Shown piece after piece: positions 1 through 58,878 of a stretch of DNA of 58,878 nucleotides (position 1 is the first letter of the stretch; the number at the start of each line of letters is the position of its first letter). Source of the stretch: Bacteroidia bacterium (GTDB lineage: Bacteria > Bacteroidota > Bacteroidia > M30B66); assembly GCA_046302715.1 (NCBI GenBank), contig JBKCHQ010000174.1, positions 1 to 58,878 of the forward strand. The letters are read 5' to 3'. Both the position numbers and the translations under genes were made by a program. The notes beneath the pieces are model-generated. The model did no database searches. It saw only the letters and a program-made list of their open reading frames with translations, and was not told where the DNA came from.

Positions 1-1
1 G

Positions 2-2131
2 ATTGTTTACCGTTATCGTGCCCGCTGTGGCGCCCGTATTCCAGGTTATACCCGAGGTAGGAACCACCGATAAATTTACCGAAGTGCCACTGCAAAAACT
101 GTTGATGCCTCCACTGCTCACCACCGGAGCCGGTGGATTGGGATTTACCGTTACCGTTACCGGTAACGACTCCGGACTCTCGCAACCGTTTGCATCAATA
201 ATATGCACGCTATGTGTGCTCGAGCTTGTTACCTGAAAAGATTGGACATTCTGTCCTCCAGACCAAACATAGGTGGTGGCGGGATTGGTAGAAAGCGTTA
301 CGCTCCCTCCCTCGCAGTAGGTTAAGGGCCCATTTGCATTCACCAGCGGTTGAGCGGGCAAAGGGAAAACCGTTACCGTTATGGGTGCCGAAGGCTCAGA
401 CACGCAGCCATTGCCATCAGTAACCGTTAAGAAATAATCTGTAGTAGCGCTTGGCGAAGCGAGCGGATTTTGCGCATTAGCATTATTTAATCCCGTAGCA
501 GGTGACCATTGATAAAGCACGCCACCAGAACCGTTGAGTGTAGTAGCAGCACCCGAACAATACGATGCATCACTTCCGGGATTAGCAGTGGGAAGAGGCA
601 GAACGACCACCTCAACATCATCACTAGCCGTGCAGCCTTCAATGGTAGTTACGGTAAGCGTATATATGCCTCCACTAAGTGCGCTTATAACCGGATTGGC
701 AATAAATGCGCTGGAAAGCCCAGTGTTTGGCGACCAAGAAAAAGAGGAACCAACATTGCCCGATCCTTGCAGCTGATCATCGGTTTGATAGCAATAAGAA
801 ACATCCAGACCTGCGTTGGCATATGGCTCGGGATATACGGTTACGGTAAATGAAGCAGTGGCGGGGCAAGTACCAACGGCACCGCCCGAAGTAACTGTGT
901 ATGTTGTGGTTTGCGTTGGACTTACATCAATACTTGGACCTGTTGCGCCGGTAAAATCATTTACAGCAAGCCAAGTATAGGGCAAATTGGAACCCGAAGC
1001 CGTGATCGTAGCCTGTCCGCCCGGGCAAATTCCGCTCACCGATCCATTGATGTTAAGTGAAGGAGCTGCATCAACCCCTACTGTAACTGAACCGCTGGCT
1101 TCGCAACCATCAGCCGTTACCGCCTCGAGTGTGTAGGTGGTTTGTGTTGTAGGATTTGAGGTAGTAACAGTGGCAGCAGGATCGTTTACGGCAGTAGCGG
1201 GTGTCCACGAATACGTTGCATAGCCTGCAGGAGCCGAGAGTGTAACCGTTTCGCCGGTGCACACAGAATTTTCTGAAGCAGTTACCGTAAGTGTTGGCGC
1301 AGGATTTACTACCACAGTAACCGGAATACGTGGATAGGTGCAGCCATTTACCGTAATCGAAACCCAATACGTAGTGTTAGCATTTAACACAGGAGTAGTG
1401 TAGTTCATGCCTACAAATAAAAGGGTATTGGATGTTTGTGTTGGATACCAACGCACCATTCCGCTACTAAGACCTACAACTTGTAAAAAAGCTGTTTGGC
1501 CCGCACAAATAGTATCGGGTAAAACACTTAATGCGGGATTGTTTGGATTATCAACCACCATAACATTGTAATCCTCTGTTTCGCCATAGTTTTCTTGGCC
1601 ACAGGGACTTGCAGGAACGGTGTTGTATGCACAACGTACTCTCATTCGCGTCATTCCGAGAGGAGCAAGTGCCGGAACCGTAATATTTTGACTAAAGACC
1701 TGAAACCCAGAAGTGCCCGAATTAAGCACACCATCACAAGAGGCGCTTCCGCCCGTACCATTGTCAAACACTCCGTTTTGGTCCCAGTCAATCCAAATTC
1801 TGAAACCTTGTGCAAAGGCGCCACCTGGAGTGCCTTGTGAGCATTGAACAAATGCAGTAAAGGTTGAGCCCCTTTCTACAACAAGAGCAGGAATTGATGA
1901 ATAATACGTGTAATTGTTAGGAAGGCTTGATGAACAACTGGTGTTTAAATTAGAAATATTCGTTTGGGCGCCTGTTGTGTAGAAGTTAGTAATGTTATCG
2001 TCGGTAATGGGCGGATTAAAGCATGGATTTATATACGTAGGCAAACAGTACTGCCCTTGAAGCAAATCAATATTTGAAAAGATTGCCGCAAGAACTAGTA
2101 AAACAAATTTTGCCTTGTAGATATTTATCAC
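2..2131 (-). CDS. Large secreted surface protein, GEVED domain plus tandem Ig-like (CHU-type) repeats; probable T9SS cargo; partial, C-terminus runs off window
   Basis: Manually read minus-strand frame from GTG at 2131 to the edge: signal-like MINIYKAKFVLLVLAAIF..GQYC; GEVED motifs RIWIDWDQNGVF, TRMRVRC, GETEDY; repeated C..G...L...W.....Y.LTVT...GC...VTV modules. Absent from the ORF track because no stop falls in the window. Confidence 0.88.
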   Translation of the reverse strand, partial: MINIYKAKFVLLVLAAIFSNIDLLQGQYCLPTYINPCFNPPITDDNITNFYTTGAQTNISNLNTSCSSSLPNNYTYYSSIPALVVERGSTFTAFVQCSQGTPGGAFAQGFRIWIDWDQNGVFDNGTGGSASCDGVLNSGTSGFQVFSQNITVPALAPLGMTRMRVRCAYNTVPASPCGQENYGETEDYNVMVVDNPNNPALSVLPDTICAGQTAFLQVVGLSSGMVRWYPTQTSNTLLFVGMNYTTPVLNANTTYWVSITVNGCTYPRIPVTVVVNPAPTLTVTASENSVCTGETVTLSAPAGYATYSWTPATAVNDPAATVTTSNPTTQTTYTLEAVTADGCEASGSVTVGVDAAPSLNINGSVSGICPGGQATITASGSNLPYTWLAVNDFTGATGPSIDVSPTQTTTYTVTSGGAVGTCPATASFTVTVYPEPYANAGLDVSYCYQTDDQLQGSGNVGSSFSWSPNTGLSSAFIANPVISALSGGIYTLTVTTIEGCTASDDVEVVVLPLPTANPGSDASYCSGAATTLNGSGGVLYQWSPATGLNNANAQNPLASPSATTDYFLTVTDGNGCVSEPSAPITVTVFPLPAQPLVNANGPLTYCEGGSVTLSTNPATTYVWSGGQNVQSFQVTSSSTHSVHIIDANGCESPESLPVTVTVNPNPPAPVVSSGGINSFCSGTSVNLSVVPTSGITWNTGATAGTITVNN

Positions 2132-2135
2132 AAAT

Positions 2136-2143
2136 CAAATGTA
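2136..2143 (-). promoter_or_regulatory. Bacteroidota -7 promoter element (TACATTTG) for the GEVED gene
   Basis: Matches TAnnTTTG, 4 nt upstream of the GTG. Confidence 0.5.
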
Positions 2144-2199
2144 AAAATAAATTTCATTTAACAAAACTTTTATTAACAATGTTATAGAAAATTAAACCT

Positions 2200-2421
2200 T
2201 TATCCTAGATTATCATTTGTAGAAATAATTTGATTCAGATCGTCCTCGGCCTTTCTTAGTTTTTCTCTGCAATAGAGCACAAGTTCTGATGCCTTATTTA
2301 CCATTTTTAGGAGCTCATCAACGCCATGGTTGCCTTGTTCAATAAGTTGAACAATGTGTTGTAGCTCAATAAAAGCATCTTCGTAGCTTAATTCCTGCTC
2401 TTTTTCGACTTTTTTTGCCAT
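2200..2421 (-). CDS. xseB: Exodeoxyribonuclease VII small subunit
   Basis: 73 aa, SYEDAFIELQHIVQLIEQG...CREKLRKAE pattern, directly after xseA. Confidence 0.93.
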   Translation of the reverse strand: MAKKVEKEQELSYEDAFIELQHIVQLIEQGNHGVDELLKMVNKASELVLYCREKLRKAEDDLNQIISTNDNLG

Positions 2422-2422
2422 A

Positions 2423-3826
2423 TTATCTTTCAGTTTTATTCAGAAGTTTAACGCGCGCCTTTCCATCAGCAAAGATTAGTTCAAATTCCTCTTCCTCCAA
2501 ATCGGCCAAACGCTTAACCCATAATGTGTTTTGTACCACTTGGACGTATCCTTTTAAAAAAATTTCGGAGGGGTTCGATTGATTTAGTTTTAAAAAGAGT
2601 TGTTCGAGCTGATTACGGCACTCTGTCAATCTAAAACCAGAGTTGGTTTTAAGATTGTTTTGAATTTCTGTAATCCGAAGTTTTTCATTAGCCATTCTAT
2701 TAATACCAGCTTTTATGATATTGCGCCGCTGATGTATAAGTAATACTTCCTGCTCTCTAATTTGAATGCGTGCGGCATGCTTTATTCCTGCCAAAACACT
2801 TTGAAGCGCTGTTTCACGCTTTGCAATAAACCCATGGCTGCTATAACTTAATTGCTGCGTGCAGGATTGAAGTTGGAAACCGGCGTTCGCTATGGTTAAG
2901 CGAGTGGTTTGTTTTATTTTTTCGAATGACTGGCAGATGGCCTCCTCAAAAGATCGGTTATAATGGATAATAAACTCTGCCACCATAGTGGGAGTTTTCA
3001 AAGCCGTATGTGCCGCCAAATCGCACAAAGTAGTATCGCGTAAATGACCCAAACCGGTAATTATGGGAATAGGGAATCTTGCTACAGCACGCAAAACAGC
3101 ATAGGTGTCGAATAACAGGAGATCGGTAGCGCTGCCCCCACCCCGCATGATCAACACAACATCATAACGTTTATCCGAATTGTAAATATTCAGCAACTGA
3201 TTTACCAAGGCATCTGCATTATGTTCGCCCTGTACCCTTGCACTGTACAAATCAAATCCGAAATTATAGCCAAACGAATTTTGTTTTAATCCATGCATAA
3301 AATCCTCAAACCCTGCTGCCTGAGAAGTAGAAATTATGGCTATCCTCTTAATAACGGCGGCCATACGTAAACCCTTATTCCGGGTATAAAGCACCCCATC
3401 CCGTAAGATGGCAGCATCGGGATTCTCCTTCACGAGCCGCTCAATATTAAGTTGTCGCTGCCGTTCGATAACACCAACGCTGTATTGGGCATCTATGCTT
3501 TGTAAGATGAGCTTTAAGCCATATGCCGGCTTATAATCAACCATAACACCCACCAGAACTTCCATGCCATCAGCCAATGGCCGTCCGGTTTGCGTTTCGA
3601 AATCCAAAAGGGCTTGATATCCCTTGCCAAAACCGGCCACACTCATCTCAGCTTTGATGCCTTCTCCTTGTGGCTTTTCCACCAAATTAAAATATACCTG
3701 TTTGCGGTCGTGATAAATTTTTAAGCTCGATGTTTCTGCCAACACCAGAAACAGTTTACGCCCAAACTGATTTTCAATGCTGTTTTGCAGCATTTGAGTA
3801 AGTTCCGAGAGTTTTATGGCGCTCAT
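2423..3826 (-). CDS. xseA: Exodeoxyribonuclease VII large subunit
   Basis: N-terminal OB-fold region, RGGGS, ITGLGH..D, KTPT motifs, C-terminal helical region. Confidence 0.93.
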   Translation of the reverse strand: MSAIKLSELTQMLQNSIENQFGRKLFLVLAETSSLKIYHDRKQVYFNLVEKPQGEGIKAEMSVAGFGKGYQALLDFETQTGRPLADGMEVLVGVMVDYKPAYGLKLILQSIDAQYSVGVIERQRQLNIERLVKENPDAAILRDGVLYTRNKGLRMAAVIKRIAIISTSQAAGFEDFMHGLKQNSFGYNFGFDLYSARVQGEHNADALVNQLLNIYNSDKRYDVVLIMRGGGSATDLLLFDTYAVLRAVARFPIPIITGLGHLRDTTLCDLAAHTALKTPTMVAEFIIHYNRSFEEAICQSFEKIKQTTRLTIANAGFQLQSCTQQLSYSSHGFIAKRETALQSVLAGIKHAARIQIREQEVLLIHQRRNIIKAGINRMANEKLRITEIQNNLKTNSGFRLTECRNQLEQLFLKLNQSNPSEIFLKGYVQVVQNTLWVKRLADLEEEEFELIFADGKARVKLLNKTER

Positions 3827-3906
3827 GTTTAGCTGATAAGTTTGACGATATAAATGTAATTTTTTGATAAAAGCGAATGTAAACCTCCTTGTAGTACTTT
3901 TAAGCC

Positions 3907-6900
3907 ATGAATGTAATTAGAAAATTTATTTTGGGTTTAATCGCTTTCGTTGAATTTTTAGGATTTTATAATCCTGCCTATTCGCAACGGAAAGATCCTT
4001 CGGGTATTGCCGCCGATAAACGGCATACGCTTTTTGTAATTACCAAAGCAACGATCCACCTCAGTGCCTCCGAAACGCTTACAAATGCTTGTATGTGGGT
4101 GCGTGACGGGAAAATCGAAAAAATCAGCAACACCATCGATATTCCTCAGGGCAGTGTATTGCTCGAAATGCCGGGTAAGCATATTTATCCCGGGTTTATT
4201 GAGCTTTCTTCGTCATACGGACTTCCCGAAATTGAAAAAAGGACGATGAAACCTCAGGTAGAGCGACCTGATGCCGGTGCGCATCACTGGAATATGGCCG
4301 TTCATCCGGAATATCGTGCTAATGAGCATTTCAGAGTTGTTGCTTCAGAGACCGAACGGTTGCGTAAAATGGGTTTTTCTGCATGTGCCACACTTCAAAA
4401 AGACGGCATCTTTAGAGGCACAGGTGCTGCCGTATCTTTGGCTCCTGTGCCCGAAAGTCAGTCCATGCTTAAGCAAGACTGTTTTCAGGCACTATCATTT
4501 TCTAAGGGCAGTTCGATTCAAGAGTATCCATCTTCACTTGCAGGTACCATTGCCTTAATGCGGCAAACATTTTACGACCTCAGAGCTTATGAAAACGGGG
4601 CCTCACAAAAGGGAGTCAACAACTCTTTCGAATCCTTGCTTCGCACTAAAAATTTACCCTATTTTTTCGAAATAACCAATGCACAGGATGCTTTAAGAGC
4701 GATGGAGCTATCCAAAGAATTTAACCTAAAAGTACTGATGGATGGTTCGGGCGAAGAATACCAGGTGGCACAATTTCTCGATCCATCCAAAATAACGCTT
4801 ACGGTTCCGCTTAACTTTCCCGAGGCCTTTGTGATACCGAGTGCTGCAGCTGCAGAAGAAATTCCACTTTCTGCATTAATGCACTGGGAAAATGCCGCCG
4901 CAAATGCTGCATTTTTAGCAAAAAAAGGATTTTCGATAGCCCTCACCGCCAAAGGCATTGCAGATGAAAGCACCTTTTTAACCGCTCTTAGACGAACAGC
5001 CGCCGCGGGCTTACCTGCCCCAAATATACTTGATGCACTTACCCGAATGCCGGCCAAAATGCTGGGCATTGATACGCGTTGTGGTGTGCTCAAACCCGGA
5101 TACGACGCTTCGTTTATCGTTTGTTCCGACACATTGCTGCATCCCGACAATAAAATCCTTGAAAATTGGGCGCTAGGAAACCGTTATGTTAGCGAGAAAA
5201 CGCTCATTCCAGAACTTAGCGGTAGGTACATTGGCACCAGCGGTAAAGATTCTATCTCATTAAAACTAAAAGCGAAAAACACTAATATTGAGGCTGAATT
5301 GCGCTGGAACGGGGAAAAAACAGCGGTTACGTGCTCGCATCAATCGCAACACATAACTCTTAAATTTCAAGACGCAAAAGGACAGCCTATTGTACTCGAA
5401 GGAGCCATTAAAACTTTTGCAGACGACACGCTTATCGAAGGAACCGCATTTGCTCCGGGTGTTTCTGCGGGTGTTTGGAGTGTACGCCGCAGTGAACCGA
5501 TACCTAAAGATAGCTCTTCTACTGAAACATTTACCGATTTACATGCCGATTCTCTACTTATTTTATACCCTTTTAGTGGCTTTGGACGAAAAAAAATCCC
5601 TCAGGCCGAAGAGGTGCTCATAAAAAATGCTACCGTTTGGACCTGCGAAAAAGAAGGCGTTTTAAATGAAACATGCGTTTGGATTCAAAACGGAAAAATT
5701 GCTGGAATCGGCTCCGAAAATGATTTATCTAAGCGCGTGAGTGCATCATGCAGAATAATTGATGCGCGTGGCAAGCATTTAAGCCCGGGCATTATTGACG
5801 AGCACTCGCACATTGCGTTAACTCGCGGAGTTAACGAGGGGACCCAAAATAACACGGCCGAGGTGCGCATGTCGGATGCATTGGATGCCACCGATATTGA
5901 TATTTACCGACAACTTGCCGGGGGCGTAACGGCTGCACAGTTGTTGCACGGCTCATCCAATCCTATTGGCGGGCAGTCTGCTCTTATAAAATTTCGGTGG
6001 GGCAAGCCTTTCCCTGATATACGCATTAAAGACGCGCCTGGACATATAAAATTTGCATTGGGCGAAAATGTGAAGCAATCGAATTGGGGCGAAATAAGGA
6101 ATCCACGCTTCCCGCAATCGCGCATGGGCGTTGAACAGGTGTTTTACGATGCTTTTTTACGCGCCAAAGAATACAAAGCCCAAAAAGAAGATGCCGCTAA
6201 AAATAACAAGGGCAAGAATGTTGGTCTTGCTGTGGATCTCGAACTTGAAGCCCTTCAGGAGATTTTAGATGGCAAACGTTACATCACTTGCCACAGCTAC
6301 GTACAATCAGAAATTAATATGCTCATGCACGTGGCCGACAGTATGGGCTTTAAGGTCAATACTTTTACGCACATTCTCGAGGGGTATAAAGTTGCCGACA
6401 AGCTCAAAAACCATGGTGCAAATGCCTCATCATTTTCTGATTGGTGGGCCTATAAATGGGAGGTTAATGATGCCATACCCTACAATGGAGCCATTTTGCA
6501 ACGCATGGGCGTAAATACCGGTTTTAACTCCGACGATGCCGAGATGGGCAGAAGGTTGAATCAGGAGGCGGCTAAAGCCGTGCTTTACGGAGGGATATCC
6601 GAACCCGAAGCACTTAAATTTGTGACGCTCAATCCTGCAAAGATGTTGCATATTGATGGTTTTACCGGAAGCATTAAAACGGGAAAGGATGCCGATTTGG
6701 TGATTTGGTCGAATCACCCCCTTTCGGTATATGCCAGGGCCGAATATACCTTTGTGGATGGGGTCTGTTATTTTGATAAAGAGGAAGATGCCGAACTTCA
6801 AGCACAAAATAAAGCCATAAGAGATCGGATTACGGCAAAGATGCTGCGTGAAAATAAAAACGGAAAGGCATCAAAATCCAATAAAACAGGAAAGAAACAT

Positions 6901-6954
6901 TACTACACCTGCGATGATTTATTTAACGGAACGGAGGATCATGACCATGAATAA
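3907..6954 (+). CDS. Secreted two-domain amidohydrolase family protein
   Basis: Signal peptide; two amidohydrolase units. The C-terminal one has PGIIDEHSH, CHSY, FTHI, NSDD and GSIKTGKDADLVIW; the N-terminal one has PGFIELSSS without HxH. Confidence 0.88.
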   Translation: MNVIRKFILGLIAFVEFLGFYNPAYSQRKDPSGIAADKRHTLFVITKATIHLSASETLTNACMWVRDGKIEKISNTIDIPQGSVLLEMPGKHIYPGFIELSSSYGLPEIEKRTMKPQVERPDAGAHHWNMAVHPEYRANEHFRVVASETERLRKMGFSACATLQKDGIFRGTGAAVSLAPVPESQSMLKQDCFQALSFSKGSSIQEYPSSLAGTIALMRQTFYDLRAYENGASQKGVNNSFESLLRTKNLPYFFEITNAQDALRAMELSKEFNLKVLMDGSGEEYQVAQFLDPSKITLTVPLNFPEAFVIPSAAAAEEIPLSALMHWENAAANAAFLAKKGFSIALTAKGIADESTFLTALRRTAAAGLPAPNILDALTRMPAKMLGIDTRCGVLKPGYDASFIVCSDTLLHPDNKILENWALGNRYVSEKTLIPELSGRYIGTSGKDSISLKLKAKNTNIEAELRWNGEKTAVTCSHQSQHITLKFQDAKGQPIVLEGAIKTFADDTLIEGTAFAPGVSAGVWSVRRSEPIPKDSSSTETFTDLHADSLLILYPFSGFGRKKIPQAEEVLIKNATVWTCEKEGVLNETCVWIQNGKIAGIGSENDLSKRVSASCRIIDARGKHLSPGIIDEHSHIALTRGVNEGTQNNTAEVRMSDALDATDIDIYRQLAGGVTAAQLLHGSSNPIGGQSALIKFRWGKPFPDIRIKDAPGHIKFALGENVKQSNWGEIRNPRFPQSRMGVEQVFYDAFLRAKEYKAQKEDAAKNNKGKNVGLAVDLELEALQEILDGKRYITCHSYVQSEINMLMHVADSMGFKVNTFTHILEGYKVADKLKNHGANASSFSDWWAYKWEVNDAIPYNGAILQRMGVNTGFNSDDAEMGRRLNQEAAKAVLYGGISEPEALKFVTLNPAKMLHIDGFTGSIKTGKDADLVIWSNHPLSVYARAEYTFVDGVCYFDKEEDAELQAQNKAIRDRITAKMLRENKNGKASKSNKTGKKHYYTCDDLFNGTEDHDHE

Positions 6955-8221
6955 AATTTTTTGCGTGCTTATTAGCATGCTTTGGATTAAAGGAGCAATA
7001 GCACAACAAAAAAGCATTTTATACACTGGCCTTACCCTGCACGTAGGCAACGGTAAAAAAATAGAGGGAGCCTGCGTAGGGGTTAAAGAAGGTCGATTTG
7101 ACCGGGTACAGCAGGGGAACTCTGGAACCCTAAGTGCGTCATATGACAGTGTGATTGACCTCAGCGGTAAACACATGTACCCCGGCTTTATTGCGTTAAA
7201 TTCGAGTATTGGCCTGCGTGAGATAGATGCTGTTAAGGCTACTTGGGATGCTTCCGAAATTGGCGAATTAAATCCGCACATACGCAGTCTGCCTGCTTAT
7301 AATGCCGATTCTAAAATTATCCCTACCGTGCGATCAAATGGCGTGCTTAGCGTTCAGGCAGTGCCTTCGGGCGGAGTTTTCTCGGGATTGTCTTCTGTGT
7401 TTCATCTCGAGGGTTGGAATTGGGAAGATGCCCTATTTGCCGCCGACGAGGGGCTGCATCTTAACTGGCCAGAATATCCCACATCAATAACTACAAAAGA
7501 TACTGCACGCACTATTAAAACAAGACGCAAGCAAGAAGAAATAATACAAGTGCTGGCCGAAGCAAAAGCTTATGGAGCCGATGCCGCCAAAAAGGAGAGA
7601 AACATCCGCCTCGAAACGCTATATCGTTTGTTTTCGGGTGCATCAACGCTTTACATACATTGTAACACCGAGCGTAGCATAGGCGATGCCTTGCTCATGC
7701 TCGGAGAGCTTGGCATTAAACGCATGGTGCTTGTTGGCGCACATGAAGCTTATCGAAAAACATCCTTGATACGCTCGTTTAATGTTCCGGTGGTACTTTC
7801 AAGATTACATCGTTTACCCGATTACACCGAACAGTCCACTGATTGGCCGTTTCGATTACCCTCCTTACTAAAAGATTCGGGAATTACCGTGGCACTAAGT
7901 TATACCGGCGATATGGAAGCCATGGGAACTCGTAATCTGGCATTTACTGCTGGCACTGCAGCTGCCTACGGTTGTTCGCCAGAAGAAGCCTTGCAAATGA
8001 TTACGTTGAATCCGGCAATAATTCTGGGCATTGACAAACAAACCGGAAGCATTGAAACGGGGAAAAATGCTGACTTTTTTATTTCGGAAGGCGATGCACT
8101 TGATATGAGAACCTGTAAGATTATTCGGGCGTGTATTAGTGGTAAAGTGCTTGATTTAAGCAACCATCAAAAAGAACTTTATCTCAAATACAGCAAAAAG
8201 TATGGGCTTTCGAATCCATAA
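6947..8221 (+). CDS. Secreted amidohydrolase family protein, probably lacking metal ligands
   Basis: Start moved to MNKIF (signal peptide), overlapping the upstream stop; PGFIALNSS, GSIETGKNADFFI. Confidence 0.85.
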   Translation: MNKIFCVLISMLWIKGAIAQQKSILYTGLTLHVGNGKKIEGACVGVKEGRFDRVQQGNSGTLSASYDSVIDLSGKHMYPGFIALNSSIGLREIDAVKATWDASEIGELNPHIRSLPAYNADSKIIPTVRSNGVLSVQAVPSGGVFSGLSSVFHLEGWNWEDALFAADEGLHLNWPEYPTSITTKDTARTIKTRRKQEEIIQVLAEAKAYGADAAKKERNIRLETLYRLFSGASTLYIHCNTERSIGDALLMLGELGIKRMVLVGAHEAYRKTSLIRSFNVPVVLSRLHRLPDYTEQSTDWPFRLPSLLKDSGITVALSYTGDMEAMGTRNLAFTAGTAAAYGCSPEEALQMITLNPAIILGIDKQTGSIETGKNADFFISEGDALDMRTCKIIRACISGKVLDLSNHQKELYLKYSKKYGLSNP

Positions 8222-8260
8222 GAACAGGCAGATATCATTTAATTGCAGTCCTATTTTTAA

Positions 8261-8268
8261 TACTTTTG
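8261..8268 (+). promoter_or_regulatory. -7 promoter element TACTTTTG
   Basis: TAnnTTTG 22 nt upstream of ATG 8291. Confidence 0.55.
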
Positions 8269-8290
8269 ATGTTATAAATACGTAAATCCT

Positions 8291-9196
8291 ATGGAAAATT
8301 CAGAGCAAAATAACCGTAAACGCCGGGTTTTACCTTTGATACTGGGCGTTTTATTGATGGTTTCACTGGGGCTTAACGTGTACTTATTTACACGATCGCA
8401 TGAGGCAGAGAGCCTCGTTGATGAGCGTGAAATGGAAGTAGATTCGCTAGTAGATATTAAAAAATCGGTTGAGAACGATTATCAATCTATCACCTTCGAA
8501 CTCGATCAGTTTAAAGGCAAAAATCTTCAGCTCGATAGCCTTCTCGAAAAAGCTAACAGCGATATCGAAAAACAGAAAAGAAAGATTGATAAATTGCTGA
8601 AAGAAAATAAAGATTTACCGCTCATTCGCAGGCAAATGGAGGAGTTAAAAGCCATTCGCGATCAATATCGGATTCAGATTGAGCAACTCATTAAAGAAAA
8701 TAAAGAATTAAAATTCGAAAACGTTAACTTAACTCAAGAGGTTGATAACCTCAGCAAAACCACCAAGCAACTAAATGAAAAAGTGGAACTTGCCTCTGTT
8801 TTGCGCGGTGAAAGTTTAACGGTAAAAGCATATCGCGACAAAAGCAAAGGCAAATACGAAGAAACTGAAAAGGCAAAACGTGTTACACGAATCAGTGCCG
8901 AATTTGTGATTGCCGAAAATAAGGTTGCAAAATCAGGCTCCCGTGAATTGGTATTCAGAGTGCTTAAGCCCGATGGTTTGGTGATGAGCGACCCCAATGC
9001 TGCAACGGGCAGTTTTACGCGCGATGATGGCAGAAAGGTAGAATATACCCAACGTAAAAATGTGGAATATTCGAACCAACGTACCGAGGTAAAATTTGAA
9101 TGTAAGGCCGGTGAGGAATTATCGCCGGGATTGTATTTGGTAGAGGTGTATCTCGATGGTAAGCTGATGGGCAATTACAAGCTCACCTTAAAGTAA
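8291..9196 (+). CDS. Membrane-anchored coiled-coil protein with C-terminal beta-sandwich; hypothetical
   Basis: N-terminal TM helix, about 130 aa E/K/L heptad region, C-terminal PGLYLVEVYLDG strand motif. Confidence 0.8.
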   Translation: MENSEQNNRKRRVLPLILGVLLMVSLGLNVYLFTRSHEAESLVDEREMEVDSLVDIKKSVENDYQSITFELDQFKGKNLQLDSLLEKANSDIEKQKRKIDKLLKENKDLPLIRRQMEELKAIRDQYRIQIEQLIKENKELKFENVNLTQEVDNLSKTTKQLNEKVELASVLRGESLTVKAYRDKSKGKYEETEKAKRVTRISAEFVIAENKVAKSGSRELVFRVLKPDGLVMSDPNAATGSFTRDDGRKVEYTQRKNVEYSNQRTEVKFECKAGEELSPGLYLVEVYLDGKLMGNYKLTLK

Positions 9197-9201
9197 TCCA
9201 A

Positions 9202-9579
9202 GTGAAAAATTGGGAGCTTCCCGGTTTGTTTGATTCGCCCGAACGCTTGAACACGGTATATTTTTGCGATAAAACACTTTACCGTGAATTAATTCTTCAA
9301 TTAAAAAAAGACCTACAAAGCTGTGGCATACCTTTAAAAATATTGTTGAGTCGCCACTATTCGTTTGATGAATTAGCCCTGCTTTTGCACGATTGCTTTA
9401 TGGAAATTGGTGCTACAGCCATGTTTAATCTGGTGTATCGGGTAGACATTTCAGAAACACAGTTGGCCAAGGGAATGAACAGCCCGGGAATTGACCCCAT
9501 GAAGGTGGCTGAAATGATTTTAAAGCGCGAGTTACAAAAGGTGGTGTTGCGAAAAATGTACGCGGGAGGCAATAAATAA
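9202..9579 (+). CDS. Small hypothetical protein of a type seen in Bacteroidota
   Basis: 125 aa, GTG start 5 nt after the upstream stop; QLKKDL, LVYRVDISE, ILKRELQKV motifs. Confidence 0.75.
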   Translation: MKNWELPGLFDSPERLNTVYFCDKTLYRELILQLKKDLQSCGIPLKILLSRHYSFDELALLLHDCFMEIGATAMFNLVYRVDISETQLAKGMNSPGIDPMKVAEMILKRELQKVVLRKMYAGGNK

Positions 9580-9580
9580 A

Positions 9581-11605
9581 CTATTTGTTATTGAACGCCT
9601 CGAGACCAGCTTTGAGAAAGTTTAAATAATTCTCTTTGCTCGTATATCCTACGGGTTGAGCAAGTTGTTTGCCGTCTGCAGAAAGTAAAACATACTGCGG
9701 TTGGGAGTTGGTCTTAAAATTAACCACTTGCATGTTGCTCCATTTATTGCCCACCGTTTTAATATTCTTACCGGTAACACAGGAAACAAACTGCTCATCG
9801 TTGGGCAGTTCTTTCTTCTCATCTACATATAAAGACACCAATATGTATTTCTCGCTCATGAGTTTTTTAACCTCAAGGTCGGTCCATACGCCTTCTTCCA
9901 TGCGGCGGCAGTTTACACAGGCCCAACCCGTAAAGTCAATTAAAATGGGTTTGCCTTCTGCCTTAGCACGGGCACGGGCCACCTCAAAATCGTGTTCACA
10001 GTTAATTCCCTGCGGACAATGTCCAGCTCCAGCATCCTGGCTAGGTTTCTCAGCTGAATAACTATAAAACATAGGCGGCGGAAATCCTGAAATAAGCTCA
10101 AGCCCCGCCCCAAAAACACCAGTCGTAAAATAAATACCTGAAACTAAAAACAAGGCAGATAGGGTAAGACGGGGTACAGAAAATCGATTTTTAATTTTAC
10201 TGTCGTGCGGAAAGCGAATAAGTCCCATAAGATACGCCACTAAGGCAAGCGCCAAAACTGCCCAAATTATCAAAAACACCTCACGTTTCAAGAGCCCCCA
10301 TTGCTCCACCAAATCGGCATTTGATAAAAACTTTAGGGCCATACCCAGCTCTAAAAATCCGAGTACCACTTTCACCGAATTAAGCCAACCACCGGAACGA
10401 GGCAAGGTATTTAACCAAGCAGGAAAAGCGGCAAATAGAGCAAATGGTAAGCCCAAGGCCACACCAAAACCCAGCATAACAAAGATAATTTTGTTGGTAT
10501 GTGGTTTTGTGGCAAGAGTTCCCGCCAAAAACGACCCTAAAATAGGCCCCGTACAGCTAAACGATACCAAGGCAAGCGTAATGGCCATAAAGAAAACACC
10601 CAGAATTCCGCCAACACCCGATGCAGAATCGGCTTTATTGGCGAGAGAGCTCGGCAGAGAAATTTCATAGTAGCCAAAGAATGAAATGGCAAAGGCCACA
10701 AAAACGATAAAGAAAAAAATATTAAGCCACGCACTGGTAGCAATTTCATTGAGCGTGTCGGGGGGTATTTTGGCTACAATAAACGGCACGGCAATCAAGG
10801 TGTAAATAGCTGCAATTGAAACACCATAAAGAATGGCCAGCATCAACCCTTTGCGTTTGTTTTCGGCGCTTTTGGTAAAAAAACTTACTGTGAGGGGTAT
10901 CATCGGAAAAACACATGGTGTTAAAAGCGCCACCAATCCCCCTCCGAAACCGAGTAAAAAGATCCACCAATACGATTCGGTTTGAACGTTTTCTTTTGGA
11001 TTAATTTGACTTAGCCCCTCAATGACCAAATCGCGACACCCTTCTTTTTTAAGTTCAGGTTGAATAACGGCAGATGTGTCGGGCGCAACCGCTTTTTCGG
11101 TGGTGTCTGTTGGAGCTAATTGGCTGTTAGCTGTTTTCTTGCCATCTATTGTAAACTTAAAGGGTGTTGCATCCATAGGTATACAGCCCACTTCATCTTT
11201 GCAGGTCATCCCATTAATATCGCCCGTGATGTCGAGGGCCTTATCGGATTTATTGAGAACCCGTTGTGTGAAAACTACCTCATGCTGAGGAAATGAATAC
11301 ACATCCACCCCGAAAACACTCTCAAACTTCTTGTCGTATTTAGGTTCGGTAACTTTCCCTACACGTTCAATTCCTTTAGGTAATTTAAAATCAAATTCCG
11401 TAGGCATGGGACCGCCATCAGGGGTAAATTGTGAGTAAAGGTGCCAGCCGTTTTCTAAAAGCGCCTTAAATTTCAACTCGGTGATAGAGTCGTTGACCTG
11501 CTTCTGCGAAAAACTCCATTTTATAGGCGCTTGCATTTGCGCCTCGAGGAGTGCAGAAACGCCTACAACAAACAAGGCGACTAAAAATAAACGATACCAT
11601 TTCAT
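9581..11605 (-). CDS. dsbD: Thiol:disulfide interchange protein DsbD
   Basis: N-domain GWHLYSQ and C..C pair; TM domain TPCVFPMIP and SFSCTGP; thioredoxin domain FTGWACVNC. Confidence 0.92.
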   Translation of the reverse strand: MKWYRLFLVALFVVGVSALLEAQMQAPIKWSFSQKQVNDSITELKFKALLENGWHLYSQFTPDGGPMPTEFDFKLPKGIERVGKVTEPKYDKKFESVFGVDVYSFPQHEVVFTQRVLNKSDKALDITGDINGMTCKDEVGCIPMDATPFKFTIDGKKTANSQLAPTDTTEKAVAPDTSAVIQPELKKEGCRDLVIEGLSQINPKENVQTESYWWIFLLGFGGGLVALLTPCVFPMIPLTVSFFTKSAENKRKGLMLAILYGVSIAAIYTLIAVPFIVAKIPPDTLNEIATSAWLNIFFFIVFVAFAISFFGYYEISLPSSLANKADSASGVGGILGVFFMAITLALVSFSCTGPILGSFLAGTLATKPHTNKIIFVMLGFGVALGLPFALFAAFPAWLNTLPRSGGWLNSVKVVLGFLELGMALKFLSNADLVEQWGLLKREVFLIIWAVLALALVAYLMGLIRFPHDSKIKNRFSVPRLTLSALFLVSGIYFTTGVFGAGLELISGFPPPMFYSYSAEKPSQDAGAGHCPQGINCEHDFEVARARAKAEGKPILIDFTGWACVNCRRMEEGVWTDLEVKKLMSEKYILVSLYVDEKKELPNDEQFVSCVTGKNIKTVGNKWSNMQVVNFKTNSQPQYVLLSADGKQLAQPVGYTSKENYLNFLKAGLEAFNNK

Positions 11606-11624
11606 AACACCATTTTTTAGTTAA

Positions 11625-13235
11625 TCAAGGGCTTTTACGGCCTGTGTTGAGCAATTGAAGCGCTTTTTGAACATTCTTATCTTTTGCGCACTGTACAGCA
11701 TAATATCCATCATTACCATACAATGCACGAGCGGTTAATGCTTTAAGCTGTTGTTCTAACAAAGCCGCAGAACGTTGCTGCTGAGCCTGATTATCGGCAA
11801 GCCCATTTGATCGGCAAAAAGTAAAAAATTCGGTTAACAAAGCAGAAGAGTTAAAATCTTTGGCAAAAGTAGCTGCATTAGGATATTGCCCTTTGAGTTG
11901 ACTTTTTAACTTCTCGGTTTTAGAAAATACAAAACGGTTAATAAGGCCTTCAGAAACCACTTTAGCTAGATAGGTCGAATAGCCCGTGGTATCGGAGTTA
12001 ACGATAAAATCGGGATTAACGCCGCCGCCGCCGTAAACTTTCCGCCCTTTAAGTGTACGATAGGCAACACTATCTTGTTTCGATTTGTTTTTCAATGAAT
12101 CGGCATTGCCCGACAGTCTGTCAGTAATTTCTTTATAGTATTCGTCGGTTCCATTGGTGTAAGGTCGCTGAATGCATCGGCCAGCCGGTGTGTAATATCG
12201 GGCAACGGTAAGCCGCATGGCCGAACCATCGCCAAATCTCACTTCTTCCTGAACCAATCCCTTTCCAAAAGAACGTTGCCCAACTACCCAACCACGGTCG
12301 TTATCTTGCACGGCACCCGATACAATTTCAGATGCAGAAGCAGAGCCTTCATCAATAAGTACAATCAAGCCTCCTTTTTCAAAAGCACCCTTGGTGGTGG
12401 CATTGTACTCCTCTTTTTTTCGAGCTTTGCCCTCGGTGTAAACAATTTTTCGTCCTTTAGGCAAAAACTCATCGCATAAATCTACCGCCGCATTTAAGTA
12501 TCCGCCTGGATTATCACGTAGATCGAGCACCAAATCTTTCATGCCCATGCCGTTAAGTTTATTAAAGGCCTTTAAATATTCATCGTAGGTGGTAGCTGCA
12601 AATCGTGAAATGCGAATATATCCTGTGGTTTTATCGAGCATCAGGGCGGCATCAACACTGTAAATAGGAATTTTATCGCGTGTTATGGTGTAGGGTATTA
12701 AGCTTGATCGACCAGGCCTTAGGATTTTAATTTTTACTTCGGTGTTACGTTTACCCCTCAGTTTTTTAATTACATCTTCATTACTGATGTGCACACCGGC
12801 CGCTTTTTTGCCTTCTATTTCTACTATACGGTCGCCACTTTGAATGCCAAGCGCTTCAGACGGTCCTCCACTTATTGCAGCAACCACAATAATGGTGTCG
12901 TTTTGAATATTAAACTCCACGCCAATTCCGTCGAAATTGCCTTCGAGTTGTTCTGAAACCTGCTGCAAATCACTGGCGGGAATGTACGACGAGTGAGGAT
13001 CGAGGCGACTCAAAAGAGCCGTAATGGCCTCGTCCTGAAATGTCTTTGGATTCAACGTGTCAACGTACTGCTCCATGATGTAACGCAATGCATCACTGAT
13101 TTTATCGTCACTATTTTCGCCCAAACCAGCCAATGATTGATTGCCCGATAAGCGATATCCCAAAACGATTCCGGCGGCAATTGAAGCGCCAATTAGTAAA
13201 GGAAATAGGAGAACTCTGAGCGGTTTGGGGTTCAT
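11625..13235 (-). CDS. S41 family carboxy-terminal processing protease (PDZ + S41)
   Basis: LDPHSSY, DLRDNPGG, SASASEIV, FGKGLVQ. Confidence 0.93.
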   Translation of the reverse strand: MNPKPLRVLLFPLLIGASIAAGIVLGYRLSGNQSLAGLGENSDDKISDALRYIMEQYVDTLNPKTFQDEAITALLSRLDPHSSYIPASDLQQVSEQLEGNFDGIGVEFNIQNDTIIVVAAISGGPSEALGIQSGDRIVEIEGKKAAGVHISNEDVIKKLRGKRNTEVKIKILRPGRSSLIPYTITRDKIPIYSVDAALMLDKTTGYIRISRFAATTYDEYLKAFNKLNGMGMKDLVLDLRDNPGGYLNAAVDLCDEFLPKGRKIVYTEGKARKKEEYNATTKGAFEKGGLIVLIDEGSASASEIVSGAVQDNDRGWVVGQRSFGKGLVQEEVRFGDGSAMRLTVARYYTPAGRCIQRPYTNGTDEYYKEITDRLSGNADSLKNKSKQDSVAYRTLKGRKVYGGGGVNPDFIVNSDTTGYSTYLAKVVSEGLINRFVFSKTEKLKSQLKGQYPNAATFAKDFNSSALLTEFFTFCRSNGLADNQAQQQRSAALLEQQLKALTARALYGNDGYYAVQCAKDKNVQKALQLLNTGRKSP

Positions 13236-13244
13236 AAATTAATT

Positions 13245-13252
13245 CAAAAGTA
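13245..13252 (-). promoter_or_regulatory. -7 promoter element TACTTTTG for S41 protease-dsbD
   Basis: TAnnTTTG 9 nt upstream of ATG. Confidence 0.55.
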
Positions 13253-13263
13253 TCCTTAACGCA

Positions 13264-13749
13264 CTAAGTAGATGCTTTGGTATAACTATCCATAGAAAAA
13301 TGTTGCACCTCAACTCCAAACTTACGCAAAAACTCCACTCCTTCATCAACAGGAATACCTTTGTAAGCGGCGTATGAATTCAGATAATACACCTGCCTGA
13401 TGCCTACCGACAGGATAATTCGGGCACACGCAAGGCAAGGCGAAAGCGTAACGTAGAGTGTTGATCCTTCTAAGTCTACCTTGTTTTTGGCGGCATATAA
13501 GATGGCATTAGCTTCGGCATGTAGGGCCAGGTAACAACTTCCTTTACGGTCGCGGGCGCAACCTGTTTCGGGCCATTCTTCATCGCAATTGTGAGTACCT
13601 GCAGGCGGCCCGTTGTAACCCAGCGAAACAATTCGGGTGTCTTTTGCCAGAACAGCTCCTACCTGTTGTTTCACGCAATGCGAACGCAAGGCTAGGTTAG
13701 CAGCGAGATTCATGTAAATATGATTGAAGGAGGGAGCGTTTTTACTCAT
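13264..13749 (-). CDS. dCMP deaminase (ComEB-like) family protein
   Basis: GYNG, HAEANAI, PCLAC zinc motifs; ATG 13749 preferred because TAAATTTG (13759-13766) overlaps the track TTG start. Confidence 0.9.
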   Translation of the reverse strand: MSKNAPSFNHIYMNLAANLALRSHCVKQQVGAVLAKDTRIVSLGYNGPPAGTHNCDEEWPETGCARDRKGSCYLALHAEANAILYAAKNKVDLEGSTLYVTLSPCLACARIILSVGIRQVYYLNSYAAYKGIPVDEGVEFLRKFGVEVQHFSMDSYTKAST

Positions 13750-13871
13750 GCCGAAAGGCAAATTTACGCATTTTGGCCGTCGAACGAAATGTGGGCATTA
13801 TATATTGAACGCTCGCAATGATCTTTTTGATTGAAACTAGAATTTTACGCGTCTCTACCCCAGAGCTTCTC

Positions 13872-14657
13872 TTAAAGATCGGCAGCCTGAGCAATCATTT
13901 CAGCAATATCGAGCACTTTAACTTCATCTTCTTTCTCGGCATGCTTTACGCCGTCGGTCATCATCGTATTGCAGAATGGACAGCCTACTGCGATAAAATC
14001 GGGTTTTAATTCCAAGGCCTCCTCTGAACGCTCTGTATTCACTTCTTTGTTGCCCGGTTCGGCTTCTTTAAACATTTGCGCACCTCCGGCTCCACAACAA
14101 AGCCCTTTGGCTTTGCAACGCTTCATCTCCACCAACTCGGCATCGAGCTTTGAGAGTACCTCGCGCGGTGCTTCATACACCCCATTTGATCTTCCCAGAT
14201 AACACGGATCGTGGAACGTTATTTTTCGTCCTTTGAATTGCCCGCCCTCTACCTGCAACCTTCCTTCCTTCAACAACTGCTCAATGAGTTGCGAATGATG
14301 AACAACCTCGTAATTACCACCCAAAGCAGGATATTCGTTTTTAAGTGTGTTAAAGCAGTGTGGGCATGCAGTAACTATTTTTTTTATTTCGTATCCGTTT
14401 AAAACCGCGATATTTTGCATGGCCTGCATTTGAAATAAAAATTCGTTTCCGGCCCGTTTGGCAGGATCGCCAGTGCAGGATTCTTCCTGACCGAGAATAG
14501 CAAATTTCACCTCTGCAGCCTGTAAAATCTTAGCAACGGCCTTGGTTACCTTCTTAGCACGATCGTCGAAACTGCCGGCGCAGCCCACCCAAAAAAGTAC
14601 TTCGGGAGCTTCGCCTGCGGCGGCATAATCAGCAACTGTTTTAACGTGTAGTTCCAT
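13872..14657 (-). CDS. CCG-domain Fe-S protein (HdrD/GlpC-like)
   Basis: FWVGC, ESCTGD, TACPHC, HDPCYLGR, CCGAGG, GCPFC. Confidence 0.9.
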   Translation of the reverse strand: MELHVKTVADYAAAGEAPEVLFWVGCAGSFDDRAKKVTKAVAKILQAAEVKFAILGQEESCTGDPAKRAGNEFLFQMQAMQNIAVLNGYEIKKIVTACPHCFNTLKNEYPALGGNYEVVHHSQLIEQLLKEGRLQVEGGQFKGRKITFHDPCYLGRSNGVYEAPREVLSKLDAELVEMKRCKAKGLCCGAGGAQMFKEAEPGNKEVNTERSEEALELKPDFIAVGCPFCNTMMTDGVKHAEKEDEVKVLDIAEMIAQAADL

Positions 14658-14681
14658 GTTTCGATTAAAATTACACCTGGG

Positions 14682-15986
14682 TTATTCGTCTTTCCAATTG
14701 GCACGGTCTAAAGGTGAAAACTGCCAGGGGGCCCCATTATTTTCCATATTGCTGAACATCGTGCCCAGCGATGCGGGCGGTGCACTTTCTTCCATAACCA
14801 GCTGTTGGCGTAATTGCATGATGATGTTTACGGGATCAATATTTACAGGACAAGCCTCGGCACAAGCATTACATGTAGTGCAAGCCCACAGCTCTTCGGG
14901 GGTGATATATGAATGCAAGAGTGATTTGCCGTCATCAGCGAAGCTGCCTTTATTGGTATCTATATTCCGCCCAACCTCTTCGGCACGATCGCGTGTCTTC
15001 ATCATAATGGCACGAGGGCTCAGCAATTTTCCGGTCATGTTTGCCGGACATTCCGAAGTACAACGGCCACATTCGGTGCAGGAATAGGCATCAAGCAAGT
15101 TCTTCCAGCTAAGGTCCTGTACATCGCGCGCACCAAATTTAACCGGTCCTTGATCGGGCTCAACCGCTGCAGAAGGATCCATCATTAATTTCACCTCTCG
15201 GGTTACCGATTCCATATTTTCGAGCTGCCCCTTGGGTTCTAATTTAGAATACCACACATTGGGGAACGCCAATATAATATGCATGTGTTTGGAATAGGGC
15301 AGATAATTTAAAAAGGCTAAAATGCCTAAAATATGAAACCACCACATCGAACGCTCTAAAAGCACTAAGGAATCTGTTGATAGTTCCGAAAATAAAGGAA
15401 CCAGCCATGATGAAATAGGGAATGATCCATAATGTGGATAATGCTCAGCACCCCGATGTTGCAGAATACTGTCGGATGCATTCATTATTAAGAATGCCGA
15501 CATTAATAGCACCTCAGTGATTAAGATAAGATTGGCATCTGACCTTGGAAAACCTTTGAGTTCGGGTTGGTTAAATCGTTTTAATGAAATTACATTCCTC
15601 CGTATATAAAATACAATTACCCCTAGTAATACAAGGAAAGCAAGCACTTCAAAGGAACCTATCAAGAAATCATATAAACTCCCTAAAAATGGAGCAAAAA
15701 CACGATGCGTACCCATGAGTCCGTCAACAACAATCTCAAGAACCTCAATATTAATGATAACAAAACCGACATACACAAAAAGATGCATAATACCGGCAAC
15801 AGGGCGCACCATCATTTTACTTTGCCCCATAGCCACACGCAACATTAGTTTCCAGCGTTCTTCTTTGCGATCACTACGTTCTAAAGGTCGTCCCAACCTA
15901 ATATTACGTATTAATTTCCTGATGTTGAGGGTGAACAGCACTACACCGACCGCAAAAAACAGGAAGAAAAGCAACTGTGCAAGCAT
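14682..15986 (-). CDS. Membrane Fe-S oxidoreductase subunit (NarI/HdrE-like TM domain plus 2x[4Fe-4S]); N-half of a split FadF-like protein
   Basis: Multiple TM helices, YSKHMH, CTECGRCTSECP and CTTCNACAEACP. Confidence 0.88.
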   Translation of the reverse strand: MLAQLLFFLFFAVGVVLFTLNIRKLIRNIRLGRPLERSDRKEERWKLMLRVAMGQSKMMVRPVAGIMHLFVYVGFVIINIEVLEIVVDGLMGTHRVFAPFLGSLYDFLIGSFEVLAFLVLLGVIVFYIRRNVISLKRFNQPELKGFPRSDANLILITEVLLMSAFLIMNASDSILQHRGAEHYPHYGSFPISSWLVPLFSELSTDSLVLLERSMWWFHILGILAFLNYLPYSKHMHIILAFPNVWYSKLEPKGQLENMESVTREVKLMMDPSAAVEPDQGPVKFGARDVQDLSWKNLLDAYSCTECGRCTSECPANMTGKLLSPRAIMMKTRDRAEEVGRNIDTNKGSFADDGKSLLHSYITPEELWACTTCNACAEACPVNIDPVNIIMQLRQQLVMEESAPPASLGTMFSNMENNGAPWQFSPLDRANWKDE

Positions 15987-16053
15987 ATTTGGGGAATTAC
16001 CTTAAAAGATATGTATCAAACAATGGATGTGGATATTGGTTGGACACAGCAGA

Positions 16054-17040
16054 TTATTTTTTCTTGGATTTGTCCTTTTTGCCAAACACGGAAACCTGCA
16101 CATAACGCTGCGGATTTTCTTTTAAATCTTGCAGTAGGAGTGACAAATTCTTGGTACTGGCTTCTAAATTCACATAAAGTGAGTCGTTTTTAGCAAGCTG
16201 GCCAAGCGATCCTTCGCCTCGCTCGATTCCTCCTAAAACAGCATTTAGTTGTGAGATGCTTTGCTGCAACTGCTGCATAGTTTCTTTAACATTGCTTTTG
16301 GCCACATCATCGGTTATTCGGTCGAGGTTACTGAAAATATCGTTGAGCTTCGAATTGTTTTTACGCAGGTTTTCAGTGATGGACTTAACATTTTCGAAAA
16401 TATCGCCTAGACGGGTGCGCTCTGTGGAAATTAGTAAATCGGTTTGTTCGATGGCATGTTCCAGTTTACGCATAGAACTGTTCATACTTTCGAACGTGCT
16501 CATAAGACCCGTTTGAGTTTTACGATTGAAAACGTTATTAAAACCATGTAAAACGGTATCAATAGACCCTGCCAGATTTTCGACTTGTTTCTTTAATGGA
16601 GTTAAGGCATTTTTAATTTCATCGGTTATGCCCGCCTCTCTAACGGCAATTAGGGTATCGCCCGACTCGGCAAATTTCTTTTCGTTACCTAACTGCAGAC
16701 TTAGGGTGCGCACCCCCAGAAGGTCGCTGCTAATATGGGCCTCACTGTTTTTAGGTATCTGGATGTTATTTTCTGTTATCAGGAATTTAACAACAATGTT
16801 GTACGAATTGGGCGCAAAATAAATTTGATCTACAATCCCTATTTTATATCCATTAAGCTGCACCGTGGCAGAAGGCAGTAATTGATCCACGTTATCAAAC
16901 ACCGCATAATAAGTTCGAGCACGGGAAAACAAATTTTTTCCTTTTAGATAATTAAAACCAAAATAAAAAACCACCAGGCACAGGGTTACCATAATCCCGA
17001 CTTTCGCTTCACGTGATATTTTTATTGAGGATGCTTCCAC
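16054..17040 (-). CDS. MlaD/MCE family lipid transport protein
   Basis: N-terminal TM, VQLNGYKIGIV MCE motif, helical tail, GSLGQL..ND.LY, NPQRYV. Confidence 0.88.
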   Translation of the reverse strand: MEASSIKISREAKVGIMVTLCLVVFYFGFNYLKGKNLFSRARTYYAVFDNVDQLLPSATVQLNGYKIGIVDQIYFAPNSYNIVVKFLITENNIQIPKNSEAHISSDLLGVRTLSLQLGNEKKFAESGDTLIAVREAGITDEIKNALTPLKKQVENLAGSIDTVLHGFNNVFNRKTQTGLMSTFESMNSSMRKLEHAIEQTDLLISTERTRLGDIFENVKSITENLRKNNSKLNDIFSNLDRITDDVAKSNVKETMQQLQQSISQLNAVLGGIERGEGSLGQLAKNDSLYVNLEASTKNLSLLLQDLKENPQRYVQVSVFGKKDKSKKK

Positions 17041-17048
17041 CTTTTAAT

Positions 17049-18254
17049 TTATTTGTTTTCAGTAATCTCAGACATCGGAATACGTTTATTATTGCGGAAA
17101 GCCACAACAAACGCATCCTTAAAACCTAAGGTCTTCATTTCAGCCTGCAATTTAATCGCATCCTCGACTTTATCCAACTTACCCACCGTATATTTAAACA
17201 ACTTATCTTGTTCATACGACCATATTTCTTTAACTCCCTTAAAAACAGGGTCATTAATATTGAGTTCGGCGGGCGAACTGTGAATTTGTACCCGAAAAAC
17301 CGTAGCTCCCGAATTTTCGTTTTTTTCGTTGCGGTGTTCTGTGTTAGTTTTTTCCGCTTTTGGAGCTTCTTCTTGTTTTTCGGTTTCTGCGGGAGGAGCC
17401 AGATTCCGTTTATCGGAAGTGCCTTCAACCCATGCTTTATATTGCTGAAAAGCATTTAAAATAGAGTGGGCCATTTGGTTCTGGCCTTCAGCAGATTTTA
17501 AATAGTGTTCCTCGTCGTTATTGGTTAAAAATCCGGTTTCAATAAGTACTGCAGGCATGGTGGTGCGATAAAGCACCAGAAATCCTGCTTGTTTTACCCC
17601 GCGATCGTGGCGCTTTGCATTCTGTTTAAATTGCTGCTGAAGCTTCTCGGCAAAAAATAAACTCTGAAAGAGATAGGCATTTTGATACAAAGAAAAGATA
17701 ATGTGGGCTTCTGGCGAGTTGGGGTCAAACCCGTCGTACTTCTTCTCGTAATTATCCTCTTGCAGAATTACCGCATTTTCTCTTCGGGCTACATTGAGGT
17801 TATCATCTGTTTTGTGCAAACCCATCACAAACGTTTCGGCCCCATAGGCGGTTTTGGGACCGCTATTGCAGTGAATACAAATAAATAAGTCGGCCTGATT
17901 TTCGTTCGCAATTTGAGCGCGACGGTGCAGCTCTACAAAAACATCTGTTTTTCGCGTGTACACCACCTCAACATCAGGGAAATATTGCTCAATTAGTTTT
18001 CCAAGTTTGAGCGAAACGGCAAGGGCAACATGTTTTTCGTAGGCTGATGAACCGTGGCATCCGCTATCGTGTCCACCATGTCCGGCATCAATAACTACCT
18101 TTTTTAGTTTTTTATCGCGCGGAAGCACTTGATCATGTAAGGCCTTTTGATTATTCTTAAATGCCCAGAGAAACACCGAAGATCCGAGCAAAAGCAGCAC
18201 GAATAATCCAATATTAATAGCTTTGTTATTTGTGTGCATCTGGTCTGCTATCAA
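17049..18254 (-). CDS. N-acetylmuramoyl-L-alanine amidase (Amidase_3) with C-terminal SPOR-like domain
   Basis: IDAGHGGHD, IHCNS, LIETGFLTN; C-terminal FRVQI...YTVG...GFKDAFVVAF. True start may be ATG 18239. Confidence 0.9.
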   Translation of the reverse strand: MIADQMHTNNKAINIGLFVLLLLGSSVFLWAFKNNQKALHDQVLPRDKKLKKVVIDAGHGGHDSGCHGSSAYEKHVALAVSLKLGKLIEQYFPDVEVVYTRKTDVFVELHRRAQIANENQADLFICIHCNSGPKTAYGAETFVMGLHKTDDNLNVARRENAVILQEDNYEKKYDGFDPNSPEAHIIFSLYQNAYLFQSLFFAEKLQQQFKQNAKRHDRGVKQAGFLVLYRTTMPAVLIETGFLTNNDEEHYLKSAEGQNQMAHSILNAFQQYKAWVEGTSDKRNLAPPAETEKQEEAPKAEKTNTEHRNEKNENSGATVFRVQIHSSPAELNINDPVFKGVKEIWSYEQDKLFKYTVGKLDKVEDAIKLQAEMKTLGFKDAFVVAFRNNKRIPMSEITENK

Positions 18255-18269
18255 AACGAGGTAATACTG

Positions 18270-18277
18270 TACATTTG
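18270..18277 (+). promoter_or_regulatory. -7 promoter element TACATTTG for lptD
   Basis: TAnnTTTG in the divergent intergenic gap. Confidence 0.55.
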
Positions 18278-18322
18278 TGCAGTAAATTTCATATACAAAA
18301 CTAAAGCCGCATTGCTACTATT

Positions 18323-20851
18323 TTGAAATCGGTGATCCAACACTTAACAACAGGTTTATTCACATTATTTTTTGCTGTCGGAGGCTGGGCACAGATAACC
18401 GATAAAGGATCTGGAACCATAAACGTGCGCACCGACTCGCTTAAGGAAGATACCGTTTCAAAAGGATTAAAGGCATCGCCCGATGCGCTCGACAAAGAAG
18501 TAATTTATTCTTCGGACGATTCTATGCGTTTTGATCTGGAGAACAAAAAGATTTATCTCTATGGGAATGCCGATGTGAAATACGATAAAATTCATCTTCA
18601 GGCAGCCTATATAGAGATTGACTGGTCTACTAATATTATTCATGCCGAAGGACGCATTGATTCTGCGGGAAATAAAATTGGAAGCCCTAAGTTTTCAGAA
18701 GGGAGTCAGAATTTTGATGCCTTGAAAATGGACTATAATTTTAAAACCAAAAAAGGCAAAATTACTAAAGTATATACCCAGCAAGGCGAAGGGTTTCTTT
18801 TGGGGGAACAGGTGAAAAAAGATGAAAACAATGCCTTTTTCGTAAAGAATGGAAAATTCACCACCTGTAATTTGCCCGACCATCCTCACTTTTACATTAA
18901 TGCCACCAAGGTTAAGGTTATACCCGACGATAAAATTGTAACCGGACCGGCAAATCTTGTTATTGAGGAAATTCCTAGTCCATTGCTGGTTCCTTTCGGA
19001 ATTTTCCCCAATACCTCAGGCCGAAAATCGGGGATTTTATTTCCTACCTATGGCGAATCACCAGGCCTTGGCTTCTTTCTAATGGATGGCGGCTATTACT
19101 GGGGCCTCAACGACCATTTTGATGCATCGTTGCGAGGCGATATTTATTCGCGGGGCAGCTGGGGGCTCAAAGCGGGCAGCAGCTACAACTACCGTTACCG
19201 TTTCAACGGCAATGTGGATATGCGCTATGCTACCATTTTACAAGGCGATCCCGAACTATTGGGCTCATCGGTAATTAAGAGCTTTTTTATTACCTGGCGG
19301 CATAATCAGGACCCAAAATCGAGGCCCAACTCACGCTTTTCGGCCAATGTAAACGCCGGTTCCTCCGATTACAATCAGCTTAACTCGTTTAATACCAACA
19401 ACATTGTTGCAAACACCTTTCAGTCGGCGGTAACCTGGAGTAAAACCTTTGCCCGTGCACCCTTAAACCTAAACGTTTCGGCAGGGCACAGCCAAAATAC
19501 CCAAACACGCATTATTACCGTAAATGCGCCCGAAATACAGCTCAATATGAATCGTATTTTCCCGTTTAAACGGAAAAATGCAGTGGGAGCACAACGTTTT
19601 TATGAAAAGATAGGAATTACTGGCACCCTGCAAAGTAGAAATACCATATCGCAGCCCGACTCGATATATATGCAGCCCGGCCTTGCCCGAAAATTTAACA
19701 ACGGAGTGCAGTTTCAATTGCCTTTAACTACCTCATTCCAGATGCTGCGTTATTTTACCGTTACGCCGTCGTTTAATTTAACAGGACGCGGATATTTTAG
19801 CAATATTCGCAAGCGTTACGATGCCGAAAATCAGCAAACCGTAACCGACACCATTAGGCAATTTAGCCAGTTATGGGAATACAATGCATCGGTTAATGCC
19901 AGTACAAGGGTTTATTCGTTTTTAAAGTTGGGGAAAAACACGGTGAGACATGTAGCCACAGTTCAAGCGGGGTTTAGATACCAGCCCGATTTTAGTACTG
20001 AGGAATTTGGCTTTTTCGGAGCAGGTGGAACCTTGGCTTCGTATTCGCCCTACGAACAGGGAATTTACGGTCAGCCCAGCAGAGGTAAGCAGGGCACTAT
20101 TAATATTGGGGTAAACAATAATATTGAGGCCAAGGTGCGCTCACAATCCGATTCGACCGGTAGCGGACTCAAGAAAATTACACTGCTCGATGCTTTTAAC
20201 TTCAACACCGGGTATAATCTGGCAGTTGATACGCTTAATTTGCAACCACTTACCATAAATGCCCGAACCAAAATTGCCCGCAAGGTAGATTTGGTTTACA
20301 GCAGTTCCTGGGATTGGTATGCTTTTGATACCGTAAGTTTAAGGCGCATCAATGTGCTGGAATACAATACCAGCGGCAAATGGCTGCGGCATCAAAACAC
20401 ATCGCTGGCTATAAATACCATGCTGGCATCCGCCGCACCCAAAAATAATGCAGCAGCAGAACAGCAGGAAGGCGGTAAGGAAATGATGAATAATCCTAAT
20501 GCTTACGTGAACTTCAACATACCCTGGAGTTTTTCGGGAGGCATAATTATCGGTCAAACGCAAAGCGGTGCTCAAATTTTGAGAAACGCTATTTTAAATT
20601 TCAGTGGCGATGTTTCTCTTACGGAAAAGTGGAAGATTTCGTTTTCGTCGGGGTATGATTTCGAACAAAAAGAAATCGCCTTTACTTCCATCGATATTTA
20701 TCGCGACTTACACTGCTGGGAGATGCGTTTTAATTGGATTCCTTTCGGATTTCGCCAAAGCTATAATTTTACCATTAATGTAAAATCGGGAATGCTGCAG
20801 GACCTTAAGCTCAACCGCAGACGTCAGTGGTTTGACTTGCAGGATGAGTAA
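18323..20851 (+). CDS. lptD: Putative LPS assembly outer-membrane protein LptD (Bacteroidota type)
   Basis: Signal peptide, OstA-like N-terminus, FTTC..PHF, beta-barrel, C-terminal RDLHCWEM..W.PFG. Confidence 0.85.
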   Translation: MKSVIQHLTTGLFTLFFAVGGWAQITDKGSGTINVRTDSLKEDTVSKGLKASPDALDKEVIYSSDDSMRFDLENKKIYLYGNADVKYDKIHLQAAYIEIDWSTNIIHAEGRIDSAGNKIGSPKFSEGSQNFDALKMDYNFKTKKGKITKVYTQQGEGFLLGEQVKKDENNAFFVKNGKFTTCNLPDHPHFYINATKVKVIPDDKIVTGPANLVIEEIPSPLLVPFGIFPNTSGRKSGILFPTYGESPGLGFFLMDGGYYWGLNDHFDASLRGDIYSRGSWGLKAGSSYNYRYRFNGNVDMRYATILQGDPELLGSSVIKSFFITWRHNQDPKSRPNSRFSANVNAGSSDYNQLNSFNTNNIVANTFQSAVTWSKTFARAPLNLNVSAGHSQNTQTRIITVNAPEIQLNMNRIFPFKRKNAVGAQRFYEKIGITGTLQSRNTISQPDSIYMQPGLARKFNNGVQFQLPLTTSFQMLRYFTVTPSFNLTGRGYFSNIRKRYDAENQQTVTDTIRQFSQLWEYNASVNASTRVYSFLKLGKNTVRHVATVQAGFRYQPDFSTEEFGFFGAGGTLASYSPYEQGIYGQPSRGKQGTINIGVNNNIEAKVRSQSDSTGSGLKKITLLDAFNFNTGYNLAVDTLNLQPLTINARTKIARKVDLVYSSSWDWYAFDTVSLRRINVLEYNTSGKWLRHQNTSLAINTMLASAAPKNNAAAEQQEGGKEMMNNPNAYVNFNIPWSFSGGIIIGQTQSGAQILRNAILNFSGDVSLTEKWKISFSSGYDFEQKEIAFTSIDIYRDLHCWEMRFNWIPFGFRQSYNFTINVKSGMLQDLKLNRRRQWFDLQDE

Positions 20852-20921
20852 TGAAAAAGAGTCACCTCCCTAATTTTCGCTTATTCGACTTTTTAATCGC
20901 CCAGATGAAAAAAATGTTTCA

Positions 20922-21827
20922 CTAGGTTTTCGAGAGTTTTGCCTTAAAATAGTGAATCCATTCGTACACCACACTTAAAAATAACAAGACAAACAGTGCG
21001 AATAAAATCTTGCTGATGCTGGAAACATAATAGGTTCCGTGATTACAAATTTCAATAAACCAAAGTGAAAAAAGGAACAAAGCAGGCAATGGCAGTGTTC
21101 TAAATACAAGGTATTTAAGCCTGGCTTTTAACCATGAAGTACGGTCGTTGGGGCGAATGCTTTTGTTGAGATGATTTTTTATGGGTTTTAACAGCCTTAT
21201 GTAAAGACTATAAATTATGGCGAATAGGGCAACCGGCGGAAACAGCATAACGGTTAGCAAAAGCCCCAGAATGGCGATGGTAAAAAAGGAAACAATTAAA
21301 AATACTGCACCCCACAGCAACCTGAAAAATAAAAATACCGCATAAGCTACACCACCAAGCTTTTCTTCACCGGCATATCGTTTTTCGAACAAACGGCTAT
21401 AAAGGCTGCCCAACCAGTTGCTTGGTGAGTATTTGCCGTCAATGAGCAGTTTTCGGAGAAACATATGAATTTGCGTGGCGCCGGTTAGTCGAAACAAGCG
21501 AACAATATTTTCAATTTCTTTAATGATGGGATGGTTTAGGTTAACCTGTGGCGGTGCCTGATAGGGCCTTTCGCGCCGTACAATATTGGGCCGCTTATGG
21601 TGAATTACCGGACGTGGATTATTAATTTCTTCTTCCGACAAATCAAGCAAAAGTTCGGAAGCTGCCTTGATTTGAACAAATTGTGCCGCAGCATTATCGC
21701 GGGCTACATCGGTAAAATGTTTGTCGGGATGGTAAATCTTAACCAACCTTCTAAACGATTGTTTAACCGCCTCGTGGTTAACAGGCCTCGACAACTCGAG
21801 CAGCGATATGGCTTCGTTTACCGTCAT
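20922..21827 (-). CDS. J-domain protein with C-terminal transmembrane helices
   Basis: VKQSFRRLVKIYHPDK (HPD motif); about 4 hydrophobic segments. Confidence 0.78.
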   Translation of the reverse strand: MTVNEAISLLELSRPVNHEAVKQSFRRLVKIYHPDKHFTDVARDNAAAQFVQIKAASELLLDLSEEEINNPRPVIHHKRPNIVRRERPYQAPPQVNLNHPIIKEIENIVRLFRLTGATQIHMFLRKLLIDGKYSPSNWLGSLYSRLFEKRYAGEEKLGGVAYAVFLFFRLLWGAVFLIVSFFTIAILGLLLTVMLFPPVALFAIIYSLYIRLLKPIKNHLNKSIRPNDRTSWLKARLKYLVFRTLPLPALFLFSLWFIEICNHGTYYVSSISKILFALFVLLFLSVVYEWIHYFKAKLSKT

Positions 21828-21877
21828 TATTAATTAAACCCCAAATCCCAAACCTTATTGTGGTGATGTTTGGCCTG

Positions 21878-21885
21878 CAAATTTA
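21878..21885 (-). promoter_or_regulatory. -7 promoter element TAAATTTG for the J-domain gene
   Basis: TAnnTTTG in the divergent gap. Confidence 0.5.
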
Positions 21886-21914
21886 CACTACCTTTCGGCA
21901 TTCTTTACACCTCT

Positions 21915-22859
21915 ATGAAGCTTAATCCGGCACGCACTTTAAAAGAAATTAGCGAAATACTGGGAGCCCGATATATTGGACCTGAAAACCACGTTATTTC
22001 CGGCATAAACGAAATACACCAGGTGGAGGCAGGCGATCTTTCGTTTGTAGATCATCCCAAATACTATGATAAATGCCTCAATTCGGCTGCAGGAACCATA
22101 CTTATCAATAAGGAGGTGGCCTGTCCCGAGAATAAAGGTTTGATTTTTAGTGATGATCCGGTAGGTGCGTACAATTTTTTGGTAGATTTTTTCAGGCCTT
22201 TTCGGGCGGCAAACCAAATGATATCAGATACGGCATTGGTTGGCAAAAACACCATCATACAGCCCGGAGTTTTTATTGGCCATCATGTAAGTATAGGAGA
22301 AGACTGTGTGATTCATCCAAATGTTACCATTTACGATCATTGTGTAATCGGCAACCGTGTTGAGATACATGCAGGAACGGTGATTGGAGCCGATGCTTTT
22401 TACTACAAGAAACGCAGCACCGGTTACGACAAGCTTCGTTCTGGGGGGCGTGTAATTATTGGCGATGATGTTGAGATTGGGGCAGCCTGCACCATTGATA
22501 AAGGCGTTAGCGGCGATACTGTTATTGGAAAAGGCAGCAAGCTCGACAATCAGATTCATATTGGACATGATACCATAATTGGTGAGCACTGCTTGTTTGC
22601 CGCACAAGTGGGCATTGCCGGAGTTGCCAAAGTTGAGGATGATGTAATTTTATGGGGACAGGTTGGTGTTTCTAAAGACTTGGTAATAGGTAAAGGCGCT
22701 ATTGTGCTGGCGCAATCGGGGGTGCCCAAATCGCTCGAAGGAGGTAAGACGTATTTTGGATCGCCGGTAAGCGATGCCAAATCAAAGATGAAGGAGTTGG
22801 CGGCACTTAAATATCTGCCTGGATTAATTGCGAAAAAGCAATCAGACAGCGACATATAA
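21915..22859 (+). CDS. lpxD: UDP-3-O-acylglucosamine N-acyltransferase (LpxD family)
   Basis: LpxD N-domain, hexapeptide repeats, DNQIHIGHD catalytic His region; ATG 21915 preferred. Confidence 0.85.
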   Translation: MKLNPARTLKEISEILGARYIGPENHVISGINEIHQVEAGDLSFVDHPKYYDKCLNSAAGTILINKEVACPENKGLIFSDDPVGAYNFLVDFFRPFRAANQMISDTALVGKNTIIQPGVFIGHHVSIGEDCVIHPNVTIYDHCVIGNRVEIHAGTVIGADAFYYKKRSTGYDKLRSGGRVIIGDDVEIGAACTIDKGVSGDTVIGKGSKLDNQIHIGHDTIIGEHCLFAAQVGIAGVAKVEDDVILWGQVGVSKDLVIGKGAIVLAQSGVPKSLEGGKTYFGSPVSDAKSKMKELAALKYLPGLIAKKQSDSDI

Positions 22860-22883
22860 TATCATTCCGAGAAAAACCTAGAC

Positions 22884-24104
22884 GTGCTCGAATATTCGAA
22901 AAAAGATCCGGAAGAAAAGCAAAAAGACCAGCTTTATGCCCTTTTGCAAATAACCCGTGCCATTAATAATAATGCATCGGCGGCAGATTTATTCAGCATC
23001 TATGAGTTTATGCTGCACCGTCAACTGGGATTTGACCGCATTGCTTATTGCTCGTTCGACGAAATATGGCGCTGGCCGGTTCATATTGATGCCGACCTCG
23101 ATATTAACCGCATAAAGCCCGAACACGATTTAGAAATGTTTGACGACCTCAGCATTCTCGACCATCGTAAAACCAATGCAGTTTTAGAAGCTTTTGATGT
23201 AGTTATACCGGTTAAACATAAAGGGAGGGCACTTGCCTATTTATTGCTTGGCCAACTAGACCGAAACGGCATACAAACACAGCATAAAGCCGATCTCGAG
23301 TTTGTGCAAATAATCAGCAATATTATTACCGTAGCTATTGAAAACAAACGGCTGTTTAAAGAGAGTATTCAGCAGGAAATGCTGCGCCGAGAGCTCGATA
23401 TGGCACGTGAAGTACAGTCGATGTTTATTCCCTCAATGTTGCCTCAGGATGAGCATTTTGATTTTGCCGCCGTTTATAGGCCCGTAAGGCAAATTGGAGG
23501 TGATTATTACGATTTCATAAGGCTAAACGACCGCGAAGTGCTTTTTTGCATGGCCGATGTATCGGGCAAAGGCGTTGCCGCAGCACTCATAATGGCAAAC
23601 TTTCAGGCTTTTCTTCGAGCACGAGTCAACATAAACAGCGATTTACAAAGTTTGGTTACCGAACTTAACCAGCATGTTGTAGATTGTGCCAAGGGAGAGC
23701 GATTCATTACCCTTTTCATTGCACGCTATCAGATTGATACCCGCTTGCTTGAATATGTAAATGCCGGACATAATCCACCGGTTTTGAATACCGGTGATGA
23801 AACGTTAGTGCTTGATTTGGGAACTACGGGTTTAGGGATGCTCGAAAAGCTGCACCGACTTGAAAGTGGTTTGGTAACCATGCCTCCCGAATCGTTATTA
23901 ATTTGTTACACCGATGGATTGGTGGAACAAGAAAATGAGGGAGGGATTGACTTCGGCCTCGAACAATTACAATCGTGGATTCGGGAACACTTTGAATTAC
24001 GCCCTCAAAACTTTAACGAACAGTTAATACACCATCTCATTAGCTTTAAAGGCAACCAACCTTATCTGGATGATATTTCACTACTCACCTGCCGATTCCA
24101 CTGA
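22884..24104 (+). CDS. SpoIIE/RsbU-type PP2C phosphatase with GAF-like N-terminal domain
   Basis: GGDYYD, ADVSGKG, NAGHNPP, YTDGLVE, DDISL. Confidence 0.9.
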   Translation: MLEYSKKDPEEKQKDQLYALLQITRAINNNASAADLFSIYEFMLHRQLGFDRIAYCSFDEIWRWPVHIDADLDINRIKPEHDLEMFDDLSILDHRKTNAVLEAFDVVIPVKHKGRALAYLLLGQLDRNGIQTQHKADLEFVQIISNIITVAIENKRLFKESIQQEMLRRELDMAREVQSMFIPSMLPQDEHFDFAAVYRPVRQIGGDYYDFIRLNDREVLFCMADVSGKGVAAALIMANFQAFLRARVNINSDLQSLVTELNQHVVDCAKGERFITLFIARYQIDTRLLEYVNAGHNPPVLNTGDETLVLDLGTTGLGMLEKLHRLESGLVTMPPESLLICYTDGLVEQENEGGIDFGLEQLQSWIREHFELRPQNFNEQLIHHLISFKGNQPYLDDISLLTCRFH

Positions 24105-25580
24105 TGCATCGTCGGAAATGGATTCAGAACCAGATTTCGTTGCTGCCGATTTCGTGTGATAAATATCGAGTGCCACAATAATGGCTATCATCGACCAAAA
24201 AGGGGCAGCTGCCTTATCCTGATCTAAAAAATTATTGAGAAAACCGTGCAAAAAGTAAGTGAATAAGCCAATAAGTACACCCATGGTTAAAAACTTAATA
24301 CTGCGCTGTTGTGTGCTACGGTAAATACGGCTTGCTGTTATTATGGTTAAAACAATAACCGCAATAATGGACAGCGCGCCCAGTAAACCCTGTTCTGCAA
24401 GCGGCCCCAAATATTCAGAATGTGCATTGCCTAAGGTTCCTGCATTAGTACTCACATAAGTAAGCTCGTAAGAACGCTGAAAAGGAGCATATTTAAAGCG
24501 GTAGGTTCCCGGCCCAAAACCTAGAACAGGTTTGGACCGAAACATGCGAAGTGCCGAGCTCCAGCGATTTATACGCTCCAAATTGGAGGCATCGGATTTA
24601 ATGTTTGATACCGATTTTAAATGCTCTGCCAAATCTTTAGAAGAGCTTTGCTTATTGGCCGCAAACTTCATTTTTATGTCATGGCTGAAATAAAGCCCTA
24701 CACATAGGCATAACACCATGCCCGCCAAAACCACTTTCCAGTTTATTTTAAATAGATAAATCAAATAAATCATGTATGCTCCAACAATGCTTAACCAAGC
24801 CGCACGAGTGTAGGACAATACAATTCCGATTAGGATAATAGAAAAGAAAATGAAAGAGAAAAAACGGTATTGCGGAGTGTAGGATTTATCGAAACTAAAA
24901 ACAAACATAACAGGCAGCATCATGGCGATTACTGCACCATAAATAGTATGGTCCTTAAAAAACGGCTGCATTACCCAATAAAGCGCGTCTTTTTCAATGT
25001 TATAATTAAAGAATTGTACAATTGAATACACTATAACCAAACTTAATGGTACCGTAAAAATCCACAGCCAATAACGGATACGATTAATGTTTTTAAAAAT
25101 CTGCGTAGCGATAAAATAAAAACTTACCACAAACCACAGTCGCGCAATAAAGTATTTAAGAGAAATCAGTGGTAAAGATGATGTTAAGGAGGTGAGAAAC
25201 ATCCACAACAAATGAAAAATAATAGCCAAGGTAACCGGATGGCGTGTAACTTTTAAATCAAATCCACCTTCATACATCAACCTGAAAAAGAACACCAGCA
25301 TAACCCCAAAGAGCAGAGGCTCGGTGGGCATTGTTAGCGCTGCAAACTCACTAAACTCGAGAGTAAGCGATAAGGGCACGGTAAATAATACGAGATAGGT
25401 TAGTTTATCAAGCGATACCAGCGCCGAATAAATGATGAGCAGAAATACAGGAACCGCTGAGAAATAGTAAAACTCTGAAGAAATGAGCAGTCCGTTAATC
25501 AGAATAAAAGCAGCAATCACCCACCAGAAAGCTCCCGATAAACGGGCCGGTTCAATCCTGTTAAGTATCGAGCGGAGCAC
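24081..25580 (-). CDS. O-antigen ligase/polymerase (Wzy_C) family membrane protein
   Basis: Many TMs; SYTRAAW, ERINRW, GFGPGTY, AHSEYL. Confidence 0.85.
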   Translation of the reverse strand: MLRSILNRIEPARLSGAFWWVIAAFILINGLLISSEFYYFSAVPVFLLIIYSALVSLDKLTYLVLFTVPLSLTLEFSEFAALTMPTEPLLFGVMLVFFFRLMYEGGFDLKVTRHPVTLAIIFHLLWMFLTSLTSSLPLISLKYFIARLWFVVSFYFIATQIFKNINRIRYWLWIFTVPLSLVIVYSIVQFFNYNIEKDALYWVMQPFFKDHTIYGAVIAMMLPVMFVFSFDKSYTPQYRFFSFIFFSIILIGIVLSYTRAAWLSIVGAYMIYLIYLFKINWKVVLAGMVLCLCVGLYFSHDIKMKFAANKQSSSKDLAEHLKSVSNIKSDASNLERINRWSSALRMFRSKPVLGFGPGTYRFKYAPFQRSYELTYVSTNAGTLGNAHSEYLGPLAEQGLLGALSIIAVIVLTIITASRIYRSTQQRSIKFLTMGVLIGLFTYFLHGFLNNFLDQDKAAAPFWSMIAIIVALDIYHTKSAATKSGSESISDDASVESAGE

Positions 25581-25581
25581 C

Positions 25582-26604
25582 TTAAATAGCTTCTTTTGCC
25601 CGGCGGACGTTTTCCAGAATTAACACTACAATTATAGCCAGCAACGCCGTTGAAAGCGTAGAAACCAAAACAATAAGCCAACGAATAGGGTATGATTTTT
25701 TCTCTGCAGGCTTAGCAAGATTTACAATAAACTTGTGAGGGATTTTATCGGAGGCATCTACCCGAGCTTCTTCATATTTGGTTTTTAGCTGACTTAAGTT
25801 TTTTCGATCGTGCTCCATGTCCTGCTCAATAGCCATGGCCATTCCGCCATACTTGGCAAGAACATCCATTTGCTCTTGAATTTCATCTACCGCCGAAGAA
25901 TTATTGGCCAAAAGCGCCTTGCCATAAGCCTCACTCAAACGTTCTACCTGTGCTTTATAATCGAGTACACCTAAGTCGCGCAATTTGTTGAGCGTGTCCT
26001 CGCGTGCTGCCAGGTAATGCTCAAAATCACGGTACTCTTTCTCTACAATGGCCAATGCTTTTCGGGCTCTTTCATGTTGCATACGTGTTTTAACCGAGTC
26101 GAGTAAATCGGCAATTTCATTGGCAATAGTAGCGGCCAATTTAGGATCCTCGTCCAAAACATCAATACGTACCGAAAGGTATTCGGTGCGGTTAAACGAA
26201 ATGTTTTCCTCAAACTTCTTATTGAGTTTTGTCAAAGGATAAGAGCCCTCAGGGTCTATTCTGTAATGATCGATAAGATTAAACTTTTGTATTACCTGCT
26301 CGCGAACTTCGTCGGAGTTTAGGATTTGTAGCATTTGTTCCACCTGCTCTTCTTCGCCAAATTGTAAGATATTTTCTTTTTCGAAGGCAATTTCGCTGAG
26401 CAATGAGCGCGAAATGGAACTGTTGGTTGTTGGAAACAATACTACCGACGATTTATACTTGGGTTTAATGAAAATTTCGGATGAAAAAATTACCGATGCA
26501 ATGGCGGCAATAAGCACCGCATATCCTATCTGTTTTCTTTTACTCCAAAGAAAAATAATAAGGTTTCTCGAATCGAAAAGGGTGTCGTTATTAGATTGTT
26601 CCAT
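25582..26604 (-). CDS. Wzz-like chain-length determinant (polysaccharide co-polymerase)
   Basis: TM-periplasmic coiled coil-TM; PKYKS and AKPAEKKSYP motifs. Confidence 0.85.
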   Translation of the reverse strand: MEQSNNDTLFDSRNLIIFLWSKRKQIGYAVLIAAIASVIFSSEIFIKPKYKSSVVLFPTTNSSISRSLLSEIAFEKENILQFGEEEQVEQMLQILNSDEVREQVIQKFNLIDHYRIDPEGSYPLTKLNKKFEENISFNRTEYLSVRIDVLDEDPKLAATIANEIADLLDSVKTRMQHERARKALAIVEKEYRDFEHYLAAREDTLNKLRDLGVLDYKAQVERLSEAYGKALLANNSSAVDEIQEQMDVLAKYGGMAMAIEQDMEHDRKNLSQLKTKYEEARVDASDKIPHKFIVNLAKPAEKKSYPIRWLIVLVSTLSTALLAIIVVLILENVRRAKEAI

Positions 26605-26630
26605 TTATAAAGGTCAGGTTTTTAGAAGCG

Positions 26631-26638
26631 CAAAAGTA
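26631..26638 (-). promoter_or_regulatory. -7 promoter element TACTTTTG for wzz-like and ligase genes
   Basis: TAnnTTTG 26 nt upstream of ATG. Confidence 0.55.
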
Positions 26639-26669
26639 TCAATTTAATTCATTCGGCGTCAGAACGCAG

Positions 26670-28109
26670 TTATCCATACTTTAGTATGCGAAAGATTGAT
26701 TTTATATGAATAATGCCTGTAGCAAAGGCATACAAACCACCCGAAAAGAGAAAAACAGAAATCCCCAACATCCAGTTTATCTCCGCTTGTTTAATTGCCC
26801 ATCCCAAAAGAACTGCCCCGACAATAAAAAAGGCTAAACTTATGATGAGCCGATAGTTTAATTTAAATCTAAAGAGTTTTTGCGCCAGCATAATTTGGAT
26901 CACAGCAGTTATAAACTGCGTAATTAGGCTGGAATAGGCGGCCCCTATCGACTTAAAATGCGGAATCAACAAGAAATTGAGCAGCAGGTTTAAGGTCATG
27001 CCAGAAGCAGCCATTATATTGAGCTGCAACAAATTACCATTTGCCGTTAGCAGCGTTCCAAAAATATAGGTGAGCGATGTGGCGATAAAGCAGCCCATAA
27101 TTACCGTGAACACCTCGGCCGATTCTGAAATGTGAGCATCGTATAACAAATCCATAAGCTCATAATTGTAATGATATGCAGCAATTACTACAAGAATTGC
27201 AGGGGTAATGAGTATGGAAAACGATAATTTTACCAATTGCTCCACCGATTCCTGATACCTTATCATTCGTGAAAACATCGGCAATAAAAGGCCCGCAAAT
27301 AAAAATGAAAACATATTGGCCGAATCCAAAACACGGTAGGCCGAGGCATAGATTCCGCTTTCCAGTTTGCCGTCGGGCAGCATCCGTTCCAGCATTACGG
27401 CATCTACCCGATTGTAAAATGTCATCAATAACACCAAAATGGCAAAGGGAAATGATTTCTTTAATATCAGCATAAAGAAAGGCCAGTTCCATTTTAACTT
27501 TAAGAATCGGGCCTTACGCATCACAATAATTAACGTAATAATGGTGGTAATAAGATAAGATAGCGTTTGGGTATACACAAACCAATCTATCGTCATTGGC
27601 TTATCGGTTATGCCTCCCCAAAGCAGCAAGCCACAAAACAGTATCATCAGCGATCGGTCCATCACAGATATTATGCTGTCTGTCGAAAACAGATGCAATC
27701 CGGCCAAATTCGAACGCAGGTACATAATCATAAAGGCCAAAAACTGGTTGAGACCCATCATTACCAAAAGCTGCATTTGAAAAGCACTGTACCCAATAAA
27801 GTAACCAGCGGTAAGCGTTACCACCATGAATGCCACTCCCAACAAAAGCTTTAATACCAATATGCTCGAAAAATGCTTGGTTATCAGATGGTTGTTTTGT
27901 GCAATGTTCTTGTTGTTGAAATTGGTAATTCCAAAATCAAGCATAATATTCATCAAAAACGAAAAATTAAAGAGGGCGAAATACAGGCCGTAACTCTCGG
28001 TACCCACAACGGTTTGCACCTCTCGTTCAATACCAAATACCCAAAACGGCTTAATCAGTAGATTAAGTGTGAGCAACAGGGCTAGGTTCTTTATGAAGGT
28101 GCGTTGCAT
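26670..28109 (-). CDS. Wzx-like oligosaccharide flippase (MOP superfamily)
   Basis: About 14 TMs; YGLY, DFGI, RVD.VML, SGIYASAYR, LLIPHF..IGAA. Confidence 0.87.
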   Translation of the reverse strand: MQRTFIKNLALLLTLNLLIKPFWVFGIEREVQTVVGTESYGLYFALFNFSFLMNIMLDFGITNFNNKNIAQNNHLITKHFSSILVLKLLLGVAFMVVTLTAGYFIGYSAFQMQLLVMMGLNQFLAFMIMYLRSNLAGLHLFSTDSIISVMDRSLMILFCGLLLWGGITDKPMTIDWFVYTQTLSYLITTIITLIIVMRKARFLKLKWNWPFFMLILKKSFPFAILVLLMTFYNRVDAVMLERMLPDGKLESGIYASAYRVLDSANMFSFLFAGLLLPMFSRMIRYQESVEQLVKLSFSILITPAILVVIAAYHYNYELMDLLYDAHISESAEVFTVIMGCFIATSLTYIFGTLLTANGNLLQLNIMAASGMTLNLLLNFLLIPHFKSIGAAYSSLITQFITAVIQIMLAQKLFRFKLNYRLIISLAFFIVGAVLLGWAIKQAEINWMLGISVFLFSGGLYAFATGIIHIKSIFRILKYG

Positions 28110-28122
28110 GGACTTTTAATAG

Positions 28123-28515
28123 TTATCTCAATCGATCGGCCGAGCGCACCAATTGTTCATCACGATAAATGGCCTTATGTGCCAAATATACCAGCACGAT
28201 GGCCACAACAGGAAGCGCAGCCCCCCAGTTTGCCCAGGTAAAGCCCCTGGATGCCTCTAGGAAAAATACAAGCGCTAGTTCCGAGAATAATGCCCCCCCT
28301 GCTATTTTGCACATGAGCATTTGTCGTTTTCGGTTGTTAAACAGGAAAATTGAATAAAGTAAATTGGCGCTTGTAAGCAAACCGAGCGCTAAACCGAGCG
28401 TATTATCGGCAAAAATACCTTTGCCATGTGCACCGTATCCTAATGGCGCGTACATAAAGATAATGTTTACTGCAAGGGCGGCCAATAAGTAAAGGGACTG
28501 AATTCTTTGAATCAT
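28123..28515 (-). CDS. DUF4293 family membrane protein
   Basis: MIQRIQSLYL start, IFLFNNRKRQ, DEQLVRSADRLR end. Confidence 0.88.
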   Translation of the reverse strand: MIQRIQSLYLLAALAVNIIFMYAPLGYGAHGKGIFADNTLGLALGLLTSANLLYSIFLFNNRKRQMLMCKIAGGALFSELALVFFLEASRGFTWANWGAALPVVAIVLVYLAHKAIYRDEQLVRSADRLR

Positions 28516-28533
28516 AATATATTAAAGGGGCGG

Positions 28534-28541
28534 CAAAAATA
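28534..28541 (-). promoter_or_regulatory. -7 promoter element TATTTTTG for DUF4293(-wzx)
   Basis: TAnnTTTG 18 nt upstream of ATG. Confidence 0.55.
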
Positions 28542-28689
28542 CATAAGCCAAGCCGAATATTTTGATTTTTTTAATGAAATGCACTTTGTAAAAAAATATG
28601 TTGTAATATTGCCAACGAATTTGAGCCTTTAACATTATCAAATTCATCTTTCTTTTTCCGAACTCGATTCGGATCCCAAAAAAATTTTC

Positions 28690-30564
28690 ATGTACACTAT
28701 TCAGGAGCTTAATGCCAAATTAGTTGGCGAATTGCGTGAGATTGCCACAGAACTAAAAGTATCAAAAGCAGATTCACTAAAAAAGAATGAACTGATTTAC
28801 AAAATACTTGACGAACAAGCTATAAAACCGGAGCTTGCTCAAAAATTAAGAAAGCCTCAGGCTGCGGTACCCCCAAGGCCAGCTGCTAAAAATGAGCCTC
28901 ATGTAATGGCCAAAAAAGAAGCGCCATCCGAGGTTAAGCCAGAAACCGCCGATAATAAAAGCAAACGCCCTCGAAAAGCTACAGCTCAGCAAGAAATTAA
29001 AGTCGAAGAAAAGCTGCAAACAGCTCCTGCATCGACCTCGCCAGCAGGAAATAAAGATCCCAGAAAAAGGAGAAGCCCCGAACAGGAACGCCCAAAGGCT
29101 CTTAGCACTGAAAGTGCAAGCGCCGAAAATACGACAGGTACTCCTCCCCATAAAAGAGTGGTTTATGGAAAAGGCGATGGCAGTTTATCGAACTACCAGC
29201 CACCTGCACAGCCCGAAACACCGGCTACACCTCCAACGCCACCCGCGCAGCAGGTTGCACAACAGCCTTCCACGTCAGGCGTGGTGGCGCCTCAGCAACA
29301 ACATCAGCACCGCGAACGCCAAAATTGGCAAGGTAACCGCGAACGCCAGCAAGGCTTTCAGCGTAATCCCAACATGCCCAATCGCCCAAATCAGGGAAAT
29401 GTAACTCCCGCCGAGTCGAACCCCTTGAACGAGGCATTTAATAACGAAGATCTTTTGGTGAGCACCGAGGGAGTTATTGAACTTATTCCCGAAGGATATG
29501 GCTTTCTGCGTTCATCCGACTATAATTACCTGCCCTCACCCGATGATGTGTATGTATCGCAATCGCAGATTAAGCAATACGGCTTAAAAACCGGCGATAC
29601 CGTTAACTGTTCGGTTAGAGCACCGCGCGAAGGAGAAAAGTACTTCCCTCTGGTTAAAATCAATCTTATCAACGGACGCGAGCCGGCTTCGGTACGCGAC
29701 CGAGTTCCATTTGATTATTTAACTCCCATGTTCCCCGATGAGAAATTAAAACTCACCGGACACAAACACGGAACTTTGTCGACCCGTGTAATGGATCTTT
29801 TCACCCCCATCGGTAAAGGTCAACGAGGTCTCATCGTAGCGCAACCCAAAACGGGTAAAACGGTATTGCTTAAGGAAGTGGCCAATGCCATTGCCGATAA
29901 CCATCCTGAAGTTTACCTCATTATCCTTTTGGTGGATGAACGTCCCGAAGAAGTTACCGATATGGCCCGCAGCGTGCGAGCCGAAGTAGTTTCCTCAACG
30001 TTTGATGAACCTGCCGACCGCCACGTGAAAATAGCCAACATCGTTCTCGAGAAAGCAAAGCGCATGGTTGAATGTGGGCACGATGTGGTAATTCTGCTCG
30101 ACTCCATTACACGACTTGCTCGCGCCTACAATACGGTTCAGCCTGCATCAGGAAAAGTACTTTCGGGCGGTGTGGATGCCAATGCCTTGCATAAGCCTAA
30201 ACGTTTCTTCGGTGCAGCTCGTAAAATCGAAAATGGCGGATCACTTACCATTCTTGCCACAGCGCTTATTGATACCGGCTCTAAGATGGATGAGGTAATC
30301 TTCGAAGAATTTAAAGGAACCGGAAACATGGAGTTGCAGCTCGACCGCAAACTGGCCAATAAGCGAATATTCCCTGCCATCGACTTAATTGCATCTTCTA
30401 CACGACGCGACGATCTCTTGGTGGACAAAGAGACCCTCCAACGTATGTGGATTTTACGCAATCATTTAGGCGATATGAATACGGTCGAGGTGATGGAATT
30501 CATCCGCAGCCGCATGAACAATACCAGTAGTAATGAGGAATTCCTCATCACGATGAACAGCTAA
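28690..30564 (+). CDS. rho: Transcription termination factor Rho with long N-terminal insertion
   Basis: [41 protein letters not shown]. Confidence 0.97.
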
Positions 30565-30567
30565 AAA

Positions 30568-31080
30568 ATGACTCCCGAAACCCGCGGTGCACTTTTCGTA
30601 TTGGCCCTTTCGGTAATCTGGAAAACCTTGCTGCTGCTTACCGGCTGGGTGGATGGTTTTTTGGGTAAATTTCCGCTACTCGCTATTCTTGCCTTTTTGC
30701 TTATTGGAATGTTTCGCAGCATGGAGGCCCGACGCAAGCTTTCGTATCCCGATGGCATTGCCTTTCTTCCGGCCTTTAAAGCGGGAATGTCGGTAAACGC
30801 CTTGTTTTCGTTGCTCTACTCACTGTTCATGTACTTTTATCTTTTCGTGCTTGATACAGCATTCAAAATGCGCTTTGTAAACCAGCGTGTGGCCGATATG
30901 GTAAACGATAAAACGTCGCCCGAGGCCATAGAAGCCTGGAAAAAAAGCACTGCTTCGTTCCCTTTTGAGATGATGTGGATGCTGTTTACGTTTATTGGGG
31001 TTCTGGTAATCGGTACGTTTTATGCGGCAATGACCGCGAGAATGATGGCGCGGAAGTATCCGATTGGAAAACTGAAATAA
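30568..31080 (+). CDS. DUF4199-like four-TM membrane protein
   Basis: 170 aa, 4 hydrophobic segments, F..AFKAG motif; 3 nt after rho stop. Confidence 0.7.
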   Translation: MTPETRGALFVLALSVIWKTLLLLTGWVDGFLGKFPLLAILAFLLIGMFRSMEARRKLSYPDGIAFLPAFKAGMSVNALFSLLYSLFMYFYLFVLDTAFKMRFVNQRVADMVNDKTSPEAIEAWKKSTASFPFEMMWMLFTFIGVLVIGTFYAAMTARMMARKYPIGKLK

Positions 31081-31208
31081 CAGGTGTAATTAAATTTCAA
31101 TATTTACGGTACACGTCCCATAAGGCAGCCAGACAATTTACCCAGACGCCCCACCTAAAATTATTCAGCGCCTAACAGCCATTTGCAGGCCCGACTAAGT
31201 ACAAAGCC

Positions 31209-32816
31209 TCACAAATCCCTGCCACACATTTGGCATTTTTGCTGTTTACAGGCACATGATGCGCATAGCCCATACATGCCGCTGCTGGTGCCCTTACCAC
31301 ACGATCCACACACCCCAATATCGTCGGTTACCGATCGGTCCTTGTGCGACGAACAAAGAAATCCACCGCCCCAGTTCTGGTTTGGGCACTCCACTTTAAA
31401 CTTAAAACGCTTCCCTTTTTCGTCGTAATGCTTGGGTTTTCCGAGAGCCCGGTCACCTTTATAGGATTGCTCCGTGGCCAGTTTTCCATTTTCATGATAG
31501 GTGCGCCACAGTCCATCGCGCAAGCCCATGGCATACGTTTCCTCACGAATCAAAACGCCCTCTTCGTTCCAGTAACGACATAGGCCATTGAGAATGCCGG
31601 CTCCCGACATTAACTCATCATCAACTGCAAAGGACAAGTGACTTGGGATACTCGAATCCACATGTGCAAACGAAAGTTCTTTGAGCAACACGCCCTGTGC
31701 ATTCCAATGCCGGTAGGTGTCAACCATAAAATCGTTTCGAAAAACTGCAGTACTAGCGGTTTTTCCATTTGCATAATAGCTGGTATACGGTCCGTCTAAA
31801 AGCAGTTTAGGTTCGGCTCGCTGGTTCGTCCACAAAAAGCTGTATTCCGATTCCAAGCCCCCAGCGCGATAAAAAGTACTGCGATGATAGCGATTGGTAT
31901 CTTGGCTATTGCGCACTGTACGCGAACGAAGCGCTGTTTTATCGCTGTCGAAATATCGTTTTTCTTCGCCCATTACACGTCCATCGAGGAGGCTCAATTC
32001 GACATAGCCTTGATCGAACATCGGGAAATTCCCGGCAATGGAACCGCTGCTGTTAAATACCGTTTGCTTGCCATCCTCGTCCCAGGCCTCCACAATTTTA
32101 TCCAATTGATTTGCGCGCACTATCCGAGCCTTCATCCGACCGGTTTTGGGATAATACAAATGAAGCGAGTCGTAATAGCTCGACCATTGGTTATCGGTAA
32201 AATGCACCTCACTCAGGAGACCTTCTTCGGTATAATGCTTCGACCAACCTATGTTTACACCATTTACGTAGTTAACCTCGAATTTGGGTTTTCCTGAAGG
32301 GAACTCACCATGCCAAACACCATGCGGAAATTCTTTCTCATCCAATTCGCCCGTGGTTTTTACTGCTCCGTTTTCGTAATACAACGATACCACTCCACAA
32401 ATCTGACCCTTGCAATAATTCACTTCCAATGCAACCTGGCCATTGAGATGATACTTTCGCCAAGTTCCAACACGCATAAAATCTACCATTTGCCCTTCGG
32501 CCCACAGCACGCTGTCGATTTTCGGGTTACCCAGTTTGTCGGCAAAAAAGAACTCCCGATGCGTAAGCCAGCCCTTCACCTTACCGGTTCTAAATTGCGT
32601 GGTGCCGTGGGGAAAGTTGAAGCGAGCGCGGCTGCCTTCGGTCCAGTAGGTGCCGTTAAATGCCTCGTCGTGTTCGTAATGATTGGCATAATAGGCAATT
32701 TGCAGGAGCGAGTCCTCCCCTTGTTTTTTAAGCCAGAATTTGGTTTGAGCCGATGCTTGTTGGGCAAAAACTGAAGAAAACAGAATACAAAAAACAACTT
32801 TAATAAAACGCCGCAT
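31209..32816 (-). CDS. Exported MORN-variant (YwqK-like) repeat protein with C-terminal Cys-rich CRIPT-like domain
   Basis: Signal peptide (ASA|Q); repeats such as GTWRKYHLNGQ, YYENGAVK, GPYTSYYANGK, DGLWRTYHENGK; terminal CSSH..CGSC..CASC..CQMC. Confidence 0.85.
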   Translation of the reverse strand: MRRFIKVVFCILFSSVFAQQASAQTKFWLKKQGEDSLLQIAYYANHYEHDEAFNGTYWTEGSRARFNFPHGTTQFRTGKVKGWLTHREFFFADKLGNPKIDSVLWAEGQMVDFMRVGTWRKYHLNGQVALEVNYCKGQICGVVSLYYENGAVKTTGELDEKEFPHGVWHGEFPSGKPKFEVNYVNGVNIGWSKHYTEEGLLSEVHFTDNQWSSYYDSLHLYYPKTGRMKARIVRANQLDKIVEAWDEDGKQTVFNSSGSIAGNFPMFDQGYVELSLLDGRVMGEEKRYFDSDKTALRSRTVRNSQDTNRYHRSTFYRAGGLESEYSFLWTNQRAEPKLLLDGPYTSYYANGKTASTAVFRNDFMVDTYRHWNAQGVLLKELSFAHVDSSIPSHLSFAVDDELMSGAGILNGLCRYWNEEGVLIREETYAMGLRDGLWRTYHENGKLATEQSYKGDRALGKPKHYDEKGKRFKFKVECPNQNWGGGFLCSSHKDRSVTDDIGVCGSCGKGTSSGMYGLCASCACKQQKCQMCGRDL

Positions 32817-32934
32817 GTAAATGTAAAAGTAGCGCTAAGTTAAATCATCCTAACATTACTGTGTGGCACTTGGGATTGAGCACTGCAGCATTCTTATGGA
32901 ATTAGGAATTGTTTGAGTAGGTGCTCAGGCTGCG

Positions 32935-32942
32935 CAAATTTA
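32935..32942 (-). promoter_or_regulatory. -7 promoter element TAAATTTG upstream of the MORN gene
   Basis: TAnnTTTG followed by CGC, 118 nt upstream of ATG. Confidence 0.5.
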
Positions 32943-32969
32943 TTCGACAAATAATCAACGCCAATGCGT

Positions 32970-33311
32970 TCAATTATCTTTGCATAACATAGAAATAACA
33001 TTCTTTTGAAGCTCTATAATTTCTTTAAGGGCGTGATTTTCGCGACGGAGAAATTCGATTTCGAGTAATTGTATTTGCCCCAGATCGGGATTTAGTTCGG
33101 TATTAAAACGCTTAGAGAGAAACTGCTCATCTTCTGAAACCAGCGAGAGGCCAATGCGCCTTGAAATGTCATAATAGGTTAAGTCGTTAACCTTGCCGTT
33201 TTTTTCGATATACGAAATGAGCGACCGTGTTTTGGAGAGCATGCGAGCCAGCTCGGCCTGGCTTATGCCGAGCTCTTCTCTTCGCTTTCGTATGCGATCT
33301 CCACGATTCAT
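32970..33311 (-). CDS. XRE/Cro-CI family HTH regulator with C-terminal coiled coil
   Basis: GDRIRKRREELGISQAELARML..TRSLISYIEKNG; EIEFLRRENHALKEIIELQ tail; ATG 33311 preferred. Confidence 0.85.
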   Translation of the reverse strand: MNRGDRIRKRREELGISQAELARMLSKTRSLISYIEKNGKVNDLTYYDISRRIGLSLVSEDEQFLSKRFNTELNPDLGQIQLLEIEFLRRENHALKEIIELQKNVISMLCKDN

Positions 33312-33641
33312 AATACAAATGTGAAACACTGTTTGTAAAATATCTTCGACAATTTGCTTGACGTTCAAACACCAGGGGAAACAATACCAAAATAACCAAT
33401 ATTAAACCTTTGTGTATCATTATTTTACTTTTTACAATTCATATTTAGACAAAATTGTTTTGCAAATGTCAAATTTATGTCAAATATTTGCGCCGTTTAT
33501 ATATGTTTTAGTGCTTCAACCATTTGTAAGTTATTCAACTCTTTAAACATCTTTAGAGTTAATTAGATTTTTAAAACCTAAACCTCAGCAAAAAGCCTAG
33601 AAACTAATAAAATAAATCCAACAAAACCCAATCTAAATAAC

Positions 33642-34124
33642 ATGAAATTTGTCATTTTACTTTCTTTTTCCATAGTTTTATTGTTTCCTACCTCATGCAC
33701 CTCCGTAAAGCAAATAGGTAAAATAAATATGATATCGAATCGCAATGTAGATTCAAATTTAGATTACGGATTAATTGCAAGCTATTCTGGCGGAACTAAA
33801 CGTGAGTTAAAAAAATCAAGAGCACTCACGGTTGAAGATGCTGTTGACCAGACGGTTCGAAAAGTACCAGGAGGTGAATTTCTTATGAATTCAAAAGTAT
33901 ATTTAGTTAAGAATAAATATTTTGCGGTAGAAGGCGATGTTTGGGGTGTTAAAGCAAACGCAACTTACAGGGGCTTTAAAGTTGGAGATAAGGTTATTAT
34001 TGATGGAGTATTAAATACCATTGCAACCATAAAGTCTCTTAAGGATGACAAAACGTGTTTTATTGAAAGAATTAATGGTTTAATAGAGGAAATTAAATAT
34101 GACCGCTTGAGTAAAGCCGAATAA
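33642..34124 (+). CDS. Hypothetical lipoprotein
   Basis: 160 aa; signal ending PTS-C; visibly AT-richer than flanking genes; C-terminal FKVGDKV (KOW/SH3-like). Confidence 0.75.
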   Translation: MKFVILLSFSIVLLFPTSCTSVKQIGKINMISNRNVDSNLDYGLIASYSGGTKRELKKSRALTVEDAVDQTVRKVPGGEFLMNSKVYLVKNKYFAVEGDVWGVKANATYRGFKVGDKVIIDGVLNTIATIKSLKDDKTCFIERINGLIEEIKYDRLSKAE

Positions 34125-34202
34125 CTCTCTCCACATTTTTATCACAAAATCTGGGTAAGGATAAAACAAATACCCATCATTTAAACAACTCTGCTTTCCC
34201 AT

Positions 34203-35177
34203 CTACAGATACCGCTCGGCAATTTGTATCGCATTGGTAGCGGCGCCTTTACGAAGGTTATCGGCCACAATCCACAAATTGAGCGTTTTAGGATGGCTTT
34301 CGTCGCGGCGCAAACGCCCCACAAAAACTTCGTCTTTTTCGTGTGCGTTGAGCGGCATCGGATAGATGCGCTGTTCGGGGCGATCCATTAGCACAAGTCC
34401 TGGCATGGCCTGCAGTTTTTGACGTACATCTTCTAATTCAAAATCATCGAAAAACTCCACATTTACCGCCTCCGAATGTCCGCCAATTACCGGAATACGG
34501 ACCGTGGTAGCCGTAATACCCATGCTTGGGTCGCCCAGAATTTTTCGGGTTTCGTTCACCATCTTCATTTCTTCTTTGGTGTAGCCGTTATCGGTAAATA
34601 CATCTACCTGCGGAATTACATTTAAATCAATCGGGTAGGGATACACCATCTCGCCCTCCGTGCCGGTACGCTCATTCATAAGTTGCTGCACGGCTTTCAC
34701 GCCTGTGCCGGTAACACTTTGATAAGTTGATACTACAATGCGTTTAATTCGGTAGGCATCGTGTAAAGGTTTTAGGGCCAGTACCATTTGTATGGTGGAG
34801 CAATTGGGGTTGGCAATAATCCAATCGTTGGGCCCGAGCAAATGCCCATTAACTTCGGGCACGATGAGTTTTTTATCCACATCCATGCGCCAGGCCGACG
34901 AATTATCGATAACCCGAATGCCGGCTGCTGCATACCGCGGCGCCCATTCAAGCGAAGTAGCGCCACCAGCCGAAAACAGGGCTATTTCGGGCTTTTGCCG
35001 TATGGCATCTTCATGCGAACACACCGAATAGGAGCGACCATTAAAAGATAGTTCTTTCCCAATCGATTTTTCGGAGGCTACAGGAATTAGCTCATCAATC
35101 GGAAAGTTTCGTTCGGCCAACACCTGCAACATTTTTGAACCTACAAGACCGGTTGCCCCTACTACGGCAATTTTCAT
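34203..35177 (-). CDS. asd: Aspartate-semialdehyde dehydrogenase
   Basis: MKIAVVGATGLVG, DNSSAWRM, ANPNCSTIQ, DNLRKGAATNA; TAAATTTG at 35223-35230 supports ATG 35177. Confidence 0.96.
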   Translation of the reverse strand: MKIAVVGATGLVGSKMLQVLAERNFPIDELIPVASEKSIGKELSFNGRSYSVCSHEDAIRQKPEIALFSAGGATSLEWAPRYAAAGIRVIDNSSAWRMDVDKKLIVPEVNGHLLGPNDWIIANPNCSTIQMVLALKPLHDAYRIKRIVVSTYQSVTGTGVKAVQQLMNERTGTEGEMVYPYPIDLNVIPQVDVFTDNGYTKEEMKMVNETRKILGDPSMGITATTVRIPVIGGHSEAVNVEFFDDFELEDVRQKLQAMPGLVLMDRPEQRIYPMPLNAHEKDEVFVGRLRRDESHPKTLNLWIVADNLRKGAATNAIQIAERYL

Positions 35178-35245
35178 ATTTATTTGTGATTTTATTAAAC
35201 CGAAATCAATTAATTTGCAATACAAATTTACCCATTCACACATTC

Positions 35246-37882
35246 ATGCCTACCCCAATCCGATTAATTATTCTCATTTTGCTGTGCGTTTTCAATTTCT
35301 CTGCAAACGCACAACTGGTAGAGAATTTTTCGGACGGCGAAATCAGCCAAAATCCAACATGGGCAGGCGATACAGACGAGTTTATCGTGGATGCATCCTT
35401 ATTGCTTCAGAGCAACGGCGATACCATCAGTTCAACGACTCGCGAAATTTACATCTCCACGCCATCCACAGCGCTGGTAAACGCGCAGTGGGAGTTTTTC
35501 GTAAATCCCAAGGTCTCCACATCCTCCAATAACCGCATGGATGTTTTTTTAACGTCAAACAGCGACAACCTTACCGGCGACAACCAGGGATATTTTGTAC
35601 GCATCGGTGGTACCCCCGACGAAGTGGCCCTTTTCCGTAAAGATGGAGCAGGGGCTGAAAACTACGTAATAACAGGTGTTACAGGGTCTATTAATAGTTC
35701 GTCAACAAACCCAACTAAAATTAAAGTTACCCGAGATGTAAACGGTTTGTGGAGTTTGTATGCCGATTATGAAGGAACGGGCTTATTATTTAATCTTGTA
35801 GGTAGTGCCAATGATTTAACCTATACGAGTTCGACGCATTTTGGTTTGGTAGTGCGCTATTCCAATTCAAACAGGCAGAAATACTACATGGATAACATTG
35901 CCGTTGGAGACATTGTTGTTGATACACAAGCGCCTACAGTTTTGCAACTTAATGTGGTGGGGCCGCAGGAGCTCGAAGTGGTTTTTTCAGAGATTGTTGA
36001 TCAAACAAGTGTCGAAAATGTGGGTAACTATTCAGCGGATGGAGGCCTGGGCCAACCCTTGGCGGCGGTGCGCAATAGTGCATTGTTTCAGCGGGTCAAT
36101 CTTCAATTTGCAAATCCCTTTGCCCAGGGTCAAACGTACATTTTATCTCTTTCAAATGTAAACGATCTTGCCGGTAATGCGTTGGCCCCTGTAACTCTCA
36201 ATTTTGTTTATTACAAGGCTAAGCCGTATGATGTGGTGATTAACGAAATAATGGCCGATCCTACGCCCGTGGTGCTTCAGCCCGATGTGGAATGGATTGA
36301 ATTACACAACCGAACGGCTTTTCCGCTCAACCTTAAAGATTGGTTTATTCAGGTTAATTCTACCATTCGACCCATTACAAACACCGCAGTAATTCTACCC
36401 GATAGCTTTTTGGTTTTAAGCAATCTGGCTGGTTTTGAGGCGTTATTCGCTACAGCTGCTGTTACGGAGGTTGCCAGTTTTCCGGCCCTCACCAATACGG
36501 GCGCCAGCATTCGACTGCTCGATCCCGATTCGGTAGTGATCTCAGCGGTTACCTATAGCGACCAATGGTACAACAATTCGGTTAAGTACGAAGGGGGATG
36601 GTCGCTCGAACAAATTTCAGTTCTAAAACCGTGCGAAGGGGCGACAAACTGGACCGCCTCCAATCATCCAAGTGGTGCAACACCGGGCAGAACCAACTCG
36701 GTTAACTCCCCAATTGCAGATGAAAGCCTGCCCGAAATTGAGCGTGTGGTATTGTTGGCAAACGACACCCTCAGGGTTTTTTTCAACGAAACGGTAACCG
36801 AAGCTTCTTCGATGGAGCCGTTTTCATATATCATCGATAATGGGGTCAATAATCCTTTGTCGATTGAAACGTTTCCACCCGATTTCAAATCGGTAAAACT
36901 CACCCTGGCTGCGCCGCTTTTAGAGGGCGTAATTTATACCCTAACGGTTTCTTCGCCTATAAGCGACTGCTCGGGCAATATCGTTAATTCCAATATTACC
37001 AGACAATTTGCTATTCCCGAACCACTTCAGCCCGGCGACATCGTAATTAATGAAATACTTTCTGATCCTTCCGAAGAAGGGGTCGACTACGTAGAGTTAA
37101 TAAATCGTTCGGCCAAAGTGCTGGATTTGGGTGAACTGTATTTAAGTAATGAAGACACCATTGGACAAACGCTTGAAGATGTTACTCCTATAGCCCCCGA
37201 CCGCTATCTTTTGTTCCCGGGATCGTATATTTTGCTAAGCGAGGATCCCGAGAAGGTTAAAAACGAATATTTCCCAGAAAACCTCAACGCATTTTTAAAG
37301 GTTGAGGATTTCCCTGCCTACAATAATGAATCAGGAATTGTGGTGCTATCCAAACAAAACGACCCTGTTTACATCGATCGTGTTGTTTATGATGCAGAAA
37401 TGCATTTTGCCCTGTTAAATTCTACCGACGGCGTGAGTTTGGAGCGCATTAATTTTGATCGGCCATCAGACGATCGAAGCAATTGGACCTCGGCAGCAAC
37501 CGATCGTGAGTTTGGAACTCCGGGCTACCAAAACTCTCAGTTCGCTTCGTTGTTTACCCCTCAAGAGGGAGAACTGGAAATTAGGCCAGAAGTATTTTCT
37601 CCCGATAACGATGGTTATGATGATGTAGTTACCGCATATTACAGCTTTGAAAAGCCCGGCTTCACGGGTTCGCTTTCAATCTTTGATCAAAAAGGTCGCT
37701 TAGTAAAAACGCTTATAAAATCGGCACTTTTTGGTACGGAAGGAATCATAAGCTGGGATGGAATTACAGACAGCAACACGAAAGCCTCAATTGGTATGTA
37801 TATTTTATATTTGGAAGCGTTTAATACCTCTGGCGCTATCGTTAAGTTGAAAAAGCCAGTTGTCGTGGCCAGTAAATTTTGA
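35246..37882 (+). CDS. Secreted lamin-tail-domain protein with Ig-like domains and gliding-motility (type B) CTD-like C-terminus
   Basis: Signal peptide from MPTPIR; two LTD motifs (VINEIMADP..EWIEL; INEILSDP..DYVEL), TPG..NS, FSPDNDGYDD...WDG. Confidence 0.85.
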   Translation: MPTPIRLIILILLCVFNFSANAQLVENFSDGEISQNPTWAGDTDEFIVDASLLLQSNGDTISSTTREIYISTPSTALVNAQWEFFVNPKVSTSSNNRMDVFLTSNSDNLTGDNQGYFVRIGGTPDEVALFRKDGAGAENYVITGVTGSINSSSTNPTKIKVTRDVNGLWSLYADYEGTGLLFNLVGSANDLTYTSSTHFGLVVRYSNSNRQKYYMDNIAVGDIVVDTQAPTVLQLNVVGPQELEVVFSEIVDQTSVENVGNYSADGGLGQPLAAVRNSALFQRVNLQFANPFAQGQTYILSLSNVNDLAGNALAPVTLNFVYYKAKPYDVVINEIMADPTPVVLQPDVEWIELHNRTAFPLNLKDWFIQVNSTIRPITNTAVILPDSFLVLSNLAGFEALFATAAVTEVASFPALTNTGASIRLLDPDSVVISAVTYSDQWYNNSVKYEGGWSLEQISVLKPCEGATNWTASNHPSGATPGRTNSVNSPIADESLPEIERVVLLANDTLRVFFNETVTEASSMEPFSYIIDNGVNNPLSIETFPPDFKSVKLTLAAPLLEGVIYTLTVSSPISDCSGNIVNSNITRQFAIPEPLQPGDIVINEILSDPSEEGVDYVELINRSAKVLDLGELYLSNEDTIGQTLEDVTPIAPDRYLLFPGSYILLSEDPEKVKNEYFPENLNAFLKVEDFPAYNNESGIVVLSKQNDPVYIDRVVYDAEMHFALLNSTDGVSLERINFDRPSDDRSNWTSAATDREFGTPGYQNSQFASLFTPQEGELEIRPEVFSPDNDGYDDVVTAYYSFEKPGFTGSLSIFDQKGRLVKTLIKSALFGTEGIISWDGITDSNTKASIGMYILYLEAFNTSGAIVKLKKPVVVASKF

Positions 37883-37891
37883 ATTTTCGCT

Positions 37892-39094
37892 ATGCAAAAA
37901 CCTGAAATTCCCGCCAACGAGAACGAGCGATTGTCGGCATTACGCGCTCTGCAAATACTGGATACCTTTCCCGAAAAAGAATTTGACTCCATCACGGCAT
38001 TGGCATCATTTATTTGTAAAACGCCCATTTCAATTATAAGCTTTATTGATGAAGGCCGCCAATGGTTTAAATCTATTGTTGGATTGGATGTGAGCGAAAC
38101 AGAGCGCGAATATGCTTTTTGCGCGCATGCTATTAATAACCCCAACGAACCATTTATTGTAGAAAACGCTTTAATTGACCCGCGTTTTACTGAAAATCCA
38201 TTAGTTACTGGAGGGCCACAAATACGATTTTATGCCGGAGCTCCATTGGTTACCTCTGATGGTATGGCTCTCGGAACACTTTGTGTAATTGATTCGGAAC
38301 CCAGAGAAATAAATACCGAACAAAAGAATGCTCTTGAGGCTTTGGCGAATCAGATTATGATTCAGTTAGAACTTCGTAAAAAAATTATTGAGCACGAAGA
38401 GATGAAAATTGAACTTGAAAAAAGTCGTTATGAGGCCGAACGTTTTGCTCATTTGGTATCGCATGATATTAAAGCCCCGCTCAAAGGAATCTCAGGCTTG
38501 GCAGACATGGTTTCAATACTTATGCAACGAAATGAATTTGATCTCCTCAAGCAATCGCTAACTCAGCTTAAAGAAAAAGCCGATCACACCGTGAATCTGG
38601 TTGACGGAATTCTGAACCACAGCCTGTCGTTAGGTAATACCATAAACAGGGAATGGATAAATGCCAATATCCTTTTGCGTGAGGTTACTATGCTTTGCTC
38701 TGCTCCACACGTTGTACGTTTTCACAAAAAATCTGAAGTAACAGAGATTTTTACCGACAAGGTACTTGTTGAACAAATACTCCTTAATCTTCTCACAAAC
38801 GCTATCAAGTATAATGATAAAGAAATTCCTGAAATTGAAATTTTAATAAGCGAAAACGAAGTCAATTATATTATTGAAGTTGGAGATAACGGTTGTGGCA
38901 TTCCTGATACATTTCAAAGTAGAATTTTTGAATTGTTTCAAACACTCGGCCATAAAGACCGTTTTGGGAATTCAGGAACCGGTATTGGGTTAAACACTGT
39001 AAAAAAAATCACCGATAAACTCGATGGGAAGGTAGAACTGCATTCCATTCCAAATATTGGAAGCCGGTTCACAATAACTTTACCTAAACGTTAA
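37892..39094 (+). CDS. Cytoplasmic GAF-domain sensor histidine kinase
   Basis: FCAHAI, IRFYAGAPL; SHDIKAPL H-box, NLLTNAIKY, DNGCGI, GTGIGL. Confidence 0.92.
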   Translation: MQKPEIPANENERLSALRALQILDTFPEKEFDSITALASFICKTPISIISFIDEGRQWFKSIVGLDVSETEREYAFCAHAINNPNEPFIVENALIDPRFTENPLVTGGPQIRFYAGAPLVTSDGMALGTLCVIDSEPREINTEQKNALEALANQIMIQLELRKKIIEHEEMKIELEKSRYEAERFAHLVSHDIKAPLKGISGLADMVSILMQRNEFDLLKQSLTQLKEKADHTVNLVDGILNHSLSLGNTINREWINANILLREVTMLCSAPHVVRFHKKSEVTEIFTDKVLVEQILLNLLTNAIKYNDKEIPEIEILISENEVNYIIEVGDNGCGIPDTFQSRIFELFQTLGHKDRFGNSGTGIGLNTVKKITDKLDGKVELHSIPNIGSRFTITLPKR

Positions 39095-41583
39095 TTGGCT
39101 TCAACTGCTTTTCGCCGCTTTTGCGGTTCCGTTACCTCTAAAACTATCGGATTTTTAACGCTTTCGTTGGTTAATGCAATTTTAAGCACGTCTTTCATCT
39201 GGCTTACATAATGAAAAGTAATTCCATCCAGATAATCCGATTTTATCTCCTCCACGTCTTTGCGGTTCTCTTCCGAAAGAATTATGTGCTGAATGTTAGC
39301 CCTGCGTGCGGCCAAAATCTTTTCTTTAATGCCCCCAACAGGCAACACTACGCCGCGTAAGGTAATTTCGCCCGTCATCGCTAGTTTTGATTTCACCTTC
39401 TTTTGGGTAAACAAAGAGGCTAATGCTGTTAACATGGCAATTCCCGCCGATGGTCCATCCTTTGGCGTGGCACCTTCGGGCACGTGTATGTGCACATTAT
39501 ACTTACCAAACAATTCGGGATTAATTTTCAGATAACTTTCAGCATGTGCTTTCAGGTATTCGAGCGCTATTTGAGCACTCTCCTTCATTACCGTACCCAA
39601 ATTACCCGTAAGCGACAATTTGCCCGAACCCTTGCTGGCAATGGTTTCAATAAACAATATTTCGCCTCCTACCGAAGTCCAAGCCAAACCAGTTACAACT
39701 CCTGCTGTATCGTTATTCTCGTATTTTTCGGAATGGTAGCGGGCAGGCCCCATTATTTTTGTTAATTCCTTATCACTTACGGTGGCATTTACATCCTCAT
39801 CCATAGCAATTGACTTGGCAACGGAGCGAATTACTTTCGCAATTCTTTTTTCGAGCGATCGAACCCCCGATTCGCGCGTGTACTCCTCAATAAGTTTTTG
39901 CAGTGCCTTGGGCGAAATTTTAAATTGACTTTTCTTGAGTCCGTGTTCCTCAATCTGTTTTGGAATCAGGTGCTGTCGGGCGATTTCCATTTTTTCCTCA
40001 AGCGTATACCCCGAAACTTCGATGAGCTCCATGCGATCGAGCAGTGCCGGTTGAATAGTAGAGAGTGAATTGGCTGTAGCAATAAACATGGCTCGACTCA
40101 AATCAAAATCCTGCTCCACATAGTTGTCGTAAAAGCTGCTGTTTTGCTCCGGATCAAGCACTTCGAGCAGGGCTGACGAAGGATCGCCGTGCGCATCGCG
40201 CCCTACTTTGTCGATTTCGTCGAGCACAAATACCGGGTTTGCCGATTTGGCTTTTCGCAGGTTTTGGATAATCCTTCCCGGCATGGCTCCGATGTATGTT
40301 TTACGATGCCCGCGAATCTCTGCTTCATCGCGTACACCACCAAGCGACATACGCACATACTCGCGCCCCAAAGATTTTGCAATTGACTTGCCCAACGATG
40401 TTTTACCCACCCCCGGAGGACCATAAAAACATAAAATGGGAGAACGCATATTTCCTTTTAATTTTAGAACTGCCAGATATTCCAAAATCCGCTCTTTCAC
40501 TTTGTCCATACCATAATGATCCTTGTCTAAAATTTTTCGGGCCCTTGATAAATCAAACTGGTCTGCCGTAAATTCGTTCCAAGGCAGTTCCAGCAGCAAA
40601 TCCAAATAGTTGCGCTGCACCGAATATTCGGCCGCATTGGGGTTCATGCGTTGAATTTTGTCGAGCTCTTTGTAAAAGTGTTTTTTAACCGACTCGCTCC
40701 ACAATTTTTTTTCGGCCTTTTCGCGCATTTCAACCACTTCTTCTTCAAACACATTTCCGCCCAATTCTTCCTGAATGGTTTTTAATTGTTGATGAAGAAA
40801 ATATTCCCTTTGCTGTTGGTCAATATCAATTTTAACCTTAGTCTGAATTTGGTTTTTCAATTCAAGCATCTGCAATTCGCGGGTAATGTGCTGCAGTACC
40901 AGTTCGGCCCGTTGCTTGAGATCGGCCACTTCAAGCATCGATTGCTTGTGTGCTACATCGGCGTTCATATTGGATGAAATGAAGTTGATGAGAAACGAAG
41001 GGCTATCTATATTTTTAATAGCAAAACCGGCCTCAGAAGGAATATTAGGTGACTGCTTGATAATTTGTAGGGCAGTATCTTTAAGCGTAGATACTAAAGC
41101 GGCAAACTCCTTATCGTCTGACTTAGGTCGAATTTCTTCGAAAGGCGCAATACGTGCACGAAAATAGGGTTCTTCAGTTGTAATTTCCTGTAGGCTAAAA
41201 CGACGCTTGCCTTGTATAATGGCGGTGGTATTTCCATCGGGCATGCGTAACATTTTTATAATCATGGCCACAGTGCCAATCTGATTTAAATCGGCCGCTG
41301 TTGGATCGTCGATATTAACGTCTTTTTGAGCCACTACACCGATTATTCGATCCTTTTTATTGGCATCTTTAATGAGCCGTATGGATTTATCTCTGCCAAC
41401 AGTTATGGGAATAACTACCCCTGGAAAAAGTACGGTATTGCGCAGCGGTAAAATAGGCAGTTCGTCAGGAATATGTTCCAAGTTCATCTGCTCCTCGTCT
41501 TCGGCGGTCATTAATGGAATAAATTCCGCATCATCATCAATTATATTAGAGAAAGCAGCTTGGTCAAAAAAAAGATCACTCAT
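39091..41583 (-). CDS. lon: ATP-dependent protease La
   Basis: [34 protein letters not shown]. Confidence 0.97.
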
Positions 41584-41650
41584 AAATAAGGTGTCAGTAT
41601 GGCAGTTTGTATGTGTAATTTTCTAAAGAAAATTATGAAAGCATTAAAGG

Positions 41651-41665
41651 TCAATAGATATGCCA
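41651..41665 (-). promoter_or_regulatory. sigma54-like -24/-12 motif TGGCAT-N5-TTGA upstream of lon
   Basis: Reverse complement TGGCATATCTATTGA, correct spacing. Confidence 0.5.
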
Positions 41666-41734
41666 AGTAATATAACGGTACTTAATTCTACGAATCAACG
41701 CCGACAACTTTTTTAGAAAACGGTGCCGATTAAA

Positions 41735-42406
41735 TTACGCTTCTCCCCCAATTATCAGTACAATCTCGCCTTTGGGGGGTTTATTTGTAAAATGAGAAAC
41801 AAGCTCATCAAAACTACCTTTTACACATTCTTCAAACACCTTACTTAATTCTCTCACAACAGCTGCTTGACGTGAAGGTCCTAAAATCAACCGACAAAGT
41901 TCCAGCGTTTTAAGTAAACGGTGTGGCGATTCGTAAAATACCACCGTACGTGTTTCGTTAAGAATATTAGTAATGCGTGTTTGTTTCCCTTTTTTATGCG
42001 GCAAGAATCCTTCAAACACGAAACGGTCGGTAGGGAAACCCGACACCACCAATGCCGGAATTAGGGCGGTAGCTCCAGGTAAACACTCCACATGTATTGC
42101 ATTTTCTAAACAAGCCCTCACCAATAGAAAACCCGGATCGGAGATGCCCGGCGTACCAGCGTCGGATACCAAAGCCGCCATTTCTGAAGTTTTGATAAGT
42201 TGTAGCGTTTGCTCAAGCACTTTATGTTCATTGTGAAGATGGAAAGACCTAAGATTGGCCTTTACTCCATAATGCTGGAGCAGACGCATCGTGGTACGGG
42301 TATCTTCGGCAAAAACAATATCTGCGCTTTTCAATACTTCAAGCGCTCTAAGCGTAATATCCCCTAAATTACCTATTGGTGTAGGCACAAGGACCAGCCT
42401 GGCCAT
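41735..42406 (-). CDS. rsmI: 16S rRNA C1402 2'-O-methyltransferase
   Basis: PTPIGNLGDIT, AEDTR, SDAGTPGISDPG, YESPHRL. Confidence 0.96.
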   Translation of the reverse strand: MARLVLVPTPIGNLGDITLRALEVLKSADIVFAEDTRTTMRLLQHYGVKANLRSFHLHNEHKVLEQTLQLIKTSEMAALVSDAGTPGISDPGFLLVRACLENAIHVECLPGATALIPALVVSGFPTDRFVFEGFLPHKKGKQTRITNILNETRTVVFYESPHRLLKTLELCRLILGPSRQAAVVRELSKVFEECVKGSFDELVSHFTNKPPKGEIVLIIGGEA

Positions 42407-42408
42407 AG

Positions 42409-43290
42409 TTATTCCTGATGCAAATAGCGCCTGTTAAGCAATTCGGCTAAACCTTGGAACGATTTACTTTCGGGATTCCATGAATATTTGGTTTTTAATT
42501 CCTGGAAAAAATCTTCAGCTTCCATATAGCTGTCGAAATTGTTAAGCTTTTCGAGCGCCTCATTGTAATCGTTCACGTTGTTTTTGAACAATTCTTTGAG
42601 GTATAAGAACTTCTCGTTGATGCCAATGGCCGCTTTAATATTCGAAATTGGCTGGCGACTCACCTGACCAGCCACTGTTTTTTCGGCAGGTTTGGTAATT
42701 TTATCGTATAACGAAGTAGCCTTATCAAATAGGCTCTCTTTCTTTGGCTCGGATACAACAGGCTCGGGTTCGGGTGTTTTTAAACCTATTTTTCGTACCG
42801 TAGGAACAAAATCTTTTTGGCGCTCCTGAAGCAAATCAACCTTAGGACCAACCACTGGGGGATTTTCGGAGGGCAGGGCTACATTGGTGGCAATCACAGG
42901 ATCTTGCACTTTCGGAGCAGAAGCAACTGTGCTTTCATCCTCCTTTGCTGATTCTTTTGCGGGCTCTTCAACCTTGGCCGTTTCCACAATCGCTGTCGTT
43001 TCCGATTTAACTGAAGCAGGCGCCGCCTGTACATTCGTTATTGCCGCTTCTGGTTTAGAAACGGGCTGAGCCTGGGGCGCAGCTTGTTCTGCAGGCTTCT
43101 CATTGCGTCGCTGCCACTCTGCTGCCGTTCGTAAGTCAAGAAATCCTTCGTACAAATCCCGAACATCTTTCAGAACCAGATCAATTTCCACTACGGGAAT
43201 TTTTTCGTTGTACGATAATATGCGACCATATTGCTCTTCAAGCTTGATGAGCAAATGGTTAATTTCTTCTTGCATGCGGCGGACATCCAT
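42409..43290 (-). CDS. Hypothetical protein: N-terminal helices, disordered linker, C-terminal helical domain
   Basis: A/P/E/K-rich centre; C-terminal [15 protein letters not shown] motif. Confidence 0.8.
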
Positions 43291-43329
43291 AATGATTCAA
43301 TGTAAAAACAGACTGCGTTGCAATTTAAT

Positions 43330-43337
43330 TAGATTTG
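43330..43337 (+). promoter_or_regulatory. -7 promoter element TAGATTTG for tdk-murF/alr
   Basis: TAnnTTTG in the divergent gap. Confidence 0.5.
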
Positions 43338-43384
43338 TATTCTCTTTTGCGAATTATTTAAAGATATTTTTACCGTATTTCAAC

Positions 43385-43999
43385 ATGTTTTTGGAGAACA
43401 CCATAAATCATTCAAAAAAGCGCGGATGGCTTGAAGTTATTTGCGGTTCCATGTTTTCCGGAAAGACCGAAGAGCTCATCCGACGCCTTCGAAGAGCACA
43501 GTTTGCCAAGCAAAATGTTGAAATTTTTAAGCCTGCGGTGGACACGCGCTATGCCGAAACTGAGGTAGTATCGCACGATTCCAATTCGATACGTTCAACC
43601 CCTGTAGAATCGTCGCAAAGCATACTTTTATTATCCAATGAGGTTGAAGTGGTGGGGATAGATGAAGCACAATTTTTCGACCTCGAATTGGTAAATGTTT
43701 GTAACGAACTGGCCAACCAGGGCATTCGAGTAATAATTGCCGGATTGGATATGGATTACCGGGGCTTCCCGTTTGGGCCCATGCCGGGCCTGCTTGCTAC
43801 TGCCGAATATGTTACAAAAGTACACGCCATCTGTATGAATTGCGGCAATCTGGCTAATCATTCGCACCGCATCGACAGCAACAACAATAATCTCGTATTG
43901 CTTGGCGAAACCGATTCGTACACCCCACTTTGTCGCGATTGTTTTTACGACCTTAATCCTTTGCCCTACTCGGGCCTCAAAGGCGCCAAAGAACAATGA
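43385..43999 (+). CDS. tdk: Thymidine kinase
   Basis: [26 protein letters not shown] zinc motif; start at MFLEN. Confidence 0.96.
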
Positions 44000-46458
44000 A
44001 TGCCATTTCAATTAATGATATAACGCTTGCCAGTGGTGGGGCGCTTCATGCAAACGACCCTTCGAATACGGTCATTAACTCTGTAATGTTCGACAGCCGA
44101 AGTGCCTTTGCCTCACCCAACACATTGTTTGTTGCCTTGCGTTCAAAACGCAACGATGGGCACCACTATATCCAGGAATTGATTGACGCCGGTGTGTGTA
44201 ATTTTTTGGTGGAATACATTCCAGAGTCGCTCAAACGTGCCGCTGTAAATTTTATTTGCGTAGAAAATACGTTGCTAGCGCTTCAAAAAATTGCCCAATG
44301 GAAACGGACGCAAAGCCAAGCTCGGGTTATTGCCATCACAGGAAGCAACGGCAAAACTATTGTCAAGGAGTGGCTCAATGCCATGATTAAAGAAGATTTT
44401 AAGATCTGCCGAAGTCCTAAGAGCTTTAATTCGCAGCTTGGGGTTGCCCTTTCGTTAATAAACCTGGAACCCGAGCATCAATTGGGGATTTTTGAGGCGG
44501 GAATTTCAATGCCGGGAGAAATGGATGCATTAGAACAGATGATTCGGCCCGATGAAGGTATTTTTACCATGATTGGTCAGGCGCATGCTGAGAATTTTTC
44601 CTCATTAAAGGAGAAAATAGCAGAGAAGCTCAAACTTTTTAAAGCCTGTAAAACGCTGATTTATTGCAGAGATCAAAGCGCTATTCAGGAACAAGTTTAT
44701 GCCACATTTGAAGGCAAGCGCTTTACTTGGGGCCGCCATCCCGAATCTGATGTGCGCGTAATTCATGACGAGCAAGGGCTTGTTCATCTCGAGTTTTCTC
44801 AGGCATCGTTTCACTTTAAACTGCCATATTCAGATGCTGCCTCAAAAGAAAATATTTTGCACGTTATAGCCTGGATGCTCCTACACGGGTATTCACAAGA
44901 CACAATCCAAGTCAGACTCGAAAAATTACAATCGCCCGAAATGCGTTTACAGATGCTTCAGGGCATTAATGATTGCTTGATTTTAAATGATTCGTGGGCT
45001 GCCGATCCCGATTCGATGCATATTGCCCTGCAGGCACTTGCCCAAATGAGCGGAGTGTTAAAACGTACAGTAATTCTTTCTGATATGCTCGAAACCGGTA
45101 TACCCGAAGAGCAACTCTATGCACAAATAGGCCAGGAGCTAAACAATGCCGGCATTTCAAAAATCATAGGAATTGGCACCTCCGTGAGCAGGCTTTTTGA
45201 TGCGTTCCAAGGCGAAAAGCATTTTTTTGGCAGCACACAGGAGCTAATAAACGCTCTAACCAGCCTCGACCTTAACAAAGAGGCCATATTGCTAAAAGGA
45301 GCACGGATTTTTGCTTTCGAGAAAATCGCTGCAGCGTTACAGCTAAAATCACACGAAACGGTTCTTGAGATAAATTTAAACCATATCATCCATAACCTTA
45401 ACTACTATAAATCACTACTCCCTAAAGAGGTTAGGTGGATGGCTATGGTAAAAGCCTTTTCATACGGCGCCGGAACTTCTGAAATTGCAGCTGTTTTGCA
45501 GGCTGGCAGAATTGATTATTTGGCAGTTGCCTACGCCGATGAGGGTGTAGAACTTCGCAAAGCGGGTATTCGGGTTCCAATTATGGTGATGAGTCCAGAA
45601 ACCGAGTCATGGAGCAGCATGCTTGAATACAATCTCGAACCTGAGATTTACAGCTTTAAAACACTGCGAGCCTTTATTGATTTGCTCGATCAAAGGCAGA
45701 CCGACGAGAAACAAACCTACCGAATTCATATAAAACTGGATACCGGCATGCACCGCTTGGGCTTTGAAGCATGCGACATTCAAAAACTGGCTTCGATCCT
45801 GAACATGCGAAGCGATTTAGAGCTAGCCTCGGTGTTCTCTCATCTGGCGGCAAGCACAGAAGCTGAACACGATGCATTCACCAAAAAGCAGATTGCCGAT
45901 TTTGTAGAAATGTGTCAATTGCTTCAAGAACTCACCGGGCGGAATTTTCTTAGGCATATACTCAACTCGGGCGGTATATCGCGGCATTCAAATGCACACA
46001 TGGATTTGGTACGTTTGGGCATTGGCTTATACGGAATTGCCGAGGGCGGCCCGCAAAAGCAGTTGCTGCCTGTAGGACGACTTAAAACGGTTATTAGCCA
46101 GATTCGCGCAGTAAGTGCCGGTGATAGTGTAGGATACAGCCGCAGAGGTTGGGTAACACGCCAATCGCTTATAGCCACCTTGCCTATCGGCTACGCCGAT
46201 GGTTTATCCAGAAAATTAGGCAATGGAAAATTTACATTTTCCATACGCGGGCAAATGGCTCCATCGGTAGGAAATATCTGCATGGATATGTGTATGGTAG
46301 ATATTACCGATATTAAGGATGTTCAGGAGGGCGACACGGTTATCGTTTTTGAAAATTCAGATCAGATTCATTCTCTTGCTACTGCGGCCGAAACCATCCC
46401 ATACGAAGTGCTTACCGGTCTGTCATCACGCATTAAGCGGGTGTATCTTCACGAATAA
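43996..46458 (+). CDS. alr: Bifunctional MurF-like ligase / alanine racemase fusion
   Basis: [18 protein letters not shown]; AMVKAFSYG (PLP Lys), [20 protein letters not shown]. Confidence 0.93.
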
Positions 46459-46540
46459 GCTATATTTTACAGCAGTAATTTTTGTCTGTCTAAATTTTAT
46501 TTAAGTCTTGTGCTTATACTGCAACTTAAGATCATGTAGG

Positions 46541-46560
46541 AAAGAGCAGGTATGCTCTTT
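46541..46560. terminator. Hairpin between convergent alr and SPFH genes, possible terminator
   Basis: AAAGAGCA-GGTA-TGCTCTTT perfect 8-bp stem; weak U-tracts. Confidence 0.4.
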
Positions 46561-46642
46561 GTGGACGAATGAGCTTCAAAATGCAAAACTGCGTTTGCGT
46601 TCAAGGAATTGGAAAATTAAATTTAAAACTCAAGAATAGTGC

Positions 46643-47518
46643 TTAATCAGGCAAACCCATGATAGGGGTCTTGCCATCAGTAATAATTACCTTACTATTA
46701 TTCGATTCACTCAAATTCATAAATGCTTCAATCGATTTATATTTTAGAATCGTTGGGGTAAGGCTTGCATTCATTAGCTCGTTGGCTTGCTTAATTCCCT
46801 CGGCTTCGGTAATTCTTGCCGCTTTTTCACCTTCGGCACGTAAAATATCGCTTTGCTTCTTGCCTTCAGCAGCAATAATTGCAATTTGCTTTGCTCCTTC
46901 GGCTTCAATTACTTTACGTTGAGCATCTTTGGTCTCACGCTGAAGAATAAACTCCATACGTTGGGCATCTTGCTCGGCCTGCAATTTATCTTCAATGGCT
47001 TTAGAGAGACCAGCAGGTAACGTTATGTTTTTCATTAACACTGCTTCGATGATGAACCCTCTCGGTTCAAGCACTATCATCATTTGATCCCGAATTTCTT
47101 TTTCAATTTTTGAGCGCTCAGCACTGTGCATATCTTTTGCCATAAAACGCGCACAAACATCGGCAGATGCACTTCTAAACACCGGAAGAATGATAACTTC
47201 TTCAAAGTCTAGCCCGATAGTTTCAAGCATTTCAATTGCTGAGTTAGACTTAATGCGATATAGAATCGAAATTTCTGATTTAATGGTTAATCCTTCTTTA
47301 GAAGGCAGACCCGTTGAAATTTCAAGATTTACCGTCCTCACCGGAATCTTAATCACACGGGTAGTTATGGGATTAAATACCACTAAACCTGGCGATATGG
47401 CACGCTTACCTACCTTGCCTAATCGACGCTTTACACCTACCTCACCTTGGATGATACGTGTACACGAAGATAAAATGGCAGCAACACACAGAATTGAAAT
47501 TATGGAACGGAATTTCAT
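46643..47518 (-). CDS. SPFH/prohibitin family protein with lipoprotein-like signal
   Basis: GEVGV, PSKEGL, AIEDKLQAEQ, repeated AEG.K; N-terminal LSS-C. Confidence 0.88.
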   Translation of the reverse strand: MKFRSIISILCVAAILSSCTRIIQGEVGVKRRLGKVGKRAISPGLVVFNPITTRVIKIPVRTVNLEISTGLPSKEGLTIKSEISILYRIKSNSAIEMLETIGLDFEEVIILPVFRSASADVCARFMAKDMHSAERSKIEKEIRDQMMIVLEPRGFIIEAVLMKNITLPAGLSKAIEDKLQAEQDAQRMEFILQRETKDAQRKVIEAEGAKQIAIIAAEGKKQSDILRAEGEKAARITEAEGIKQANELMNASLTPTILKYKSIEAFMNLSESNNSKVIITDGKTPIMGLPD

Positions 47519-47676
47519 AGGGCTTTTTTATTAAACAACAAAAAACCAAAGGTGTGGTTCTTAAAAAGCTTCCGTTAGGGATAGAACCCCAAAAGCACTG
47601 AATACAATCAACCCATCAATCTTTAAGCCTGAATAATGGAATTTTCAGCTATGAATCAAATGAATGCATCACGAAA

Positions 47677-47697
47677 TACGAGAACCTATTTCTCGCA
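47677..47697 (-). terminator. Possible terminator after atpG
   Basis: UGCGAGAA-AUAGG-UUCUCGUA stem with one G-U pair, then only UUU. Confidence 0.35.
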
Positions 47698-47711
47698 AGC
47701 AGTTGGAAATA

Positions 47712-48593
47712 CTACCCCTTCAAGGCTTCTGCCCCACCAACAATTTCCAAAATTTCGTTGGTAATGGCGGCCTGTCGTGCTTTGTTATAACTCAAACGGA
47801 GCTCCTTCAATAACTCCTTCGCATTATCTGTTGCTTTGTTCATAGCCGTCATTCGGGCGCCGTGCTCGGCTGCATGCGAATCGAGCACCGCCTTGTACAA
47901 TTGTATCTTTAGCGATTTAGGAATAAGCTCGCGTACAATCTCTTCTTTGTTAGGCTCGAATATGTAATCAATCGATGCCGATTTAGCATCCGTGGTAGTA
48001 GGCGGCAAAACAGGCAGGAATTGCTCTTCAGTGGGTATTTGCACCGCTGCATTTTTAAAGCGATTGTATACCACAACCACCTTGTCGAATTCGCCCGCTG
48101 TATAACCTTGCATAATACGTTCGGCAACGGGAGCTACTTTATCAAAACTCAAACCGTCAAACACCTGATTATGGCTACTAATCACGTTCATTTTTCCACG
48201 AGTAAGAGCATCTGTAGCTTTCTTTCCAATGGTAATGTAGGATACGTTGCCTGCTTCATGTTGCGCCCTATACTCATTGGCAACTAAATTACGGGCAGTT
48301 TTAAGGATATTGCTGTTAAAGGCCCCCGCCAATCCGCGGTTTGAAGTAATTGCAACAATAAGGATTTTATTAGGCTCACGTTGAATCGAATAAGCCCCAC
48401 CTTCAGAAGCATCAACGTTACTGCTTAAGTTACCCAGAATTTCTTTTAGCTTTTCGGCATAAGGCCGCATTTGTGTAATGGCATCCTGAGCCCTACGGAG
48501 CTTTGCTGCCGACACCATTTTCATGGCACTGGTAATTTGCTGCGTAGAGTTTACCGAAACAATTCTATTGCGAACTTCCTTTAAATTGGGCAT
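47712..48593 (-). CDS. atpG: ATP synthase gamma subunit
   Basis: QITSAMKMVSAAK, EHGARMTAMNKATDNA, RQAAITNEILE. Confidence 0.97.
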   Translation of the reverse strand: MPNLKEVRNRIVSVNSTQQITSAMKMVSAAKLRRAQDAITQMRPYAEKLKEILGNLSSNVDASEGGAYSIQREPNKILIVAITSNRGLAGAFNSNILKTARNLVANEYRAQHEAGNVSYITIGKKATDALTRGKMNVISSHNQVFDGLSFDKVAPVAERIMQGYTAGEFDKVVVVYNRFKNAAVQIPTEEQFLPVLPPTTTDAKSASIDYIFEPNKEEIVRELIPKSLKIQLYKAVLDSHAAEHGARMTAMNKATDNAKELLKELRLSYNKARQAAITNEILEIVGGAEALKG

Positions 48594-48613
48594 CGTTCAG
48601 AAATTTAATTCTT

Positions 48614-50194
48614 TTATTTAACGTACTTCGAAGCTACTTCTTTGGCCACCTCATCAAGAACTGCGGTAAGTTCGTCGGAATATTTACCAGCTTTGAGATC
48701 TGCTAGCGTTGAAGCATACTGCGTGCGCAGAAGTGTAAGGTAATTAGCTTCAAATTCTTTAACCTGATTCACAGGAACACTACGCAACAAGCCTTTGGTT
48801 CCGGCATAAATTATAGCAATTTGTTCTTCCACCTTAAAAGGTGTGTACTGAGGCTGCTTTAGGATTTCAACGTTACGCGCTCCTTTGTCGAGAACGAATT
48901 TGGTAGCGGCATCAAGGTCGGAACCAAACTTAGCAAATGCTTCAAGTTCGCGGTATTGTGCCTGATCTCCCTTTAGGGTACCGGCCACCTTCTTCATCGA
49001 CTTAATTTGTGCATTACCTCCCACACGCGATACCGAGATACCTACGTTAATGGCTGGACGCACACCCGCGTTAAACAAGTTCGACTCAAGGAAAATCTGC
49101 CCATCGGTAATCGAAATTACGTTGGTTGGGATGTATGCCGAAACGTCGCCCGCTTGAGTTTCGATAATCGGCAGAGCGGTTAATGATCCACCGCCCTTTA
49201 CAAGATGGCGGATAGACTCGGGCAAATCGTTCATCGCTTGTGCAATGCTGTCGGTAGCATTGATTTTTGCGGCACGCTCCAACAAACGGCTGTGTAGGTA
49301 AAATACATCGCCGGGATATGCCTCACGCCCGGGTGGACGACGAAGAAGCAATGATACCTCACGATAGGCCACGGCCTGTTTAGACAAATCGTCATAAACA
49401 ATCAATGCCGGACGACCGGTATCGCGGAAATATTCACCGATGGCAACTCCAGCAAATGGAGCGTAGAACTGCATTGGTGCTGGGTCAGAAGCGGTGGCAG
49501 CCACTACTACGGTGTAAGCCATCGCTCCGTTTTCTTCCAAGGTTTTAACAATATTGGCCACAGTTGAACCTTTCTGACCAATGGCAACATAGATGCAGAA
49601 TACAGGCTGTCCGGCGTCAAAAAATTCTTTCTGATTGAGGATGGTATCAATACACACCGCAGTTTTTCCGGTTTGGCGGTCGCCAATCACCAGCTCACGC
49701 TGACCGCGGCCAATAGGTATCATCGCATCAATGGCTTTGATTCCGGTTTGAAGCGGTTCGTTTACCGGCTGACGGTAAATTACACCGGGCGCTTTACGCT
49801 CTAAGGGCATTTCATATACCTCACCTTTGATAGGTCCTTTTCCGTCGATGGGCTCACCAATGGTGTTTACCACACGACCTACCATGCCTTCGCCAACTTT
49901 AATGGAGGCAATACGGCTGGTACGGCGAACTACATCGCCCTCTTTAATATCATTTGAGGCACCGAGCAATACAGCACCTACATTGTCTTCTTCCAAGTTT
50001 AAAACTATACCTTGAAGACCGTTAGCAAACTCAACGAGCTCGCCCGACTGTACATTGTTTAATCCGTAAATACGGGCAATACCGTCGCCCACTTGGAGCA
50101 CAGTACCTACTTCTTCGAGTTGTGTATCGGTTGTGAAACCTGAAAGTTGTTGCTTAAGAATTGCAGAAACTTCTGCGGGTTTAATTTCAGCCAT
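48614..50194 (-). CDS. atpA: ATP synthase alpha subunit
   Basis: [28 protein letters not shown]. Confidence 0.98.
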
Positions 50195-50235
50195 GGATTC
50201 TTGGTGTATAGGTGAGAAGTGAACGGGTCACAAAA

Positions 50236-50793
50236 TCAAAAGTCTTTTACGTATAGGTTTTTATCAAATTCACGACGCAGCAACTGCAGGTCGCGCTGCA
50301 AGGAGGTATCAATCTGTTTATCGCCAAAACGCAGCACAAAGCCTCCCAAAACAGAGGCATCAGTTTTTACTTCCAATACCACTTTATGATGCGTATGTTG
50401 TTCAACCAATGCGATAATTTTTGCCTTAAATGCCTCATCAACCGGAACAGCAGTAATAAGCAGTGCTTCCTCGATATTGTTGTTTTCGAGATGTAAGCGC
50501 ACATATTGGCGGGCTATTTCCTCCAAATGCATTTCGCGGCGTTTGCGAGTAATTAAGTTGAGAAATGCCAGCGTGGTAACTCCCAGCTTTCCTTCAAAAA
50601 TCATATTCAGGATATCCGCTTTCTTGTCGGACTTTATTATCGGACTTTGTAGCATCAAGGCCAGGTCGCGGTTTTCGCCGATGGTTTGTCCCAACAAGAA
50701 TAAATCCTGATACACGGCATCCAATTCATTACGCTCAGCGGCAAGGCTGTATAACGAACGGGCATAACGTATGGCTGCTTTGGTTCCGTGCAT
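50236..50793 (-). CDS. atpH: ATP synthase delta subunit
   Basis: RYARSL, LGGFVL...IDTS; operon position. Confidence 0.95.
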   Translation of the reverse strand: MHGTKAAIRYARSLYSLAAERNELDAVYQDLFLLGQTIGENRDLALMLQSPIIKSDKKADILNMIFEGKLGVTTLAFLNLITRKRREMHLEEIARQYVRLHLENNNIEEALLITAVPVDEAFKAKIIALVEQHTHHKVVLEVKTDASVLGGFVLRFGDKQIDTSLQRDLQLLRREFDKNLYVKDF

Positions 50794-50798
50794 GGCGC

Positions 50799-51293
50799 TT
50801 AGTTAAGTTTTACTTCAGAAACCAATTTATTAGCTAATTCTTTCTGCTTTTCATCGCTCGATAAATTTTCGCGAATCAGCTTTTCGGCAACTTCGATGGA
50901 TAAGGTTGCAATTTGATTTTTGAGCTCGGTTACGGCAGCCATTTTTTCGTTGTGGATGCTCTCGCGAGCAATCGCCAACAATCTGTCGGCTTCTTGTTGA
51001 GCTTTTGTTTTAGCCTCAGTAACAATAGCATCTTTAGCTTCACGCGCTTCTTTTAACATTTGATCGCGTTCGTTACGAGCTTCCTGAAGGATACGCTCGT
51101 TTTCGGCCTTAAGTCCGCTCATTTCTTCACGTGCTTTCTTCGCAGCGTCCAATGCATCTTGTATGCCTTGTTCACGATCTTTCAAGCCCTTTAAAATAGC
51201 AGGAAATGCAAACTTCCACAGGATAAAGAAAATAATACTGAAGCCGAGAAGCATCCAGAAAACAAGCCCAATTGCTGGTTTAACTAATTCCAT
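50799..51293 (-). CDS. atpF: ATP synthase b subunit
   Basis: GLVFW TM followed by coiled coil; operon position. Confidence 0.95.
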   Translation of the reverse strand: MELVKPAIGLVFWMLLGFSIIFFILWKFAFPAILKGLKDREQGIQDALDAAKKAREEMSGLKAENERILQEARNERDQMLKEAREAKDAIVTEAKTKAQQEADRLLAIARESIHNEKMAAVTELKNQIATLSIEVAEKLIRENLSSDEKQKELANKLVSEVKLN

Positions 51294-51333
51294 TTTTTAA
51301 TGTGTTTCTTAAAAGTTACATCATGTTTTTAAA

Positions 51334-51368
51334 ATTCTGTCCTGCAACCAACCGTTACAGGACAGAAT
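51334..51368 (-). promoter_or_regulatory. 15-bp RNA hairpin between atpE and atpF
   Basis: AUUCUGUCCUGUAAC-GGUUG-GUUGCAGGACAGAAU; the single DNA mismatch is a U-G pair on the sense strand. Confidence 0.7.
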
Positions 51369-51374
51369 AATTTT

Positions 51375-51626
<252 letters not shown>

Positions 51627-51651
51627 TTATTGAGGGATTAAAAATTCAGCA

Positions 51652-52779
51652 TTAATGATGATGCGCTTCTTCGTGATGATGCTCCTCAACCGCTGCCCCG
51701 AAATAGATGGCAGAAAGTAAGGTAAATACATACGCTTGAAGGAATGCAACTAGGAGTTCGAGAAAGCCCATAAACGCATACATAAGCATGCTGAAAATGG
51801 ATATTCCATAAGCCCCACCAGCTCCAAAGGATTCTTTGAAAATAAAAATCATACTGATGAAAGCCAACGCAACAATATGTCCGGCAGTGATATTGGCAAA
51901 AAGACGAACCATCAATACAAACGGACGAAGCACTACACCCAAAATTTCAATGGGAGTTAAAATCAACAAAACCCCTTTGGGCACACCGGGCATGGCCAAA
52001 ATATGCGTCCAAAAATTTTTATTGGTATTGGCCATCTGAATTAGGAAGGTAATTGTGGCCAAGGTAAGCGTAACAGCAATATTGCCCGTTAAGTTGGCTC
52101 CTCCCGGAAAAAAGGGGATCAATCCTAAAAGGTTGTTTAGAAATATAAAGAAAAATACCGTTAGCAAATACGGCATAAACTTCTCGTATTTGTGTCCGAT
52201 GCTGGGCTTGGCCACATCATCGCGAATCATGATAATAAGAGGCTCAATAAGCGATTGCAGGCCTGAGGGCGCCATTCCAGCACGTTTACGATAAGCCTTG
52301 GCAACCGTAAGCATAATGAATACTAACAAAAATCCACTAAAAAATATTACCGCCACGTTTTTAGTAATCGAAAAATCAATCAGGCTGGCAGTAACGGCTT
52401 CGTCGATAGAAGCACTGTGAGCGTCTACCGATTCATTTTCTTTAACGGCCACTAGAGTATATTTTTTCTCACCTTCCTTGCGGTGCAACATATACCCTTT
52501 GTAGGTATTGTGCCCATGATGAAAATTGGACGACATAAAAACATCCAAACCTCTCGACGAATATGCAATAACAGGAAGCGGAATTGATACCGCGTGATCG
52601 CCCTCACCCCATAAATGCCAGTCATGCGCATCGAGAATATGCTCGAAAATCATATCTCCGGCATTGAAACCACTTTCTTGCTTCGCCTCAGAAGCCTTTG
52701 TAGAAAAAGGCATCGAAAGAAGTATAGTGAATAAAGCTAAAGAGAGAAATCGGTTATAAAATAATCCTGCTTGCGACAT
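51652..52779 (-). CDS. atpB: ATP synthase a subunit with Bacteroidota N-terminal extension
   Basis: RLFANITAGH, LQAYVFTLLS; ATG 52779 preferred because the track TTG lies in the promoter element. Confidence 0.95.
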   Translation of the reverse strand: MSQAGLFYNRFLSLALFTILLSMPFSTKASEAKQESGFNAGDMIFEHILDAHDWHLWGEGDHAVSIPLPVIAYSSRGLDVFMSSNFHHGHNTYKGYMLHRKEGEKKYTLVAVKENESVDAHSASIDEAVTASLIDFSITKNVAVIFFSGFLLVFIMLTVAKAYRKRAGMAPSGLQSLIEPLIIMIRDDVAKPSIGHKYEKFMPYLLTVFFFIFLNNLLGLIPFFPGGANLTGNIAVTLTLATITFLIQMANTNKNFWTHILAMPGVPKGVLLILTPIEILGVVLRPFVLMVRLFANITAGHIVALAFISMIFIFKESFGAGGAYGISIFSMLMYAFMGFLELLVAFLQAYVFTLLSAIYFGAAVEEHHHEEAHHH

Positions 52780-52806
52780 CGAAAAAGAGGTTCTCAAAAG
52801 TTGGCG

Positions 52807-52814
52807 CAAAGGTA
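52807..52814 (-). promoter_or_regulatory. -7 promoter element TACCTTTG for the atp operon
   Basis: TAnnTTTG followed by CGC, 27 nt upstream of ATG. Confidence 0.6.
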
Positions 52815-53022
52815 GAAAAAGAACCCAAAGGATAAACAGAAAAATTATTTCTTGTTAAGAAAGACCCAAATTCATCGCATGGCAATGAATATCAATCAAA
52901 TGGATAAACCAATTTCGGGAATTAAACAAAATAATTAAGACAATACTTCTACATTAGACTAAAAAGCGTTGCTCAATTTCTGCCTTAGAGAAAAGAGTTC
53001 AGTAATTGCCCGAAATGAATGT

Positions 53023-54663
53023 TTAGCGAACAATATTTAGCTTAAACATCGTTTTGCCGGTGTTAACCAAGTACAGTCCTGCGGGTTCATTTTCTAGATT
53101 AATCACAAATTCTCCGGATCCGTTTACAGGTATTGAAGCTACAACTCTACCACTTAGGTTGATAATTTTAAGCTCCTTACACAACAGATCAGTATTGTAC
53201 CAGCGGAAAACGCCTGTTGATGGATTTGGGAAAACGATGATGTTATCAGGATTTAAGGACTGGCTTGTGGTTGGGCTAATGGAATACGAAAATTTATTGA
53301 TTGTCCATGCGCTGCTGTCATTAACCGATCCCAAGTTATTGGAATAGAATACCTGATTGCCTGCATATACCAGGCTTTGTGGTAAGGTTTCGAGGTTTTC
53401 AGGGACATAAAGCGTACTGTTTACTGATCCATCAGGAGTTAGTACCGAATAAAATGCCCCGGCATTTACATTGGCATTCGCTGCAGATACAATGATATTA
53501 CCCAATTCGTCGGACGCAATCTTACCGCTGTAAAAATTGTCTTCGGTATCGGCCTGAGACACCCCATCGGTCAAATAGTCCCATTGATAAACCCCGTCAG
53601 CACCAAATTTTAATAGCAAGGGTCTGATTTGGATAACACTTCCCGAGGCTATTCGTTGCGAAATTGGCGTGTTTGTCTCCAGCGCGATGCCTCCACCTCC
53701 TTGCGATAAAAGTCTGTCGAAATACACCAGAACATTATCGTTTGCATCGATATGCAAATCAGACATGGCGTACGAATAATCATTTACCCAGTCAAGTTCT
53801 TTTATCGCGTGCCAAATTTCATTGCCATCAGTATCAATTCGGAACAGATGCAAATCAACATCTGTAAAGGTGTTGTAATCCTTAAAATATGCGGCAAACA
53901 GGAAGTCGCCATTTGAGAATCGTATCGGGGCGAAAAAATTTCCTTCCCCGGTATAGCCCGGAACGTGATGTACAATTTCCCAGCGTTGGTTAAAGTTTGC
54001 ATCAAAAGACACAAGTCTTATTGTGTCGAGCGTTTCGGCGTTTGCATACACATTCCCATTTTCATCTGTAGCTATTCGGTAGGTTTCAAAGTTTTGAATC
54101 CCAATATCTTTGCTAAGCAACAACTCCCCATCCAGCGAAAAACGGTACAAGTATGGTGTAGGTTGGCCGGTTAGCGGAGAATCTTCGCGCCCCGATAAAA
54201 TAAGTTCAGACTCACTGTTAGAAAATACCGCATCAATAAATCCAATGTCGCCAGATAGCAAGACATAGTTGTTGGAAAATTGCAGCGAACCATCAGCGTT
54301 TATTCGGGTAATAAAGCCGGCGCCATTGGGCGAAGCGGCCTGTGCACCAGCCTGAAAGGCCATCCCATCGGATCGTATTGCAACTGCTGTAGGATTCACA
54401 AAAGAACAATTCGTGCAAAAATTGGTTTGTTCATGTTCAAAATTCCAAACCGTTTCACCTGTGTAATTTACTTTCCAGCCTTGCTGAAGACCATTCGACT
54501 GGTCCCAGTTAAACACAGAGATTCCATCCTGAAGCAAGCGTATTTCGCTCTTATACAATGGACTGAAATAGGGCGTTGTGGCCGACCATTCTTGGGTTAT
54601 CTGAGCCTTTAACGAAGAATAAATAAGTACTGCAATACTCAAAAAAAGTTTGGTGCATTTCAT
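53023..54663 (-). CDS. Secreted protein with T9SS type A C-terminal sorting domain, probable beta-propeller body
   Basis: Signal peptide; D..GN.Y / D..G...W repeats; VFPNPS...INLSGR...GLYLV...KLNI; TAATTTTG at 54688-54695. Confidence 0.85.
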   Translation of the reverse strand: MKCTKLFLSIAVLIYSSLKAQITQEWSATTPYFSPLYKSEIRLLQDGISVFNWDQSNGLQQGWKVNYTGETVWNFEHEQTNFCTNCSFVNPTAVAIRSDGMAFQAGAQAASPNGAGFITRINADGSLQFSNNYVLLSGDIGFIDAVFSNSESELILSGREDSPLTGQPTPYLYRFSLDGELLLSKDIGIQNFETYRIATDENGNVYANAETLDTIRLVSFDANFNQRWEIVHHVPGYTGEGNFFAPIRFSNGDFLFAAYFKDYNTFTDVDLHLFRIDTDGNEIWHAIKELDWVNDYSYAMSDLHIDANDNVLVYFDRLLSQGGGGIALETNTPISQRIASGSVIQIRPLLLKFGADGVYQWDYLTDGVSQADTEDNFYSGKIASDELGNIIVSAANANVNAGAFYSVLTPDGSVNSTLYVPENLETLPQSLVYAGNQVFYSNNLGSVNDSSAWTINKFSYSISPTTSQSLNPDNIIVFPNPSTGVFRWYNTDLLCKELKIINLSGRVVASIPVNGSGEFVINLENEPAGLYLVNTGKTMFKLNIVR

Positions 54664-54780
54664 AATATTTGTATTTAATCAATAGTGCAAAATTATGTGC
54701 TGGTTGGGTATCTTGTATCCCTATTTCTAGTGATGTTTAAAATTGAGATTGATTTGGAAACAATAATTGGTGTAACCACG

Positions 54781-54788
54781 TATTTTTG
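54781..54788 (+). promoter_or_regulatory. -7 promoter element TATTTTTG for pgi/pmi-lipB
   Basis: TAnnTTTG 24 nt upstream of ATG 54813. Confidence 0.55.
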
Positions 54789-54812
54789 CCCGACCATTTT
54801 GAAATTTCTCCC

Positions 54813-55802
54813 ATGCAAATGCTTTCACTAATAGAAGCTTTCCCGCAACAACTTTCAGAAGCCATTGAAATAGCGCGGAATAGCTCCTTGCGAGATTTAC
54901 ATTCTATTCCCCATCAGGTAGTCATTTCTGGTCTGGGAGGATCGGGAATTGGTGGAACCATTGTTGCCGAGTACGTAGCCCACGAAGGGAAGATACCGGT
55001 GTATGTGTGCAAAGAATACCATTTGCCCGCCTGGGTTAATGAACATTCGCTTGTTATTTTGTCATCTTACTCGGGTGATACCGAAGAAACGCTTTCAACC
55101 TTTCAACAGGCAGTTGAACGAAAGGCACAGATAATTTGCATCAGCTCGGGCGGAGCCATTTCGAAACGGGCCAAAGAACAAGGCTTCGATTTGATTCAGA
55201 TACCGGGCGGTAATCCACCGCGCGCTTGCCTGGGCTACTCGCTCGTGCAGTTGCTCGGAATTTTTGAGCGCTACGGATGGATTGAGAATGCGCTGCAATC
55301 AGTTGAAAACGCCCGCAAACATATGGTCGAAAAAACGGTTTCATACCAGCGCGAAGCCGAGGCTATTGCCAAAGCCATTGCGTATTCGACCCCAGTAATT
55401 TATACTTGTGCTGGATACGAAGGCATCGCCATCCGTTTCCGCCAGCAGCTCAACGAAAACTCCAAAATGCTCTGCTGGCATCATGTAATTCCCGAAATGA
55501 ACCACAACGAACTGGTGGGATGGGCCGATAAAAACCCTAAAATAGCGGCGTTGTTTTTCCGCAACGACGATGATTTTTACCGCAGCGCTAAACGCATGGA
55601 CATTTGTCTCACCATTATATCATCCAAGGCCGGAAAATTCCTCGAAATTAATTCGGAGGGCAACAACCGTCTGGAGCGCATGCTTTACTGGATTCATCTC
55701 GGCGACTGGATTTCATGGTTCGCCTCTGTTGAACGCAGCGTTGATGCTATGGAAATAAACGTCATCAACCGATTGAAATCCGAACTTGCCAATTTGCAAT
55801 GA
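54813..55802 (+). CDS. Bifunctional phosphoglucose/phosphomannose isomerase (SIS family)
   Basis: GLGGSGIGG, SSYSGDTEET, PPRA, QLNENSK, PEMNHNE. Confidence 0.9.
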   Translation: MQMLSLIEAFPQQLSEAIEIARNSSLRDLHSIPHQVVISGLGGSGIGGTIVAEYVAHEGKIPVYVCKEYHLPAWVNEHSLVILSSYSGDTEETLSTFQQAVERKAQIICISSGGAISKRAKEQGFDLIQIPGGNPPRACLGYSLVQLLGIFERYGWIENALQSVENARKHMVEKTVSYQREAEAIAKAIAYSTPVIYTCAGYEGIAIRFRQQLNENSKMLCWHHVIPEMNHNELVGWADKNPKIAALFFRNDDDFYRSAKRMDICLTIISSKAGKFLEINSEGNNRLERMLYWIHLGDWISWFASVERSVDAMEINVINRLKSELANLQ

Positions 55803-56515
55803 CCTACGGAAATCCGAACAGGGATGTAAAACTCATCCGTTTAGGCTTAGCCGATTATCAAAAAACATGGGATTTTCAGCAGCAACTGTTCGACGAAATT
55901 GTTGAAGTAAAACTCCAGAACCGAAACAGCGTCGAACAAAAACCAACACCCAATTACCTCATTACCTGCGAACATCCCTTGGTATATACGCTGGGAAAAA
56001 GTGGTTCAGAAGAACATCTGTTGCTCGACGAACAGGCACTGGCCTCTATTAATGCTTCGTTTTATAAGATAAACCGAGGCGGCGATATCACCCATCACGG
56101 CCCGGGCCAATTGGTGGTGTATCCGGTGCTTGATCTTGAAAATTTCTTCACCGATATCCACTTGTATTTGCGCCAACTCGAAGAGGCCGTAATTCTCACA
56201 CTTTCGCGATTTGGAATTACTGCCGAACGCTACGAAGGATTCACCGGTGTTTGGATTGACAGCGACAAACCTACGGCCCGTAAAATTTGCGCTATGGGCG
56301 TAAAATGCGGGCGTTGGGTAACTATGCACGGGCTGGCATTGAATGTTTCGAACGATTTGTCGTTTTTCAATCATATAATTCCATGTGGCATTACCGACAA
56401 AGCAGTAAGCAGTATAGAAAAGGAATGCCCCGCCAATATACCCGGCAGCCTAGAAGTAGAACAAGCGTTAATACATAACATTAGTCAATTATTTGGGATG
56501 AATATCATGTATTGA
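55799..56515 (+). CDS. lipB: Lipoyl(octanoyl) transferase
   Basis: EHPLVYTLG, RGGDITHHGPGQ, HGLALNV, IIPCGI. Confidence 0.95.
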   Translation: MTYGNPNRDVKLIRLGLADYQKTWDFQQQLFDEIVEVKLQNRNSVEQKPTPNYLITCEHPLVYTLGKSGSEEHLLLDEQALASINASFYKINRGGDITHHGPGQLVVYPVLDLENFFTDIHLYLRQLEEAVILTLSRFGITAERYEGFTGVWIDSDKPTARKICAMGVKCGRWVTMHGLALNVSNDLSFFNHIIPCGITDKAVSSIEKECPANIPGSLEVEQALIHNISQLFGMNIMY

Positions 56516-56522
56516 ATTTAAG

Positions 56523-56537
56523 TGGCATAAGGTTTGA
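56523..56537 (+). promoter_or_regulatory. sigma54-like -24/-12 motif TGGCAT-N5-TTGA upstream of the DUF3108 gene
   Basis: TGGCATAAGGTTTGA, 24 nt before ATG. Confidence 0.45.
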
Positions 56538-56561
56538 TTTTCGGTCTCGAAATTCAACACT

Positions 56562-57365
56562 ATGAAACGGCGCATATTTCAATTACTGATGGCGCTTACA
56601 CTAAGCACATCGGTGGATTCGCAGAGTTTAATGCCATACAAGGCTTTTAAAAGAGGCGAATATTTAAACTACAGTGTTCGATATGGTTTTGTTGAGGCCG
56701 GAGAGGCTTCGATTCGTGTAACCGAAGATAATTTGAAGTTTGCCGACCGGTCTACATTTCACGTAGTAGGAACAGGCAAGTCAGCCGGGACCTTCGATTG
56801 GTTCTTTAAAGTGCGTGATCGCTATGAATCGTATGTGGATGAAAATACTCTCCTGCCCGAATTTTTTATTCGACATGTAGATGAAGGTGGATTTATAATC
56901 AATCAGAAATATCGGTTTTATCAAAACAACAAAAATGTACGGGCCAGTCGTGACGGTACGGATAAACCCCGCAACATTAAGGACAAGTATTTTAATGTGC
57001 CAGCCAAAACGCACGACATATTATCGGCCTTTTATTTTGCCCGTAATGCAGATTTTGGAGCCATCGAGGCGGGCAAAGTACTTAATGTAGTTACTTTTTT
57101 TGATGAGGAATTGTTCCCCATGCAGCTTAAAATTATTGGTAAAGAAGTTATTAAAACTGATGCTGGTAAAATACGATGCATCAAATTAAGGCCCTTGCTG
57201 CAAAAAGGACGCGTTTTTAAAGAAGAGGAAGATCTTACCGTTTGGGTAAGCGACGATCGCAACCGCATACCTGTTCGTTTGCAGGCCGAGGTGCTAGTGG
57301 GTTCCATAAAAATGGATCTTAAGAACTACGAAAACTTGGCCCATCCGCTTGCATTTTCGAAATAA
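56562..57365 (+). CDS. DUF3108 family exported protein
   Basis: Signal peptide; AF..GE.L.Y, FFKVRDRYESY, DILSAFYFAR, WVSDD.NRIPV. Confidence 0.85.
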   Translation: MKRRIFQLLMALTLSTSVDSQSLMPYKAFKRGEYLNYSVRYGFVEAGEASIRVTEDNLKFADRSTFHVVGTGKSAGTFDWFFKVRDRYESYVDENTLLPEFFIRHVDEGGFIINQKYRFYQNNKNVRASRDGTDKPRNIKDKYFNVPAKTHDILSAFYFARNADFGAIEAGKVLNVVTFFDEELFPMQLKIIGKEVIKTDAGKIRCIKLRPLLQKGRVFKEEEDLTVWVSDDRNRIPVRLQAEVLVGSIKMDLKNYENLAHPLAFSK

Positions 57366-57395
57366 AATTCCAAACTTAAGTTTGTTTCTATACAT

Positions 57396-57423
57396 GCCGG
57401 AGTAATTTTGCTCCGGCTTTTTT
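57396..57423 (+). terminator. Intrinsic terminator after the DUF3108 gene; loop doubles as a promoter element
   Basis: GCCGGAG-TAATTTTG-CTCCGGC-TTTTTT. Confidence 0.7.
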
Positions 57424-58809
57424 ATGAATTTGAAATTAATCGTATTGCTTTTTCTCTGTTTTGGAGCCTATACGGTACAAGCGCAGCATAGCCATGGCGG
57501 TGTTCATGCAAATAATGCAGCACATCGTGCTTTTAATAACGCCTTGTTAAAAGGCAATCACCAAAAGGCTGCAGCAATCTTGAGAAGAAGACTTTACCGC
57601 TACGATCGGCGCAAATTACTTACGGGCGATTTTGATAAGTCTGCATTTGCTGTAGCTAAAACATTAGAATGGCTGAGTATGCAACCCAATGTTAAGCAAA
57701 TAGTTGCAGATACTTGCGGGGTTCACATTTGCATTTGGCCCGGATGGGTCGATTATAGTATTATTGCGAAAAGCGATACCGGATGGGTAGAATACGGCTA
57801 TACGGTGCAGTTGGGCCGCACTCATCGAATCGGTTATTGGGCGGGCAGCTGGTGGCGGCATCGGCCTAAGTTTTTGTATTTCAAACCTGAACAGGGTCGT
57901 TTAGCTTCATTTTTAAACAATTGTAAAGTTGAAGAAGACAATAATCGAAGAGCGCTTAATGATAATCGTTTACGTTTTAATGCCGATCACGGACGCTTAA
58001 ATTGGTCGGTAAACGATGCCCCTAAATTTGAGGACTCCGAGCATAATACGCTCCGTTTTAAGCTTGAACTCGAAAACCTGAGTACAGATACACTTAGACT
58101 GGCCTATCCTATACATCAAAATGCCGGTAAAAAACTAGTTTACCTAAAGTTTCACGACGCGATTAAGCCTCAGAGCTTTGTAGAGCTCCGCAACATCGAA
58201 CTTATCCTCAACGAAGATTTAAAAGGGCCCGACACCTTAGTTCTTGCTCCGGGCGAGCGGTTTAGCCAATGGCATAGCTTTAATGATGAAATAAATGCCG
58301 ATGGCAATTTGCTGGCATCACATAAAATACATGAACTACCGACCGGGAAATACCGCATTCAGATTATTTACAACCCACCCGAATCTAGCGCCGGTGATTC
58401 CACCCTGTGGAGGCCATCCTATGATAGTATTTCTGCATGGCTGCCTTATATATGGCAGTACAATAAACCTGAAATACCCGACACGTTTAGCATTACAGGT
58501 GAGGTTACTGACGGCCCTTCTGAGTATGAAACTGAATACGATTTTAAAGGCGAGTACATTAGCAGAATAAAAATTTTAGCATCGGAAGATATTTCAAGTA
58601 TTAATATTGGCGATACCATTGCATGGAAATTCAAAGCCGAAAGCAGGCTGCAAAACACAGGTCGGCCACTTTCTCTGGAAAAATTTCAAATTACGGGAAA
58701 CAAAATTTGCCTCGTCATCGACCGCAATTATCCCGGGCAAGCACTTAGAAACAAAGGCTATAAGCTTTTTGCCATTTTCAAGAACGATGTAAAGCTGCGC
58801 CCTGATTAG
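57424..58809 (+). CDS. Secreted hypothetical protein, probable Ig-like central domain
   Basis: 461 aa ORF; signal peptide VQA|Q; LENLSTDTL, LAPGE, TGKYRIQIIY strand motifs. Confidence 0.75.
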   Translation: MNLKLIVLLFLCFGAYTVQAQHSHGGVHANNAAHRAFNNALLKGNHQKAAAILRRRLYRYDRRKLLTGDFDKSAFAVAKTLEWLSMQPNVKQIVADTCGVHICIWPGWVDYSIIAKSDTGWVEYGYTVQLGRTHRIGYWAGSWWRHRPKFLYFKPEQGRLASFLNNCKVEEDNNRRALNDNRLRFNADHGRLNWSVNDAPKFEDSEHNTLRFKLELENLSTDTLRLAYPIHQNAGKKLVYLKFHDAIKPQSFVELRNIELILNEDLKGPDTLVLAPGERFSQWHSFNDEINADGNLLASHKIHELPTGKYRIQIIYNPPESSAGDSTLWRPSYDSISAWLPYIWQYNKPEIPDTFSITGEVTDGPSEYETEYDFKGEYISRIKILASEDISSINIGDTIAWKFKAESRLQNTGRPLSLEKFQITGNKICLVIDRNYPGQALRNKGYKLFAIFKNDVKLRPD

Positions 58810-58878
58810 CAATCAACCTCTATCCATTAAGAGATAAATATTCGTTTTGTAATTCCGATTTTGGGAGACAATGACCTA

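Follow-up and report, generated by a model that had tools for sequence, protein, structure and literature searches.

A probable CRIPT-like two-zinc module at the C-terminus of a putatively exported MORN_2-repeat protein from a freshwater Bacteroidia bacterium

Introduction

CRIPT (Pfam PF10235; PDB 7DVQ chain 0) is a eukaryotic protein of some 100 amino acids that is located in the cytosol and the nucleus. It has eight metal ligands in four knuckles, and these form two nested zinc sites according to the structural account in one report: Cys3, Cys6, Cys83, and Cys86 make up site A, and Cys58, Cys61, Cys73, and Cys76 make up the other (PMC10676203). Between knuckles 1 and 2 lies a conserved linker (PDPW…ENK…) of about 50 residues, and the protein ends in a PDZ-binding C-terminus (…Y[KR]Q[ST][SAN]-x, KQSSV-like). 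CRIPT is also a human disease gene. It underlies a Rothmund-Thomson-like syndrome, and the known missense variants, as presented in the two sources consulted, hit zinc-binding cysteines (PMC10676203, PMC11874965).

The N-terminal zinc module of the spliceosomal protein RBM22 lies within a large RNA-binding splicing factor, whose yeast counterpart is Ecm2/Slt11. Generic double zinc ribbons, such as DZR_2 (PF18912), DZR (PF12773), and Zn_ribbon_6 (PF07191, which includes YfgJ), place four CxxC motifs within about 45-65 residues, and their spacing is variable.

Here, we describe a cysteine-rich tail on a MORN_2-repeat protein encoded in the window, by which we mean the whole 58,878-nucleotide stretch of DNA analysed. 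In the literature that we searched, a bacterial CRIPT-like domain is not described, and none of the MORN_2 proteins described in the papers searched carries the tail.

Results

A putatively exported MORN_2 protein with a conserved tail

The protein of interest, from a freshwater Bacteroidia bacterium, consists of a signal peptide, a repeat body, and a short cysteine-rich tail. The positions of these parts are listed in Table 1.

Table 1. Coordinates of the gene, its parts, and the predicted metal-ligand knuckles in the window.
Feature	Position	Strand	Basis or remark
Whole gene	31209..32816	minus	535-aa ORF; putatively exported MORN_2-repeat protein with Cys-rich tail (ORF list, translation)
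Signal peptide, residues 1-23 (MRRFIKVVFCILFSSVFAQQASA)	32748..32816	minus	Hydrophobic N-terminus; predicted cleavage before Gln24
Body, residues 24-476, MORN_2 (YwqK-like) beta-hairpin repeats	31389..32747	minus	Pfam MORN_2, E 3.2e-23
Cys pair C135/C140 in body (YC-x-G-x2-CG)	32397..32414	minus	Invariant, 17/17 orthologues
Tail, residues 477-535, probable CRIPT-like module	31212..31388	minus	Eight predicted metal ligands; translation, family membership, AlphaFold model
Extra Cys C477, start of CP-x-x-NWG extension	31386..31388	minus	Invariant in 17 orthologues
Knuckle 1, C488-S-S-H491 (CxxH variant)	31344..31355	minus	Putative zinc site A ligands, with knuckle 4
Knuckle 2, C503-G-S-C506	31299..31310	minus	Putative zinc site B, with knuckle 3; 87/87 members; aligned with CRIPT Cys58/61
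Knuckle 3, C518-A-S-C521	31254..31265	minus	Putative zinc site B; 87/87 and 86/87 members; aligned with CRIPT Cys73/76
Extra Cys C523 (CAC after knuckle 3)	31248..31250	minus	16/17 orthologues
Knuckle 4, C528-Q-M-C531	31224..31235	minus	Putative zinc site A; 87/87 members; aligned with CRIPT Cys83/86
Stop codon	31209-31211	minus	Directly after the tail codons (translation)

The body scored 79.5 bits against Pfam MORN_2 (PF07661; cut-off 29.6) in five stretches, which places it in that family and agrees with the first-pass annotation, where the tail had been described as fused to a MORN scaffold. In the full-length model, which is of low confidence (pLDDT 61.8), the protein is all-beta from residue 77 to 464 and the signal-peptide region forms a helix (residues 2-21). 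Across 17 orthologues, Q24 is invariant and A23 nearly so. Such residues agree with the Q-rule for signal peptidase I substrates in Bacteroidetes, as it is given in two papers (PMC5837995, PMC10653852), and cleavage is predicted between them. The signal peptide alone suggests that the protein is exported through Sec. Of 25 genomes that belong to the same family, 20 contained orthologues, and those matches not ended by a contig edge reach residue 528-535. One source labels a close homologue as "antitoxin component YwqK". Also, a short contig from within the gene was found in each of two metatranscriptome runs, which come from separate studies. One contig has 279 nt, all identical to the gene, and the other has 171 nt with one differing base; this does not prove that the gene is transcribed.

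The tail of 59 residues holds nine cysteines, at tail positions 1, 12, 27, 30, 42, 45, 47, 52, and 55, and a histidine at position 15. The spacing, CSSH-x11-CGSC-x11-CASC-ACKQQK-CQMCG, is exactly that read in the first pass. The histidine and eight of the nine cysteines are invariant in the 17 full-length orthologues, the exception being C523, which is Gly in orthologue L018, where C477 is kept. Since the Cys/His pattern is retained across these orthologues, it is conserved and not a chance run. Between distant orthologues, identity is 69.5% in the tail versus 42% in the body. Cysteines corresponding to C523 are absent from the 74 members of the wider family outside the subgroup, and in all 13 members with this second extra Cys a counterpart of C477 accompanies it. 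C477 and C523 may pair, as a disulfide or as a packed contact.

The tail and a bacterial 44-residue module

A profile of the tail retrieved 99 cluster representatives at E <= 0.001, 98 of which were real. An exact 44-residue core, C-x2-[C/H]-x11-C-x2-C-x11-C-x2-C-x6-C-x2-C, is common to 82 representatives, the window's tail, and four close homologues (n=87), in contrast to the variable spacing of the double-zinc-ribbon families. Knuckles 1 and 2 are 11 residues apart in every aligned member. The family motifs D-[IV]-G and T-S-S-G appear in the tail as DIG and TSSG. When the tail's own subgroup was left out of the profile, the window protein still scored 67 bits (E 1.1e-13; library of 1.84 billion proteins). 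Judged by sequence, the tail belongs to a bacterial family that is widespread and has no name.

Other searches with the same material were less productive. A homologue search with the tail region returned five close homologues only, one with the second domain of family member P0022 returned only P0022 itself, and one with another family profile returned three members, all already known. PHROGs gave only weak matches to phrog_15796 (function unknown), the NCBIfam search of the tail gave nothing useful, and PADLOC gave no match. There was no match of the tail to phage records by tblastn. A degenerate-pattern scan of viral contigs produced three loci, all of which were one chance match with an internal stop codon.

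Besides this Bacteroidia family, only representatives P0009 and P0014 combine the tail with MORN_2. Among 401 genomes of the class sample, matches occurred in the window's own family alone, besides three chance ones; one of these was to a rhodanese-type protein of L019, at its Cys-rich C-terminus. Among the genomes searched in the phylum sample, a wide profile matched 0 of 400 others at E <= 1e-4.

Sequence link to CRIPT

The first-pass annotation proposed that the tail is a bacterial relative of CRIPT and suggested a comparison with Pfam Cript. This held for the family and fell short for the tail itself. The tail alone scored 11.9 bits (E 0.37) against a cut-off of 25.5; when the whole genome was scanned, its score was 9.6 bits. 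Two family members passed the cut-off: P0056 with 28.6 bits and P0022, which already bears a precomputed PF10235 label, with 26.2 bits. A scan of 48 whole proteins gave Pfam Cript matches in 14 at E <= 0.01, and Cript was the best zinc family in all 14; at E <= 1 it matched 55 of the 87 domain segments. In the same 48 proteins, the DZR-type scores listed were 17.0-20.7 bits and none reached the cut-offs of 25-27.3. In the ESM Atlas, Cript was the first named family for the tail; since it appeared only at rank 12 with a score of 0.83, this result is a lead only.

When the family profile (87 sequences) was searched against 177,635 PDB sequences, the best match was CRIPT (7dvq_0, E 0.0013), ungapped across knuckles 2-4 and with knuckle 1 on CRIPT residues 2-9. 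The second match was Fn14, a disulfide-rich TNFR module (E 0.0031). RBM22 (8ro0_O/8ro1) matched weakly with E 0.16 over 19 residues, and YfgJ, with E 0.39, was far below CRIPT. Neither phmmer with the tail nor hmmsearch with a five-tail profile listed CRIPT among the PDB sequences at E <= 10.

For profile-profile comparison, 17 metagenomic sequences, all confirmed as Pfam Cript, were aligned. The set was chosen by its knuckle 3-4 motif and, therefore, the motif columns of this alignment are invariant by construction. The hhalign probability was 94.6% for the family (score 40.7) and 90.6% for five MORN tails, values that are inflated for Cys-spaced profiles because shuffled controls reach up to 93% when columns are permuted within segments. 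In these controls, the ligand columns were fixed and the others were permuted either freely or within segments, with 100 shuffles for each design. Free shuffling gave a mean score of 18.7 and a maximum of 33.8, and within-segment shuffling gave a mean of 25.3 and a maximum of 37.2. The real score was thus above all shuffle controls, in keeping with the profile similarity expected from the first pass.

The alignment itself places the tail's CGSC-x11-CASC-x6-CQMC gap-free on CRIPT residues 54-90, with identical spacing of knuckles 2, 3, and 4 (x11, x6). The CRIPT string that the first-pass reader had given agrees with the 7dvq_0 sequence. CRIPT and the bacterial family both have A-x-K-x-G between knuckles 3 and 4 and a G after knuckle 4; the tail has the A and the K (ACKQQK) but Q in place of CRIPT's G. 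The tail differs from CRIPT in the CxxH form of knuckle 1, in its two extra cysteines, and in the motifs DIG and TSSG. Also, it lacks the long linker between knuckles 1 and 2 and ends in …CGRDL, without the PDZ-binding sequence. Taken by themselves, the sequence statistics of the CRIPT link are borderline.

Predicted fold and the question of convergence

AlphaFold modelled the tail with a pLDDT of 96.4. In Foldseek, 7dvq_0 was the first match (probability 0.92, E-value 0.25), and alignment to CRIPT by VIA gave a Z of 4.9, which is modest in absolute terms, and an rmsd of 1.7 Å over 49 residues, with model residues 11-59 on CRIPT 2-90. Only seven chains reached Z >= 2 in an unfiltered search of 48,161 chains. 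CRIPT was again first and the other six were spliceosome chains, one of which, 8ro1_O, is named RBM22. In that search, no solved chains matched besides CRIPT and those with modules of the RBM22 N-terminal type, and the latter fit more poorly than CRIPT (Z 2.5-3.9, rmsd 2.4-2.6 Å, 52-56 residues). No solved double zinc ribbon was among the seven, where non-listing does not exclude a family.

Because all four knuckles superpose in the model, CSSH would occupy the place of CRIPT's first CxxC, with model residue 11 on CRIPT residue 2. This substitution had been suggested in the first pass, as had the structural comparison. By the same superposition, knuckles 1 and 4 and knuckles 2 and 3 of the predicted model would form nested sites.

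Four CxxC motifs packed around two zinc ions could look like CRIPT through convergence, that is, as a generic zinc-ribbon pair of separate ancestry, and several observations lend this some weight. Among the 87 members there were weak matches to DZR_2 (65 members), Zn_ribbon_6 (34), Zn_ribbon_15 (23), and DZR (15), so that DZR_2 weakly matches more members than Cript does, with similar best E-values. Two of the 17 CRIPT sequences cross-match DZR and two cross-match DZR_2. The raw hhalign score lies mostly in Cys columns, as the shuffles with fixed ligands average 18.7-25.3 of the 40.7, the TSSG and DIG signature is absent from CRIPT, and the length of the knuckle 1-2 linker differs about four-fold. 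Against this, the real score exceeded all 100 shuffles of each design, and the A, K, and G between knuckles 3 and 4 and the G after knuckle 4 form a non-Cys consensus common to both groups. CRIPT was also first in each of the PDB sequence, Foldseek, and VIA-wide searches, while the solved double zinc ribbon YfgJ (2jne) came up only weakly by sequence. The double-zinc-ribbon models gave no match to the window's tail at E <= 1, and a DZR_2 example was found in 3 of 61 genomes. We consider convergence unlikely. That the tail is a bacterial relative of the eukaryotic two-zinc domain is supported as remote homology by the family profile, the two members above the Pfam Cript cut-off, hhalign, and the AlphaFold model, and a CRIPT-like two-zinc fold is the identity we regard as clearly probable.

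DUF2039 (PF10217) may belong to the same group. It weakly matched 49 of the 87 bacterial modules and 12 of the 17 CRIPT sequences, a pattern that suggests a third branch of this module type. It did not match the window's tail at E <= 1.

Partners, neighbourhood, and a possible switch

The module lies at the terminus of proteins that otherwise have little in common, most of them exported or anchored in the membrane, and it also occurs as tiny stand-alone proteins. The bacterial fusion partners that the first pass proposed to look for were found in several kinds: chagasin-type protease inhibitors, ECF sigma factor fusions, a DMT transporter, an alpha/beta hydrolase, and MORN proteins. A crude hydrophobicity test detected a hydrophobic segment upstream of the module in 54 of the 87 exact-core members. 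The other 33 have no upstream signal or membrane segment, and 18 of these, many of them tiny, have the module at the extreme N-terminus. The related-locus search yielded 14 Bacteroidia MAG loci. No gene of the window's 24-40 kb region was common to the relatives' flanks and, therefore, there is no conserved neighbourhood and no functional clue from it.

With the same fold, the module could act as a zinc- or redox-sensing switch that alters the activity of the attached domain, instead of as a passive docking knob. Such a switch would either depend on available zinc for its folding or lose its zinc and become oxidised under stress. Three ECF sigma factor fusions (P0023, P0038, and P0105) carry the module after a membrane segment, a typical sensor position. 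Zinc-thiolate sites are intrinsically redox-sensitive, and redox signalling is reportedly attributed to CRIPT's cysteines, going by the title of a 2022 paper by Xu; both points would suit a sensor. However, most partners (protease inhibitors, hydrolase, transporter, and MORN scaffolds) are not regulators, and the window gene is without conserved regulatory neighbours across its relatives. A switch therefore seems improbable to us. Docking, as the function of the tail, is itself a tentative proposal to which we give somewhat less than an even chance.

Zinc versus disulfides

The presence of cysteines on a protein with a signal peptide raised the question, already put in the first pass, of whether the tail binds zinc or forms disulfides. 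At ligand column 4 of the family (in knuckle 1), Cys is present in 63 members and His in 24. Odd numbers of cysteines occur in 35 of the 87 members, and eight His-type members have seven, whereas a disulfide module would have an even count and no His substitution. The knuckle signatures CPxC and CxxCG are common across the family. In the organism's own genome there was no match to VKOR, DsbB, DSBA, or Thioredoxin_4, and 0 of 25 family genomes matched VKOR, DsbB, or Thioredoxin_4. The lineage thus seems, on this genomic evidence, to be without the DsbA/DsbB/VKOR oxidising machinery. Because of the Cys/His swap, the odd Cys counts, and the missing Dsb/VKOR matches, zinc is favoured over disulfides, and the tail most likely binds two zinc ions.

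A metal-free, disulfide-knotted module whose cysteines pair after export would suit the signal peptide, the upstream hydrophobic segments of the 54 members, the second-best PDB sequence match being the disulfide-rich Fn14, and the extra Cys pair, which co-varies as a disulfide pair might (13/13), but we think it very unlikely given the ligand-column and Cys-count data above, the four regular knuckles, the 18 members with an N-terminal module and no signal peptide, the confident model that matches a structure whose eight Cys hold two zinc ions, and the lack of DsbA, DsbB, and VKOR matches in the own genome or any of the 25 family genomes.

Discussion

The best explanation of the whole is a CRIPT-type two-zinc module that is probably exported on a MORN_2 scaffold and may serve as a docking knob, and we put its probability at roughly 0.65. 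According to this proposal, C488/H491, C503/C506, C518/C521, and C528/C531 would bind two Zn2+ ions in sites nested as in human CRIPT: knuckles 1 and 4 would hold one ion, and knuckles 2 and 3 the second. The tail would be a compact form of the CRIPT module, its knuckle 1-2 linker being only 11 residues long, against about 50 in CRIPT. The Sec pathway would carry the module on its MORN_2 beta-hairpin scaffold, and the module would probably take up zinc in the periplasm. There, it may form a rigid knob, stabilised by metal, onto which another component of the envelope docks. CRIPT is cytosolic and nuclear; the tail, in contrast, is fused to a scaffold that is predicted to leave the cytoplasm.

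A broader and more speculative idea, which we hold to be doubtful, is that the CRIPT/RBM22 zinc module and the abundant, mostly extracytoplasmic bacterial module (also in giant viruses and a jumbo phage) form one superfamily. The compact bacterial form would be ancestral and CRIPT would have arisen by linker insertion. Outside the cytoplasm, the bacterial module would then work as a true zinc-thiolate domain, a rarity there, and lineages without Dsb oxidases would tolerate it.

Where CRIPT came from and what its zinc module does are poorly understood. A large bacterial family with the CRIPT fold would provide simple, compact model proteins for that module and would bear on the origin of a spliceosome-associated fold. 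It also raises the question of whether an almost all-Cys zinc site can exist outside the cytoplasm and whether this is linked to the absence of Dsb proteins. For bacteria, the finding would define a domain that has no name and is found repeatedly, on exported protease inhibitors, ECF sigma factor fusions, transporters, and MORN scaffolds.

A conserved cysteine-rich tail on a probably exported MORN_2 protein

The protein contains MORN_2 repeats (Pfam, E 3.2e-23) and begins with a hydrophobic signal peptide. Among 17 orthologues, Gln24 never varies and Ala23 hardly does. This pattern is the Bacteroidetes "Q-rule" of signal peptidase I substrates (PMC5837995 and PMC10653852). The last 59 residues (the tail, 477-535) were noted in the first-pass annotation to hold nine Cys and one His in a defined spacing, and the translation agrees exactly. 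The pattern comprises four knuckles (C488-S-S-H491, C503-G-S-C506, C518-A-S-C521 and C528-Q-M-C531) and two extra cysteines, C477 and C523. The His and eight of the Cys never vary among the 17 orthologues, 16 of which keep the ninth Cys as well, and identity in distant orthologues is 69.5% for the tail versus 42% for the body (residues 24-476). Judged by these comparisons, the Cys/His pattern is under constraint. The body itself carries a Cys pair, C135/C140 (YC-x-G-x2-CG), that is invariant in 17/17 orthologues. Coordinates are listed in the table below.

Features of the MORN_2 locus
Feature	Position in window	Strand	Remark
ORF of 535 residues	31209-32816	minus	MORN_2 protein
Tail, last 59 residues	31212-31388	minus	CPNQNWGGGFLCSSHKDRSVTDDIGVCGSCGKGTSSGMYGLCASCACKQQKCQMCGRDL (translation)
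C135/C140 pair	32397-32414	minus	inside MORN body
Metatranscriptome contig, 171 nt	31422-31592		one differing base
Metatranscriptome contig, 279 nt	32032-32310		identical
Rho termination factor	28690-30564	plus	624 aa
ORF of 160 aa	33642-34124	plus	no Pfam match at E <= 0.001

The two short metatranscriptome contigs inside the gene, one per run from two runs of two studies, give a weak hint that it is transcribed.

The tail is single-copy in its genome and was found in 19 of 25 genomes of its taxonomic family, which makes up the whole order. Of the 25, 20 yielded a match to the body; contig-end cases aside, all of its matches reach residue 528-535, and no tail-less orthologue was seen among them. 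Outside this taxonomic family, the tail was not found in a class sample of 401 genomes, which gave three chance matches, and a phylum sample of 400 other genomes gave no match at E <= 1e-4. The relatives bearing names are uncultured Bacteroidia MAGs, and the metagenomes containing the DNA are mainly freshwater. Housekeeping genes adjoin the gene in the window, namely Rho, DUF4199, an HTH_3 regulator and aspartate-semialdehyde dehydrogenase; they are not conserved beside the orthologues. Rho has ~210 low-complexity Pro/Gln/Ala-rich residues between its Rho_N domain (6-47) and RNA-binding domain (260-332). No tRNA genes or Rfam families at gathering score were found in the 58.9 kb window.

A wide family of bacterial modules

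A profile made from five tails was searched against 1.84 billion cluster representatives and matched 99 proteins at E <= 0.001. One of these, P0060, was a leucine-rich-repeat false match and was removed, leaving 98. An exact 44-residue core, C-x2-[C/H]-x11-C-x2-C-x11-C-x2-C-x6-C-x2-C, is present in 82 of the 98, as well as in the window's tail and four close homologues; the other 16 are fragments or length variants. In the 87-row alignment of exact cores (A3), six ligand columns are invariant, a seventh is divided between C (63 rows) and H (24), and the eighth is C in 86 rows, with a single S. Outside the ligands, conservation is strong at G14, T23, S25 and G26 (TSSG motif), D12, I/V13, A35, K37 and Q42. 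Since a profile of 74 members outside the tail's own subgroup gave the window protein 67 bits (E 1.1e-13 at whole-library size), the sequence evidence for the tail's membership in this family is robust. The family is sizeable, and neither Pfam nor NCBIfam nor the literature searched gives it a name. The few members with a source name are from Planctomycetota and a Parcubacteria MAG, and they are labeled "hypothetical protein" or after a partner domain.

Fusion partners were scanned with Pfam in 48 of the 98 proteins, the longer ones being chosen. The chagasin-type inhibitor I42 is the partner in six proteins, and ECF sigma factor regions 2 and 4, with a membrane segment after them, in three. 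The others are an EamA/DMT transporter, an alpha/beta hydrolase, HEAT repeats and, in two proteins, MORN_2. The Inhibitor_I42 fusions, which carry a cysteine-protease inhibitor domain, all lie outside the window (P0064, P0066, P0080, P0085, P0088 and P0106); the module directly follows the signal peptide in five of the six and is internal in P0088 (residues 246-289), adjoining the inhibitor domain. By a crude hydrophobicity test on the 87 exact-core proteins, 54 have a signal or membrane segment upstream of the module, which directly follows an N-terminal one in 31 of them. The other 33 have no such segment; in 18 of them, tiny proteins for the most part, the module lies at the extreme N-terminus, and some of the remainder are borderline or truncated. 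Tandem copies in one chain, also outside the window, occur in P0010, P0019, P0022, P0024, P0026, P0055 and P0078.

Probable relationship to CRIPT

For the proposed relation to the eukaryotic protein CRIPT, the tail alone gives weak sequence evidence and the family as a whole gives more. The tail alone matched Cript (PF10235) at only E 0.37, but two family members scored above the 25.5-bit cut-off: P0056 (28.6) and the second module of P0022 (26.2), a Parcubacteria MAG protein for which the protein collection already lists PF10235 as a precomputed label. The first copy in P0022 is family-typical and, on these matches, P0022 is a natural bridge between the bacterial modules and Cript. At E <= 0.01, Cript had matches in 14 of the 48 complete proteins and was the best zinc family in every one of them. 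Because DZR_2 matched 65 of the 87 singly scanned segments at E <= 1 and Cript 55 (DUF2039 49, Zn_ribbon_6 34), Pfam alone does not tell Cript apart from generic double zinc ribbons.

Neither the tail alone nor the five-tail profile found CRIPT among PDB sequences at E <= 10. With A3 as the query profile against 177,635 distinct PDB sequences, CRIPT (7dvq_0) came out on top (E 0.0013), followed by Fn14 (E 0.0031), with the solved double zinc ribbon YfgJ at E 0.39. Knuckles 2-4 aligned gap-free onto CRIPT 54-90, and a second, weak stretch placed knuckle 1 on the N-terminal CxxC.

For profile-profile comparison, metagenome contigs were scanned with a degenerate pattern for the knuckle 3-4 motif, giving 44 loci and 17 distinct full-length ORFs of 95-118 residues. 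All 17 match Pfam Cript (best E 6e-39), and 12 also match DUF2039. Aligned with hhalign, A3 and this set gave 94.6% probability and a score of 40.7 across 46 columns; knuckles 2-4 were in register, the knuckle 3-4 columns being fixed in the CRIPT set by the way it was chosen. The five MORN tails alone gave 90.6% and the single tail 73.7% over 18 columns. These probabilities are inflated for such profiles, since within-segment shuffles reach up to 93%. None of the shuffles in any design reached the real score, and therefore the non-cysteine columns contribute genuine signal, of about 3 to 5 standard deviations.

Scores of hhalign control runs
Control	Runs	Mean (or single) score	Maximum
Reversed	1	12.7	
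All columns shuffled	100	10.1	18.1
Ligand columns fixed, other occupied columns permuted	100	18.7	33.8
Permuted only within between-ligand segments	100	25.3	37.2

An AlphaFold2 model of the tail, with A3 as the alignment, had a mean pLDDT of 96.4 (58/59 residues >= 90) and a pTM of 0.81. Foldseek against 350,542 PDB chains ranked CRIPT first (probability 0.92, TM 0.58, although with an E-value of only 0.25); the second match had a probability of 0.25. VIA-align superposed model residues 11-59 on CRIPT 2-90 (Z 4.9, rmsd 1.7 A over 49 residues), thus placing knuckle 1 on CRIPT's first CxxC and the rest on 54-90. In a Foldseek-independent search of 48,161 representative chains, only seven reached Z 2, again with CRIPT first; the other six are all from spliceosome entries (Z 2.5-3.9). 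In the PDB sequence search, chains 8ro0_O and 8ro1 bear the name RBM22, and we take the yeast spliceosome chains among the matches to be its counterpart, Ecm2/Slt11. For this predicted structure, a Z of 4.9 is modest in absolute terms, yet the domain is tiny, the fit tight and the match list short and specific. The agreement should not reflect a memorized entry, since the training structures of the AlphaFold version used presumably predate the 2021 CRIPT entry.

A viral structure library also contained matches to the model: an uncharacterized Hyperionvirus protein with 36% identity (E 1.5e-3, probability 1.00, rmsd 1.3 A over 42 columns), Gp228 of Bacillus phage G (E 0.041), and orphan proteins of Satyrvirus and Tupanvirus. 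Giant-virus and jumbo-phage proteins share a similar predicted fold with the tail. In the ESM Atlas, the top matches of P0002 and P0083 were three unnamed Uroviricota clusters (61-71 aa), and phrog_15796 (PHROGs) gave a weak match.

Fold and profile both support the CRIPT-like reading, as a case of remote homology, and strict Pfam membership failed for the tail itself. From alignments and model, the most fitting description of the tail is a compact bacterial form of the CRIPT-type two-zinc module; CRIPT differs in having a long linker and a PDZ-binding end, both absent from the tail.

Zinc or disulfides

Whether the tail binds zinc or forms disulfides had been asked at the outset. A review that examined CRIPT entry 7DVQ reports two zinc centers, Cys3, 6, 83, 86 and Cys58, 61, 73, 76 (PMC10676203), and a second review terms the CXXC motifs a zinc finger (PMC11874965). 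From the alignments and superposition, the corresponding sites in the tail would be C488, H491, C528, C531 and C503, C506, C518, C521. Metal is favored over disulfides in the family because 24 of 87 members carry His instead of Cys at one ligand column, 35 of 87 have an odd cysteine count, CPxC and CxxCG are frequent among the knuckles, and versions lacking a signal peptide exist by the hydrophobicity test.

VKOR, DsbB, DSBA and Thioredoxin_4 had no match at E <= 1e-3 in the tail's own genome (marker-gene completeness 100%), nor did VKOR, DsbB and Thioredoxin_4 in the 25 genomes of the taxonomic family; the expected control genomes were positive. The usual system for oxidation in the periplasm thus seems to be missing from the organism, and its lineage may be without canonical periplasmic disulfide formation, although oxidases of a so far unrecognized type may be present. 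C477 and C523 occur together in 13/13 members having the second, so a disulfide or packed contact between them is possible. The disulfide is less certain, since no Dsb enzymes were found and one orthologue lost C523 alone.

Possible role of the module

The module may act as an adaptor or docking unit rather than an enzyme, because it is small and rigid, lies at the end of the chain and has unrelated, mostly extracytoplasmic domains as its partners. According to PMC11874965, it is by the same module that CRIPT is wedged between SF3b and RNF113A in the minor spliceosome. The main functional rival is that the module would sense zinc or redox state, a role suggested by its fusions to ECF sigma factors. 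For the docking role, our best guess is that the tail would serve as a zinc-stabilized knob tying the MORN scaffold to another component of the envelope.
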